NCBI GenBank assembly: GCA_964016885.1 | Contig: OZ024744.1 | Location: 87,482,001-87,546,000, forward strand | DNA length: 64,000 bases | Reading direction: 5' to 3' | Source of the DNA: Eledone cirrhosa | Lineage: Eukaryota | Shown here: in pieces, positions 1-64,000 of the stretch | Layout of the letters: the number at the start of each line of letters is the position of its first letter | How positions within the stretch are numbered: position 1 is the stretch's first letter | Notes under the pieces: generated by a model | What the model saw: only the letters and a program-made list of their open reading frames with translations | The model's database searches: none | What the model was told of the DNA's origin: nothing | Program-made: the position numbers and the translations under genes

Positions 1-56
<56 letters not shown>

Positions 57-106
57 GATAGAAAGGTATATAGATAGATAGTTAGTTAGATAATAGATAG
101 AGAGAG

Positions 107-197
<91 letters not shown>
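1..197. repeat. (GATA)n microsatellite
   Basis: Direct reading of tandem gata units. Confidence 0.95.
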
Positions 198-198
<1 letters not shown>

Positions 199-745
199 TA
201 CATATATACGTAAATAGATATATCGAGAGTGGTACGAAAATATCAAGAAATGCAGACGCACAAAGAATTAGATTCCATTCGTTTGATAATTTGTAGTACA
301 TAAAAAAAGAAATGTAAACAAAAAGATAAAGTTACAAACAAACACAAATGAAAAAAAAACAACATAAAAATAAGTATAGAAGCACGAAACAAACAAATAT
401 AAGATATTCAAGAAAAATCAAAATGAGAGTAACGAAAGAATCAAAGAAAAACAAACACAAACTAAACAGTACAAAGATGATACAGCAACAAAACAAAATT
501 AGAAAAAGAAAAACAAAATGAAAGAAATGCGGCTAAGAGGAAATAAAAATATTCCAAATCTTTAATGATGTAGCGTCAAATAATAGGCCGGCAGGCTGAG
601 AAGTAATATATTTAACAGAGATGCGAGTTGCACGTATGTTGCCGACCTTACTAATTGGCTATTTTCTTCAGGTGAGACCTGCTGAACGAACACCGAACGA
701 ATGTTTTAACAGCATGCAGTGCCTCTTTGATGACAACTTTTACCG

Positions 746-820
746 GAGATCTGTTTTTAACTTTGATGTAGGTCTAGAAGGTTAATGATGACAACAGAGA
801 GATGTTCCGAAGCGGATCTC
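746..820 (+). ncRNA. Degenerate type III hammerhead-like motif
   Basis: gagatctg/cggatctc (stem III), taacttt/aaggtta (stem I), ATGATGA core, aaca/tgtt stem II, GAAG. Core deviates from consensus. Confidence 0.35.
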
Positions 821-919
821 ACACACTGGTCCCCTTGCCAAGGCGTGGAACCAACTTTCCCAAATAAGAGGTGAGAGAAGTTTTTGAACTTTTGCACGCC
901 TCGTTCTCACGATACCTAT

Positions 920-922
<3 letters not shown>

Positions 923-1006
<84 letters not shown>

Positions 1007-1750
1007 TGACATATATATATATATATAAACATGCATACATACATAAGAGGTGAGAGAAGTTTTAGAACTTGTGTACGCCTTATTCTCACGATATCTATTG
1101 CATACACACATACACACGCACAAACCTCTTCCACATACAAGCACATCTCTATATATATATATATATATAACATATATACAAGTATATATTCATGCACCAT
1201 ACATACATACATGCATACATACATATAAACATACGTACACATAAACATACATACATACATACATTCATACACTCATACATACATACACACATACATAGAT
1301 ACACACATACATACGCGCATACATACAAACATACATAAATACATACATACATATATATATATACATATATGCTTACACATATACATGCATACATACAAAC
1401 ATACATAAATACATACATACATATATACATACATATATACATTCATATATTCATATATACATACATTCATACATACATACATACATACATACATACATAC
1501 ATACATAAATACATACATACATATATATATATATACATATATGCATACACATATACATGCATACATACAAACATACATAAATACATACATACATATATAC
1601 ATACATATATACATTCATATATTCATATATACATACATTCATACATACATACATACATACATACATACATACATACATACATACATACATACATACATAC
1701 ATACATACATACATACATACATACATACATACATACATACATGCATACAT
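923..1750. repeat. Compound (TA)n/(TACA)n microsatellite, with a ~55-bp direct duplication (about 864-922 vs 1043-1102) and a ~172-bp internal duplication
   Basis: Direct reading. Confidence 0.9.
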
Positions 1751-2371
1751 GTAGTTCTTTCGTCATGCTTCGGGTATCTCCTCACTTGTCGTGTGTTTCT
1801 ATGACATACTTCTTTGCTAACTTACACCACTTTGAAATGAAAGCATTGATTTATTTTATGCTTCTATGTTTTAGACGAAAATACATAAATAGAAAGTATA
1901 AAGAAAATTAAATCTTTCCTTTGATATTCTCCATTTTTGTTGTCTAAAATAATGTTGTTGTTGTTGTTGTTTTCTTTACGTTATGTTATTGTTGCTAACC
2001 TCTGGTCGACATTCTTCGGCGATACTTTCATCTAGAACCTTTTACAAAAATAAATATGAAAAAAGATTAAAGATACAATGAAGCAAAAAAAAAAAACAAT
2101 GAGTTTATTGAGAATCAAATAAATAGATACTATTCCACTAAATTAATAAAAACAAAAAATAGCAAAAATGATATTGAGAATAGAAATAATAAGAGCTTTT
2201 TTAAAAGGTATAGTCTTATTTTTCAAATACTTTGGCGAGCTTTCCGTTATTGTCATAAGTGCATGTAATAAATTATTTAGCAGTTTCCCTTAAAACAAGA
2301 CACACATACAAGTATAGTGGCCCAGTTGATAAGAGATACTTGAAAATAAACTCAAGTGTCAGATGAGCATA

Positions 2372-2553
2372 TATATAATATATTGCAATATAATATAATA
2401 TAATATAATATAATATAATATAATATAATATAATATAATATAATATAATGCAATATAATATAACATAATATAATATAATATAATATAATATAATATAATA
2501 TAATATAATATAATATAATATAATAAAATATAATATAATATAATATAAAATAA
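2372..2553. repeat. (TAATA)n pentanucleotide microsatellite
   Basis: Direct reading. Confidence 0.95.
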
Positions 2554-2755
2554 TTCATACATAACTATATATTTATATAAGGAGAGATACATGAAAATAA
2601 AATAAAAACACACACATATATATGTGGGTGTGTGTGTGTGGTGCGTGGGTGTGTGTTCATGGAATCCAGCCAGATCAGTTGGAGACAGTTAATTTTGACA
2701 GGACTCGTTGGGAGTGTTTGAGGACCGTGCCCCCACGACCTTCTCAGGAATATAA

Positions 2756-2859
<104 letters not shown>

Positions 2860-2868
2860 AAGAATATA

Positions 2869-2921
<53 letters not shown>

Positions 2922-3004
2922 GTATATATATTCCTGAGAATGTCCCAAGACTCTGATACCATCAACACTATACACACAGAGCTGGCATAGCTAAGAACTG
3001 ACTA

Positions 3005-3060
3005 ACTGCCTAATGAGGTCATAGCCATTCAATGGCTATCATCGAAATATATATAGCAGT
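3005..3060 (+). ncRNA. Minimal type I hammerhead, probably inactive (CUAAUGA core)
   Basis: actgc-CTAATGA-stem II atagcca/tggctat-GAAA-tatatata-gcagt. Direct copy of 8026-8085 with G5 changed to A. Confidence 0.75.
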
Positions 3061-3120
3061 AAATAAAGGATTATGAGTTCATGCAATTGACTTATGTTTC
3101 GTCACTATATATATATATAA

Positions 3121-3189
<69 letters not shown>

Positions 3190-3265
3190 CGAAGGAAATG
3201 TGGTAAGGAACCAGATGGACCATAACACACCAAAGTACTCAATACTTAGGGTAGTAGAGTGGGTA

Positions 3266-3387
3266 ATAGGAACGAGTAGGACCCCGACGGCTGAGCCCAA
3301 GCCGTTTCGACGGCTAATTCTGGACTAATATGGTCCAGAATTAGCCGCCGAAACGGCTTGAGCTCAGCCGTCGGGGTCCTACTCGTT

Positions 3388-3392
<5 letters not shown>
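3266..3392. repeat. Fold-back inverted repeat (~60-bp arms, 7-nt loop) carrying the 3' half of a hammerhead
   Basis: Arms are near-perfectly complementary; GAAA-cggct-tgagctc-agccg-TC-gggg at 3350-3376. Confidence 0.85.
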
Positions 3393-3425
<33 letters not shown>

Positions 3426-3532
3426 GGGGGAGGGGTGTAACGTGCTGTTACTGTAGGTTCACCCGAGTGAGCACTCAATGCGTAGTTTCCAGTCTGTAAA
3501 GAGGTGTAGAACTAAGCAGAATGCAAACATAA

Positions 3533-3727
3533 TAATTGTTTCTACTTTAGGCACAAGGCCACCAATTTACCCAGTACATTACTGGTACTTTATTTTATCG
3601 ACCACCGTAAGGATGAAAGGCAGAGTTAACCTCGGCGGGATTTGAACTCACACCGTAAAAGGGACGTAACTATGCTAGAAAGCATGGCGTCCAACCCTCT
3701 ACCGATACTGCCCCAATCTACCGCCCA
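3533..3727 (-). mobile_element. tRNA-derived SINE, family A
   Basis: Reverse complement of the family with A-box-like tggcagtatcgg, B-box gagttcaaatcc and tail ...agtagaaacaattatt. Confidence 0.9.
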
Positions 3728-3858
3728 AATATAATAATAAAAGGACGCTTTATGTCTTCATTACGTTTATTGAGTAGTGACGCGCGGTTCGATCAGTATC
3801 GCTCAGGCTCGACTCTCGAATCAAAAGCTCGTCGGACCTCTGCTGCGGTAATGACATA

Positions 3859-3943
3859 GGTCTGACGAGCTTTTCATTCCAGAGTCGGGCCAGATCGATA
3901 CAGATCGAACTTTGAGCTGATCAATAGCGAAACGCGCGTCACC
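3859..3943 (+). ncRNA. Type I hammerhead with long stem II insertion, inside a fold-back (3751-3968)
   Basis: ggt-CTGACGA-gct...agc-GAAA-cgcgcg-TC-acc, followed by AATAAA at 3948. Confidence 0.75.
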
Positions 3944-4328
3944 ACTCAATAAACGTAATGAATACATAACAAAACATGTGTTCTTCCAATTTCATTATAA
4001 CCTTTACAAAATTACACGACACTATATTACTCTATCATTCTATTACGTGTTCTATTACTGAGGCCATGCTGGGACACCGCCATTTATATATGTTGATTAA
4101 ATCAATGTATATATATATATACATATATATATATATAAATTTTGAGTATGTGTTGGTTGTTTACCGACACCTGGTATGCAGGTTGGAGCACTCGACGAAG
4201 TACGCAGGTTGGTTTGTTTACTCCGTAGTAATGCAAAATAAATAAGTCAAACATGTAAAATTTGGCTTCGTTGACAGTGTAACACATTTCAACACCATGT
4301 TTACCTGTTCTTTCTACATTAATTCGTA

Positions 4329-4381
4329 CTGCCTGAAGAGGTCACAGCCAATAATAGCTGTCACTGAAATATATATAGCAG
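4329..4381 (+). ncRNA. Minimal type I hammerhead (Penelope pLTR type)
   Basis: ctgc-CTGAAGA-ggtcacagc/gctgtcact-GAAA-tatatata-gcag, flanked by an inverted repeat at ~4238-4272/4395-4431. Confidence 0.75.
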
Positions 4382-4425
4382 AGAATTTATAATAAATGAA
4401 GCGAAATTTAACATGTTTGACTTAC

Positions 4426-4538
<113 letters not shown>

Positions 4539-4665
4539 AAGTTTTATTTAAATTGTTGGGTTAACAACGAGTAAATATTTATAACTGATATAAAAGCACT
4601 CAACAAGTATTTGGAGTATATTTACGATATTAAATAAATGGAAACTATATTTATAAAACCATATT

Positions 4666-4731
4666 TATTTCATTATATATATTTCAGGGATATCATATTA
4701 AAAATATGTTATGCCTTCTTCAGACAAAATA
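4666..4731 (-). ncRNA. Minimal type I hammerhead (inverted copy of 5805-5870)
   Basis: Lies in the left arm of the inverted repeat 4624-4832/5704-5912. Confidence 0.7.
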
Positions 4732-5804
4732 CAATATAAACAGTCTTATAAATAGATAGATTCGACATACCTTTCAACTTCGACTTCTATTTGAAAAGTT
4801 GATTTAGTAGTGAAAAAATATTAGGGACAGTTATAAAAAGAAAGAAAGAAAAACGAAGAAAAAGAAGAAATGCATGCAACTAAATAGAGAGAGATAGATA
4901 TAGAGAGATAGATAGAGAGAAGAAATTCATGTAAAGAAACAGAGAGAGATATATAGAGAGAGGAAAAAAAACACAGAGGGAGATAGATAGATAGAGAGAG
5001 AGAGAAGAGAGGAGAGAGAGAGAGAGAGAAAATATAGAGAGATAGATATAGATAGAGATAGAGAGAAAGAAAATAGGTAGATGGGCACCAGTTGAATGAC
5101 GTATCAATGATATATTTATTTATTTATTTATTTATTTAGCTCTAGTATTAATGTAGAGAGAGATATATGTGGTTAAGAGAGAAAACCGCCGTTACATAGA
5201 GAGAAAAGAAAAATATCCAGACATAAACGAGGCAGATTTAAAACACTATGTTTCATCAATGTAAAAAATATCAATTCGTATAAAACAGGCATTATAATGT
5301 AAATATCAGTATTCATGAATGAGACACGTATCAATAATGTGTGAAAAATAATGATCATATGTCTAGTTTAAAATTCCTAGGTTTATATTAGAGTTGAGAT
5401 AAAATAGAAGGTTATCCCAGATGTTATACTATATACATCCATGTGAATTTACGTGATCAGCTCTGCAAATTCCTATTTCACACGAAAACATTCTCATTGT
5501 GCTATAAAATTCTAGTATACATATATGTGTACATACACACAAATATATATAGAGTCTACATTAATTTTAACAATACTATTCATGTCTTTACTCTACATGA
5601 TTATCGTTCAAGCATAAATAGAGAACAGATATCAATATATCAATAAAAATATCAGAAACAAAAAATAAATAAAAATAAAAAAAACACAAAAAAATAAATA
5701 AAAAACTGTCCCTAATATTTTTTCACTACTAAATCAACTTTTCAAATAGAAGTCGAAGTTGAAAGGTATGTCGAATCTATCTATTTATAAGACTGTTTAT
5801 ATTG

Positions 5805-5870
5805 TATTTTGTCTGAAGAAGGCATAACATATTTTTAATATGATATCTCTGAAATATATATAATGAAATA
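5805..5870 (+). ncRNA. Minimal type I hammerhead
   Basis: tattttgt-CTGAAGA-imperfect 14-bp stem II-GAAA-tatatata-atgaaata. Confidence 0.7.
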
Positions 5871-6080
5871 AATATGGTTTTATAAATATAGTTTCCATTT
5901 ATTTAATATCGTATATATATATATATATATTGTTATACTTTGGGAGGGTCATGTTGCCAATAAGAAACACACGCACCAGCTGCTTTCACATCAATTTATT
6001 ATAATAAATTTATAAATTTAGGAATTTATAAATTTCCGGTAGGTTGGTTGGTTCCACAACCAGATGGTTGTTTATGTATT

Positions 6081-6121
6081 GTCAAAGTTCTTTCGTCACA
6101 CATTCTGACCTCTTCAGTGAC
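6081..6121 (-). ncRNA. Very short type I hammerhead (inverted copy of 7382-7422)
   Basis: Reverse complement of gtca-CTGAAGA-g-gtca..tgac-GAAA-gaac-TT-tgac. Confidence 0.6.
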
Positions 6122-6244
6122 TGGGGAATCTTTTCTTTGTTTTTTGTGCTAAACAATTTGCTACACAAATTCAGAAACGAAATATATATATATATATATA
6201 TATACATTGATTTACATATATATATATATATATATATAAAGTTT

Positions 6245-6314
6245 GTCCTTCATCAGTAATCTTCCAACCATCATAGGCATTTCATCGCTTTAAAGACCAT
6301 ATACCTCCGGTTGG
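6245..6314 (-). ncRNA. Permuted-order hammerhead candidate, family 1, copy b
   Basis: As 6886-6955, but stem I 3' strand is aagatta (G-C becomes G.U, pairing retained). Confidence 0.7.
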
Positions 6315-6885
6315 TGCGAACAACGGCTAAAAAAAGTCGTTGGGACACGTAAATAAAGGGGACGCGAGGGTAAACAAACAAAATGGTTAAGCAACAGAAA
6401 GTGAGGAAGGAAAAGACAAGTCCCAGATTTCTATGAATTTAAGTTCGGTGAAATCGTGAACGAGAGAATAAAGACCATCAAACATGGTTGAAATGTGAGC
6501 AAGGAAGGAATTTCGCACAGGTCTAACGGGAGGAAGAAGAGGTCTAGTCTGCGAATTCGGTAAACATAAGTTCTGTGAAATCGCAGACGAGAAAAAAAAA
6601 AAAAAAAAAACGTCTGCGATTTCACAGAACTTATGTTTACCGAATTCGCAGACTAGACCTCTTCTTCCTCCCATTAGACCTGTGCGAAATTCCTTCCTTG
6701 CTCACATTTCAACCAGGTTTGATGGTCTTTATTCTCTCGTTCACGATTTCACCGAACTTAAATTCATAGAAATCTGGGTCTTGTCTTTTCATCCCTCACT
6801 TTCTGTTGCTTAACCATTTTGTTTGTTTACCCTCGCGTCCCCTTTATTTACGTGTCCCAGCGACTTTTTTTAGCCGTTGTTCGCA

Positions 6886-6955
6886 CCAACCGGAGGTATA
6901 TGGTCTTTAAAGCGATGAAATGCCTATGATGGTTGGAAGATCACTGATGAAGGAC
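6886..6955 (+). ncRNA. Permuted-order hammerhead candidate, family 1, copy a
   Basis: ccaacc-gg-aggtaT-A-tggtctt-taaagcgat-GAAA-tgcct-atgat-ggttgg-aagatca-CTGATGA-aggac. Stem III aggtat/atgcct, stem I tggtctt/aagatca, extra helix ccaacc/ggttgg. Confidence 0.7.
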
Positions 6956-7002
6956 AAACTTTTTTCATATGTAACCCATTTGCAACGCCGCAGCTCTATT
7001 AT

Positions 7003-7126
<124 letters not shown>

Positions 7127-7127
7127 G

Positions 7128-7281
<154 letters not shown>

Positions 7282-7381
7282 ATATATAAATCAATGTATA
7301 TATATATATATATATATATATTTCGTTTCTGAATTTGTTTAGCAAATTGTTTAGCACAAAAAACAAAGAAAAGAATCCCCA

Positions 7382-7422
7382 GTCACTGAAGAGGTCAGAA
7401 TGTGTGACGAAAGAACTTTGAC
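7382..7422 (+). ncRNA. Very short type I hammerhead
   Basis: gtca-CTGAAGA-g-gtca-gaatgtg-tgac-GAAA-gaac-TT-tgac, with one extra G between core and stem II. Confidence 0.6.
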
Positions 7423-7470
7423 AATACATAAACAACCATGTGTGTGTGTGTGTGTGCGTGTGCGTGTGTG

Positions 7471-7585
<115 letters not shown>

Positions 7586-7855
7586 AAGCAAGAAAGTAAG
7601 TGTTGGTAAAATCCAGTACTTCAGTTGCGGATAGGGAGCACTCAGCGAAGGTATAAGTTCCGGACCGGAGTTATAAAAGTGACGAAACATAAGTCAATAA
7701 ACTCATTGTTTTTTGCTTCATTGTATCTTTAATCTTTTTTCATATTTATTTTTGTAAAAGGTTCTAGATGAAAGTATCGCCGAAGAATGTCGACCAGAGG
7801 TTAGCAACAATAAGATAATGTAAAGAAAACAACAACAACTCGTAATCCTTTATTT

Positions 7856-7911
7856 ACTGCTATATATATGTCGACGATAGCCATTGAATGGCTATGACCT
7901 CATCAGGCAGT
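7856..7911 (-). ncRNA. Minimal type I hammerhead with GAAA changed to GACA
   Basis: Inverted copy of 8026-8085 in the fold-back ~7838-8104. Confidence 0.7.
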
Positions 7912-8025
7912 TAGTCAGTTCTTAGATATGCCAGCTCTGTGTTTATAGTGTTGATGGTATATGTCCCAAGGGTCTGATACCATCAACACTATAAACACAG
8001 AGCTGGCATATCTAAGAACTGACTA

Positions 8026-8085
8026 ACTGCCTGATGAGGTCATAGCCATTCAATGGCTATCATCGAAATATATATATATAGCAGT
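8026..8085 (+). ncRNA. Minimal type I hammerhead, intact core
   Basis: actgc-CTGATGA-g-gtc-atagcca-ttcaa-tggctat-cat-c-GAAA-(ta)6-gcagt, followed by aataaa. Confidence 0.85.
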
Positions 8086-8144
8086 AAATAAAGGATTATG
8101 AGTTCATGCAATTGACTTATATTTCGTCACTTTATATATATATA

Positions 8145-10372
8145 AATGAAAATAGAGAAATTAATCTGAGCAAGAAGCCAACAGTATTTCATAATATATA
8201 TGTGTCTATAACGTCAAGATGGAAAATATTTAACGTAAAACATAGGAAAATAATTCAAACTCAATTTTAAAAAAGTCAAGACAGAAATTTTATCCACAGA
8301 TTTTGTGAAATCCAGGGAAAAAACCGATAGAGTCTTAAACTCAGAATAAAATTAAGGTTAAATACTTATCCTTCAATTTGGAAAAACTACAAATGCTCAA
8401 TTTAGTCTTAAAAAGACTATTTCAGGAAACTTTTCAGTGGGGTTAGTCACGGTTGGAACCGTTCATCAGTAGAGCTTAAACACGATAACCAAAACCACTG
8501 CTAAAATATGCCAGAAAGGGAATTTAAATTCAAGCTAGTACACCTCGTGTGGAATTATGAAAATAAACACACACGGAGAACAGGGCTAATGACGTCAGAA
8601 TGAGACGAATGTCTGTTTACAAGAAACAGCGGTCAAAACATTCCTAAAAGAACTCAACAAAATCTATGGAGTTCAGCATATAGAAATATTATCGCGGTTT
8701 AAAAAAAAAAAAGACCGGGATTAGTCACAAATAATTTTTAGCACTCTAGGAAAAATTGCGAGTATAAATATTTATGAAAATAGAGAAATTAATGTGAGCA
8801 ACAGGAAGCCAACTGTATTTCATAATATATAAGGGACTATAATGTTAAGATGGAAAATATTTAACGTAAGATATGGGAAAATAATTCAAACTCAATTAAA
8901 AAAAGTCAAGACAAATTTTATCCACAGATTTTGTGAAATCCAGGGAAAAAACCAATAGAGTCTTAACTCAGAATAAAATTAAGGTTAAATACTTATCCTT
9001 CAATTTGGAAAAACTACAAATGCTCTTTATAGTATTAAAAAGACTATTTCACGAACTTTTCAGTGGGGTTAGTTACGGTTGGAGCTGTTCATCAGTAGAG
9101 GTCAAACACATTAACCAAAACACGCCAGAAAGGGAATTTAAAAGCAGGCTAGTACATCTCGTGTGGAATTATGAAAATAAACACACATGGAGAACAGGGC
9201 TAATGACGTTAGAATGAGACGAATGTCTGTTTACAAGAAACTGCAGTCAAAACTTTCCTAAAAAAACTCAACAAAATGTATGGAGTTCAGTATATAGCAA
9301 TATTATCGCAGTTTTTTTTTTAAAGACCGGGATTAGTCACAAAATGTCAAGACAAATTTTATCCACATATTCTGTGAAATCCATGGAAAAAACCAATAAA
9401 GTCTTAACTCAGAATAAAATTAAGGTTAAATACTTATCCTTCAATTTGGAAAAACTACAAATGCTCAATTTAGTCTTAAAAAGACTATTTCAGGAAACTT
9501 TTCAGTGGGGTTAGTCACGGTTGGAACCGTTCATCAGTAGAGCTTAAACACGATAACCAAAACCACTGCTAAAATATGCCAGAAATGGAATTTAAATTCA
9601 AGCTAGTACACCTCGTGTGGAATTATGAAAATAAACACACATGGAGAACAGAGCTAATGACGTCAGAATGAGACGAATGTCTGTTTACAAGAAACAGCAG
9701 TCAAACATTCCTAAAAGAAACTCAACAAAAAGTATGGAGTTCAGCATATAGCAATATTATCGCGGTTTAAAAAATAAAAAAAGACCGGGATTAGTCACAA
9801 ATAATTTTAAGCACTCTAGGAGAAATTCCGAGTATAAATATAAATGAAAATAGAGAAAAAATAATGTGAGCAAGAAGTCAACAGTATTTCATAATATATA
9901 AGTGACTATAACGTCAAGATGGAAAATATTTAACGTAAGATATGGGAAAATAATTTAAACTCAATTCAAAAAATTCGACAGAAATTTTATCCACAGATTT
10001 TGTGAAATCCAGGGAAAAAAACCAATAGAGTCTTAACTCAGAATAAAATTAACGTTAAATACTTATCCTTCAATTTTGAAAAACTACGAATGCTCAATAT
10101 AGTCTTAAAAAGACTATTTCACGAAAGGAGTTAGTGACGGTTGGAACCGTTCATCCGTAGAGCTCAAACACGATAACCAAAACCACTGCTAAAATATGCC
10201 AGAAAGGGAATTTAAAAGCAGGCTAGTACACCTCGTGTGGAATTATGAAAATAAACACACATGGAGAACAGGGCTAATGACGTCAGAATGAGACGAATGT
10301 CTGTTTACAAGAAGCAGCAGTTATAACATTCCTTAAAAAATCAACAAAAAGTATGGAGTTCAGCATATAGAT
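8145..10372 (-). repeat. Tandem array of a ~630-bp unit (about 3.6 copies), each unit carrying a hammerhead motif
   Basis: Unit starts at ~8145, ~8773, ~9346 (partial) and ~9843. HHR motifs on the minus strand at 8395-8475, 9022-9101, 9463-9543 and 10092-10163. Confidence 0.9.
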
Positions 10373-10438
10373 ATATAATGTCTTCCTTGTGAAATGTGTG
10401 GTCTTGCTTTGCTTAACTAATGAATATATATATATATA

Positions 10439-11110
10439 TGAAAAAATGGGGAAAAGAATACTGCAGGTTGCACATGGATAACATGTTATAAAATGAGTCC
10501 CTCATCAGTGATTTGCCGACGATCATAGATATTTCATTGCATTAAAAATCATATACCTCACGTCGGTGCAATAATAACTAAATTAAGTTATTAGGACAAT
10601 TAAAACGCGTAAAGCGAGTGAGACAAGTAAACAACAAAGAAGAAAGCTAATCGTAGAGAGGAAGGGAACAAGCTACATAGTTATTCTGTTAGCATAAGCT
10701 AGGTGAATATATGAGCGCTTAGAAAAAAGACCTTTCGAGATGAATCCAAATGTAAGAAAGAAGGAAAATGTATTCGTTGCGAACGGGGTGAAGTGAGAAG
10801 GGGAGAAACAGTGAGTGAGTGAGTGGAAGTGTGAGGAAGAGTTAACTGACATGACAGAGGGGGTGAAAGAAAGTAGGAGAAACAGAGAGAACGAGGGAGC
10901 AGTAAGAGAGAGAGAGAGAAAAACAGAATCGCAGTTTAGGTAAATATATGTGAAAAAATGGGGAGAAGAATACTGCAGGTTGCACATGGATAACATGTTA
11001 TAAAATGAGTCCCTCATCAGTGATTTGCCGACGATCATAGATATTTCATTGCATTAAAAATCATATACCTCACGTCGGTGCAATAATAACTAAATTAAGT
11101 TATTAGGACA
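10439..11110 (-). mobile_element. Non-coding element with 160-bp direct terminal repeats (pLTR/retrozyme-like) in (TA)n
   Basis: 10439-10598 is almost identical to 10951-11110 (offset 512). Each repeat holds a permuted hammerhead (10497-10566, 11009-11078). Homologous to the 6.2-7.0 kb element. Confidence 0.8.
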
Positions 11111-11306
11111 TATATATATATATATATGTAGGGGGTATGTGTGCGTGTGTGTACATGCGTGTAAGTGTGTGTTGTGTGTATATGCGTGTTTGTATTGTGT
11201 GTATTTTTTATATAAACGTTTCACCACCATTACGGGTAGCCACAGCAAATACTCCCCTTCACACACACACACAGATATATATATTTATATATATTCATGT
11301 ATATAT

Positions 11307-11350
<44 letters not shown>

Positions 11351-11749
11351 CAGGATGGATTCAGTTTGAAAATGGTTAGACAATTACTCAACAGAGTACT
11401 CGATACTTGGCGTCGTAGAGTATAGTTACATTATAAGGTGTCGTGAACAAGATGGCAGAATTCTTGCCGTTTCAACAGCTTGTTCCAGTGTCTAAATATA
11501 TACTGGCGCTCGAGTATAGCTATTGCTTGAAACTTACAACACGGTTCTACATATATGTAGCACGGATGTAACTTTTTATGCCATCCGCATGTACCATCAA
11601 CCTTTTTTACATATCTCCTTTCGTGAATCTGTAATTCAATTTTGCAGAGACAGACTGTGCTTGATCTCACACACTTCGTGGCAATTCTACTTTCAAGCTT
11701 TATTTTACATCCCTTTTTAACCTTTCGTTATTTCTTCGGTGAATTTTCT

Positions 11750-12055
11750 TTACGGTTTGAGTTCAAATCCCGCAGAGATTAACTTTGCCTTTCATCCTTA
11801 CGGGGTCGATAAAATAAAGTACCAGTAATGCACTGGGATAATTGCTGTCCTTGTGCCAAAAGTAGAAACAATTATTTCTTCGGTGAATTGGCAGTATCGG
11901 TAGAGGGTTGGACGCCATGCTTTCTAGCATAACATTACGCCCCTTTATGGTCTGAGTTCAAATCCCGCCATGGTTAACTTTGTCGATAAAATAAAGTACC
12001 AGTAATATACTGTGATAATTGCTGACCTTGTGCCAATAGTTGAAACAATTATTTC
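11750..12055 (+). mobile_element. Two tandem SINE family A copies (first 5'-truncated)
   Basis: B-box gagttcaaatcc twice, plus the shared tail. Confidence 0.88.
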
Positions 12056-12069
12056 TTCGAGACGTTTCA

Positions 12070-12720
12070 AAGTGTACTTTCCCTTCAAATACAGCATCTC
12101 TCCACATATTTAGATCATTGGCAACTTGTTCTTAGTCTCCATCGGATATACCGGCTTTCATTAAAGATCTTTCACACAGTCGTTGGACCTCATCTTAGGT
12201 TTTCCAATAATCAGCTCACTATAAATGATTGTTAGGGCAGCCTACAATCCACCATTCTCCCCACATGTCCCACTTATCGGAGATAATCGACACAATAGTC
12301 TGATAGTGACTTTTTCAAGGACCTCAACATCATTCACATACAAACTATTGTGTAGACCCAATGTGTTCGCCAAAGTCACTGCTGGTGAAAGGCGCTTCAG
12401 TTGTTTTACATACTTCCGGTAAGTAACCCAGGTTTCATAAGAATACACCAGAGATGACAATACACATTCACATAAATGTTAACATTAATATCAATATAGT
12501 TAGCTCGCTGGGACCATAGTCACTTTTCCAACTTTCAGAAGGCATCACTTGCTTTGCTGGTTCTTGATACTATTTCATTGTCACGGATGCACGGCACACT
12601 TAAAGGACTGCCAAGATACTCAAACCTGTCCACCACCCTTAGTTTCTGATCATACACTCTTATTTCCGGTTCTATGTATGATTTTCCCGGTGCTGGCTGG
12701 TGCATAGGCATAATGTTCTT
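12070..12720 (-). pseudogene. Decayed RTE-clade LINE, RT C-terminal fragment
   Basis: VVDRFEYLGSPLS...NEIVSRTSKASDAF and LVYSYETW motifs. Confidence 0.75.
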
Positions 12721-12774
12721 CAAGCTAGTCCTTAAAGCATGCGCAAGGAGTCCATTAAGTGCCGAATAACTTCC

Positions 12775-12886
<112 letters not shown>

Positions 12887-12934
12887 TGTATGTATATATA
12901 TAAATATATACATACAGACATAGATGTATGTATG

Positions 12935-12973
<39 letters not shown>

Positions 12974-13464
12974 ATTTGTGTGTGTTTGTGTGTGTGTTTA
13001 TATATACATATATAAGTCTCGGTTATATTTATACACACATTGATGCGGTCTTGGTTACCCATTCTGTATGTATATAAATATAAATATATCGCATACTTTG
13101 GCTGCTAGCACACGTCTATACTATAACTTTATTACCTAACAACACGAACACTAATTATATGCAAATTAGTACATCCATTTCAGAATAATACTAAGACCCG
13201 CATGCATATATAAGGCCATGAAATACGTGTTTCCTTCTGGTTGTTTGGTTGATATACACGCCTTCTGATGAGCGCCTAAGTAGGTCCAAAAATCGATTAA
13301 ATTTATATCTTCTTTTCAATTTACAGTGAAATTCGTATTTTCTGGCACGTTTACATGTCTAAATATTAAAAGAAAATTGTATATTTATATACCATACATT
13401 CGCTCTCTCTCAGTTGCACCCTGTACATGTATACACACACACACACATTCACATACACATGTAT

Positions 13465-13557
<93 letters not shown>

Positions 13558-13638
13558 AGATATTTAATATTCCAGGGATAACTTGAAACGTTAAGGTATA
13601 TCATCGTTGGTCATGTCAAATATTTATAAAACAATTTG

Positions 13639-13705
13639 TATTTTATCTGATGATAGCGTACCAAACTTTTGGTACCCTTGACATTTTTTTTTACAGATTA
13701 AATAT
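13639..13705 (+). ncRNA. Decayed type I hammerhead (same pLTR family as 5805 and 62269)
   Basis: tattttat-CTGATGA-...gtaccaa/ttggtac...-GACA, with the shared downstream atatggttttataaatatagtttccattt. Confidence 0.5.
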
Positions 13706-13743
13706 GGTTTTATAAATATAGTTTCCATTTATTTAATATCAAT

Positions 13744-13846
<103 letters not shown>

Positions 13847-14278
13847 AGAGACAAAGAGAGGGAGAGCGAGAGAGAGACTGGCCTTTTGATTATCAACATC
13901 TAATGCAGATACATCGCAGATACATCGCAGATACATCTCAATAAAAATATATAGCGGTGCCTCGCATATGGATTACATATGGATTAACTAATGTGCAATC
14001 TGAAGACGGCTTGTCACGGGTTGCGTCATGGTATCATAACGTAAACATCCCCCCACCCACCCCCACCCGATATAAGTATGATGCGTCTAATGTAATAAAA
14101 AGGTTATAAAATCTAGCCTTCGTATTGTAATATTAATGTCTATAACTCCGTTCTACGCTACCCTTATCAACATTTGTAGAATACACATGTCGTCGTGTGG
14201 TCTTTCCTAATAACACCGTAGTTTTCCTGATTTAGGGCGACACAATCACAGCCCCGACTGCCAATTAGGAAACACGCT

Positions 14279-14336
<58 letters not shown>

Positions 14337-14345
14337 CTATATATC

Positions 14346-14379
<34 letters not shown>

Positions 14380-14485
14380 TAGAGGGGGGGAGGAGAAAGC
14401 CTTCATCGGCTAGATACAGGACATCTAAAAGCAATTAGCGGCGCGCCCAAGGCTTTTTATCGACCAATACAAGGCCTTGGGCGCG

Positions 14486-14560
14486 CCGCTGATCGCTTTT
14501 AGGTGTCCTGTAATAAGCGCCGAAACTTCTATGATCTGCGGTTTACAGCTGATGAATGTT
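14486..14560 (+). ncRNA. Permuted-order hammerhead candidate, family 3, GUC site
   Basis: ccgctgatcg-ctttt-aggtGT-C-ctgtaa-taagcgcc-GAAA-cttct-a-tgatctgcgg-t-ttacag-CTGATGA. Stem I ctgtaa/ttacag is perfect. Confidence 0.7.
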
Positions 14561-15539
14561 TTCTTGTTTCGTACATCTTAAACTTTGTTTACAGTAACAA
14601 CACAGCTCATTTCGTTTCTTATAATTTTGTGCATATATATATATATATAAACAAAATTAACTCGAATATCGAGTTTTGAAACGCGAATGTATTAGAATAC
14701 GTAGGAAAATGGAAAAACTCATATACATACAGTATGGGCTGCAATTAGTGGGGCGGCCCATTTCCTATCTCAATGATGACGTACTCGTGTTAATACGAAC
14801 AAGCAGCATTTCTAACATTCAATGTAACTATATAATCTTACACAAATTTCCAATGTATTACTTTTGTAATAAAGTTTATTGCCACACTGGTTTCGTTCTT
14901 ATTTACTGGTTTCGTTCTTATTTACATTTCTTAAAAGGAAAGTAATTATATGCCACACCCCTACTATAGTTCTTCATCAGACCTCTTTGGGGAACAAACA
15001 TTTTTGATCGTCCTTTTTTTCTTTTTTTTCCTTTGAACTTCATTTGAGTTAATTGGATTCATTAGGGAAAAAATCAAATTTTAATTGATAATTAATTACA
15101 GTAGCATACCCCGTATATACACATACAGACATACGACTATACACATTCACATATATACGACCAGAGTATTGTAATAATATATATATATATATATATCTTC
15201 ATATGTCTGGCTATTATAAGCAATATGTGTTGTTATACACTTGCATATACTTACACACATACACACATACACACAAACCATACATGCATACATGTATATA
15301 TGCTTATATAGATTCGTGCATGCATTCATTCAGGAAAACGAACACAAACATGTGAGCGTACACCACGTATATGCATGCTTGCGTACAAACATGCAAAAAT
15401 ACATAGTTGCATGTAGATCCAGACAAAACAGTAATAAACAATGCATCCGTGGATTTACAAATCGGAAAATGATCGTTTATCTGCTGAAAACCATTACGTA
15501 AGGGATGATAATATCTAACGCAAATAAATAGCTTCACTT

Positions 15540-16690
15540 CTCACCAATAAACAGCAGAGAGTAACCGAAAGAAACAAAACAAGAGATCCAGTTGAATCTA
15601 ATAGATACTGTACAGAATAATGAGGATAGTGCCATTAAGAACCCTAGGTACTCCTATTTAGAAAGATACAGTCCCATGCTGTAGGAAAATTTTATGTATG
15701 AGAAAAATGTATTTAACATAGATATTGTATGGTTAGAAGCAATCCAGAAAAAAATTGTGCTGTTTCTACTCAAAACAAAGAATCTAGCATCAGTGTCATG
15801 TCTTTGTCATTTTGGGTAGAATCAAACGTAGAGATTTTTTATTTTCGGATACTGGTACAACAAATTCTACCTTCTGGTAATGGTCTACATCACCAGTAAG
15901 TTTATAGAGTTGATATATATATATATCAAAGTTTGGTTCGTGTTGGCATAAACAAATTTGATAAAAGGGAAAGAAAGCCACTCACAAGGCAAAGAACTGT
16001 TGTTTAATCGCATTTCACAATTCAATGTATACAACATGCTTGAGCCGCTTCCTATAGTATCACTTTTTACCACTAGCGAATGTTAGAAGCATATCAACTT
16101 GATGAAATTTGCGAGTTCATAATGAAATCTATAGATAATCTGACTTCGTCTTATATCACCATCATAATATTAAACATAGGACATGAATGGATTGATTCTA
16201 TTAAGATAAAATATCACAGGAATCTATTTCACTGAGAGGTTCCATATAAAAACATGGGGAGTGAATCACATTGTTTTTGAGAAGAAATCTATATGCATAC
16301 CATTAGCTCACAAGTGGACAGAATCACTAACCTAGTATCTAGTTTATCTGTGGACAACCTGAAAGTATATGCAAAACATAAAACAAAAAAAAAAACATCT
16401 TTGACTTATTTATGACAATTCCAAAGGATCCAGAGATTTTATTTGAACAAAATATATGTTGTTCTATGATTCTGAACGGACAGAAATCTACAAGCCAATC
16501 TAACAATACCTGTATACGTTTTCTAAGTATATTTCCGCTATTCGATGTAGAATATTACAGATACCTAGGTATAACTGAAAATATATCTTACGACAGAACT
16601 CACAAGAAGGAACTCGTAGCTAAACCAACACAATATCTATGTAAAAATATGATTCTCAAAACTCACTGCATACAATAAATCAGTACTTTA
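15540..16690 (+). pseudogene. Highly decayed R4/Dong-like LINE RT fragment
   Basis: VDNLKVYAK at ~16350 (compare MDDLKLFAK in the intact copy) and YRYLGI at ~16556. Confidence 0.5.
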
Positions 16691-16691
16691 A

Positions 16692-18600
16692 TTGTACTTG
16701 TGTCAACTTTCCCCCTGGACGGGTTGAGCCGGCTTCTTCCCTTGTCCTGACGTCATCCCGAACCATGGCAGCCCACGCACGACGGTCCTGGGCTAGGTCA
16801 CTGGAGATAGCGAGCCAGTCACAGTTCCATCAGCGCAGGCCGACCACCTGCCGACCTGAGAGTTCGGAGAGGTCCTCCTTGATCGTCGTTGCCCAGTTCT
16901 TCAGCTGCCCGCAAACGTGCTTGCGCCAGTTAGGGAGTAGAGGTGGGAGGAGAACATCGCAGATCAGCTCACTCTCAGGGCACCGGGCTGCGTGACCAAA
17001 CCATCTCAAACGCCGTTGCAGAAGCACTGAAGGAAGGGGTCGAAGATTCAGGCGAAGACGAAGTCTGGTGGTAGGTACCCGATCAACGCGTCGGCAGCGA
17101 AGAATGTGGCGGATACAGTTATTGTCGAAGACCTCCAGCCCTCATAGATCGACTACCCTCATAGGCCATGTTTCACAGCCATAGAGGAGGATAGTGTGAA
17201 CGACGGCCTGGTAGATTCGCCCTATGGTCACCGAGGTGATTTCTCTTCTGTCCCACAGACACCGCTGGAGGCGCCCAAAAGCGGATCTGGCAGCACCTAT
17301 GCAACGCTTGACCTCAGCTGCGCCCTGTCTCGTTGGAACCACTGTTGAGCCCAGGTAAACAAAGGACTCCACAACCTCCAGGTCCACGCTCTGGAGAGAT
17401 ATTGGCTGCGAGGCATCAGGCGAGACCAGTGACGTCATGACCTTCGAATTGGCGGCATTGAATCATAGACCAACAGCGGCGGCTGCAGTGTGCACCCTCT
17501 CGAGCACCCTTCACATCTGTCCCGTTAGTGCCCATCAGCACGATGTCATCCGCGTAGGCCAGGTCCGTCACCACGACCCCTCTCCCGACCTCTACGCCCG
17601 GGTAATCCCGGAACGCCGTGTTGAGAGTATAGTCAATGGCGTAGTTAAAGAGAGTTGGGGATAGCGCACACCCCTGCCAAACACCGGTCCCAACATCGAA
17701 TGACTCCGTCTCCCCACAATAGACCATCACTCGAGCCCGAGTCGACCGGTAGTAACCCTGTATGAGACGGGGGATGCCGTCCGCCTGCATTATGCGCCAT
17801 AGGGCTTCCCGATCTACCGAGTCGAAGGCAGCTGCAAAGTCGATGAAGCAGAGGGCGGTAGGCTACTGATGTGCCCACTGTGGGTTCCAGGACACGCCGG
17901 AGAATGAAGATTTGATCAACGCACCCCTCCCCGGACGGAAGCCGCCTTGAGAAGGACGGGCACGGACATCACGGATGGCCTGGAACCTCTTTAGCAGAAT
18001 AATTGCGAAAATTTTGGCAGCAACGTCAATTAAACTGATACCCCTATAATTGGGACACAGTTTCATGTCGCCTTTTTTGAAGAAGGGCAGGAGAGTTGCC
18101 TCGTTCCAGTCACCAGGGAACCGCTCCGTCGACCACACAGAGGAGAAGACTCGATGGACCCCTGCTACGAAGACATCAGGCTCGGCCTTGTAGACCTCAG
18201 CTGCAACGCCATCTTCGCCTTGTTGTTCCGAAGATGTGTCAGGACACTACGTACCTCCTCGACCATTGGAGGGGCAGTGCTGCACCCGTATTCTTCTCCA
18301 GAAGGCTGCACGTAGGTTGGCGTGGGTGGTGGCAGGTGGTTGAGCAGCTCGGAGAAATGGTCCCGCCATCGGACTAGCCAGTCATTAAGATTGGTAATGA
18401 CCGCCCCGTTCCGATCACAGATCGTCTCGCTGATACCCGTACTGCTTCACCAGTTGGTAGAGCTTGCGCGAGTCACCACAGGCTGATGCCCTCTCCATCT
18501 GCTCCGCAAATTTGCGCCAGTGTGCATTCCGATCGGCCCGAATAGCCCGAGATGTGCGACATCGGAGATCTCGAAGATTGGGTGCACCCTCGAGTCGGGG
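16692..18600 (-). mobile_element. RTE-clade LINE, 5'-truncated and frameshifted
   Basis: KKGD..CPNYRGISL, QGGFRPGRG, FIDFAAAFDSVDR, GVWQGCALSPTLF, LAYADD, LLYGCETW and LRWFGHAAR. Much higher GC than the flanks. Confidence 0.95.
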
Positions 18601-18654
18601 CCACTCTACAATAAATCAGTAGCCAACAATGCGTTTTCCATGCTGCACTCATAC

Positions 18655-18693
18655 TAACGACGAAGGATAAACATCCAGAAACAGCTGTCTGGC
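18655..18693 (+). ncRNA. Decayed type I hammerhead relic
   Basis: CTAACGA...ggat-aaac-atcc-a-GAAA-cagctg-TC (palindromic stem III). Stem I is not evident. Confidence 0.4.
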
Positions 18694-18854
18694 ATTCTCA
18701 CTGCTACCGGGATAGATGTACTATGACCACAGTTTTAAAACTCCCGTATGTTTTTTATACATAAACATATAATATGCTTTCGTGATGAACCACGGTATGT
18801 TAGTGGTACTTCTAATTACAAATATATGTATATGTGTGTGTGTGAGTGTGTGTA

Positions 18855-18905
<51 letters not shown>

Positions 18906-19089
18906 GAAAATGTTTGACCCCGACGGCAGAGCTCAGGCGGTTTCGACGGCTATAGTATCTAGTAATCCGGGCGATTTCTCTACAAGGAATTAGGTACTAC
19001 CTCATTTTGTAGTTGAATGAAATATATGTAAATCAATTAAATCATTTATTAATGTATTGAACGTTGGTGATTATTATTTTTTCACACAT

Positions 19090-19127
<38 letters not shown>

Positions 19128-19139
19128 GTATGTATATAT

Positions 19140-21055
19140 ATATAGTTCAAAATGGAACGGGAGAGGCAGTACGAACAAAGGTTTATTAGTTTCACGCTCT
19201 TGAGAGTGGGGGGCGGACGACGTTTCGGGCATAATCCCTTCTTCAGGCGAAAAGTGGGTGGGAAGAGAGTTCCGAGGGTGTGTAGCGGAGTGGGGGAGAG
19301 ACATTTAGAAAAAAGGGTGGAGGGGCGGTGGAAGGGGTACAAATAAAAAATAAAAAAATAAAAATAAAAATAAACATGAAGATAAACAAGTGGTGGAAGG
19401 ATATGGGGCGTGTAGGAGTGGTGGCGGGTGGAGTAGGGAGAGGGAGGCGGGGTGTCCGAGCGGGGAGGGCTGAAGGTGGTGTATGTGTGTAGGTGTACGT
19501 GTGTGTGTGTGTGTGTATGTGAATGTGGAAGTTGGGGGAAGAACGAGGTTCCATGTTCAGGAAAAGGTGTATGTGTGGGGTGGGGTGTAGGTCAGTGTGT
19601 GTGTGTGCGTGTGGATGGGGAAGGGTCAGAGTGGTGGGGTAGTGTGGAGAGGTTTCCGAAGGCTGAGTGTGTATATATGTGGGGGTACGCACGCGTGTGT
19701 GGTGTTTATACGTTTTGTGGATGTAGGTGGCGTGGTTCGAAAATAATTTTTTTGAGTGTATGTCTGTGGGTGAATTCCTAAGGTAGTTCCGTAGAGGGTG
19801 TGAAGAGTTGCCGGATATTTTCCATGTGATGGAGTAGATTGTGGGAACGATGGCCAGTGGTGTGTAATCCGTGCTTGTGTTAGTCGGAAGAGGGGAGATG
19901 TGGGGTGCGCGCGCACAGGAAGTGGTGACAGGATCAAGGCAGGATGAGGGTAGAGGAGAATGACAGGTGGACAGAGCTGTGTGTCTGTGTGTGCGGAGAA
20001 GTGGTCAGAGGGTCAAGGCATAGCAGCAGTAGAGGAGAATGGCGGGTGGAGAAAGTCAGTGGGTCAGTGTGTGCGGAGGTGCGGTGGACTGGGGAGAGGA
20101 TGGGTAGGTGTGAAAGGTGGAGTGGGGATGGTGTCATGCGGGGTGATGGGGTGTGAATTAGTAGAGGTGTTAGTGGGATGTGTGTGTGGGTAGAGCGGGG
20201 AGAGGGAGAGAAAAGGTGTGGGACGGTGGAGGGAGTGCAGTGTACTGGTGTGTGCATATTTGGATGAGTGTGTGTGTGTGGTGAAAGGGGTGTTAGTATA
20301 CTGGTGGTGGGGAAAGGGTTGAATGCGGGTGTGTTAGTGGGGGTCAGTGGTGGTAGGGTGTGTAGAGTGGGTGGTGTAAGTGGGTGTGGGTGGGTGGGTG
20401 TGTTCGTGTGCGTGGGGTCGGGGGGATGTTAGTGGTATTAGTTGTGGGGTGCTGGGAGCTGGTGTATGGGTGAGGGTTAGTGATGGTAGTAGGGTGTGTG
20501 GATAGTGTGAGTGCGTGTATATATGTACCTGTGTGTTTGTGCGTGATAGGGGGAGGGGTGGGGATGTTAGTATTGTTAGTTGGGGGAGAGTGGTCAGGGG
20601 TGGGGGTGTTAGTATTGTTAGTTGTGGGGTGGGCCAAGGGGGTGGGCGGTGAAAAGGAGGAGTGTGTTAGTGGGGTTAGTGGGGGATATGTGTGTGTGTG
20701 GGGGGGGGGGGGGGAACCGGGCGGTCGAAGGCTAACTGAATAGGGGTGGGGAGTTCAGGCCGGGGGGAGTTTGGGTCTGTAAGGTGAAGATGGTGCGTTG
20801 TTCGACGCTGAGGCGGGTGGCGGGTGTTCCGTAGCATTGGAGTGGGCCACAGACTGTGAGGTGGTGCGCGGAATGTCCAGGGGAGCCAAAGTGGCGGGCG
20901 ATGGGGGAACTCCCGCCGAGACGAATGTCCCGGAGGTGTTCGGTGAAACGGTCCGCCCGGAGGCGTGCATTTTGACCGACGTAGGTTTCGGTGCACTCCG
21001 TGCAGCGAAGTCCATAGACTAGGTTGGAGGAGGTGCAGCGGAAGGCGCACCGGAC
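19140..21055 (-). mobile_element. Penelope-like element 3' portion: GIY-YIG endonuclease C-terminus (20735-21050), C-rich low-complexity 3' region and HHR
   Basis: FRCTSSNLVYGLRCTECTETYVGQ...RFTEH...PIARHF...EQRTIFTLQTQTPPGLN. Confidence 0.9.
19215..19249 (-). ncRNA. Minimal Penelope-type hammerhead in the 3' region of a GIY-YIG element
   Basis: Minus strand reads gc-CTGAAGA-aggg-attatg-ccc-GAAAC-GTC-gt, with AATAAA downstream. Stem I is weak. Confidence 0.7.
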
Positions 21056-21253
21056 AGAGAGAGAGAGAGAGAGAGAGTGGCCGTTGGGACCCTGGAAGGT
21101 GGTGGTGTTGGTGATGTGGGGGCCGGTGTTGCAACGAGATCTGGAACAGGGAAGGTTCGTTTTAATCATTTTCAAACCCAGAAAAAAGAGAGATATAAAT
21201 AAAAAGGGAAAAAAAAAAATGTTTCTTCCTAATAATCGTCTCTTTCTCCCTCT

Positions 21254-21545
<292 letters not shown>

Positions 21546-21857
21546 ATTTTTAACTCTGATACTGGTTCAGTCTAGTTCAACTGAATTGGTCTGTCCCGGT
21601 CATTCATTGAGCAACATCGGTGAAGTTGGCACCCTTAACTCACAGTTGGGTGCGGATGCATTCATGTATATATGTGTGTGTCCGCATGTATCTGTGTGTT
21701 TCTAAATATATATATATATATATGTAGATAAATCTACCAAGAGTTTACGGTAGTGTCCAATCCGTATGAAGAACTCAATGTAATCCGGATATGATGGAAA
21801 GAAGAGATGCAATGAAAAATCACTTTCGGTGAAAGATAAACGGAAAACAGAGTCAAG

Positions 21858-21983
21858 ATAAAATATTAAAAAAATAATGAATAAAACAATGAAACAGTTC
21901 CTTATATTAAAAATAATGAACTTTTTTGTTTAATATAAGGAACTGTTTCATTGTTTTATTCATTATTTTTTTAATATTTTATA
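21858..21983. repeat. Fold-back inverted repeat (~53-bp arms)
   Basis: Direct reading of complementary arms around a ~17-nt loop. Confidence 0.9.
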
Positions 21984-22011
21984 TATATATATATATATAT
22001 GTTTGATGTTT

Positions 22012-22050
<39 letters not shown>

Positions 22051-22340
22051 TCATCATCATCATCATTTCATTTTACGTCCGCTTTTTCCCTGCTTGCAAG
22101 GGTGGGACGGGAACTGATTCTGGCTTGATTTCTACAGCTGGATGCCCTTCCTAACACCAACCTCATTTACAGTGAGTGCTGGGTGCTTTTTTGTCGTGGC
22201 ACCTGCACGACCACTTTGCAGTGGAATGATAGGGACTCCAGTCCCTATCATCTCATTTCTACAGCTGAGTAAACTGGAGCAATGTGAAATAAAGTGCCTT
22301 GCTCAAGGAAACAACACATCACCTGGTCTGAGAATTGAAG

Positions 22341-22482
<142 letters not shown>

Positions 22483-22483
22483 T

Positions 22484-22602
22484 GAAGGCGTGTGGCTGAG
22501 TGGTTAGAGAATTGGATTCGCAATCGTAAGGTTGTGAGTTCGATTCCTGGACCAGGCGATGCATTATGTCCTTGAGCAAGACACTTTATTTCACGTTGCT
22601 CC
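22484..22602 (+). mobile_element. tRNA-derived SINE, family B (5' part); a minus-strand fragment lies at ~22250-22340
   Basis: A-box tggctgagtgg, B-box gagttcgattcc, then tgtccttgagcaagacacttt. Confidence 0.85.
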
Positions 22603-24289
22603 TTCTACCTGGAGTTGCGACCGATAGATAGTATTAGCAATTGGAAAGACCAACGGAAACATTGTTCCCTCGGTCCGATTCGACGAAAGTCGATCGTCTT
22701 CCTATACATATAGAGAGAATGGAAAACGAAAAATAAGTGATGCATCGGAAATCAATGTATTGTGTGTTACAATTATTTCCCCAGTGAACAGCTCGAGGTG
22801 CGATCTGTGTGTGAATCTACCTGACTCTAGACTCGCAGGTTCCTCGGACACGTCTATTGATTTCGGAGCACATCTTCTTTCTGGGGTTTCTGACCCTACG
22901 AGTCTATATCGTCCACCTTCATCCACTTTGCGCATCCTTGGGTTGGTCACTGATTAATGACGTCATTATTATTCTGACCACTGGTAGCAGCCCGCTGGCA
23001 ATCAGGGCGTGAGCTGTCACTCACCTACTGTCCCGTCAGCAAAATTACTGCTGTGTACCAGCTCACACTCCCCCCCCCCCACCTCACCCCCCCCCCCACA
23101 CACACACAAGCACAGAGATACGGACAGATACATACAGAGTAGCTTGTGCGCTTACGTTCACACATGTACGCCCAGAAGCATACACACATATCCATGTATA
23201 CACACACACATAAATAGTCACACAAATATACGCATACATGCACACAGAGCGCCACACACACACACGTGCACATTCGTACATATACATACACGCACAGATA
23301 TATATATACATACATACAGATACATGCACACATACGCACACATGCACATATATATGTATATATATATATATACACACATACATCCACATGTACATATACA
23401 CACCTTTCCCATACGCCCACACACACGTAAACGCACACACATCTACACACATGTAATATATACATACACACACACACATATATATATATACATGCCTTTA
23501 TATATTTTTTCCTCCATACGTGTGCATACACACACGCACACACACTAGCACATATATTCTTACACATATGTATATATGTATATACATACTTCTACATACA
23601 CATAAAACATATGTAAAAAATACATATAAGAAAGGCATATAAAGATACACATTGGGCTGTACATGCAAAACTGCACCTTGATGTACGTGCTGACAGAATT
23701 GATATTATATTGCCAACGTGGATTAATCCACGTATAGACATCTCGACCAAGGCTACATATGGGGAGTACATGGTATTAATGTAAAAGGTATGCCCAGACA
23801 CTATATAGAAAATGCATGCAGGATATATTAAAAAAATGTATACAGAATATATAAAAAAATACATATATCTGAATTATATAAGAAATGTATACAACGATAC
23901 ACATTGCTTTGTACATGGAAAAATAAATGGGATACTACATAATGGATAGCGTGGAGAATATGCACATACCACTGAAAAGATACACATGCAGGGAGTGCGT
24001 GAACAGGCCATAATAGAGCATGTCTCTGTGGGTGAGGTAGAGTGCCTTATTGATGTATGGTACGGGACTGAATATCCGTGGAAGTTGAGCCACGGTGTCC
24101 CGGCTCATGCGATGTCGTTGCCTAGGATGACGTGCCGAGTCCGATAGGCAGCATAGGTTTTGTCGACTGACCCCACAGGGCATACAAGGTATGGTGTCTG
24201 ATCCCTTAGACACGCGCCGCCGCACGGACCGGCGTTCGCTTCCTCGGATGCCTTTCGCTTGGGCTGTCTCGTTGTGTCCATGCGGAGAA

Positions 24290-25130
24290 TGTGCACCTTC
24301 TCTGGTGTTTGAACGTCATGATAATCTTCGATTTCAGGTTGACCGCATCATCCTTCAATCTCCATGGCCTCGGAGAGGCATAGCCTACACTTCCTGTTTC
24401 CAGCCGAATATTCATTTGCATGTTGAACGGTACTCTAGTTGAGATTATACGGGGTGGCGTTGTCTTTCAAGTCCCATATTATGTCCTCCAGCCTTGTGGA
24501 GTGCCTCTTGCTCCTGTCCTTGAAAGAGTTTGTGTGATTATACATCCGCGATTTAAAGGTCGTGGATTTGCGCCGATGTAGGTGCGCTTGGTGTTGTACA
24601 TGATAACCACACATTTATATACTAGGCTCTTTGTTAGGCATCTTCCCTGCAGGGGGCATTGTGTGCCCGCTCTGCAGTTGCATGTTCGGTCGTTGTGTTG
24701 CTCATTTCCAACGCTGGGTCCTTGGTCTACTACGACACTCCCCCGGTTCTCTGGGTGTTGTTCTGTCGGTGCGGTGGGCTCCCATCCGTCACTCAGTTCC
24801 GCCCAGCATTCGATTACAGCGTCTTCCGCGGGCTTGGCGGGCATCAATATAGTTGGAAATCCTGTCTACAAGGGGCCCTCCGTGCCCCGCGGGACCGTCA
24901 GTCGCCCGCTGCTGTTGACGGTCGAGTTTCCCCAGCTTCACCCCGTTGGTTTTGGCCATGTAGTCTGCCATGTTAGGTGCGGTGGAAAAGGAGAACTTCA
25001 TGATGTGGCGGTGGAATATCCTGGGGTACCTGCTCGACGGCAGGAAGCACTCGTCCAACGCTCGGAAGAAGAGGCCTGGTGCATTGCTGCGTACATGCTT
25101 CGAATACGGCGCGTTATGTAATGGTCTTAG
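24290..25130 (-). pseudogene. Penelope-like element fragment of a second clade (CNCR..CPL type): RT C-terminus plus GIY-YIG, frameshifted
   Basis: PPYSKHV...IFHRHIMKFSFSTAPNM, CNCRAGTQCPLQGRCLTKSLVYK...YIG, then in another frame FKSRMYNHTNSF...IWDLK...CRLCLSE. Confidence 0.85.
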
Positions 25131-25156
25131 GCCTTGTCCTATTCCGTCGTCTATGT

Positions 25157-25207
<51 letters not shown>

Positions 25208-25813
25208 ATGTGTGTTGGGTCAGGTGTCCGTCTCAGGTTGTGTCTGCCCGTTATATCGCCCCCAACGTTGCCGCTATCTATATATCTACCGTGTGCGTCG
25301 GGGTTTTGCCGTTCTCTTACGGAGGCCTCAGGTTGCTTTTTTTTTTTTTTTTTTTAAATTTTGGGTTGTCAAAATAAGGGTGCGTCTTCGAACCGAGAAA
25401 TATGGTACACATATATTTGTATGTATGTGTGTCTGTGCACATGCGGCGAAAATTAAACGGAAAACGCCGCAGTAAACCATATAGTACAATTAACATATAT
25501 ATCAATTTAACGTTTGATAGATTAGAAAAAGTGTCTCAACGTGTCGGATGTTAGTCCTTCACCAGAATTAGGAATGAGAAATAATAAAAAAGAAAATCCA
25601 ATAGAAAGATAAAGAAGAATGAGCGAGAAGGAATCTGATTTTTTAAATTTCTTTCAGAAAAAGCACGTGAGTGATTAGTTCGCCATACATGCACATACAT
25701 ATGCATATATGCACACACACACACACATACACACGCACACACACACATGCATACACACACAAGCAAACACACGCACGCATATATAATATATATATATAAT
25801 ATTATATATGTAT

Positions 25814-25862
<49 letters not shown>

Positions 25863-26298
25863 ATACGAAACATTTTTTTTTTTCTTTGGGTGGAGGATGT
25901 GTATATATGAAATTTCCAGGAAGGGTATTAAAAACGTCAGATATTCCTGATAGACACGAAGCAAATAGTACGAAAATAAACCGATCGTACATCATTGAGA
26001 TTATATCGTGCGATAAATATAATATACGGTGATATAGCATTTAGATCTGTCTAGATTAATAGTGGATAACAACGTCGCTGTAGCAATGTATAAAGTACGA
26101 AATACCTACACGCTGCCATAACTGAAACTGGTCGGTTATAATAATCCAAATAATATTTTAAATTGTATGGTAAGCTTTATAATTATTATCATTTTTAAAG
26201 TTGATTGGAATGATTTGATTGAGATATGACTACTATTTCTTGCTACTCGTTTCCAGTGTGACAATCTGCGCATGTTGCACTCTCTGCATTGTCTAGTC

Positions 26299-26598
26299 CA
26301 GTCATGGGCAAACTGCGGCCCGCGAAGTTTTCTGAATGGCTCGCCTAAGTCACCTAAGTGAAATCTTTCTGATTTTTTTTTAACCAAAACTTTTCATCGT
26401 AATTTATCTTTCTATCTTTTTTACGATAGAGGAAAATAAAATGTAAGAATTCTGAAGAAACAAACCAAAACAACCTGAGTTACCATACGTTTTTTTTTTT
26501 TATGTGGGCACGACATAAGTAAATTAGCGCTTGCGGCCCGCCTGATGATGAGCCATATCTCATGCTGCCCGTTTCTCAAAAAAGGTTGCCCATGCCTG
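26299..26598. mobile_element. hAT-type MITE
   Basis: TIRs cagtcatgggcaaac/ggttgcccatgcctg, subterminal gcggcccg, imperfect 8-bp TSD gtctagtc/atctaatc. Confidence 0.8.
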
Positions 26599-26868
26599 AT
26601 CTAATCTATTTCTCACCTACCACAGATTGTGATAGTGAACAAAGCGGTGGCAGCCAATGTGGTCTTGTGCAGATCAAGAATGACAGTCGTTGTTCCTTGC
26701 ACTTTCACCATTCACAAACGTAAAAAGTAAAAATACCACTTAACTGCTGAAGTCCTGGGGACGCTCTTCTGGCACACGGTTTATCGTGTGAATTTAAACC
26801 CTAAAGGAACCGATCCCTCTCCATATCGGAACATAGACAATATTTTCCAGAAAATGAGAGAGAGAGGA

Positions 26869-26967
<99 letters not shown>

Positions 26968-27304
26968 GATAAATATAAAGTATAAATCTGTCCCAGTATT
27001 GAAGTAGAACGTTATTTATCAACCTCAAAATCTCCTTCATTTCCTGAGTCGATAAAATGACCTGTTGTAAAAATTGAACATTGAATCTAATAAAATGTTA
27101 TCTCATTGCCGTTTAAGGCCTGTTTTATGAAGAGGAGCTCTGGTTCTGAAGAGAAATGACATGAGATGTAAACAGTTAAAATCAAAACTAAGTTATGAAT
27201 ATATTTGTTTACAAATTCTTTAATATATATATATTGATAAGATAACTAATATAGCATTTAAAAAATAGTATTATACCTGTTGCCGATATTGTCTAATATT
27301 ATTG

Positions 27305-27862
27305 CAATCCCGCCGAGGTTAACTTTGCCTTTCATCCTTACAGGGTCGATAAAATAAAGTACCAGTAATGCACTGGGATAATTGCTGGCCTTGTGCCAAA
27401 AGTAGAAACAATTATTGCAATATCGAGATGGTGGATTGGCAGTATCGGTAGAGGGTCGGACACCATCCATGCTTTGATGCATAGAGTTACGGCCCACCGA
27501 GGTTAACTTTGCCAATCATCCTTATGTGGTCGATAAAATAAAGTACCATTAATACACTGGGGTAATTGCTGGCCTTGTACCAAAAGTAGAAACAATTATT
27601 GCAATATTAGCATCAACTAGTATTTTGGGCGCATGGTAGAATAAATAAGAATGCTTAAAATTATGTAATTACGATGAGGTGGATTGGCAGTATCGGTAGA
27701 GGGTCGGACGCCATGCTTTCCAGCAGAGTTACGCCCCTTTACGATCTGAGTTCAAATCCCGCCGAGGTTAACTTTGCCTTTCATCCTTACGGGGTCGATA
27801 AAATAAAGTACCAGTAATGCACTGGGTAATTGCTGGCCTTGTGCCTAAAGTAGAAACAATTA
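27305..27862 (+). mobile_element. Three tandem SINE family A copies
   Basis: Repeated gtcgataaaataaagtacca and tail motifs. Confidence 0.9.
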
Positions 27863-28199
27863 TGTAATTACGATTCTTAACGTTCTGTGTTAGAGTATCG
27901 CTAGGTGAGCACCACTGCACGCCAGCACGGAAATATGCGGCCGTGTGCCTATGTTAGACATCGACATACAGTTACATCACTTTAGCACTGAAGCACGTCG
28001 CTCTATGCAATCGGCTATATCTCGACATTAAAAATGTTAACATTAGGGTCAGTTGATAGCAGATATGGAGAAAGTAAGTGCATATTTATAGCATTTATTT
28101 AACTCTCTTAAGGAGAGTACTCCATAATAGGAATCAAATTTGTGCAACTAGTAACCGCATGCATTTCATTTTCCAAATACTACTTATATTATCTCGTCC

Positions 28200-28785
<586 letters not shown>

Positions 28786-28864
28786 ATATATTATTCAAAA
28801 TATTAATAAATGCCAAGACTGGAATTGAACCATCAGCACAGTTGAGTTATGTCATGCATTAATT

Positions 28865-28938
28865 TATGTGTTTTATCTGATGAGGACATACTGAAAAAGC
28901 AGCACAGTACCTCCGAAATATATATAATAAAACATATA
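28865..28938 (+). ncRNA. Type I hammerhead, intact core, 12-bp stem I
   Basis: tatgtgttttat-CTGATGA-gga..tactg/cagta..tcc-GAAA-tatata-TA-ataaaacatata. Confidence 0.85.
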
Positions 28939-29129
28939 TTTTGATTATGTGAATGTATCCATTTATTAATATCTTGAATAATATTAATAACTCCAGAAAA
29001 AGTTACTGTTCAGTGCTTTTAATCTATTGTAAAACTATATTCATTGAATAATCAATGAACCTTGTTTAATATTTGGTTATATATTTTATATATATATATA
29101 TATATTATATATATATATTTTAATATATA

Positions 29130-29200
<71 letters not shown>

Positions 29201-29202
29201 TA

Positions 29203-29236
<34 letters not shown>

Positions 29237-29420
29237 CTCCCGCAAGGTTGAGTAAAACTTTAGGCAGTATTCGGCTGCGCTTTCTAGCAACCAGACTACT
29301 CGTCGATAGGCACCAATCACAAACTTTCTGCCTTGACCACTGGCCACTGATGGTTCTTAGCCATTTTGAATTCATTTCTGGCGGGGATCATGGTAGAAAA
29401 TTCTTAGGCCAGTGTGAGGT

Positions 29421-29504
29421 TCTCCTAAGGAGTTCCGCGCCTCGTGGATTTATCCAAGACCGAATATATCCAAAACGTGGAACGAAACCGCTGGATGGTA
29501 GAGA
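29421..29504 (+). ncRNA. Type I hammerhead with G5A core change
   Basis: tctc-CTAAGGA-gttccgcg/cgtggaac-GAAA-cc-gctggat-gg-TA-gaga. Confidence 0.7.
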
Positions 29505-31024
29505 TTATGAAGAATCTGGTAAAGTTTATGTACATTTTTTCTTGTAACTTCGATTTTGTACCTAATTCCGTGTAGTTAACTATTTGTCTTGTACATTTCT
29601 ACAGGCTAGAAGGAATATTAGGTAAATATCATATCCTGTACGTAGCGGATAAGAAGCTATATCATTTGTCTATTATTTCTTCATAAGTACATTTTAAAAA
29701 TAGCCTTGTTTAAATGATTCTTTTATGTGGTTGATTTATACTGATTAGGAGAGGAAATACTGTATATATTTTATCTAATGATTCTTTGGACTTACATTTA
29801 TATATATATATATGTGGTATATAGTATTAGTGCTGAAATAGCGATGTATACATGAATGTATGAATAGTATATTTGGCAATATACTCCATGTTTAATTAAA
29901 AACATTTTGAAGACACTTCGCTATGAGTTTTAAAGTAGTGACTATGTTACTTATTTATTCTCGGCAAAAACAACAGAGAGTGATCGACAGACAGTCTGTT
30001 TCTCGCTTGTTAGCGTTTATCAAGACCACACACTCCGCTGCCTTTGCCGATATATATATATATAAGAAAACAGTGAGGACCCCGACGGCTGAGCTCCGGC
30101 CATTTCAGCATCTAGATGCGTATATATATATATATATACTGTATATGGTGTTGTTTAATCTTTTTATTCACCTGTTAAAAAAATTGCTGTTATCTACTTT
30201 CTAATTTTTCCTTCTTACCAAGTTCTCTGATAACATTTTTTTATTCCTATTTCTGGTTCTGTTATGGAAACAGAAATAAATGTAAAATGATGCTTCGAGT
30301 GAACTTATGTATGCCTACACAAATATATATATATCCATACCTACGTGTGTATATACAAAAATATCCACACTTGCTTTAATATACACTCGTACATATATAC
30401 AATTTAACATATATATATAAAAAATGTTTATTTATGTACATACTTGTATTTATTCCTTTATATATTTCTTTTGTATAAATAAATATATTTTTATAAATTT
30501 TTGAAAATTACATTTTTATAAATATTTGTAAATTAATTATATTTCTCTATTTTTTCTATTTTTTTTTTATTTTGTATCGTTATTTAGTATGTTTTATTTT
30601 GTAATTTTTGTTCATATTTTTTTCTTTTTTGTAATTTTTGGTTATGTTTTTGTTCATCTTTTATTTTATATAGATTTTCTTATATTATTATTTTCATCCT
30701 TTGTTTTCTTATTATTATTATCTTTATGATAAATGTTTCATGTAAAACATTTATACGCTAATTAATAACATAATACATACCCCCCTTTCTACTAAATCTT
30801 AACTGAATCTTACCTTATTCACTAAGATTTTACGACACAGAAGCCTAACATCCTTATAATTAGTACGATTTTATTATGTTAATTTTAATCTTATTGTAAA
30901 ATTAACTTGAACATGAACCCTTATTTCTCCCAATAAACTCCTCAAATTCTAACACGACATTTTAAATGCAACAATTAATGTACCATCCAAAGGATAACTA
31001 TTTCTCCTATTGCTTCAGATAGAC

Positions 31025-31206
31025 CAGGCATGTCAAACATGCGGCCCGAGGGACACATGAGGCCTTTTACAAGCACACCTGCGACTCGTACAAAGATTTT
31101 TTAAAAAATTGGTTGTAATGTGCGCAAATAGTCGTCATGTATGGCCCTCAGACAACACATATGTGACCCATGTGGCCCTCGAGAGACCCTCAGGTTAACA
31201 TCACTA
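31025..31206. mobile_element. Decayed hAT-type MITE
   Basis: caggcatgtcaaac...gttaacatcacta ends, with gcggccc/tggccc subterminal motifs. Confidence 0.6.
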
Positions 31207-31609
31207 AAATAGAACATAGAAATTGCTTTTCCACATACCCAACATTTATTTTGTTCACATAATTTAATATGCACTCACACATCTTAAGGTACCTAAGTGT
31301 ATATATGTTTGTGTATGTATCGATACATGGGAGTATGGACATAATTGTGAATCAAGCTGTATGAGTGTGACTAGGTGCATATATCTATATATAAATATGA
31401 TTAAATGCTTCAATGTTTATGTAAGTATGATTAATATATTTTCTAAACTACTTGTGAATATACACTTTCTCTATACAGTCTGAAAGTACGTGTTATATAA
31501 ATATATTATAACAGATGCCCTGCCCAATCCCATTAGGATCTAATTTCAAAGATAAATAAGATATTTCTATATAGAGACATGGCTTAAATACACCACATAT
31601 TGATTATAT

Positions 31610-31899
31610 CAGGGGTGTGCAACATATTCCTTTGGCAGGCCACTTTTGAACATTGGAACAACCATTAGGGCCATTAATATTTATTAAGTACTATTACAAA
31701 CATTCACCACAACTTCTTTCCATAACATGGAACTGGAACATTATAACACACATAACCCTATCAGTGAAGCCCTTTAGTCAACTAACAGAAAATTGTATTA
31801 CGGTTACGAAAAAAATTCTAAATAAGTCTACAAGGAAAAAATTAAAACGGTCATCGCGGGTGGGATTGGGGCCCGCGGGCCGCCTGTTGCACGCCGCTG
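31610..31899. mobile_element. hAT-type MITE
   Basis: TIRs caggggtgtgcaac/gttgcacgccgctg and subterminal ggcccgcgggccg. Confidence 0.75.
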
Positions 31900-32064
31900 A
31901 ATTACAGTATAGTTTTATGCGGCCACAGGTTACATATAGAATTGAAGAATAGAGCCATGAATAATATACAAATAAAGTCTACAATGCTATGTTGAACCAT
32001 ATAATAGTATATCATATGATATTTTGCTATGGGAAATGTCTCACTAGATTACATTATTTTCTGG

Positions 32065-33000
32065 GCAGTATCAGTGGAGGGTCGGACGCCATGCTTTGCA
32101 GCACAGTTACTTTCCTTTACGGACTGAGTTCAAATCCCGCCGAGGTTAACTTTGCCTTTCATCCTTACGGGGTCGATAAAATAAAGTACCAGTAATACAC
32201 TGGGAAAATTGCTGGCCTTGTGCCAAAAGTAGAAACAATTATTTTCTGTAATCACTGTCCTTGTGCCAAAAGTAGAAACTCTTAAGGCGGTGGATTGGCA
32301 GTATCGGTAGAGCGTCAGACGCCTTGCTTTGCCGCATATAGTTACGGCCCTTTATGGTCTGATTTCATTACGGAGTCGATTTAATCGAATTTCCCCTTTC
32401 ATCAAAATTGCTGGCCGTGTGCCTAAATCAGAAACTAGTTGGACGCCATGCTTTCCAGCATAGTTACGTGCCTTTACGGTCTGAGTTCAAATCCCGCCGA
32501 GGTTAACTTTGCCTTTCATCCTTACGGGGTCGATAAAATAAAGTACCAGTAATGTACTTGGATAATTGCTGGCCTTGTGCCAAAAGTAGAAACAATTATT
32601 ATTCTATTATAAATAATATGTGGTGCCAAGTAATAATTGTTTCTACTTTTGGCACAAGGCCAGCAATAACCCAGTGCATTACTGGTACTTTATTTTATCG
32701 ACCCCGTAAATATGAAAAGCAAAGTTAACCTCGGCGGGATTTGAACTCAGATCGTAAAGGGACGTAACTATGCTGGGAAGCATGGCGTCCGACCCTCTAC
32801 CGATACTGCCAATCCACGTGGTTGATATAGACAAAAGGTCAACAATTTTGTTGGCATTACTGGTACATTATTTTATCGACCCCGTAAGGATGAAATGCAA
32901 AGCAGGCCTCAGCAGGGCAGGATTTGAAATCAGAACGTAAAGGGACCTAACTTTATGCCACAAAGCATCGTGTCCGACGTTCTATAGATACGGTCAGTCC
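32065..33000. mobile_element. Cluster of five SINE family A copies (three on +, two on -)
   Basis: + copies at ~32065, ~32286 and ~32440; - copies at 32633-32817 and ~32855-33000. Confidence 0.9.
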
Positions 33001-33021
33001 ACACACACGCGTACACATACA

Positions 33022-33079
<58 letters not shown>

Positions 33080-33238
33080 GACACAAGATATATATATATA
33101 TATATAAGATCAATTTTGGTCAAACAAATGTTGGAAAGGAAGAACATATTCGTAATTTGTATATACATATATTAAATAATTTAGAAAATATACATACATA
33201 CATGTATTTATACACTTATACACATTTAATATGCATGG

Positions 33239-33294
<56 letters not shown>

Positions 33295-33454
33295 CCGCGT
33301 TCCGAATATGTATATTTTGCATATATGTATACATATATGTGTAGGGGTAATGTGATATGCATAAAAGGAAACCGAAAGGAAATTGATGACAGAAAAATTA
33401 TTATAGAATATCTCCGAAGAATTGAAGTCAGATAGCAGAAATTGGCAGAGAGAA

Positions 33455-33544
<90 letters not shown>

Positions 33545-33552
33545 GGATACAT

Positions 33553-33627
<75 letters not shown>

Positions 33628-34009
33628 TAAGAGATAGGCATGTTGATTGAAAGTGGGAAAAAGAATGATGAAGAGAAGTGAGAAGATAAAAAAATAATAC
33701 ATTTCATGTAATACAAGAGAAATAAAAAAAAATCAAATGAAAAGATTTAAAGCAGAGGTAATTTAAAGGAAATAAGAAGAGCATAAAAGAAAAGACAAAT
33801 AGTCAGATAAAAAGTAGAAATGTCAACCGACTGATATAATGTGAACAGCACATCTTAAAAGACAGCAAGGTTTTTAGTTTGATCTGATTTGTCACGGTTC
33901 GTGACTGCAGTGATAGCAAATTGCTAACGGATCTCTTCAGGGGAAAGATTTCTAAAGAAAACCTTTGACAATATACAGTTCTTCCAGCGAAAAATCCAGC
34001 TACTGATTC

Positions 34010-34250
34010 TTACGCGCGCTCCGCAACCACCGGATGTTCCGCCAGTCACCATTTGCTTTGACGTCATCATCACCTATCACTTACAGCCAAAATGGCCGCT
34101 TTGTATAGCGACGGATGAGTCTGCTGGATCGTTTGACCACCGAAGTTCCCGTTCTGAAAGGTTTTAGTTGTACAATAATTTCCGCACGAGCTAGATTTCG
34201 GAAATTATACGAACCACTGCTAGAATGAAAGCGGTCTCGTGAAGCGGTAG
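34010..34250. promoter_or_regulatory. Candidate CpG-rich promoter / first-exon region
   Basis: Unique CpG-rich patch with ETS-like ccggatgt (34030), CRE tgacgtca (34059), YY1-like caaaatggcc (34088) and a minus-strand GTAAGT donor (34084-34079). Confidence 0.4.
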
Positions 34251-35399
34251 TAATGTGAGTGGTCTTTTGTTTATCAATGTTAACACAATCACCCCCGCCA
34301 CACACACACACGCACACACACACACACAAGTACGCAGACACACAGACACACATATTCATTCTCTTCCCTTCCCTACTTTATTCTATACATATGACCCACT
34401 AAAAGTAATAGAATAGCGTAAACTTGTCTGTAGTGTGTGTCTGCCTCAGACAGTCCGAGAAAAAGATCTTTCCGTTGAAGGTGAAACCCTTTACTCTGCA
34501 AACGAAGGATAACACAGAATGGAAATTGAGGGTAATGTAGGAAACGGCTCAAAGGTGGTAAATTATATTTTTCGTTTTTTCTATTTAACATTTATTATTT
34601 ATTTATGTTTTATACCTATATTTTTTTGATTGTTGATACTATTTTTTTTTCTGTTTATTCAGTTGTTGTGTTTAGTTTATTTGCATTGTGTTCCCCTTGT
34701 ATTTTATTTCCTTATCTCTTTAATATATTATTTTCTTTTGTTTTGTTCTATTAAAGGAATCGGTTTTCGACGCGGAGAAGAAATGGAAATGAGTTTAAAT
34801 TTACGGCTATTGAACAGAAGAAAACTATTATACAATACCCTTCCACACTAAAAAGAAAAATGAGATATATACATATATGCACTATATACAATCACAAACA
34901 CAAACAGACACACAATAAATAAATATATATATAGTTTTTGTTTATATATATATATATATATAAATATATATATATATATGAGTGTATATATATATATATA
35001 TGTATATAACCGTACATTTATACACAAGAACCCACGCATGTATATATATATAGATATATGCTAAAGTAAATATGGATATTTCTATAAAAAATAAAAACAA
35101 GCAAAACAAATCAAAACAAAACACGGCAATATGCGGAGGAGATGAAAGACGAACTGAAACTATGAGATACGTGAGAGAGAGGGCGAGGGGGGGGGGAGTG
35201 AGAGGGCAGAATTAAAGCAAAAGAAATGCAAAGAAATTGACATACAGGGAGAAAATATAGAAAGAGAAAGAGAATGACGGCGGAGAAACAGCTATATATA
35301 TATATATATGGGTGGGGGTGGCGGTAGACAACATTAGATGATGGGCAGAAGGAATTAGAAATAAGAGATTTTTTTGCAAATGCTCTAAAAGTACACAGA

Positions 35400-35463
<64 letters not shown>

Positions 35464-35486
35464 TATATATATATATGTATATATAG

Positions 35487-35519
<33 letters not shown>

Positions 35520-35594
35520 TACCACACACACATATATATATGTAAATATACAGAGAGTGAGAGAAAGAGAGAGAGAGAGAGATAGATAGATAGA

Positions 35595-35661
<67 letters not shown>

Positions 35662-36157
35662 GGAGAAGAGAGAAGAGAGAAGAGAAGGAATAGTTTGTAT
35701 TGAATAATATAAAGTTTAAAATCAGTACGAACTAAATTAAAGGGGTAAACAACACCAACGAGAACAAAAAACAAAATGAAGACTGACAACAAACAACAAA
35801 CAATCGGCCAGAGAAGAAAGGATATGAAGGAAATCGGAGATTATTTTAAAGGAAAACGAAGCGGTTGATATTATAGAATGACAAGTGGAGTTGATTACGG
35901 AGTCGATTTTATTATGGGTTAGGTGTCAGCCTCAAATACATATGGGTAGGTGGGAATAGCTGGAGGTGGCAGCAGCTGAAGCAGAGAGAGAGAGAGGGGG
36001 AGAGGGGGAGAGAGGGAGAGGGGGAGAGGGGGTGAAAGGAAATAACGTCGTTTTCGAGACCGTGTTTACCGTTTTACATAAACTGGAACGGGATTATTGC
36101 CGAGACATTCTACACCGTAAGTAAGCCTTACGATGGATGAGACATAATGGTGTTAAA

Positions 36158-36161
36158 GATA

Positions 36162-36206
<45 letters not shown>

Positions 36207-36231
36207 GTGGTGGTTATGATGTGAATGACGT

Positions 36232-36278
<47 letters not shown>

Positions 36279-36341
36279 TTGACGATGATGATGACGATGA
36301 TGATGTTGACGATGATGATGACGATAATGATGATAAAGATA

Positions 36342-36401
<60 letters not shown>

Positions 36402-36551
36402 GTGATGAAGGTGGTGGTGGAGATTGTGACGACGGCAGTGGTAGCGGTGGCGGCGGTGTTGTTGCTTGCATTGGTGGCAGTGATGGTTGCTGTGGGAGTG
36501 ATGGTGGCGGCTTTGATAGCATTGATGACGATGACGACGATGATGATAATC

Positions 36552-36622
<71 letters not shown>

Positions 36623-36893
36623 GATGATGATGGAGATTGTGACGATGGCAGTGGAGGTGTTGGTTGTGGTGGTGGTTGTGGTGGTGGTGGTGACTGTGGC
36701 GACGGCAGTGGTAGTGTGGTGGTGGTGGTGTTGGTGGTGGTGGTAGTTGTGGTGATGGTGATGGTTGTAGTGGTGGCGGCGGTGCTGTTGCTGGTATTGG
36801 TTGTAGCGGTGGTGGTGGTGGTTGTGGTGGTTTTAATAGCATTGATGATGATGAGGACGTCGGTGATGATGATGATGATGATAATTATGGTGG

Positions 36894-36929
<36 letters not shown>

Positions 36930-37201
36930 CGATGATGGTGGTGGAGATTGTGGCGACGTCAGTAGTGGTAGTGTGGCGGTGGTGTTGGTTGTGATGGTGG
37001 TGGCGGTGGCGGTGGTGGTGGTGGTGGTAATGGAAGTGGTTGTAGTGGTGGCGGCGGTGTTGTTGCTGGTGTGGGTGGTAGTGGTGATGGTGGTGGTTTT
37101 CTTAGCATCGGTAAAGACGACGATAATGATGGTGATGATGAAGAAGAGGAGGAGAAGAAGGAGGAGGAGTATGTTGATGATGATGATGATGAGGATTGTT
37201 G

Positions 37202-37248
<47 letters not shown>

Positions 37249-37348
37249 GTGATGGTGATGGTGATGGTGATGTTGATGATGATGATGATGATGGTGATGA
37301 TTGTTGTGATGATGATTGTTGTGATGATGATGGTGATGATGATGATGG

Positions 37349-37404
<56 letters not shown>

Positions 37405-37444
37405 GTAATGATGATGATGGTGATGATGATGGTTATGGTGCTGT

Positions 37445-37476
<32 letters not shown>

Positions 37477-37556
37477 AACATCATCATCATCATCATCATC
37501 AACAGCACCATAACCATCATCATCATTACCATCATCATCATCATCATCATCATCAT
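36158..37556. repeat. (GAT)n/(GGT)n trinucleotide low-complexity tract ending in a fold-back to (CAT)n
   Basis: Direct reading; the inversion point is near 37476. Confidence 0.95.
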
Positions 37557-37944
37557 TAACTTGATAGATAGCAAGGAAAGTTTTCTATATTAAGCGTCAG
37601 TAGTAATGGGCTTAGAAAGAGATGAGATAAAATGTAAAATCTCTGCAGTGAAGAGAGATGAAGTAGTTGGAAAAAACATTTCCATTGTCAATTTGAATGA
37701 TAAACCGAAATATCTTAGGATTGGCTATTCCACAGTGTTCTAAGACAAAGAAACTGAAGCACTACGATACGAATGCCATCCAAAGGACCATGCTTTGAGT
37801 TCTCTTGTCGGTCACTAAAGTGATATATCATATTGGTGAATTTGTGTTGTGGAATTATCATATTCAGGTTCTCTATTTCAGTGCAGAAGTAAAGGATAAA
37901 GTAGAAAATCAATTCTTCTTCTTCTCCTCCTCCTCAGTGCTGTG

Positions 37945-38760
37945 ATCTGTCAGTTTGAAGAAGTAGCGTCTCTACCTGGAGCGACTCTCTGATCACGGAG
38001 TTATGCACTTTATCAAGTAATGTTTCTCCAAATACCATTGGGATCAACCCCATTTCTCCCTCTTGTATTCATGATCGTATTCTTTGAACCACTATCCAAG
38101 ATTCATGACCCTTCTAGCTCCCTTCTTCTGATTACAAATTACTGAAACTGGAGCATTGCTTCACCAGCTCCTGCACTTCTTTTCTTTAATACATCCTCCT
38201 GCCTTCCATCAGTCATAAACAGGGCCGCTGGTGATTTGAACTTCTACACCTGCTTCAATGGATCGTCATTCACATGTAGAGTGCATTGAACAGGCTTCCT
38301 TGAGATGAGGAGTGAATCAGTCTTCACAGCACTTTGCATTCCTGTGGGTGTAGCACTCTGCAGCAAACCTTTCAAGTGTATGTTGGAGATCACCATATGA
38401 CGAGTTAATTAGTAAAATATCGTCTGCAAATTCCAATTGTCTGATCCTATACCCACCTCTCATGACACCCCTTCCAAACCGACTGCGCATGTCAATCCTG
38501 TTCATAAAGATTATAAACAGTATAGGTGTTAGTACGCAGCCTTGGTGGAGTCAGATTTCCACATTCAATGGTTTCGCTTTAGCACCATTTATCCTAACAC
38601 AAATACTAAGGCAATCGCATAGGGGTATCATGGCAAGAAGAAGCTGCTCATCGATCCCCTACTCATGCAGAACCTTCGGGAGGTGGTCTTGATGAACGCA
38701 TTCGTACAACCTTTTGACGTCTACGAAGCAAGAATACACCCTCAAACAACTTTCCATACG
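37945..38760 (-). pseudogene. Decayed RTE-like LINE RT fragment
   Basis: GCVLTPILF and QLEFADDILL...DLQHTLERF motifs. Confidence 0.75.
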
Positions 38761-40811
38761 ATAGTTAAATATGTTTACGAGATTTCTACCCAAGAGGAAA
38801 CAACTGCAATCTCGTTATGCACACTAACTAGTTTACCACAAACGCTGGAGAGGATGAAACTGCCCAGCCTTCTTTACCGTAGAAATACGCCGAGGAACAT
38901 TTTACAGTGAACTCTTTCTTCTAGCTAAGGTGACACATAGGTATTGGAGAGGACATACTTGAAGGACTAAATGCCCAATGTTTAACGGTTTCGTTTTACC
39001 TCTAAAGCATGCTGCTCTAGATTGCTGCTTAAAGCAAAACTGAAACCGACTGTGGGTAGATAGCCGTCAAAAACCAATCGTAGACTCTGGCAATGGAGTT
39101 TGATTTTTTAGATTTTTTAACAGGCCACTGAAGTCACATCTATTTCCTACGTATTTCTACATGTAGATCTTAGTGAACATATTTTCCAAAATATTTTTCT
39201 CTGACTTTAACAAAATTATCAGCCAAATGATTTCATAAATTCCCACCTCGTTCTGGACTTTCCGGGACAGCGTCAACGTTTATATTCTACAGTTCACACT
39301 ACTTTCTATGCTTTGGGCTTCTATCAGATGCATTAACGAAATCTTTTGAAATAATAAAATTAACGATGAATACAATGATTGGATTGTAGAAGAGTACCTA
39401 GAACACGATGCCGATAGTGTGGTGTTAGTGCCGGCGGCAGTGGTGGTGGTAGCCGTCGTCGGTCTCGTGGTAGTGGTGGTGGTGGTTGTTGTGACAGTGT
39501 AGTCAGTCAAATTCCCCTTAAACAAAAACTCGGGATCTTTAAAGCTACGTTGCTTTAAAGTCTTAAATCGTACTACATCGCTGTTCTAAAAATCCTATAT
39601 CATAGATAAAACTAGAAAACCGATTCTCCATGAAACCAAAGAGATTTTTTTTGTGTGTGACTGATGAAGCTGTTAGAAATAGCAGCCAAATTATTGTGAT
39701 TTTCACGCCAAGGTTTGAAAAGAAAATAGGACATATTACGTAACATAATCCAGATAAATGACAATGTCAAGATAGCGATTGTTGACTGCCTTGCTCAAAG
39801 TTGAATCCTGAATAAACAATAACTATTTGACCAACTCAATAATAGGGAGTTTTCGTCAGTAAAAATCGTTTTCTTAGGCAACTCTATTCTAATATACAAC
39901 AGCATCAAAAATGGGAATGGAGGTGGAGAAAATAATCATAATTATTGAATTAAGTATAGTAGAATATATATATATATATATGAGAAGAAAATTTCGTGTT
40001 TCCTATTATTTCTGCTATTCACAAAATGGCGGTATCCCCCATCAACTTTATATACATCAAAAACATCAGTTAGAACCATTTACTCATTTCCGTCAGCTGG
40101 TCTCCCAATTTTTTTGATTAAGTTCTCCCGAACGAAAGTTGGTGTTATTCTATTTCGATCATCAACTAGACAGATGTAAGGGATGTAAGAAACTATGAAT
40201 CTCCGGATCAAACATCATCGTTTGATCCAATACCTACGTGTTATACGTCTGTTACAGAAATATGACTAGATGGGGTGGAAGGGTGCTACATAACAACAAC
40301 TACAACGAATTCAGTTTTTATCCTTAAGCGAAATTTACTTAATTATACAATGATATTTTGGAGAAATAAATTAATTCCGACTGCACTGCTTTCAAATATT
40401 ACAATCACATAAATGAACCTTCGGGGAAAGTCTCTACGTGGTCATTTGACCTGCTAGAAGCAGCTGTTAAATCTCATTTAGATAGCACCCTGCCACCATT
40501 AAAAGAAATTATACGTCGCAATACTTGGGTGAAGATACGTAGCCAAGTGGTTAGCATGTTGTTCTAACGATCATGCGTTAATGGTTTTGATTCCCGGACC
40601 GGGGGTTGCGTCTTGCTCTTAAGTAACACATTAATTTCACTTTTTTCTAGATCAATCAAACTAAAATGAGTAAGAACTGAAGCTGGTGGATTGACTTACG
40701 ATTGTAGAGACGTGTACGACGTTTTGTACTCTGTCACTTAACGTCTACTGGAACTGGAATATGTTCTAGTCTGCGTCTAACCCTTGAAAACGCGAAAGAA
40801 CGGACGTAAAA

Positions 40812-40992
40812 ATAATTGTTTCTACAAGGCCAGCAATTACGTCAGTACATTACTGGTACTTTATTTTATCGACCCCGTAAGGCTGAAAGGCAAAGTTAAC
40901 CTCGGCGGGATTTGAACTCAGATCATAAAGGGACGTAACTCTTTGTTACAAAGCATGGCGCCCGACCCTCTACCGATACTGCCAATCCACCG
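40812..40992 (-). mobile_element. SINE family A (a decayed family B copy lies at ~40530-40760 on +)
   Basis: Reverse-complement A/B boxes and tail. Confidence 0.88.
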
Positions 40993-41249
40993 AAACCCAT
41001 TCAGGGGTTCTATATATAACATGGTCACGACTAGAATGTCTTTATTCATGTGACTGGTTGATTAGGGAAGACTTAGAGCTAACCAATATAAATACGTGCC
41101 AGAAACTATTTTACAACTGATACAAAAACTCGAGATATAAATTAATTTTATTGTTGAAGGAACTTTGTCAGGAAATTCCTGCTATGAAAATGTTATCGCC
41201 ATCATTTACCTCCATGTAAAGCATTCTAAAACATCTAAAGTCTGTCTTA

Positions 41250-41515
41250 AGCCAGAAGGTTCATTTGGCCGGTGTTTATCCCGGTTTCATGGCGTGAAGC
41301 GACTGAGAGTACAAAACTCCCCCCTGGACAGGACACCAGTCCATCGCAGGGTTAAACCCCCAGCTATTGCTGGTACTCATTTTCAGTTGAGTATACTGGA
41401 GCAACGTGAAATGAAGTGTTTTTCTCAAGAATACAATACGCAACCCATGAATCGAACTCACGACATTATGATAGTGAGTCCAACACCCTTACCACTAGGC
41501 CACGTGCCCCCACAT
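41250..41515 (-). mobile_element. SINE family B, near full length
   Basis: Minus strand tggcctagtgg...gagttcgattc head, then cttgagaaaaacacttcatttcacgttgctccag and gcgatggactggtgtcctgtccaggggg body. Confidence 0.85.
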
Positions 41516-42162
41516 GCAAACCATTATCGAACAGATAATTAAGGTCTGTTTAGCCATAACTTGTTAATAGATGTACAATATCTAACATACTTTCCTTACT
41601 TAAGACAGTAACGTGGAATTTCAGGGCGAGTGAGCTGGTATTTCTGAAAAGCAAAGGGAAAAAAAAAAAAAAAAAAGGGACATTGTTTTAAAATTCGTTA
41701 TCAGAATTGTTACATACTCGAGTCACGGAGTCAAAATCAAAGTGGTATATAGAAGGATTTGTGCAACTGGTAGAACGAATCCTATTTTCTATTTTCACAG
41801 TATATATTTGATGTAAGGTCCATTTTATTCAAACTAGATTGTATCTAGAAAAGAAAAAACGTCACTCAACTAATTAGCATAAAGTAATTCACAATCTTTC
41901 TGTGGTCTCTGGTCTCATATCGTGCTGATTGTTCTTCTGCTTTATCCATATCTATTGCATTGCAATCTATTTCTCAGAGCTCTTCGATCTCATACTACCT
42001 CTACTCTAATAGCCTCGACTCCTTTTCTCATAAGACATGTCCGTTTCACTATGATTAGAATTAATTCCTACGATCAGTCCTTTCTGTCTAGAACATCGGC
42101 CCTTAGGAAGTCCTACACTGCTGATATTTATTTTCCTTTTAAGCATCCACATGAAATAATGA

Positions 42163-42578
42163 TTTCTAGTATAGGCACAAGGCCAGTAATTTAGGGGGAG
42201 GGGAAGGAGAGGGAAGTCGATTAAATCGACCCCAGTACGCTACTGGTGCTTTATTTTATCGACCCCGTAAAGACGAAAGGCAAAGTTAACTTCGGTGGGA
42301 TTTGAACTCAGACTGTAAAGGACCGTAACTCTATGCTGCAAACCATGCTGTCCGACTCTCTACCGATACTGCCAATCCACCACTCTCTTGAAATAATTGT
42401 TTCTACTTTTGACACAAGGCCAGCAATTATCCCTGTGTATTACTGGTACTTTATTTTATCGACCCCGTAAGTATGAAAGGCAAAGTTTACCACGGCGGGA
42501 TTTGAACTATGACCGTAAAGGGCCGTAACTCTTTGCTGTAAAGCATGGCGTCCGACCCATTACCGATTCTGCCAATCC
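42163..42578 (-). mobile_element. Two tandem SINE family A copies
   Basis: Reverse-complement family A consensus twice. Confidence 0.9.
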
Positions 42579-43148
42579 ATATGAGCGAAACATAAACTGC
42601 TTTAGTCTCATCAGTCATAGAGTGTTCATAAAGCTACAACACCAAGCTACCACCACCACCACCACCATCACCATCACCACCACCACCACCACCACCACCA
42701 CCACCAGTAACACCGCCTAAAAAAATTCTTGTCTTCACATCGATTGATATATCAATGTATTTTAATCATATTACTAAATTCTGCCATCTTTAATCAATCG
42801 AGAAAACAAGAACACTTTCAAAGAGTGAGGGGAAAGAGACTGGGCATTAAGATTAGAAGGAATAGAGATCTGACATTCCTATCATACGAAAAAACAACAA
42901 ACTTATCTTATGAGCGAGCCTGTATGTATTTACTCGACCAACTTGAGACAACAGCCAAATTAACCCTCATAACAAAATCTAATGGTATATAAAATGGAAA
43001 GACACATATGATAAAATAATTGTAGACGCGCTGTCTGAATAATTAAGAGAGAAAGAAAGAAGAAAAAAAAAGAAAAGACGGGATGATCACAGCTGGAATG
43101 ACTTTGATCACATGTCTACTCAATCAAGGCTAACTTCAGGCTAAACAA

Positions 43149-43187
<39 letters not shown>

Positions 43188-43654
43188 CGACGACACGATC
43201 ACCATCATCACAACACGAACAAGAACAATAACGACGACAACAACAAAAAAGCAGCAGCAACAACCACAACAAAGATCAACAACAATATCATCATAACAAC
43301 TACTACTAACAACAGTTCATCAATAACAATAACAACAACAGCAGCAGTAACAACGATCTTTTTGAGAAAACATAAAATGAAACGAAGCTAGGTATTACAT
43401 CGTGATAAGCGTACGGCATGAGATCCTTAGATATCAGTATGAATATGTTTGCGGTATTGTGCCAATAGAGGGCGTAATATATTAATATTCTTACAACCAG
43501 CGTAAGATTGGCTCATCAGGCGCATGTGTGAGTTGCTGTTCTCTCACTTTCACTCCTCACTGCCTCCGTCTCTCTGGCCCTTCCCCCATCTCTCACTATT
43601 ATATGCAAATGTATTCCTACACGCTGACCTCTCCCCCCCCCCCCCCCGCGGTCC

Positions 43655-43805
43655 CGGCGGACAGAATGGAGAAAGCGTTTCCTCGGAGGATGGTGGGGGA
43701 GACACGTTGCAAGAGCCATTTCAGCTCGCGAGGATTACACCTGCAGATAGCCAACTCCGTCCGTGCCGACGGTGGTGAATAGGGAGGTGACCCTAGGGCC
43801 AACGA
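43655..43805 (-). pseudogene. C-terminus of a CRE-like RLE non-LTR retrotransposon
   Basis: NPRELKWLLQRVSPTILRGNAFSILS matches the QR.S..I.RGNA terminal motif of CRE-type RLE elements. Confidence 0.6.
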
Positions 43806-44050
43806 CCTCTCACGATTATTCATTACTATTTAATATAAATGTGGATCATTAGTTAAAATACAGAAACTAGGTAGGTTAAACTGATGCCTAAGTGAGATTC
43901 TGTATTTCAGCACAAAACAATCATTCATTAACGTACACAGTCATACATCGATACACAATAACACACTCAGGTTTACATTATTTTTCTTCTTGCTGCATCC
44001 AAGCAAGTGTGTATGAGTGAGTGTGTGTGTCTGTCTGTCTGTCTGTCTGT

Positions 44051-44161
<111 letters not shown>

Positions 44162-44202
44162 TATGTATACGTACATACATATATGTATACAGACGTACAG
44201 TA

Positions 44203-44239
<37 letters not shown>

Positions 44240-44243
<4 letters not shown>

Positions 44244-44945
44244 CATGCACATATATATATATATGTACCTATGGGTTTACCGAACATTTATTATAATGAT
44301 CGGTTTGTTTGTAAACAAACAGCCCGAATTATTAGCCGTACAGTGTTCGGCAACCATCGTTGCCCTTTTGTTCAACACTGACAAAGGAACGATGAACTAG
44401 CTTCTAGCTTATTAGCTGTCATCATCACCGTATACGTTCCTGTCAGTAGATTGAACGTTTGAAAGTATATACTTTCCTTATGCATATTAACGGCTGAGCA
44501 GCATAATTTGCATATCGAGTGAGTTAGTCGGCGGGGCGTACCGAAAACGATAAATGGAAAAAATGAAATTTCATTTCTCACTTAAGTATCAGCCGTACTA
44601 AGAGTGATAAATGAAATTTCATTTTTTTCCATTTATCGTTTTCGGTACGCCCGGCCGACTAACTCACTGGATATGCAAATTAGGCTGCTCAGCCGTTAAT
44701 ATGCACCAGGAAAGTATGTACTTTCAAACGTTCAATCGATTGACAGGAAGGTATACGGTGGTGATGACAGCTAATAAGCTAGAAACTAGTTCATCGTTCC
44801 TTTGTCAGTGTTGAACAAAAGGGCAACGATGGTTGCCGAACACTGCACGGCTTAATTCGGGCTGTTTGTTTACAAACACACCGAGCATTATAATAAATGT
44901 TCGGTAAACCCATACGCACATATATATGTGTGTGCATGTATGTAT
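44240..44945. repeat. Fold-back inverted repeat (~340-bp arms) with a variant hammerhead in each arm
   Basis: 44240-44583 vs 44601-44945. acggtg-GTGATGA-c-agct-aata-agct-a-GAAA-ctag-TT-catcgt at 44755-44797; inverted copy at 44389-44431. Confidence 0.9.
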
Positions 44946-44955
44946 ATACATGCTA

Positions 44956-45038
<83 letters not shown>

Positions 45039-45908
45039 CGTGTTATATATATATACACAAGCATAATTCACACACATATCTATATATGAATATATGCTTT
45101 ACATAAAACTTATATACATAATAAATATATGTTATAGTATAATATGTGTTTATGGGAATGTATTTATATGTATGTATTTGAGTATATATACATATACATA
45201 TGTTTCCAAAGACAGGCAGACAAACACACACATACACACATACACACACTCTCTCTCTCTCCCTCTCTCTCTCTCTCCCACTCTGTCTCTCTCCCCTCTC
45301 TTCGTCTCCTCGCTCTATCCCTCTGGCTTCCTCCTTCTCTCTTTCACACACACGCGTATGGGTGTATAATTTGAAGCCACTTGCAGATTTTCGCATCCGT
45401 CTTTATCATTCCAAATTTTGTCCATAAAATATTTCCCTGAATTTTCTTTCGATTGAAAATTTGAAAATTTATATTTTCAAAGTTAGCCAATTACGTTAAT
45501 TACCCATGTTGCTACATGATGCACGGCACACGAAATACATCCGGTGCCAGAGATATATAATTACTTTTATCTGAACCGACACTGCTTTGGAGAGCGAACA
45601 GAAAATAAAAATGTCTAAAATGAAAACTGGAAAGTTACACACAAACACACAATCGCACAAACACAGGCACACGCACACACACACAGGGACACACACAGAG
45701 ACACACACACATACACACAGACAGACAGACACACATACATACACGCACACACACTCACACACACACACACGCAAACACACACGCACACACGCACACACAC
45801 ACACACACACACACTAAAATTCCCAGGCACGCGTACAAACTCATATACACATAGTCACCTACACGTATGTATGTGTGTATATAATATAGTTTCTGTTTCA
45901 TTTATATC

Positions 45909-45975
<67 letters not shown>

Positions 45976-46295
45976 GATGTGTGTGTGTGTGTAAAATATA
46001 AACAGAAATAACAATAGAATCGGTACAGCCGTCGGGGTCCTGACACTTTTCCTATATATGTGTGTAGGAAAATGTTTAACCCCGTCGAGCTTAAACATTT
46101 TCCTATTACCTACTCTACTACCCTAAGTATTGAGTACTCTGGTGCGTTATGGTCCATCTGGTTCACATACATCTATTCATATGTATATATTAGACCACCC
46201 GTGACTCATTGGGTCTCGTTAACTTAAAAAGTAATTTTTAAATAATTAAAATTTACACAGACATATATATAATGTAAAATGAATTTGGAAGGCCC

Positions 46296-46343
<48 letters not shown>

Positions 46344-46399
46344 ATGTGTGTGTGTATGTGTGTACGTGTGTGGGAGGGGGGGGGGGGGGTCTGCGAGCT

Positions 46400-46861
46400 A
46401 TACACACCGGTCACAGACGGACAGACACACACACACACACACATAGACACACACACTTGGAAACCATTTCTATTTAGCAGGAAACAATAATGCTGTATTC
46501 GTTTCTTTGAAGTCACCGGTTCTAATTACATTCAACAACACAACCAGCTCCCTATCACTCTTCCATTTTCCTTCTCTGTCTCCTTCTCTCTCTCTCTCTC
46601 CCTCTCTCTATGATTCTCTTTTAATCTACTCTCTCACAACCACGATCTCTTTCTCTTTATCCTTCTCTCTCTCTATTTATGAAGGTACCTTGAAACGCCC
46701 ATATCTTGGGATCCGTAGTCCGATTTACGTGAAACTTGTTTTATTCCATTAGTATTCGCATTTCAGGGTGAACTTCCTTTCAAAGTATCTTCCCATCATG
46801 CACCCTTTTGGCTGTATTACATTACAGACAAGCAAGCAAGCAATTAATCGCAGAGATTTAG

Positions 46862-46907
<46 letters not shown>

Positions 46908-47008
46908 GGAAAAATGAAACGAAATTTCATTTCTCACTCTTAGTACGGCTGTTACTTAAATATAATTATGTATACGTACATACATATATGTATACAGACG
47001 TACAGTAG

Positions 47009-47091
<83 letters not shown>

Positions 47092-47096
47092 GTATG

Positions 47097-47128
<32 letters not shown>

Positions 47129-47129
47129 T

Positions 47130-47166
<37 letters not shown>

Positions 47167-47222
47167 GTTTGTTTACAAGCACACCGAGCATTGTAGTGGA
47201 TGTTGTACATATATATGTGTGC

Positions 47223-47267
<45 letters not shown>

Positions 47268-47368
47268 CTACTGTACGTCTGTATACATATATGTATGTAC
47301 GTATACATACTTATATTTAAGTAACAGCCGTACTAAGAGTGAGAAATGAAATTTCGTTTCATTTTTCC

Positions 47369-47412
<44 letters not shown>

Positions 47413-47846
47413 CTAAATCTCTGCGATTAATTGCTTGCTTGCTTGTCTGTAATGTAATACAGCCAAAAGGGTGCATGATGGGAAGATACTTTGAAAGGAA
47501 GTTCACCCTGAAATGCGAATACTAATGGAATAAAACAAGTTTCACGTAAATCGGACTACGGATCCCAAGATATGGGCGTTTCAAGGTACCTTCATAAATA
47601 GAGAGAGAGAAGGATAAAGAGAAAGAGATCGTGGTTGTGAGAGAGTAGATTGAAAGAGAATCATAGAGAGAGGGAGAGAGAGAGAGAGAAGGAGACAGAG
47701 AAGGAAAATGGAAGAGAGATAGGGAGCTGGTTGTGTTGTTGAATGTAATTAGAACCGGTGACTTCAAAGAAACGAATACAGTATCCTGCTAAATAGAAAT
47801 GGTTTCCAAGTGTGTGTGTGTGTATGTGTGTCTGTGACCGGTGTGT
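46400..47846. repeat. Large fold-back inverted duplication (~620-740-bp arms including TA tracts)
   Basis: 46402-47140 is the reverse complement of ~47225-47845; the ORF track shows a nearly identical 81-aa ORF on both strands. Confidence 0.95.
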
Positions 47847-48053
47847 GCATATATATATATATATATATAGTATTAGCACTGGGAAAAACCAATGGAAACA
47901 TTGTTTCCTCCGTGAAATTCGTTAAACGAATGAGGTCTATGATCTTGTCGATCGACTACCGATTTATATATACATATATATAAGTGTATCCCGGATTCAA
48001 TCGGCTTGTTGATGATTTCTCCCGAATGAAACAGTTCTAGTCCTGTAGAAGGC

Positions 48054-48126
<73 letters not shown>

Positions 48127-48167
48127 CCTCTCTTTCTTTATATATATATATATATATGTACACATAT

Positions 48168-48874
48168 ATATATGGAGAATATAAATGGGTGTGTAGTTTT
48201 TCTATTTAAGGTAACTTAAAATGCAGTGGGAATATGAAGAAAGCAAGAACTTGGGGGTCCTCATCAGTTGTCTACTGGAGGTCACGGATATTTCTACGCA
48301 TTAAAGACAAGATATCTACCCCCAGGGCGTTCAATAACTGGGTAAGTTATTGGGAAAACGGAAGAAAGTGGGAAGGGGAAGAACAGAGAAAACAGTAACA
48401 AAACAGCGAAAAAAAACTACAAACCGAGCAATGTGCGAGCAACTATAGGTAGGAAAATCCAAGACCACTCGATAATAAAACTTAAGTTCAAGACTGAGTA
48501 GTCGAGAGAAACAAGACATACGTCAGGTCGCCGCAGTTGTAAGTGAGAAGAGAACTGCTAAACGGTCAGACGAGGGGGTGAAAGTGAGAAGGAGAAAGGG
48601 AGAGGAAGAAAGTGGGGGTAAGAGTAGATAAGGAGAAGAGGACGGGAAGAAAGAGGGCTGAGAGTAGAAAGTGGCAAAATAGGAAGGTAGAAGGGGAAAG
48701 AAGAATATATGGAGAATAGCAATGGCTGTATAGTTGCTATTTAAGGTAGATTAAAATGCAGTGGGAATACGAAGAAAGCAAGAACAGGTGGGGGGGGGGG
48801 GGGAGTTTACCTCATCAGTTGTCTACTGGGGGTCTCGGATATTTCTACGCTTTAAAGACAAGATATCTACCGCC
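48168..48874 (-). mobile_element. Non-coding element with ~155-bp direct terminal repeats, each holding a permuted hammerhead (family 4)
   Basis: 48168-48322 resembles 48706-48871. Motifs at 48256-48325 and 48807-48874 read agataT-C-ttgtct-ttaaWgcgta-GAAA-tatcc...agacaa-CTGATGA. Confidence 0.8.
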
Positions 48875-49154
48875 TATATGTATGTATGTATTGCTGAACA
48901 TTTATTTAATTATATCCTAGAAAAAAAATATTATTTTTGTATTTAATAAATTCCATGGGTTTTCTTTTATACCAGCAATATATGTATCAAAACTCAAATT
49001 CTTCTGTTACTATGGTTGTTCATAAATTCGGTAATTCTGCTAAATTTGCTATATCAATCTTGACTTCCAAATATTAAACAAAATCAACGCTCTTTCTATC
49101 GTTATTGGCGACACTTATCCACTAGTCTCTGAACATTATAACTTTCTCAAGGGT

Positions 49155-49885
49155 CGGTGGATTGGCAGTATCGGTAGAGGGTCGGACATCATGCTTTCCA
49201 GCATAGTTACGTCCCTTTACGATCTGAGTTCAAATCCCGCCGAGGTTGACTTTGCCTTTCATCCTTACGGGGTCGATAAAATAAAGTACCAGTAATGCAC
49301 TGGGATAATTGATGGCCTTGTGCCAAAAGTAGAAACAATTATAACTTTCTCAAGAATATTGTCACCTACATTGTCCTTTGTCACGGGACTTCTCATTTTT
49401 CTTTTTCCTATTTGACTGAACAGTAAAAAATAAAAAATACTGCGAAATATTTCTACACTTTCAGATTGTTTGACTTTAATAAAACGCACCAAACAATTTT
49501 ATTTACAGTAACAATAATAATAATTTCTAGTATAGGCACAAGGCCAGTAATTTGGGGGGGGGGGGGGGAGTCGATTAAATCGACCCCAGTACGTTACTGG
49601 TGCTTTATTTTATCGACACCGTAAGGATGAAAGGCAAAGTTAACCGCGGCGGGATTTGAACTCAGAACGTAAAGGGCCGTAAATCTATGCTGGAAAACAT
49701 GGTGTCAGACTCTCTACCGATACGGCCAATCCACCGCCCTTAATGGCTCTTATATAGGCAAAGGCCAGCAATTTTGGGGGAGGGGAATGTCGATTAAATC
49801 GTCCACAGTGTCTGCCTGCTACTTTATTTTATCGACCCCTTTACTCTATGCTGCAAAGCATGGTATCTGACGCTCTACTGATACT
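49155..49885. mobile_element. SINE family A cluster (+ 49155-49341; - 49523-49740; partial - 49755-49885)
   Basis: Family A consensus; a further tail fragment is at 50343-50415. Confidence 0.9.
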
Positions 49886-50677
49886 GAATAATAATAACGG
49901 CAATAAAAAAAAAAGAAAAGGAAACAAAAGAAAAAAGTATAGGGAAGTATAGGGAAAAAAGAGGGTAAGAAAGAAGAAAAAGAACGGCAAGGAGAGGGGA
50001 TGGCAAGAGCTCTGGTGTTGCAGAGAGGGGAAGGGTGACAGGGGAGGGTGATTGGGCTTTGGGCCTAGGGCACGGAGGCAGAAGGGCTGCACTCCGCGGA
50101 CAAGACCACAAAAGCCTTCCCTCGGACGATAGCCAGCGACACCCGCTACAACAGCCACCCACCCTTGCAGGGATCCTTCCTCAGACGGGCCTCCGGCGTT
50201 TCGACCATGCCGAGGAGCTCGGCTGTATGAGGTTTGTTTGTAAAGTAAAGAAATGTAGTAAGTAGTAAAACAGCAACAGCCAAGTATTTCTTAAATTAAT
50301 CGTAAGTTCTATATCACAGTTGCGTTTCTATTTAGATTTCTAATAATTGTTTCTACTATAGGCACAAGGTCAGCAATTATCCCAGTGCATTACTGGTACT
50401 TTTTATTTTATCAACTAAATATCCATTATTAGATTTGTAATAATGGACATTTAGTTATATTGTGCACACGTCCTTCTAACGACAACAGCTCCGTTATACA
50501 TTCATAAGAAATAGGGTCCTATCATTCCCAAACTTGTTAAGACCCTATCACTACACGCTCGTTCCCCATCTGGAGATCTTTTTATATTACCGCTCACCAT
50601 TCCTTGATATATGTTCACCCTATGCGGGATCCATTAATCCTTTTAACAAGTTGTGCATTTGTCCTATTGTGTATGAG

Positions 50678-50721
<44 letters not shown>

Positions 50722-51210
50722 CGTCTGTGTGTGTGTGTGTGTGCGTGCGTGCGTGTATGTAAATATGTGCGTGTTTTTGTATACAGCCAAAGTGAATATG
50801 GGTGTTCATATACGTGTGGCTATATGCGATTATATGATTTTCATTTTGAGACATGTTTAATAGATTAGATAGTAAATAGACAAGTAGAAGTGTTAACTTT
50901 ATGTGCTAGACGCACAGAAAACTGTTCAAACAAAGAGTAGACCCTACATCATTCATGATTGATAGTTTGCAAATGTAAATGGTTGGCTATCTAATTCCGT
51001 CGTTTTACAATGATTATCGCTTTTCGGATGATTTCATATTGACAAAACACTGGTGTTTTCTTAATATTGTTTGTAGTGTGTATTAATATCTTAATAGAAA
51101 ACCTTATCATATTCAGAATGTGTCATCTTGTGTATCTACACGTATTTAAGAATATATGTAAGTATATATAATTGTATGTGTGTGTGTGTCATATACAGAC
51201 ACGTGTACGC

Positions 51211-51272
<62 letters not shown>

Positions 51273-51285
51273 TACATATTTATAT

Positions 51286-51320
<35 letters not shown>

Positions 51321-52685
51321 AGAAAATGAGATTTTTTTATAAAAAAAAAAATACGAGATGTCCGACATGGACGAAAGTATAAGCAAAAGAAATTGAAAAT
51401 GCAACTGGAATCTTTTTAAGAATATTTATTTTTTTCCGTTACCGGTTTCACAGTTCGTATGCTTTTCAAAAGTATAATTGTGATTGAGGGTTTGTGGTTT
51501 GTCCTCCAATATATATACATATATACAGAGAGAGAGGGGAGGGAAAGAGAGAGAGGGGAGAGAAAGAGAGAGAGGGGTGCAGATTAGACAGATAGACAGA
51601 TAAGCCAACTGACACTCAGTCGTGTAAGCAGACAATCCCTGAGCAGGTAGATAGACAGAACAAAAAAAAAGGCATTGTAATATAGGCAAAGAAGAGTGCC
51701 GATTGTAATGTAAAGTAGAAAAAGCTATGACATGTAAGTTAATGTCAATATAGTTAATATAAGGAAGATCCATGAAATATATCCCATGGAGAAATGACAT
51801 TATGTTACATTAGGATTACATCTTTTTAATCATTTTAAAATTTACGAGAAAATTAAATTCGTATAAGACTTATTATGACTCCTGGCGATATAATGATGAG
51901 AAAATATATGTAAAAAAAAACAAATATAGCAAAAAATTATCGTATTTTACATAAGAAATATAAGTGACATCGGAGCTTTATTTGTTTATAGATATAACCC
52001 TCTGTCTACTTGACCGTAGTGTTTGAAGATGTCTGATAATTGTTCAAAAAGCTTCGCGAAGCATAAAAATGGAATAGCTGAAAGTGCTTACACTCTATTT
52101 TACCCACAAGGTCGTCTAATTCAAAAACTGCAGTTATATCTACATTAAATATATTTTCTCAACAATCTGGTTAGTTAGTTACTCAAAAGCATAATTTTCC
52201 TTTTTTTTTTGTGGGGCTGGGTATTCAGCTTCAATTGTATATGAAATTCAATTAGTCAAAAATGTGTTTTGATAGGCTGAGCTTGTTAAAAATTGAATGT
52301 CTCCAGGTAGATCGTTGAACAGAACGTTGGAGTAACAGGTGTTGTCATCGTGTAATAATAATAATAATGATTTCTTTATTGGCCACAAGAGCTGACATCA
52401 AGAAAAACATTACAGACGGCACAGGACGGTACAGGACGGTACGTTGTCTGTTTTGTGCGTGTAAACATTTTTATTATTTATATAAGAAAAGAAATAAAAT
52501 ACATAGAAATATATATAAAAAATAAAAATGAAAGTTCAAACAATGAAAAATTCCCCAATAGGACAAAACCTCCTAGGGTTACTGATGGCGAAAACCACAC
52601 AAAAGACACGGCAACACTGACCACCAGGGCCAGCCCCCTCTCTCAATGTTTTCCCATTCCTCAAACTACAAACGCATAATAATAC

Positions 52686-54456
52686 ATGGGATGGATAGAT
52701 TACAAAAAAGCATTCTACATGGTATCTCATTCTTGGATAACCAAAAGCCTAGAGATCTTCAAGGTGGCAGATAACGTCAGACAGTTGTTGAGAAAAAGTA
52801 TGAAGTCCTGGGAAACAGAGTTAACATCGGGGGGAGAATCCTTGGGAGGCGGGAAGATCAAGAGAGGTATCTTCCAGAGAGATAGTTTGTCCCCTCTGTT
52901 GTTTGTCCTTGCCCTGATACCCCTGACCACTATATTGCGAAAAGTGAGAGCAGGATACGAGTTGGGAAAAGGAGAGCTTACCATCAACCACCTCCTCTTC
53001 ATGGACGATCTTAAACTCTTTGGGAAGAGTGAGAAGGAGTTGGATTTACTTGTTGACACTGTACGTATTTTCAGCAATGATATATGTATGGAATTTGGTA
53101 TTAATAAGTGTGGAGTCCTAGTGATGAAGAGGGGTAAATTGAGCAGAAGCAACGGAATCCAGGTACCAGTAGGTGAGATGATAAAGGAAATTGACACTGA
53201 AGAGGGATACAATATTTAGGTGTTCTGGAGACAGATGACATTAAGAACAAAAATAAATGAAGGAATTGATAAGATCTGAGTACATTAGGAGAGTAAGGAG
53301 CGTATTAAAGTCACATCTAAATAGTAGGAATGCCATAAGTGCAGTGAATTCCCGAGCTGTGTCTATTATTAGGTACAGTGTGGGAATTCTGAAATGGAAT
53401 GTTACTGAACAAAAAGAAATGGATAGGAAGACTATGGATAGGAAGCTATTGACTATCTACAACATGTTCTCCAAGAGGAGTGATTTCGATAATTCTACTT
53501 AAAGAGATCTGAAGGTGGAAGAGGTCTTATCAGCATAGAGGACTCTGTTCAGATGGAGAAAAACCTACACAAATACGTGATCGATAGTAAGGAGCCAATG
53601 CTCAGAATTGTACTGAAGGAGAGGACAATAGACCAGGGGATGTGTTAGGAGGAAATAACAACAAGGAGGAAGAGCAACCTTCATGAAAAATCCTTTCATA
53701 ATATCTTCTTTAAGAAAACTGAATTTAGAGATCCACAGACATGGAACTGGTTAAAAAGAGGAGACCTTAAAAAGGCTACAGAAGGAATGATAATGGCTGC
53801 GCAAGAGCAGGCACTCAGAACGAAGTGGGTGAAACACCATATTTACAAGGAGGGCGAAACACCATATTTACTGTGTAGGATCTGTGGAGAGAGAAAGGAG
53901 ACTGTGGCTCACCTTGTATCCGTGTGTAAACACCTAGCCCAGACTCACTATAAAGGCTGGAGCCATGATGTGATGGGCAGAGTGATCCACATTCTGAGAA
54001 GTGGTATGAGCATAAGCCAGAGTCGGTGATAGAAAACGATCAGGTGAAGGTGCTATGGGATTTTAGGATACAGGCGAACAATAAATTAGAACACAATAAG
54101 CCTGAACTGGTGGTTTACGACAAGGAAAAAAGATCGTGCCTGATTGTAGATATAGCATGCCCATTTGAAACGAGAGTGCAAGAAAAGGAGAGGGAGAAAA
54201 GTAACCGATACTAGGACCTAAAGTAGGGGTTAAACAGGATTTGAAACTGCCATGAAATCAAGGTCGTTCCGATTGTCATAGGCGCATTAGGTACTATCTC
54301 AAAGTGTTTCCAAGGATGGTTAAAGAAGGTTAGTCCAGCCCCGCTTTTTGGAACACTTCTAAAGGCATGCTTGCTGGGAACAGCAAGAACCCTCCGATAC
54401 GTCCTGAATATCTGAGGCTGCAGGTAAATAACATCAATGACTGAGACTCAAAGAAC
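52686..54456 (+). mobile_element. R4/Dong-type RLE LINE, 5'-truncated and decayed (family X)
   Basis: [47 protein letters not shown] and PE/DIACP motifs. Preceded by taataata and followed by (TAA)n. Confidence 0.95.
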
Positions 54457-54553
<97 letters not shown>

Positions 54554-54608
54554 GAAAGGGTGTAAACGAGGCTCATATGGCTGTAAGGATCAGCTTCTGG
54601 TTAACAAA

Positions 54609-56519
54609 ATGATACTGGAAGATTGTCATAATAGACACAAAAATCTATCGATTGCTTGGATAGATTATAAAAAAGCATTTGATAGTTTGCCACACAGTTG
54701 GATTGAAAAATGTTTAGAGATTTTCAAAATATCCCCCGTTGTCAGGAGGTTTTTGTCATTCAGTATGATGACATGGAGAACGACACTCCTTTTGAATAGT
54801 GAAACAAAATCACTGGAAGCTGGAGAAGTTAACATTAATTGTGGAATTTTTCAGGGTGACTCTTTATCACCGCTTTTATTCTGCATCGCACTTATACCAT
54901 TAAGTAAAATGCTCAATGAAACAAAACATGGATATAGAGTCTATGACAAAACCATTAATCACCTGTGCTACATGGATGACCTGAAACTATTCGCAAAAAA
55001 TGATGAACAATTGCAAGGGCTATTATCCACTGTGAAGCAGTTCAGTGATGACATTAAAATGGAGTTTGGACTGGATAAATGCGCCAAAGCAACGTTCACC
55101 AGAGGAAAGCTGCTGAAGAGTTCAGACATTAATCTTGATCGGGGGAACGTGATAAGAGAGCTTGATCAAGAACAAACTTACAAATATCTAGGTGTTTGTG
55201 AAGGAGACGGAATCAAGCACTCGACAATGAGGGAAAGGATAAGGAAGGAATGTTACCGCAGAGTCAGAGCAATCTTAAGAACGGAATTGAATGCAAGGAA
55301 TAGGATCGATGCCATAAACACGCTTGCCATACCAGTAGTAACCTACAGTTACAATGTCATCAACTGGTCAAGCACAGAGATCCGTAGGCTCGATACAAAA
55401 ATCCGAAAATTCTTAACCATGCACAGAATGCATCACCCTAAGGCAGACATAGATAGAATATATCTCCCTAGGAAAGAAGGAGGACGTGGGTTAATCCAGT
55501 TAGACATTGCGTTGAAAACTGCAACAATTGGATTATCCACATATCTAAGGGAATCACATGATTGGATGATCAAACTCGTTTTGAAACACGAAAGCACCAA
55601 AAGATCATATTCCATTACAAAAGATGCACAAAGATACAGTAATGGACTACAAATTTCAGAAGTCCCATTTACTGCTGAAATGGAAAACACAGGAAAAGCA
55701 AAGCTGGTAAAAGTAACTGCAAAGAAAGAACTGCTACAGAAACTGGCTAAGAAATGGCAAGAAAAGCCTCTGTATGGAAAATACCCAGAGCGAGCTAACA
55801 ATCCTGATGTTGACAAAACTTTAACCCATCAGTGGTTGGCATCCTCTGGACTGAAATCGGAGACTGAAGGACTGATTATATCCGCACAAGATCAGTGTCT
55901 GCCAACAAAAAATTACCAAGCCAACATAATAAAAAATGGGTGCAGCCCATTATGCCGTGTATGCAAAAAACAACCAGAGACCATTGACCATATAATTTCA
56001 ATGTGCAGTCCTATAGCTCCAACCGAATACCTAAACAGGCATGACAGAGCTGCACAATACATACATTGGATAATGTGTAAGCATTTTGACCTGCCCCATC
56101 AAAAGAATTGGTGGGAGCATCAACCACCTCCCATACTTGAAAAAGATCACATCTCAATCTTGTGGAACTTTAGCATCCAAACAGACCGAAAAATAGATGC
56201 AAATAGACCTGATATAATATTGAAGGACTTTCAAAGGAGGGTATGCCTGCTAATTGATATGTCTGTTCCAATAGACAAGAATGTATCTATAAAAACATTT
56301 GAAAAATTGAGCAAGTATAAGGACCTGGAGATAGAAATTGGAAAAATGTGGAAATTGAGAACTAAAACAATACCAGTGGTTGTAGGCGCTCTGGGAATGA
56401 TACCTAAGGGGTCTAACGACTACTTATCGCAAATCCCAGGAAACCCGCGTATAGGAGAAATACAAAAGATAGTACTAATGGGAACTGCCCATATACTAAG
56501 GAAGATCCTGTCAATATAA
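54609..56519 (+). CDS. R4/Dong-type LINE ORF: RT, CCHC zinc knuckle and restriction-like endonuclease (5'-truncated element 54551-56660, family Y)
   Basis: Uninterrupted 636 aa: [67 protein letters not shown]. (TAA)n on both sides. Confidence 0.95.
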
Positions 56520-56659
56520 GTACATCACAAGTCTAAACACTAAGGATGCATGTGTGAATATGTGTGTTCTTTCTTGAACATGGCGGACCTTGTTGTCTCT
56601 TGAGGTCACTGGTTGTGACTTGGTGATAACTCGTATAAACATAAAGCAAGATAAATGCA

Positions 56660-56721
<62 letters not shown>

Positions 56722-57539
56722 TAGGGAAGAAAACGCACATGGTAGATATATATCGTTATGGAATCGCTGCCGTAAGTTTTTGATTTTTACTTATTTAAAA
56801 CAACAGTGATAGAATAATTCTTATTACAAATGAAGTATAAGATTACAAAGGACGCTCAGCAAGCCATAACGCATTACTTTACGGCATAGGGCCCCAATAT
56901 GTAATATTTAATTTTGGATCAGAAATGTTATAGTCGAAAAAGAGGAAAATGGCTAAATAGCTAAATGGCTAAGTGGACAGACAGGCAAATAATTTCACCA
57001 CCAACACCACCACCGCCACCATCACCACTACCACGCCAAAAACTCTAGTCAAGTTACCTCAACTTCTATTTCTACTTCAACTTCAACACCACCACTACAG
57101 TACTACGATCACATCACCACCACCATTGCCTCATTATCGCTACCGCCGCTATTCTCTTCCACTACTTCCTGCTAAGTACTACTAGCACAGCACCATCACC
57201 ACCAACACCACTGCCTCATTATCACTACCGCCGCTATTCTCTCCCACTACCTCCTGCTAAGACATGCATCGTAATGTCCCCATTAAAAGAAGAAGGCATC
57301 AAAAGATATAAATAGACTGATTTGATGACCCGGTCAAAAAATCAAAAAACCAAAAATCAAAATCAAAACAGCACAGCAACAACGAAAAACGTAAAGAAAA
57401 GAAAAATGAAAAGAAAAACAAACAGACAGACAGAGAAGGAAAAAAAAAAAAACTAAGTTAGACATTCAAACATTACATTACAATGAAACTTATGCTTATT
57501 CTTTTTTTTTTTTTTTACCTATTTATTTGTTTGTTTATT

Positions 57540-60500
57540 TATGTTCGTCTACAGCGTGATAGTGCGACACTAAAATCACCGGTGGTTATGTAACCATACA
57601 TTCACCAATTCTCGATAAGAGTGTTTAAATGTCGAACCTAAACAGTTCGAATAACGGTGAAGTGGAGACTGGAATGTCATGTGACAGACTCTCACCCAGC
57701 AGGTGCTCCCTGGCTCAGCAGCAGGGACCTGGCTGTCAACCAAATACTGCTGGTGTCGGCGGAAGAAGAAGAAGGAAAGCGACCAGAACCAACTGGACGA
57801 AAGAATTGATTAGAACTGTTATGCAATGTTACCTGAAGAGTAACCCCAAGGAGAAAGGCTATAGGAAACGGATGCATAACATCTGGAACGAGATTGGTCT
57901 ATTTAAAGTAGATGAACAAAAATTGGCCAGGCAGGCTCGGGTAATAAGAACTAATGGATGGATAAGCGAGCTGGAACTGGAGGAACTGAGCAGAGAGATT
58001 AGGTTGGAAATGGAGGGTGGAGTATGCCAGGCAAACGAGCCAGTGGGAAATGAAGGTGAAGAGGTTGAGAGAACGGAGGAACCATCCGAAGAAGACAATG
58101 ATCTGAATGCTGAAATAAATAATACCTGGGACAAAGATACGGCCATTGAGGAGATGAATGCTGACGGGCTAGGACAAGATTTGGTTGATATCCTAAACTT
58201 AGTGGTAGATGAATTGAACAATGATAGTGGGAAACCTATGAACCTAAGATTTGTAGACAGGAAAAAGTTAAAAGAAACAACAGCTAAGGTAAACAAAGTC
58301 ATCCCATACCTTGAGGCGAGGAGCCTTCACCAGTGCAACAATATCCTCAAAGCAACAGCAAATGCGGTGAGAAAATTACTTGGCATAAAAGCGAGAGGAA
58401 ACAACAAACAAGAAAGATCAGAACCTTGGTGGAAGAAACGACTGAATGGTCAAATCAGGGAAATGAGAAATGAGATTGGAAAGCTTGAGTCCCTACTGAA
58501 TGGGACACTAAAAAACATAGACACTGAAAATAGACTGGAAATAAAGTACAAAACTTGGAGGAAAAAGCTAAATATTATCATAGAGGAACTGAAGCAACGC
58601 ATTGTAGCAAAGAGTGCAAAAATTAGGCGATACGAGAGCAGAGTCAGTCAGTATAGACAGAACCGCATGTTTGACAACAACCAGAAGATGCTGTTTGGAC
58701 AGCTTGAAGGGAAAGAAAGAGGCAACGACTTGATCACTGAGGCGGAACAAACTAAGACATTCTGGAGAGGAATATGGGAGCAGGATGTTAAACATAATGA
58801 CCAGGCAGTGTGGATTGAGACAGTACAAAAGGAGATTAGTGAACAGGCACACCAACAAACTGATTTGAGTATCACAGTTGAAATTCTTAAGGGGCAGGCC
58901 AAAAAAAAATTAACCAACTGGAAATAACCAGGCCCAGATGGTGTGCAAGGGTATTGGATTAAAAATATAACATCCCTCCACTCGAAACTGACAACCATGT
59001 TCAATGACTGCTTGATGTCAGGTGAGGTACCAGAGTGGTTGACAAAAGGTACCACAGTTCTGGTAATGAAAGACCGAATCAAGGGTAATGATGTTACCAA
59101 CAATAGACCTATCACATGTCTGTCCGTAATGTGGAAACTGTTGACAAGCATTATGTCTGAGGAAATCTACCATCACCTCCACACAAACAACTTGTTAACG
59201 GACGAACAGAAAGGATGCCGAAAGAAGTCGCGTGGTACAAAGGACCAGTTACTTATTGATAAGATGGTAATGAGGAATTGCAAGAGGAAACACACTGGTC
59301 TTGCCATGGGATGGATAGACTACAAAAAGGCATTTGACATGGTGCCTCATTCTTGGATCACCAAAATCCTAGTGATCTTCAAGGTGGCAGATAACATGAG
59401 ACAGTTGTTGGGCAAAAGTATGAAGTGCTGGAAAACAGAGTTAACATCAGCTGGAGAATCCCTGGGAGTCGTGAAGACCAAGAGAGGTATCTTCCAGGGA
59501 GATAGTCTGTCCCCACTGTTGTTTGTCCTTGCCCTGATGCCCCTGACCATTATACTGCGAAAAGTGAGAGCAGGGTACAAGTTGGGAAAGGGAGAGCTTA
59601 CCATCAATCACTTCCTCTTCATGGACGATCTTAAGCTCTTCGGGAAGAGTGAGAAGGAGTTGGATGTGCTTGTTGACACTGTCCGTATTTTCAGCAATGA
59701 TATATGTATGCAATTTGGTATTAGTAAGTGTGGAGTCCTTGTGATGAAGAGGGATAAATTGAGCAGAAGCAACGGAATCCAGATACCAACAGGTGAGATG
59801 ATAAAGGAAATTGACACTGAAGAAGGATACAAGTATTTGGGTGTTCTGGAGACTGATGACATCAAGAACAAAAAAAAATGAAGGAATTGATAAGATCTGA
59901 ATACATTCGGAGAGTAAGGAGCGTATTAAAGTCACATATGAACAGTAGGAATGCCATAAGTGCAGTAAATTCCCGAGCTGTGTCTATTATTATGTACAGT
60001 GCGGGAATTCTGAGATGGAATGTTGCTGAACAAAACGAAATCGATAGGAAGACTAGGAAGCTATTGTCTATCTACAACATGTTCCACAAGAGGAGTGATG
60101 TCGATAGACTCTACTTAAGGAGATCTGAAGGTGGAAGAGGTCTTATCAGCATAGAGGACTGTGTTCAGATGGAGAAAAACAACCTACACAAATACGTGAC
60201 CGATAGTAAGGAGCCAATGCTCAGAATTGTACTGAAGGAGAGGACAATAGACCAGGGTATGTCCAAAGAGGAATTAACAACAAGGAGAAAGAGCAGCCTT
60301 CATGAAAAATCCCTTCATAGTACCTTCTTTGAGAAAACGGAATTCAGAGATCCACAGACATGGAACTGGTTGAAAAGAGGAGACCTTAAAAAGGCTACAG
60401 AAGGAATGCTAATGGCTGCGCAAGAGCAGGCCCTCAAAACGAAGTGGTTGAAACACCATATTTACAAGAAGGAGGCTAGCCCACTGTGCAGGATCTGTGG

Positions 60501-61140
60501 AGAGAGAGAGGCGACTGTGGCTCACATTGTATCCGAGTGTAAACACCTAGCCCAGACTCACTATAAAGGCTGGTGACATGATGTGAGTGATGGGCAGGGT
60601 GTTCCACTGGCACCTATGCAAAGTAAACAATTTACCACATTCTGAGAAGTGGTATGAGCATAAGCCAGAGGCGGTGATAGAAAACGATCGTTTGAAAGTG
60701 CTGTGGGATTTTAGGATACAGACGGACAAGAAACTGGAACACAATAGACCTGACCTGGTGGTTTTGGATAAGGAAAAAAGATCGTGCCTGATTGTGGATG
60801 TGGCCTGCCCATTCGACACGAGAGTGCAAGAGAAGGAGAGGTAGGAAATTAACCGATACCAGGGCTTAAAATGGGAGGTAAAAAGGATTTGGAACTGCCA
60901 TGAAGTCAAAGTGGTCCCGATTGTCATAGGCGCACTAGGTACTATCTCAAAAAGTTTCCAGAGATGGTTAAAGAAAATTGGCCCCGCTCCGCTTTTTGGA
61001 ACGCTTCAAAAGGCATTCTTGCTGGGAACAGCAAGAACCCTCCGATACGTCCTGAATATCTGAGGCTGCAGGTAGTGGCTTGATATTCATTTCAACAAAC
61101 TTTCCAGTTAACTAACATCAATGACTGAGACTCAAAGAAC
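57540..61140 (+). mobile_element. Near full-length R4/Dong-type RLE LINE (family X) with disablements
   Basis: Single long ORF 57629-61063, broken by an in-frame stop at NWK*PGPDG (58925), a frameshift in the A-run at ~59875 and later stops. The 3' end caatgactgagactcaaagaac+(TAA)n is shared with the 52.7-kb copy. Confidence 0.95.
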
Positions 61141-61167
61141 AATAATAATAATAATATATATATATAA

Positions 61168-61260
61168 TAATTGTTTCTACGTTAGGCACAAGGCCAGCAA
61201 TTACCCAGTGTATTACTGGTACTTTATTTTATCGACCCCGTAAACATGAAAGGCAAAGTT
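61168..61260 (-). mobile_element. SINE family A 3' fragment (a family B fragment lies at ~61975-62070 on -)
   Basis: Tail and core motifs. Confidence 0.8.
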
Positions 61261-62268
61261 ATATATAATAATAATAATAATAATAATATATATGTGTGTG
61301 TGTGGGGGGGGGGTCAGATCTGCTTCTATTTCGACAGTGCTGCAGAGATGATAATTTTTAATTCTTCACATCTGATACTTTCCGAATACCATATTTCGTG
61401 ATTCATTAGTCCTCGACATGAGTTTTCACAATATAGAAATGTAGCGACAATAGTGTCTTCTAACTGGTGCACCATCTGTCTGTGTCTTGCATCAAGAGAA
61501 CGTTGGGTGTGCGGATTTTCAAATTCGTTGGATTTGATCAGAAATTTAATATTTAATTTTGAACAATGGATTGATGTGCATCGACGCATCATATTCAAGT
61601 GAACAGTAATCCTAACATTTTATTGTCATGGAATTTAACACCTGCATCACATAAGGAAATAATTCGTCGGGAGGTTGGGTTTAATAGCGTTTAATAGTTA
61701 GCCGTTGACTCCCATGTGTTCCTCTGCCCATTCACGAGCTTTGTTCTTCATCAAGCAGTGTTTCCAAAAAATCACCCTCCTCATAAATCACAGACATGGG
61801 GGGGGGGGGCTGCTTGCTTAATCACAGAAGACCCAGCAACTAGATGTACTAAATTACATTTTGATGAATGAAAGTTGTACATACCTGTGTGTGTACATAC
61901 CTGTGTGTGTATGTGTATGTGTATGTTTGCGTGTCTGTGTGTGGCCATATAATCAGCTTCCACTGTATACATATGTGAACTGGAGCATTGCAAAATAAAG
62001 TGTCTTGCTCAAGGATACAACGCATCACCCAGTCTGGGAATCGATATCACGACCCTAATAATGTAAATCCAGTGCTCTATCATGTATATATATATATAAT
62101 ATATATATATATAGAGAGAGAGGGAGATTGAGAGAGAGAGAGAAAGAAATAGAGAGAGAAAGAAATAGAGAGAGAGAGAGGGGGGGGGGGGAGAGAAATA
62201 CATATATATATATATATATATATACACATTATATTAATAAATGGAAACTATATTTATAAAACCATAAT

Positions 62269-62334
62269 TATTTTATTATATATATTTAAAGGGCAACCAA
62301 GGCAAATTTTGGTGCACTTTCATCAGATAAAATA
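62269..62334 (-). ncRNA. Type I hammerhead relic with GAAA changed to TAAA
   Basis: tattttat-CTGATGA-aagtgcaccaa...ttggttgccctt-TAAA-tatatata-ataaaata; same pLTR family as 5805 and 13639. Confidence 0.6.
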
Positions 62335-62448
62335 CAAATTTGTTTTCATAAATGTTGACATACCCGCCGAAGAACAACCTTGACGGTTGGAAGTTCGCTT
62401 TATAAAACTTTTAAGTTTGTTGAATTCCAACAAATTAAATATAACCTT

Positions 62449-62493
<45 letters not shown>

Positions 62494-63256
62494 TAGTGTG
62501 GGAGAAAGAGGAAATGCATGTGTCTGTCTGTATGTATGTATCTATGTATGTATGTATCTATGTATGTATGTATGGATGGATGGATGAAAGAATGGATGCG
62601 CTAACTATTTATTATTATGAATAGATATGTCTGGTCGGCTGTTGGATATATTACTCTATTTTCTTTCTCTCCTCTTAGTAACAATAGTTATATTAACAAC
62701 TTACGTCTTCGTAGTCGACACTTTCTCTTCATGTTTCACTTAGGCTTTGTTCTCTTCACATATTTAGTGTGTGTCGAATGTATGTTTGTAGCTAACTGGT
62801 TGTTTGTTTGGCTGAAAATTTTCACTACTTCTTGTAATCTATTTATTTCCTACGTCTATTATTATAGCATGCAGATAAGTTTTAGAGTTGTGATGTCTAT
62901 TCCGTCAGCCCATTCTTTCATCAATGATGGAAATCATTCGACAGGCTAAGAAAAACAAAATAAAGATGGCTGTTGTCGTTGGCGTGAGTCCATCTATTTC
63001 GTTCGTAGCATTACGCAGCATGTGACGTAAGCATGTGACCTATGTTTCAGGAGCATATATCTAAGCACGGAAATACGATGCGAGGAAATGGTCAGTTAAA
63101 TCTAATATTTCATTCCCTTTTATTTCGCAGTTCCCTGCCGTCTGCCAAGCTATCACGTGACACATATTCGAACTGTGTATATAAAAAGAAGAAAACATTG
63201 GTTGAAAACATTTTACTTTATCTTTTTTTTTGTGTGTGTTTGTATATGTGAATGTA

Positions 63257-63333
<77 letters not shown>

Positions 63334-63502
63334 AAAAGAGAACGACTGTTTGTGTTTGTGTTTGCGTGCGTGTGTTTAAAAGCGTACGCGTATATGAGTA
63401 CATTGTATGTGAATGTGTGTATTTTTGTAAATTTCGTTCTTGTTTGGAGAGGTTGTACAAAATGAAGAATCCACACAAGTCTGACTATATTGAGCACAAC
63501 AT

Positions 63503-63587
<85 letters not shown>

Positions 63588-63778
63588 CTAAAGTAATGTT
63601 CATGTAAAATATGTTTATGTGCGCTTGTAATTTTCTTGTGTACGTTCATTTATGTATGCGTAACATAAAACTATATGAATCTCTAATCCAACACTTAGAA
63701 TCTACCTGTATATACAAACACACACATATATGTCTCTTTCCCTCACTCACAATCTCTCTGTCTCTCACTCTCTCTCTC

Positions 63779-63815
<37 letters not shown>

Positions 63816-63945
63816 TTGTATATACAGGTAGATTCTAAGTGTTGGATTAGAGATTCATATAGTTTTATGTTACGCATACATAAATGAACGTCCACAAGAA
63901 AATTACAAGCGCACATAAACATATTTTACATGAACATTACTTTAG

Positions 63946-63984
<39 letters not shown>

Positions 63985-64000
63985 ATGTTGTGCTCAATAT

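Follow-up and report, generated by a model that had tools for sequence, protein, structure and literature searches.

A predicted hammerhead variant of type SGC in high-copy Penelope-type repeats of Eledone cirrhosa, with a probable link to the Naiad elements

Introduction

Hammerhead RNAs in which the cleavage block (S) is followed by GAAA (G) and then by CUGAnGA (C) have been named type SGC by Eckert et al. (2023, PMC10085705), who report in vitro cleavage at 0.007–0.19 per min and a need for all four stems. As far as the accessible text of that report goes, the type comes from metatranscriptomes and, one doubtful bacterial case aside, has no example in the genome of a known organism. The same authors assumed CUGAnGA to be inseparable from its stem II strand and found the link between stem III and the I–II helix hard to fit to the crystal structure, and in the SGC rows available from the published alignment stem II follows CUGAnGA without a break save for one additional U in nearly all cases (PMC10085705).

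The Naiads, a group of Penelope-like elements, were reported to be without a canonical hammerhead and to carry only the flags 'HHR_core' or 'HHR_half_core' (Craig et al. 2021, PMC8557442); eight of them are marked 'half core' in the accessible part of that work, Naiad_Ovul and Naiad_Esco among them. The literature we covered, which included few subscription journals, held no paper linking non-circular hammerheads to Penelope-like elements and none linking a kink-turn to a natural hammerhead.

Here we describe a motif found in 64,000 nt of Eledone cirrhosa DNA (contig OZ024744.1, positions 87,482,001 to 87,546,000 of the forward strand), a stretch which is referred to as the window and on which our position numbers are based. 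The copy at 14390–14630, to which a preliminary description had drawn attention and which we call the focal copy, is a decayed member of a repeat with tens of thousands of genomic copies that specifies a hammerhead-type RNA with a scrambled block order, and it is not special among its relatives.

Results

The focal copy and its subfamily

All of the letters named in the preliminary description are present in the focal copy: GUC at 14505–14507, CTGTAA at 14508–14513 with TTACAG at 14543–14548, GAAA at 14522–14525 and CTGATGA at 14549–14555 (see Table 1 for the full anatomy). Some of the weight placed on them shifts once the subfamily is aligned (38 rows, four of which are repeats of the same places). 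The GUC presented as the classic site is the usual one for this subfamily, with G in 33, U in 38 and C in 36 of the 38 rows, and the perfect 6-bp stem I is indeed there but owes its sixth pair to a private mutation seen in 1 of 38 rows. What had been read as an AAGCG linker consists for the most part of the stem II 3' strand (GCGCC), the partner of which (GGCGC) lies upstream of the cleavage block instead of 3' of CUGAUGA. The inverted copy reported upstream also exists, but it extends from about 14390 to 14467 rather than from 14400 to 14459 and is missing about 31 nt; it retains the subfamily letters in stems III and I at the places where the forward copy is mutated. As had been claimed, the focal copy is the most divergent of the permuted hammerheads in the window, with a score of 25.4 bits (E 0.002) compared to 61–122 bits for the other six, under a model which was built without the focal subfamily and whose alignment contained two of those six. 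This divergence is partly due to decay.

Table 1. Features of the focal copy and positions of the other motif copies in the window.
Feature	Position	Strand	Remark
Inverted, internally deleted copy of the same pseudo-LTR	14390..14467	-	About 31 nt deleted
Start of the 5'-truncated forward copy	14468..14479	+	Only the P6 3' strand (5' hairpin) and UUG; 5' closing strand P5a missing
Stem II 5' strand, GGCGC	14480..14484	+	Pairs with 14517-14521; same placement in other subfamilies
Helix P4 5' strand (14486-14494) and U-rich insert (14495-14501)	14486..14501	+	
Block S: stem III 5' strand (14502-14506), stem I 5' strand (14508-14513)	14502..14513	+	Predicted cut after C14507
Block G: stem II 3' strand (14517-14521), GAAA (14522-14525), stem III 3' strand (14525-14529)	14517..14529	+	
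3-nt bulge UAU and helix P4 3' strand (GAUC U GCGG)	14530..14542	+	
Block C: stem I 3' strand (14543-14548), CUGAUGA (14549-14555)	14543..14555	+	Closing strand comes next in other copies, deleted here
Pseudo-LTR 3' tail, up to the (TA)n run	14556..14630	+	
Full-length motif, subfamily A	6850..6962	+	Kink-turn-like elbow
Full-length motif, subfamily A	6238..6350	-	Inverted partner
Full-length motif, subfamily B	11002..11113	-	
Full-length motif, subfamily B	10490..10601	-	Tandem copy, 512 nt from the 11002..11113 copy
Full-length motif, subfamily C	48249..48360	-	
5'-truncated motif, subfamily C	48800..48875	-	Tandem copy, 551 nt from the 48249..48360 copy

Other motif copies and features of the window

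A descriptor for the S-G-C order, with the cleavage block followed by GAAA and CUGAUGA and with thresholds of ≥5 for stem I and ≥2 for stem III, detected seven sites in the window, where the counts in 40 resampled windows averaged 0.1 and never exceeded 1. No hammerhead family was returned at E ≤ 1 when the whole window was searched with Rfam. An Rfam match to MIR8643 at 14413–14514 was rejected as a product of the inverted repeat, and long perfect inverted repeats at 6516–6684, 44490–44695 and 37410–37536 likewise give spurious matches to miRNA families.

The window also contains minimal Penelope hammerheads in the canonical order, at 4333, 5813, 8031 and 28877 on the forward strand and at 4723 and 7906 on the reverse strand, in which GAAA runs directly into (TA)n so that the target microsatellite could supply stem III. 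At 20732–21457 and 19246 (-) there are a GIY-YIG endonuclease fragment of a C-terminal-EN Penelope element and a canonical minimal hammerhead about 1.5 kb downstream of it. A further endonuclease fragment at 24479–24865 (-) has a CNC..CPL motif resembling those found in two other loci (L092 and L093), whose endonuclease frames are presumably of the Hydra clade to judge by their motifs. Several broken reverse transcriptase (RT) frames of non-LTR retrotransposons located at 52683–60576 are unrelated to the motif.

Architecture and covariation across subfamilies

We examined the architecture of the motif using an alignment of 21 near-complete copies, hand-picked from 78 distinct sequences of about eight subfamilies and leaving out two subfamily D rows which had been misaligned by MAFFT in a first version. 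The layout is 5'-P5a-[hairpin P6]-stem II-P4-elbow-stem III-NUH^stem I-short linker-stem II'-GAAA-stem III'-elbow-P4'-stem I'-CUGANGA-P5b-3', and it contains six covarying helices, namely P5 (which joins the 5' end to the bases after CUGANGA), hairpin P6 (absent in one subfamily), stem II, P4, stem III and stem I. Pairing was found in 89.8% of cells with both-side changes in 24 of the 32 pairs, and slid controls gave 25–46%; none of 500 shuffles matched the pairing of the 21 copies, a control which overstates significance because the copies are related. Changes on both sides were seen for 4/5 pairs of stem I, 3/5 of stem II, 3/5 of stem III and all six of P4 (93.7% paired), which extends the stable 5–7 bp helix of stem III. 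The core nucleotides are invariant in 21/21 copies, where GAAA and CUGANGA are so by selection and U16.1 and the 1n A are unselected, and 20 of them have retained the catalytic set in full, including a valid NUH, with AUA or AUC rather than GUC at most cleavage sites.

Pairing of stem II with the bases following CUGANGA, as in published SGC hammerheads, was rejected, as these five nucleotides make at most 3/5 pairs with the stem II strand in all 21 copies; the 5' strand makes 4–5 of the 5 pairs in 18/21. The first base after CUGANGA nonetheless makes the core-proximal pair 10.1–11.1 in 15 of the 21 copies (as G.U, U-A or A-U; 8/500 shuffles). In the focal subfamily it is the 5' strand that makes this pair, as it does the rest of stem II, and in subfamily C it comes from neither.

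Stem III and P4 are separated by an elbow consisting of a 3-nt bulge followed by G.A and A.G (15/21) or A.U (6/21), and U.U is found next to the elbow pairs in nine copies. It should be noted that the bulge-strand GA of the elbow belonged to the search pattern with which the copies were collected; when the pattern does not require it, about three quarters of the excess genomic matches still keep this GA. The focal subfamily has the elbow replaced by Watson-Crick GAUC/GAUC with a bulge and a U-rich insert.

On the basis of its core (CUGANGA, GAAA and NUH) and covarying stems I, II and III, the motif is identified as a predicted hammerhead. Its order is S-G-C and not the cyclic S-C-G order of hammerhead types I–III. 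It shares with type SGC this order, a short linker between stems I and II and a putative interaction helix (P4), and it departs from that type in having no complete stem II strand directly after CUGAnGA. The structure proposed in the preliminary description had the block order and the stem I pairing right and left out stem II, P4, the elbow and the closing helix (P5), and the order itself had already been published. Its central claim that a permuted hammerhead fold is conserved while the sequence changes is well founded, given the covariation in the 21 copies and the finding of the focal copy by a model lacking its subfamily, but the support it saw as 'independent' is not, as the subfamilies share a common origin and are connected by an intermediate one (L006, L105 and L138).

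Genome-wide abundance and element anatomy

The pattern GAAA-N7-GA-N14-CTGANGA has 25,677 matches in the genome (G000) compared to 347 for the reversed control, and when the GA is omitted there are 37,470 matches compared to 4,395; the 23-nt spacing between GAAA and CUGANGA recurs genome-wide. Searching the 3.0 Gb genome with the focal copy DNA produced 825 candidates, 40 of which were scored, and 41 matches, and a 26-letter core has 161 exact genomic matches. Contigs of four runs examined for expression did not extend over the motif core and speak neither for nor against it. Subfamily B has 1,435 exact 26-mer matches and forms arrays of a 515-nt unit. One of these (G000:C1:81546808-81593616) is a retrozyme-like array of at least 80 units with a 515-nt period.

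Motif copies are often tandem, and in most subfamilies the 3' ends fall into two classes at about +15 and at +60 to +65 nt after the core. The unit of subfamily D is non-coding, measures 753 nt and comprises an inverted 5' piece and a tail, with (TA)n on either side. The 515-nt arrays and 753-nt units match the pseudo-LTR (pLTR) anatomy described in the accessible part of the Naiad report for Penelope-like elements, and the two 3'-end classes resemble the optional tail of these elements (PMC8557442). With a pLTR in tandem or inverted arrangement, an optional tail and a microsatellite target, the repeat has the sequence hallmarks of a non-autonomous Penelope-like element. The Penelope-style insertion with an inverted 5' piece which had been suggested for the focal copy is borne out by the 753-nt unit in (TA)n and by the arm at 14390–14467.

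The Naiad link and the search for a coding partner

We compared the motif with the last 270–350 nt of 53 published Naiad consensus sequences which were read by eye, and in this part seven (from octopus, squid, coral and ctenophore) have the same layout. The ends of Naiad_Obim and Naiad_Ovul agree with subfamilies B, E and F in their helices, elbow and 23-nt spacing and in the letters of the hairpin loop, and the layout is shared by the ends of Naiad Esco, Amil, Aacu, Anas and Bfor, the last with a 2-bp stem I. Six nematode Naiad ends (Naiad-1/2/3_Nbra, Hcon, Hpol and Asuum), also read by eye, are complete type CSG motifs with long interaction helices; only two CSG examples had been published in 2023. 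The part viewed of the other 40 of the 53 3' ends has no such motif, bar a possible S-G-C form in Ptep.

Two further strings were seen at Naiad 3' ends. A CGGGUG ... CACCUG motif with an inner hairpin is shared by the viewed ends of Naiad CGi, Sglo, Olur, Tgra, Pmar, Skow, Pfla and 2_Chem, which span cnidarians to hemichordates; it is a candidate further ribozyme. The ends of Naiad Mgal, Bpla, Mphi, Scon and 1_Movir carry a putative Twister-like string.

Three Naiad-directed patterns had no matches in the Eledone genome and no autonomous Naiad was found with them, no RT frame was found upstream of the motif in 29 loci of the subfamily closest to Naiad_Ovul, and the motif units are without a reading frame such as the N-terminal GIY-YIG plus RT frame that marks the Naiad clade. 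Frames beside the motif in three loci (L090, L016 and L030) were considered as a coding partner and rejected. They encode a Penelope RT with a C-terminal endonuclease, presumably of the Hydra clade as judged from their motifs, and were treated as neighbours because one of them comes with a separate canonical hammerhead and the motif is set apart from the frame by (TA)n runs. With no autonomous Naiad recovered by these searches, the link to the Naiads depends on the supplement sequences that we read by eye. The motif is probably the Naiad ribozyme.

Truncation breakpoints

In a sample of 95 copies from loci chosen by the 3' half only, 35 are 5'-truncated within 140 nt and 60 are not. The breakpoints of 14 of the 35 truncated copies fall in the 17 nt before GAAA, no further 5' than the predicted cut, where 4.5 would be expected (p = 5e-5), and the next 18 nt contain four of the 35. 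Only two of these 14 are exactly at the predicted cut, and the breakpoint of the focal copy is about 40 nt upstream of it. The excess fits templates which start at the cut, and equally the stalling of reverse transcriptase in the pseudoknot.

Head-to-head inversion junctions were observed between the predicted cut and GAAA in four loci (L082, L130, L141 and L148), which is where they should lie if the cDNA folded back on itself at an end set by cleavage.

Decay of the focal copy

Four changes are private to the focal copy (each in 1/38 rows of the subfamily alignment), namely G14503, A14513, U14527 and a change after CUGAUGAA. The first and third of these are in stem III, which has a U.U mismatch at pair 3, and the 5-nt deletion directly after CUGAUGAA removes the 3' strand of the closing helix. 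The rest of the subfamily has a 5-bp stem I, with a compensatory A-U to U-A swap in 7/38 rows, and a clean GAUGU/ACAUC stem III. The 5' truncation of the focal copy falls within the 5' hairpin, so that most of this hairpin and the 5' closing strand before it are absent as well. The unmutated family letters of the inverted arm suggest that the private changes postdate insertion. In place, the inverted arm and 14468–14512 are predicted to form a long hairpin (-86.2 kcal/mol, z -11.8) which sequesters the 5' half of the focal copy, and when the arm is left out the nested fold predicted for the remainder does not exceed shuffles in stability (z 0.24, from a program that does not consider pseudoknots).

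Discussion

We give a probability of about 0.7 to the reading that the focal stretch is a truncated and mutated Penelope-type pseudo-LTR copy, likely derived from a Naiad, with a hammerhead core in S-G-C order, whose intact relatives are likely to self-cut after NUH while the focal copy is likely to cut poorly or not at all. In an intact copy, P4 and the short linker would bind stems I and II to each other in the manner of the interaction helix of SGC ribozymes, the elbow (kink-turn-like in most subfamilies and a bulge in the focal one) may fold the stem III arm back toward stems I and II, and P5 would clamp the ends where the backbone opens after A9 or 10.1. Cleavage after NUH would free unit-length RNA from tandem transcripts, and this RNA might be reverse-transcribed in trans by a Naiad-type enzyme as part of transposition. 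A wider proposal is that the hammerhead of Naiads, in ctenophores through to cephalopods, is a closed-cage and non-circularly permuted one, which in this genome is present in >25,000 copies, has an arm bent by a kink-turn (U.U beside tandem G.A) and is switched on for cleavage by a host L7Ae-family protein; in this full form we consider it speculative and unlikely.

The preliminary description went further for the focal copy itself, in effect taking 14480–14600 to be an efficient ribozyme and the best first choice for an assay, and we find this highly improbable. In its favour the copy has GUC at the cleavage site, six pairs in stem I, and both the core and the 5-bp stem II intact, but set against these are the private U.U mismatch in stem III, the private origin of the sixth stem I pair, the loss of P5 and P6, a predicted nested fold no better than shuffles and an inverted arm which in place pairs with the 5' half. 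The subfamily B copy at 11002–11113 (-) is a better test construct within the window.

For the motif as a whole, the fold might instead be a 3'-end recognition or priming signal for the RT of the element, with the hammerhead letters kept and cleavage nil or negligible. The unusual backbone path after A9, the missing first stem II pair of subfamily C and the many long copies which run intact through the predicted site (60/95) would suit this, as would the weak in vitro cleavage described for minimal Penelope hammerheads in the accessible part of PMC4209133. We nevertheless judge it distinctly improbable, as the complete catalytic set and a valid NUH are kept in 20/21 copies and by eye also in ctenophore, coral and cephalopod Naiads, and published SGC ribozymes cleave with an extra base after A9 already present (PMC10085705, as far as accessible). 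Still less probable, in our view, is that the motif cleaves only as a swapped dimer of neighbouring tandem units. Its copies are often tandem and dimer cleavage has been described for the minimal Penelope hammerheads (PMC4209133, in the part available), but these have the 1–2 bp stem that forces dimers, unlike the stable 5–7 bp stem III extended by P4 seen here, where each strand also has its partner within about 110 nt.

Among the closest described systems is type SGC (HRIMA-1 and SGC variant; PMC10085705), whose accessible description has in common with the Eledone motif the S-G-C order, a short linker, a fourth helix between the distal sides of stems I and II, the full catalytic core and two core pseudoknots. 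The Eledone motif differs in its stem II strand, which is predicted to lie at the 5' end either wholly (in the focal subfamily) or mostly (where only pair 10.1 stays behind), in the connection of P4 to stem III on both strands by way of the elbow, in the helix P5 that closes its ends, and in belonging to a family of animal retroelements. The extra U after CUGAnGA in published SGC sequences means that the position at which the Eledone motif opens already tolerates insertion. With Naiad elements, as far as described in the accessible part of PMC8557442, the Eledone families share the pLTR, inverted 5' piece, optional tail and (TA)n targets, and they differ from Naiads in having no reading frame. 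The non-LTR retrozymes and minimal Penelope hammerheads also occur in tandem as non-coding units, each a few hundred bases long and carrying a single hammerhead, and retrozymes and the Eledone motif units are both likely to come from Penelope-like pLTRs, but according to the parts of the two reports available the retrozyme and minimal Penelope hammerheads are of type I and often minimal and dimeric, unlike the Eledone motif (PMC4209133; bioRxiv 10.64898/2026.07.22.740005). The elbow resembles the kink-turns described in the accessible sections of two papers in its 3-nt bulge with G.A and A.G pairs (PMC5061560), and its A.U form is as in T. thermophilus Kt-23 (PMC2790904); it differs in sitting inside a hammerhead arm, and this likeness is one of sequence pattern only. 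Among described kink-turns, those of box C/D and U4 RNAs need more than ions to fold (PMC5061560).

Our comparisons identify the motif, at the level of sequence and predicted structure, as a real, high-copy and structurally new variant of the type-SGC hammerhead. This would place a further rewired hammerhead in an animal genome at very high copy number and with many covarying subfamilies. The elbow suggests an answer to the puzzle raised by Eckert et al. in the accessible text of their report of how stem III reaches the I–II helix (PMC10085705). The motif may also offer an answer to why the Naiads, which are among the most abundant invertebrate retroelements, seemed to be without the ribozyme of other Penelope-like elements, as standard descriptors are blind to the S-G-C order.

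What the first reader, a model, noticed from the sequence alone, without database searches (positions are those of the whole stretch)
48168..48874. Second direct-repeat element, from a different family, with the permuted hammerhead in both repeats
Seen: the same architecture as 10439-11110 (~155-bp direct repeats, ~550-nt period, pyrimidine-rich spacer on the ribozyme strand, TA-rich flanks) but a strongly diverged sequence with an AUC site. A short hairpin precedes the motif in both families (aataact..agttatt). Inference: an old, diversified class of small retroelements defined by this ribozyme.
Basis: partly seen in the sequence, partly recalled or inferred. Interest (0 to 1): 0.7.

Follow-up and report, generated by a model that had tools for sequence, protein, structure and literature searches.

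The report
Split-core hammerhead shared by unrelated retroelements
This short non-coding jumping repeat carries a predicted self-cutting hammerhead RNA wired in an order I found no paper on, and the same predicted fold sits at the tail of two unrelated kinds of protein-coding retrotransposon, which would make it a shared, overlooked part of how they copy themselves; cutting is untested.

Summary
Observation largely confirmed: a 707-nt, 1.3-mer non-coding element (551-nt period, repeats 141/154 identical, TA flanks), one of thousands of copies; the motif class has at least 16,344 exact genome matches versus 8 in the control. The hammerhead words run cut site-GAAA-CUGAUGA (type-SGC order). Covariation over 21 sequences supports four helices (93% paired, 0/500 shuffles), but stem II is made by an upstream strand, not the strand after CUGAUGA (35%, chance). 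The chain opens at A9/10.1 into a predicted four-way junction, and stem III holds a predicted kink-turn. Only the left repeat is complete; the right one starts 13 nt before its cut site. 5' ends of longer copies pile up at the predicted cut (15 of 24). The scan found this fold before on other DNA, tied to Naiad Penelope-like elements; I confirmed that by eye in published Naiad sequences. New here: the same fold lies in the 3' UTR of a restriction-endonuclease-type LINE (HERO-like) in this genome (18 of 30 loci intact) and in 7 metagenome contigs, and that LINE also forms direct-repeat 1.2-mers. Best reading: a non-autonomous, Naiad-type retrozyme. No cleavage or RNA data.

The parts
48168..48874 (-). 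Whole non-autonomous element, a 1.28-mer of a 551-nt unit; 3' end at 48168 runs into a TA repeat
48168..48323 (-). Downstream (left) direct repeat
48705..48874 (-). Upstream (right) direct repeat; holds only the 3' half of a ribozyme (cut site C48862, GAAA 48842-48845, CUGAUGA 48812-48818) plus 13 nt
48361..48704 (-). Pyrimidine-rich spacer (77% C+T); no tRNA head, no Rfam family, no similarity to LINE or Penelope ORFs tested
48258..48359 (-). Complete predicted split-core hammerhead of the left copy
48353..48359 (-). P0 5' strand; pairs with the strand after CUGAUGA (48258-48260, only 3 bp in this copy; 7 bp in the GGAAAAC variant, 8 of 29 family copies)
48332..48352 (-). Hairpin H, 8 bp, directly 5' of the stem II partner strand (junction arm)
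48327..48331 (-). Stem II partner strand (position 10.x equivalent); pairs with 48295-48299 (4 bp, core-proximal pair is A.A)
48312..48325 (-). Outer stem III strand (48320-48325), kink-turn short strand (48317-48319, UA instead of GA here), inner stem III strand (48313-48316), U16.1 (48312)
48311..48311 (-). C17, predicted cleavage immediately 3' of it (AUC)
   Evidence: position inferred from hammerhead analogy
48291..48310 (-). Stem I 5' strand (48305-48310), conserved UUAAW linker (48300-48304), stem II 11.x strand (48295-48299), GAAA (48291-48294)
48261..48290 (-). Inner stem III 3' strand (48287-48290), 3-nt bulge and GA of the predicted kink-turn (48282-48286), outer stem III 3' strand (48275-48280), stem I 3' strand (48268-48273), CUGAUGA (48261-48267)
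10439..11110 (-). Companion element of another, younger family (repeats 167/170 identical), two complete motifs
6880..6955 (+). Motif of a third family; an inverted partner has its GAAA at 6283 (-)
14485..14560 (+). Motif of a fourth family (GUC site, 3-nt linker)

Best explanation
This is a protein-less retroelement, likely a retrozyme derived from the tail of a Naiad-type Penelope-like element, whose minus-strand RNA is predicted to fold into a self-cleaving hammerhead of the non-circularly permuted class with its core opened between A9 and position 10.1. Shown: the order of the core words, four covarying helices, fixed 3' ends in TA repeats, variable 5' ends, partial tandems and head-to-head inversions. 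Inferred: read-through transcription of a copy longer than one unit; cleavage at the upstream ribozyme sets the 5' end of the template (or two cuts and re-ligation give a circle); a Penelope-type endonuclease/reverse transcriptase acting in trans nicks (TA)n, the nicked strand anneals to an internal CAU(AU) about 143-151 nt 3' of the cut and primes cDNA that runs through the downstream ribozyme and mostly stops by the upstream cut, giving 1.x-mers that look like LTR elements. In 3D (inferred), the kink-turn bends stem III back so that its outer helix reaches the far ends of stems I and II, the role of the stem I-II helix in validated type-SGC ribozymes, while P0 and the hairpin clamp the opened core as a four-way junction.
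For: Fold: 22 pairs in 4 helices 93.1% paired versus 64.6% shuffled, covariation 0.839 versus 0.281, 0/500, slid registers at most 0.167; upstream stem II 85.7%, 0/500; canonical stem II 35.2%, 142/500. Core CUGAnGA, GAAA, U16.1 invariant in 21 of 21; H17 is A, C or U, never G, in 86 of 86 passing copies. An independent metagenome scan gave 10 of 78 hits with the full geometry and wholly different stems. Kink-turn: GA before inner stem III in 18 of 21; GA after the 3-nt bulge in 70 of 74 members of an unconstrained list (counted by eye). A tested type-SGC ribozyme has one extra U at the same A9/10.1 link (oligos in supplement of PMC10085705, read by eye). Element: 51 of 59 true 3' ends have (TA)4 within 24 nt, 42 of 87 exceed one unit, 15 of 24 that reach the second ribozyme end within 30 nt of the cut versus 6 of 52 at the first; two alternative internal 3' ends; 9 head-to-head versus 0 tail-to-tail pairs in 100 hits. 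Origin: published Naiad_Obim and Naiad_Ovul, which insert in (TA)n, end in the same fold with the same 23-nt spacing and the same hairpin loop as three small families here (by eye).
Against: No cleavage or RNA data. In this family the core-proximal stem II pair is a mismatch (11.1 is A in 28 of 29 copies), the kink-turn GA is kept in only 8 of 29 and P0 is 3 bp in the window copy; the pseudoknot-free minimum-energy fold of the window copy is a different structure that uses the C-run after CUGAUGA, so this old copy may be dead. The aligned sequences were chosen for fixed spacing and for pairing in stems I and inner III, and are related, which inflates. Two motif searches found no Naiad in this genome, and PMC8557442 calls cephalopod Naiads old remnants, so the enzyme used is not identified. 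9 of 24 long copies run on past the upstream cut, and copies share master loci, so the P of about 1e-6 overstates the case.
Confidence: 0.72

Rival explanations
1. Same ribozyme, but the small elements derive from, or are moved by, the restriction-endonuclease-type (HERO-like) LINE, as its SINE-like passengers.
For: The LINE is present in this genome (149 of 150 scored candidates) with the same fold just behind its ORF in 18 of 30 loci, 0 of 90 controls; it forms the same direct-repeat 1.2-mer (611-bp repeats, ribozyme in both, L269); 7 of 21 of its 3' ends meet (TA)3 versus 10% background; metagenome LINE copies share the UUAAW linker and 23-nt spacing with the small elements.
Against: The two LINE families seen in this genome have a 24-nt spacing and other linkers; no shared 3' end or BLAST similarity with the small families; TA targeting is weaker and inversions are few (2 of 23); most copies carry stops. 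A canonical type I retrozyme family here shows the same tandem and head-to-head pattern, which points to shared Penelope-type machinery.
Confidence: 0.13
2. The fold is real but no longer (or never) cuts in this family; it is kept as a protein-binding structure (for example a kink-turn and junction recognised by the reverse transcriptase or a host L7Ae-type protein) and the 5' pile-up reflects pausing or inherited master ends.
For: Mismatch at 10.1-11.1, weak P0 and changed kink-turn in this family; competing fold; copies cross the downstream cut site without a break.
Against: All catalytic positions and the no-G rule at H17 are kept across about ten families and two protein-coding element types; no excess of stops at the first ribozyme met (6 of 52), as simple pausing would give.
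Confidence: 0.1
3. The motif is an ordinary hammerhead assembled between two repeats or two RNA molecules (canonical type I or III dimer), or a standard type-SGC with stem II right after CUGAUGA.
For: Penelope-associated hammerheads are reported to act as dimers (title of ref. 58 in PMC10085705); position 11.1 can pair with the base after A9 in 10 of 21 sequences.
Against: Any canonical assembly needs the strand after CUGAUGA to pair with the strand before GAAA; that pairing is at chance in all seven registers, while the upstream strand covaries. Single copies in LINE 3' UTRs keep the same geometry. Rfam finds hammerhead hits in the canonical family (E to 1.8e-7) but none in L001, L250, L155.
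Confidence: 0.05

Closest known systems
Type-SGC non-circularly permuted hammerheads (HRIMA-1 and variant; Eckert et al. 2023, PMC10085705; parts 2-5 of 8, supplement part 1 of 42)
   Same: Order cut site, GAAA, CUGAnGA; short linker from stem I to the 11.x strand; an extra helix joining the far ends of stems I and II; core nucleotides kept.
   Different: [quoted passage not shown] Here block C is split, stem II comes from an upstream strand, P0 and a hairpin form a four-way junction, both stem III strands join the extra helix through a predicted kink-turn ('kink' 0 hits in their supplement), and it is in animal retroelements.
Metazoan non-LTR retrozymes (Cervera and de la Pena 2020, PMC7229834, passages; Li et al. 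2026, 10.64898/2026.07.22.740005, parts 1-2 of 5)
   Same: Non-coding tandem units of a few hundred nt with one hammerhead each, proposed to be moved by Penelope-like elements.
   Different: Those carry type I hammerheads and were shown to make circular RNA; here the hammerhead is permuted, units are about 450-680 nt, mostly 1.x-mers, and no RNA is shown.
Naiad Penelope-like elements (Craig et al. 2021, PMC8557442 and its preprint; passages, supplement passages and part 24 of 59)
   Same: (TA)n targeting, partial tandems, inverted 5' copies; their 3' ends hold this fold (read by eye; the authors noted only 'HHR_half_core').
   Different: Naiads encode endonuclease and reverse transcriptase; this element encodes nothing and no Naiad was found in this genome by two motif searches.
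HERO clade of restriction-like-endonuclease LINEs (clade described in PMC4640811, passages; the label for these sequences is recalled, not tested against a named HERO)
   Same: A single ~1,100-1,180 aa ORF with N-terminal zinc finger, RT, CCHC finger, RHD and PD-(D/E)xK motifs is followed by the same ribozyme fold.
   Different: I found no report of a hammerhead in such LINEs; the small element shares only the ribozyme architecture with them.
Pseudoknot (pistol-like) hammerhead (Zhan et al. 2024, PMC11300833; parts 1-3 of 6)
   Same: Stem II role filled by a long-range helix; an A-rich linker near stem I.
   Different: There G10.1-C11.1 closes a loop right after CUGAnGA, and the linker joins a different helix to stem I; no four-way junction or kink-turn is described.

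Membership tests
Hammerhead ribozyme | Core CUGAnGA, GAAA and NUH (H not G) | tested here: met
Hammerhead ribozyme | Stems I and III flanking the cut site, with covariation | tested here: met
   (sequences partly selected for these stems)
Hammerhead ribozyme | A helix stacked on G12.A9 (stem II) | tested here: met
   upstream partner strand, 85.7% paired; core-proximal pair is a mismatch in this family
Hammerhead ribozyme | Site-specific self-cleavage | not testable with these tools
   only indirect: 5' ends cluster at the predicted cut
Hammerhead types I, II, III | Circular order of the three blocks | tested here: not met
   order is S-G-C; no Rfam hammerhead hit
Type-SGC hammerhead (Eckert 2023) | Block order S, G, C | tested here: met
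Type-SGC hammerhead (Eckert 2023) | Stem II strand directly after CUGAnGA (intact block C) | tested here: not met
   35.2% paired, 142/500 shuffles
Type-SGC hammerhead (Eckert 2023) | Helix joining distal stems I and II | tested here: met
   outer stem III helix, 95.2% paired; equivalence is my inference
Kink-turn | 3-nt bulge followed by tandem G.A/A.G pairs (definition recalled) | tested here: inconclusive
   pattern in 18 of 21 sequences but 8 of 29 in this family; one family has Watson-Crick pairs there; geometry untested
Non-LTR retrozyme | Non-coding tandem unit with one hammerhead | tested here: met
Non-LTR retrozyme | Type I hammerhead | tested here: not met
Non-LTR retrozyme | Expressed as linear and circular RNA | not testable with these tools
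   no RNA holder listed
Non-autonomous Penelope-like (Naiad-type) element | (TA)n targeting, partial tandems, inverted 5' copies | tested here: met
Non-autonomous Penelope-like (Naiad-type) element | Autonomous partner with the same tail in the same genome | tested here: inconclusive
   same fold in published Naiads; none found here; Hydra-type and a second C-terminal-endonuclease type seen here carry canonical type I motifs
LTR retrozyme / LTR element | Fixed terminal repeats at both ends, type III hammerhead | tested here: not met
   5' ends variable
tRNA-derived SINE | tRNA head | tested here: not met
HERO clade (for the LINE carrying the ribozyme) | RT phylogeny with named HERO elements | not tested
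   no named reference on hand; only domain motifs and 20-27% identity to the genome's TAA-tailed LINE

The most novel reading that the evidence does not exclude
One split-core, kink-turn-braced hammerhead module has been swapped between Penelope-like (Naiad) elements and restriction-endonuclease LINEs, and it gives these LINEs an undescribed life cycle: a ribozyme about 95-170 nt inside the 3' end processes tandem transcripts into unit-length, possibly circular, RNA that is primed internally, so that a LINE integrates as an LTR-like 1.x-mer; a host kink-turn-binding protein could switch cutting on or off.
Probability: 0.35. Interest if true: 0.92.

Novelty: new variant of a known kind. Interest (0 to 1): 0.8.

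Why it matters
It would be a hammerhead wiring that breaks the block rule of the 2023 permutation paper, and the first non-circularly permuted hammerhead in animal genomes that my searches could find in print (open-licence library only). Standard descriptors and Rfam miss it, so roughly 20,000 copies in one genome were invisible. It explains the reported lack of hammerheads in Naiads and adds a second, unrelated carrier, a LINE, with the ribozyme at the 3' end. That makes the open question of what retroelement hammerheads do directly testable across two enzyme classes. A natural kink-turn in a hammerhead would also be a ready protein-responsive switch.

Tried and rejected
RNA evidence: no RNA holder listed; Logan contigs of runs of unknown kind laid on the companion element and on the LINE tail were uninformative. 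Rfam gathering scan of the window: 0; E-value scan: no hammerhead in L001, L250, L155. tRNA head: none. Hydra-type Penelope elements as carriers of this fold: no, canonical type I motifs in the 30 loci. The young TAA-tailed LINE: no motif in the 3' UTR of 8 of 8 copies. Naiad in this genome: 0 with two patterns. Viral contigs: 4 pattern hits, none with the geometry; no relative of the LINE C-terminus. My first idea, a 1-bp stem II between the base after A9 and 11.1, was dropped. A 24-nt spacing scan gave 947 versus 377 control, mostly chance or other repeats. The 470-nt tandem family is a canonical type I retrozyme, not this fold. The '27 of 27' TA count printed came from a faulty test and was replaced; one search stopped with an error and was rerun. 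The first alignment had one truncated row and misaligned rows and was replaced, which leaves out the two LINE families of this genome and two small families because their spacing differs. DNA around the LINE's named fish, lancelet and bivalve relatives was not obtained, so the ribozyme is not checked there.

Full report
Observation. The element spans 48168-48874. Its repeats (48168-48323, 48705-48874) share 141 of 154 aligned columns, the cut-to-cut period is 551 nt and the spacer is 77% pyrimidine on the minus strand. Both repeats read AUC, then GAAA 17 nt later, then CUGAUGA 23 nt after that. The right repeat starts 13 nt before its cut site and lacks the upstream half of the fold. The companion at 10439-11110 is a younger family (167/170) that shares only a 33-nt BLAST piece. 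The genome is a 3.0-Gb animal assembly, probably a cephalopod (inference, not tested).

Abundance. The element has 2,798 first-look candidates; the 40 scored are 81-88% identical apart from itself. A spacing pattern gives 16,344 matches versus 8 for the reversed control, a complementary one 2,120 versus 304, and the bare GAAA-N23-CUGAUGA 28,105 versus 506. By eye 74 of the first 100 rows belong to this fold, 16 to a canonical type I retrozyme and 10 to neither, which extrapolates to about 20,000 copies. About ten families differ in all helix sequences; same-strand neighbours lie 445-679 nt apart.

Fold. The order cut site, GAAA, CUGAnGA is the type-SGC order of Eckert et al. (PMC10085705), who validated it from metatranscriptomes and assumed that CUGAnGA and its stem II strand are inseparable. 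On a gap-free alignment of 12 copies from this genome and 9 from metagenome contigs, 22 pairs in four helices are 93.1% paired with covariation 0.839 (shuffles 64.6% and 0.281, 0/500; slid registers at most 45.2% and 0.167). The rows were chosen for equal spacing and had passed a filter on stems I and inner III, and they are related, so these values lean high; the two counts of pair types were reached by 15 and 31 of 500 shuffles. The key contrast holds within the same rows: the five bases before GAAA do not pair with the strand after CUGAUGA (35.2%, 142/500) but with a strand just 5' of outer stem III (85.7%, 0/500). A hairpin lies directly 5' of that strand in 17 of 18 representatives, and the strand after CUGAUGA pairs with the stretch directly 5' of the hairpin (P0): best of 18 partners and -10 to -26 kcal/mol in five LINE-type copies, 5-7 bp in most small families, 3 bp in the window copy. 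So the chain is opened at A9/10.1 and closed as a four-way junction. Between inner and outer stem III sit a 3-nt bulge and GA on both strands, a kink-turn pattern (definition recalled): 18 of 21 on the unselected strand, 70 of 74 on the other in the unconstrained list. The outer helix joins the far ends of stems I and II, as helix 'I' does in SGC-2, which also has one extra U at A9/10.1 (supplement oligos, read by eye). The pseudoknot hammerhead of Zhan et al. (PMC11300833) is wired differently. Against activity in this family: 11.1 is A in 28 of 29 copies and unpaired, the kink-turn GA survives in 8 of 29, and the nested minimum-energy fold of the window copy is a misfold.

Mobility. I sampled 87 elements by a 22-nt word near the 3' end (330 genome matches; the first 100 rows were listed, 90 fetched, 3 duplicates dropped). 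59 anchors were true ends, 51 with (TA)4 within 24 nt; 42 elements exceed one unit. Two 3' ends 8 nt apart, both at CAT inside the unit, imply priming on an RNA that continues past the insert end. Of 24 elements that reach the second ribozyme, 15 end within 30 nt of the predicted cut, against 6 of 52 at the first ribozyme and about 18% per 60 nt elsewhere (binomial about 1e-6; copies are not independent, 9 run further, and AT microhomology near the cut may help). 5 of 87 have an inverted copy upstream; head-to-head pairs outnumber tail-to-tail 9 to 0. These are Penelope-like traits as described by Craig et al..

Protein-coding carriers. A scan of metagenome contigs gave 74 hits, and viral contigs 4; 10 of these 78 show the full geometry and one nearly does. 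Seven of these 11 lie directly behind the end of an ORF with restriction-like endonuclease motifs, 6-92 nt from stop to cut where the frame could be read; two more are pieces of the same tails, two show no ORF. Relatives are ~1,100-1,180 aa RT proteins, named by their sources in fishes, lancelets and bivalves. In this genome the same LINE type (about 40% identical) has the fold behind its ORF in 18 of 30 loci, in part in 7, not in 5; 0 of 90 control stretches. L269 is a full-length copy with 611-bp direct repeats, 95.6% alike, a ribozyme in each, 3.6 kb apart: the finding's architecture in a LINE. I call it HERO-like from recall; PMC4640811 and PMC7650587 only describe the clade. A young TAA-tailed LINE lacks the motif (8 of 8), and Hydra-type elements have canonical type I motifs. 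Earlier notes of this scan tied the fold to Naiads; none of the rows shown mentions a LINE. I checked the Naiad lead by eye: Naiad_Obim, Naiad_Ovul and three other Naiad consensus tails fit the fold, the first two with the same spacing, kink-turn and hairpin loop as small families here; the authors listed only a half core. Two motif searches found no Naiad in this genome.

Verdict. Works like a retrozyme (PMC7229834; 10.64898/2026.07.22.740005) with a hammerhead of the type-SGC 3D class; it is not a member of type SGC as defined, nor of types I-III. Naiad origin and Penelope-type mobilisation are the best reading (0.72), LINE mobilisation (0.13), a non-cutting structure (0.10) and canonical assembly (0.05) are rivals. 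Searches that found no description of this wiring, of a permuted hammerhead in animal genomes, or of a hammerhead in HERO elements: (listings only, except the papers named). Cleavage, expression and the enzyme used remain untested.

Noticed in passing
L219, L220, L235-L238 (G000:C1, e.g. 22634000-22637700): Abundant 466-470-nt tandem family with a canonical type I hammerhead with a short palindromic stem III (classical non-LTR retrozyme); sub-threshold Rfam HH9 hits; also forms head-to-head arrays.
   Followed up: partly
window about 4775-7400: Large head-to-head inverted duplication that includes the third family's motif (6283 -, 6917 +) and canonical type I hammerheads of a Penelope-like tail (near 6135 - and 7368 +).
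   Followed up: no
window 52683-54029, 54552-56519, 57629-60576; L354-L361: Nested restriction-endonuclease LINEs; the family at 57629-60576 is young, with 1,134-1,141 aa open frames elsewhere and (TAA)n tails (R4/Dong-like by recall), often inserted into other LINEs.
   Followed up: partly
L111-L140: Very abundant Hydra-type Penelope-like elements (19,086 first-look candidates) with canonical type I hammerheads and many inversions; a candidate source of the enzyme that moves the small elements.
   Followed up: partly
window 20732-21457 (-) and 24479-24865 (-): GIY-YIG endonuclease fragments of two Penelope-like types.
   Followed up: no
L198 and L145 (metagenome): The same core geometry with no adjacent ORF and a different arrangement of the extra helices; perhaps another small-element family.
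   Followed up: no
L084, L087, L099, L100, window 14522: One family replaces the kink-turn GA pairs by Watson-Crick pairs but keeps the 3-nt bulge, and has a 3-nt linker; a natural control for the kink-turn's role.
   Followed up: no
alignment A2, columns 1, 37, 72: Position 11.1 pairs with the upstream strand in 11 of 21 rows and with the base after A9 in 10 of 21 (either one in 18 of 21), as if the junction branch-migrates by one pair.
   Followed up: partly
L155:800-1187; L250, L256: The LINE's 3' end runs directly into the 5' end of the next unit, and some single copies keep 1-3 bases of it, again pointing to internal priming.
   Followed up: partly
L005:2955-3575: An open frame that looks like a von Willebrand A domain exon (recalled) about 700 nt from a family copy.
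   Followed up: no
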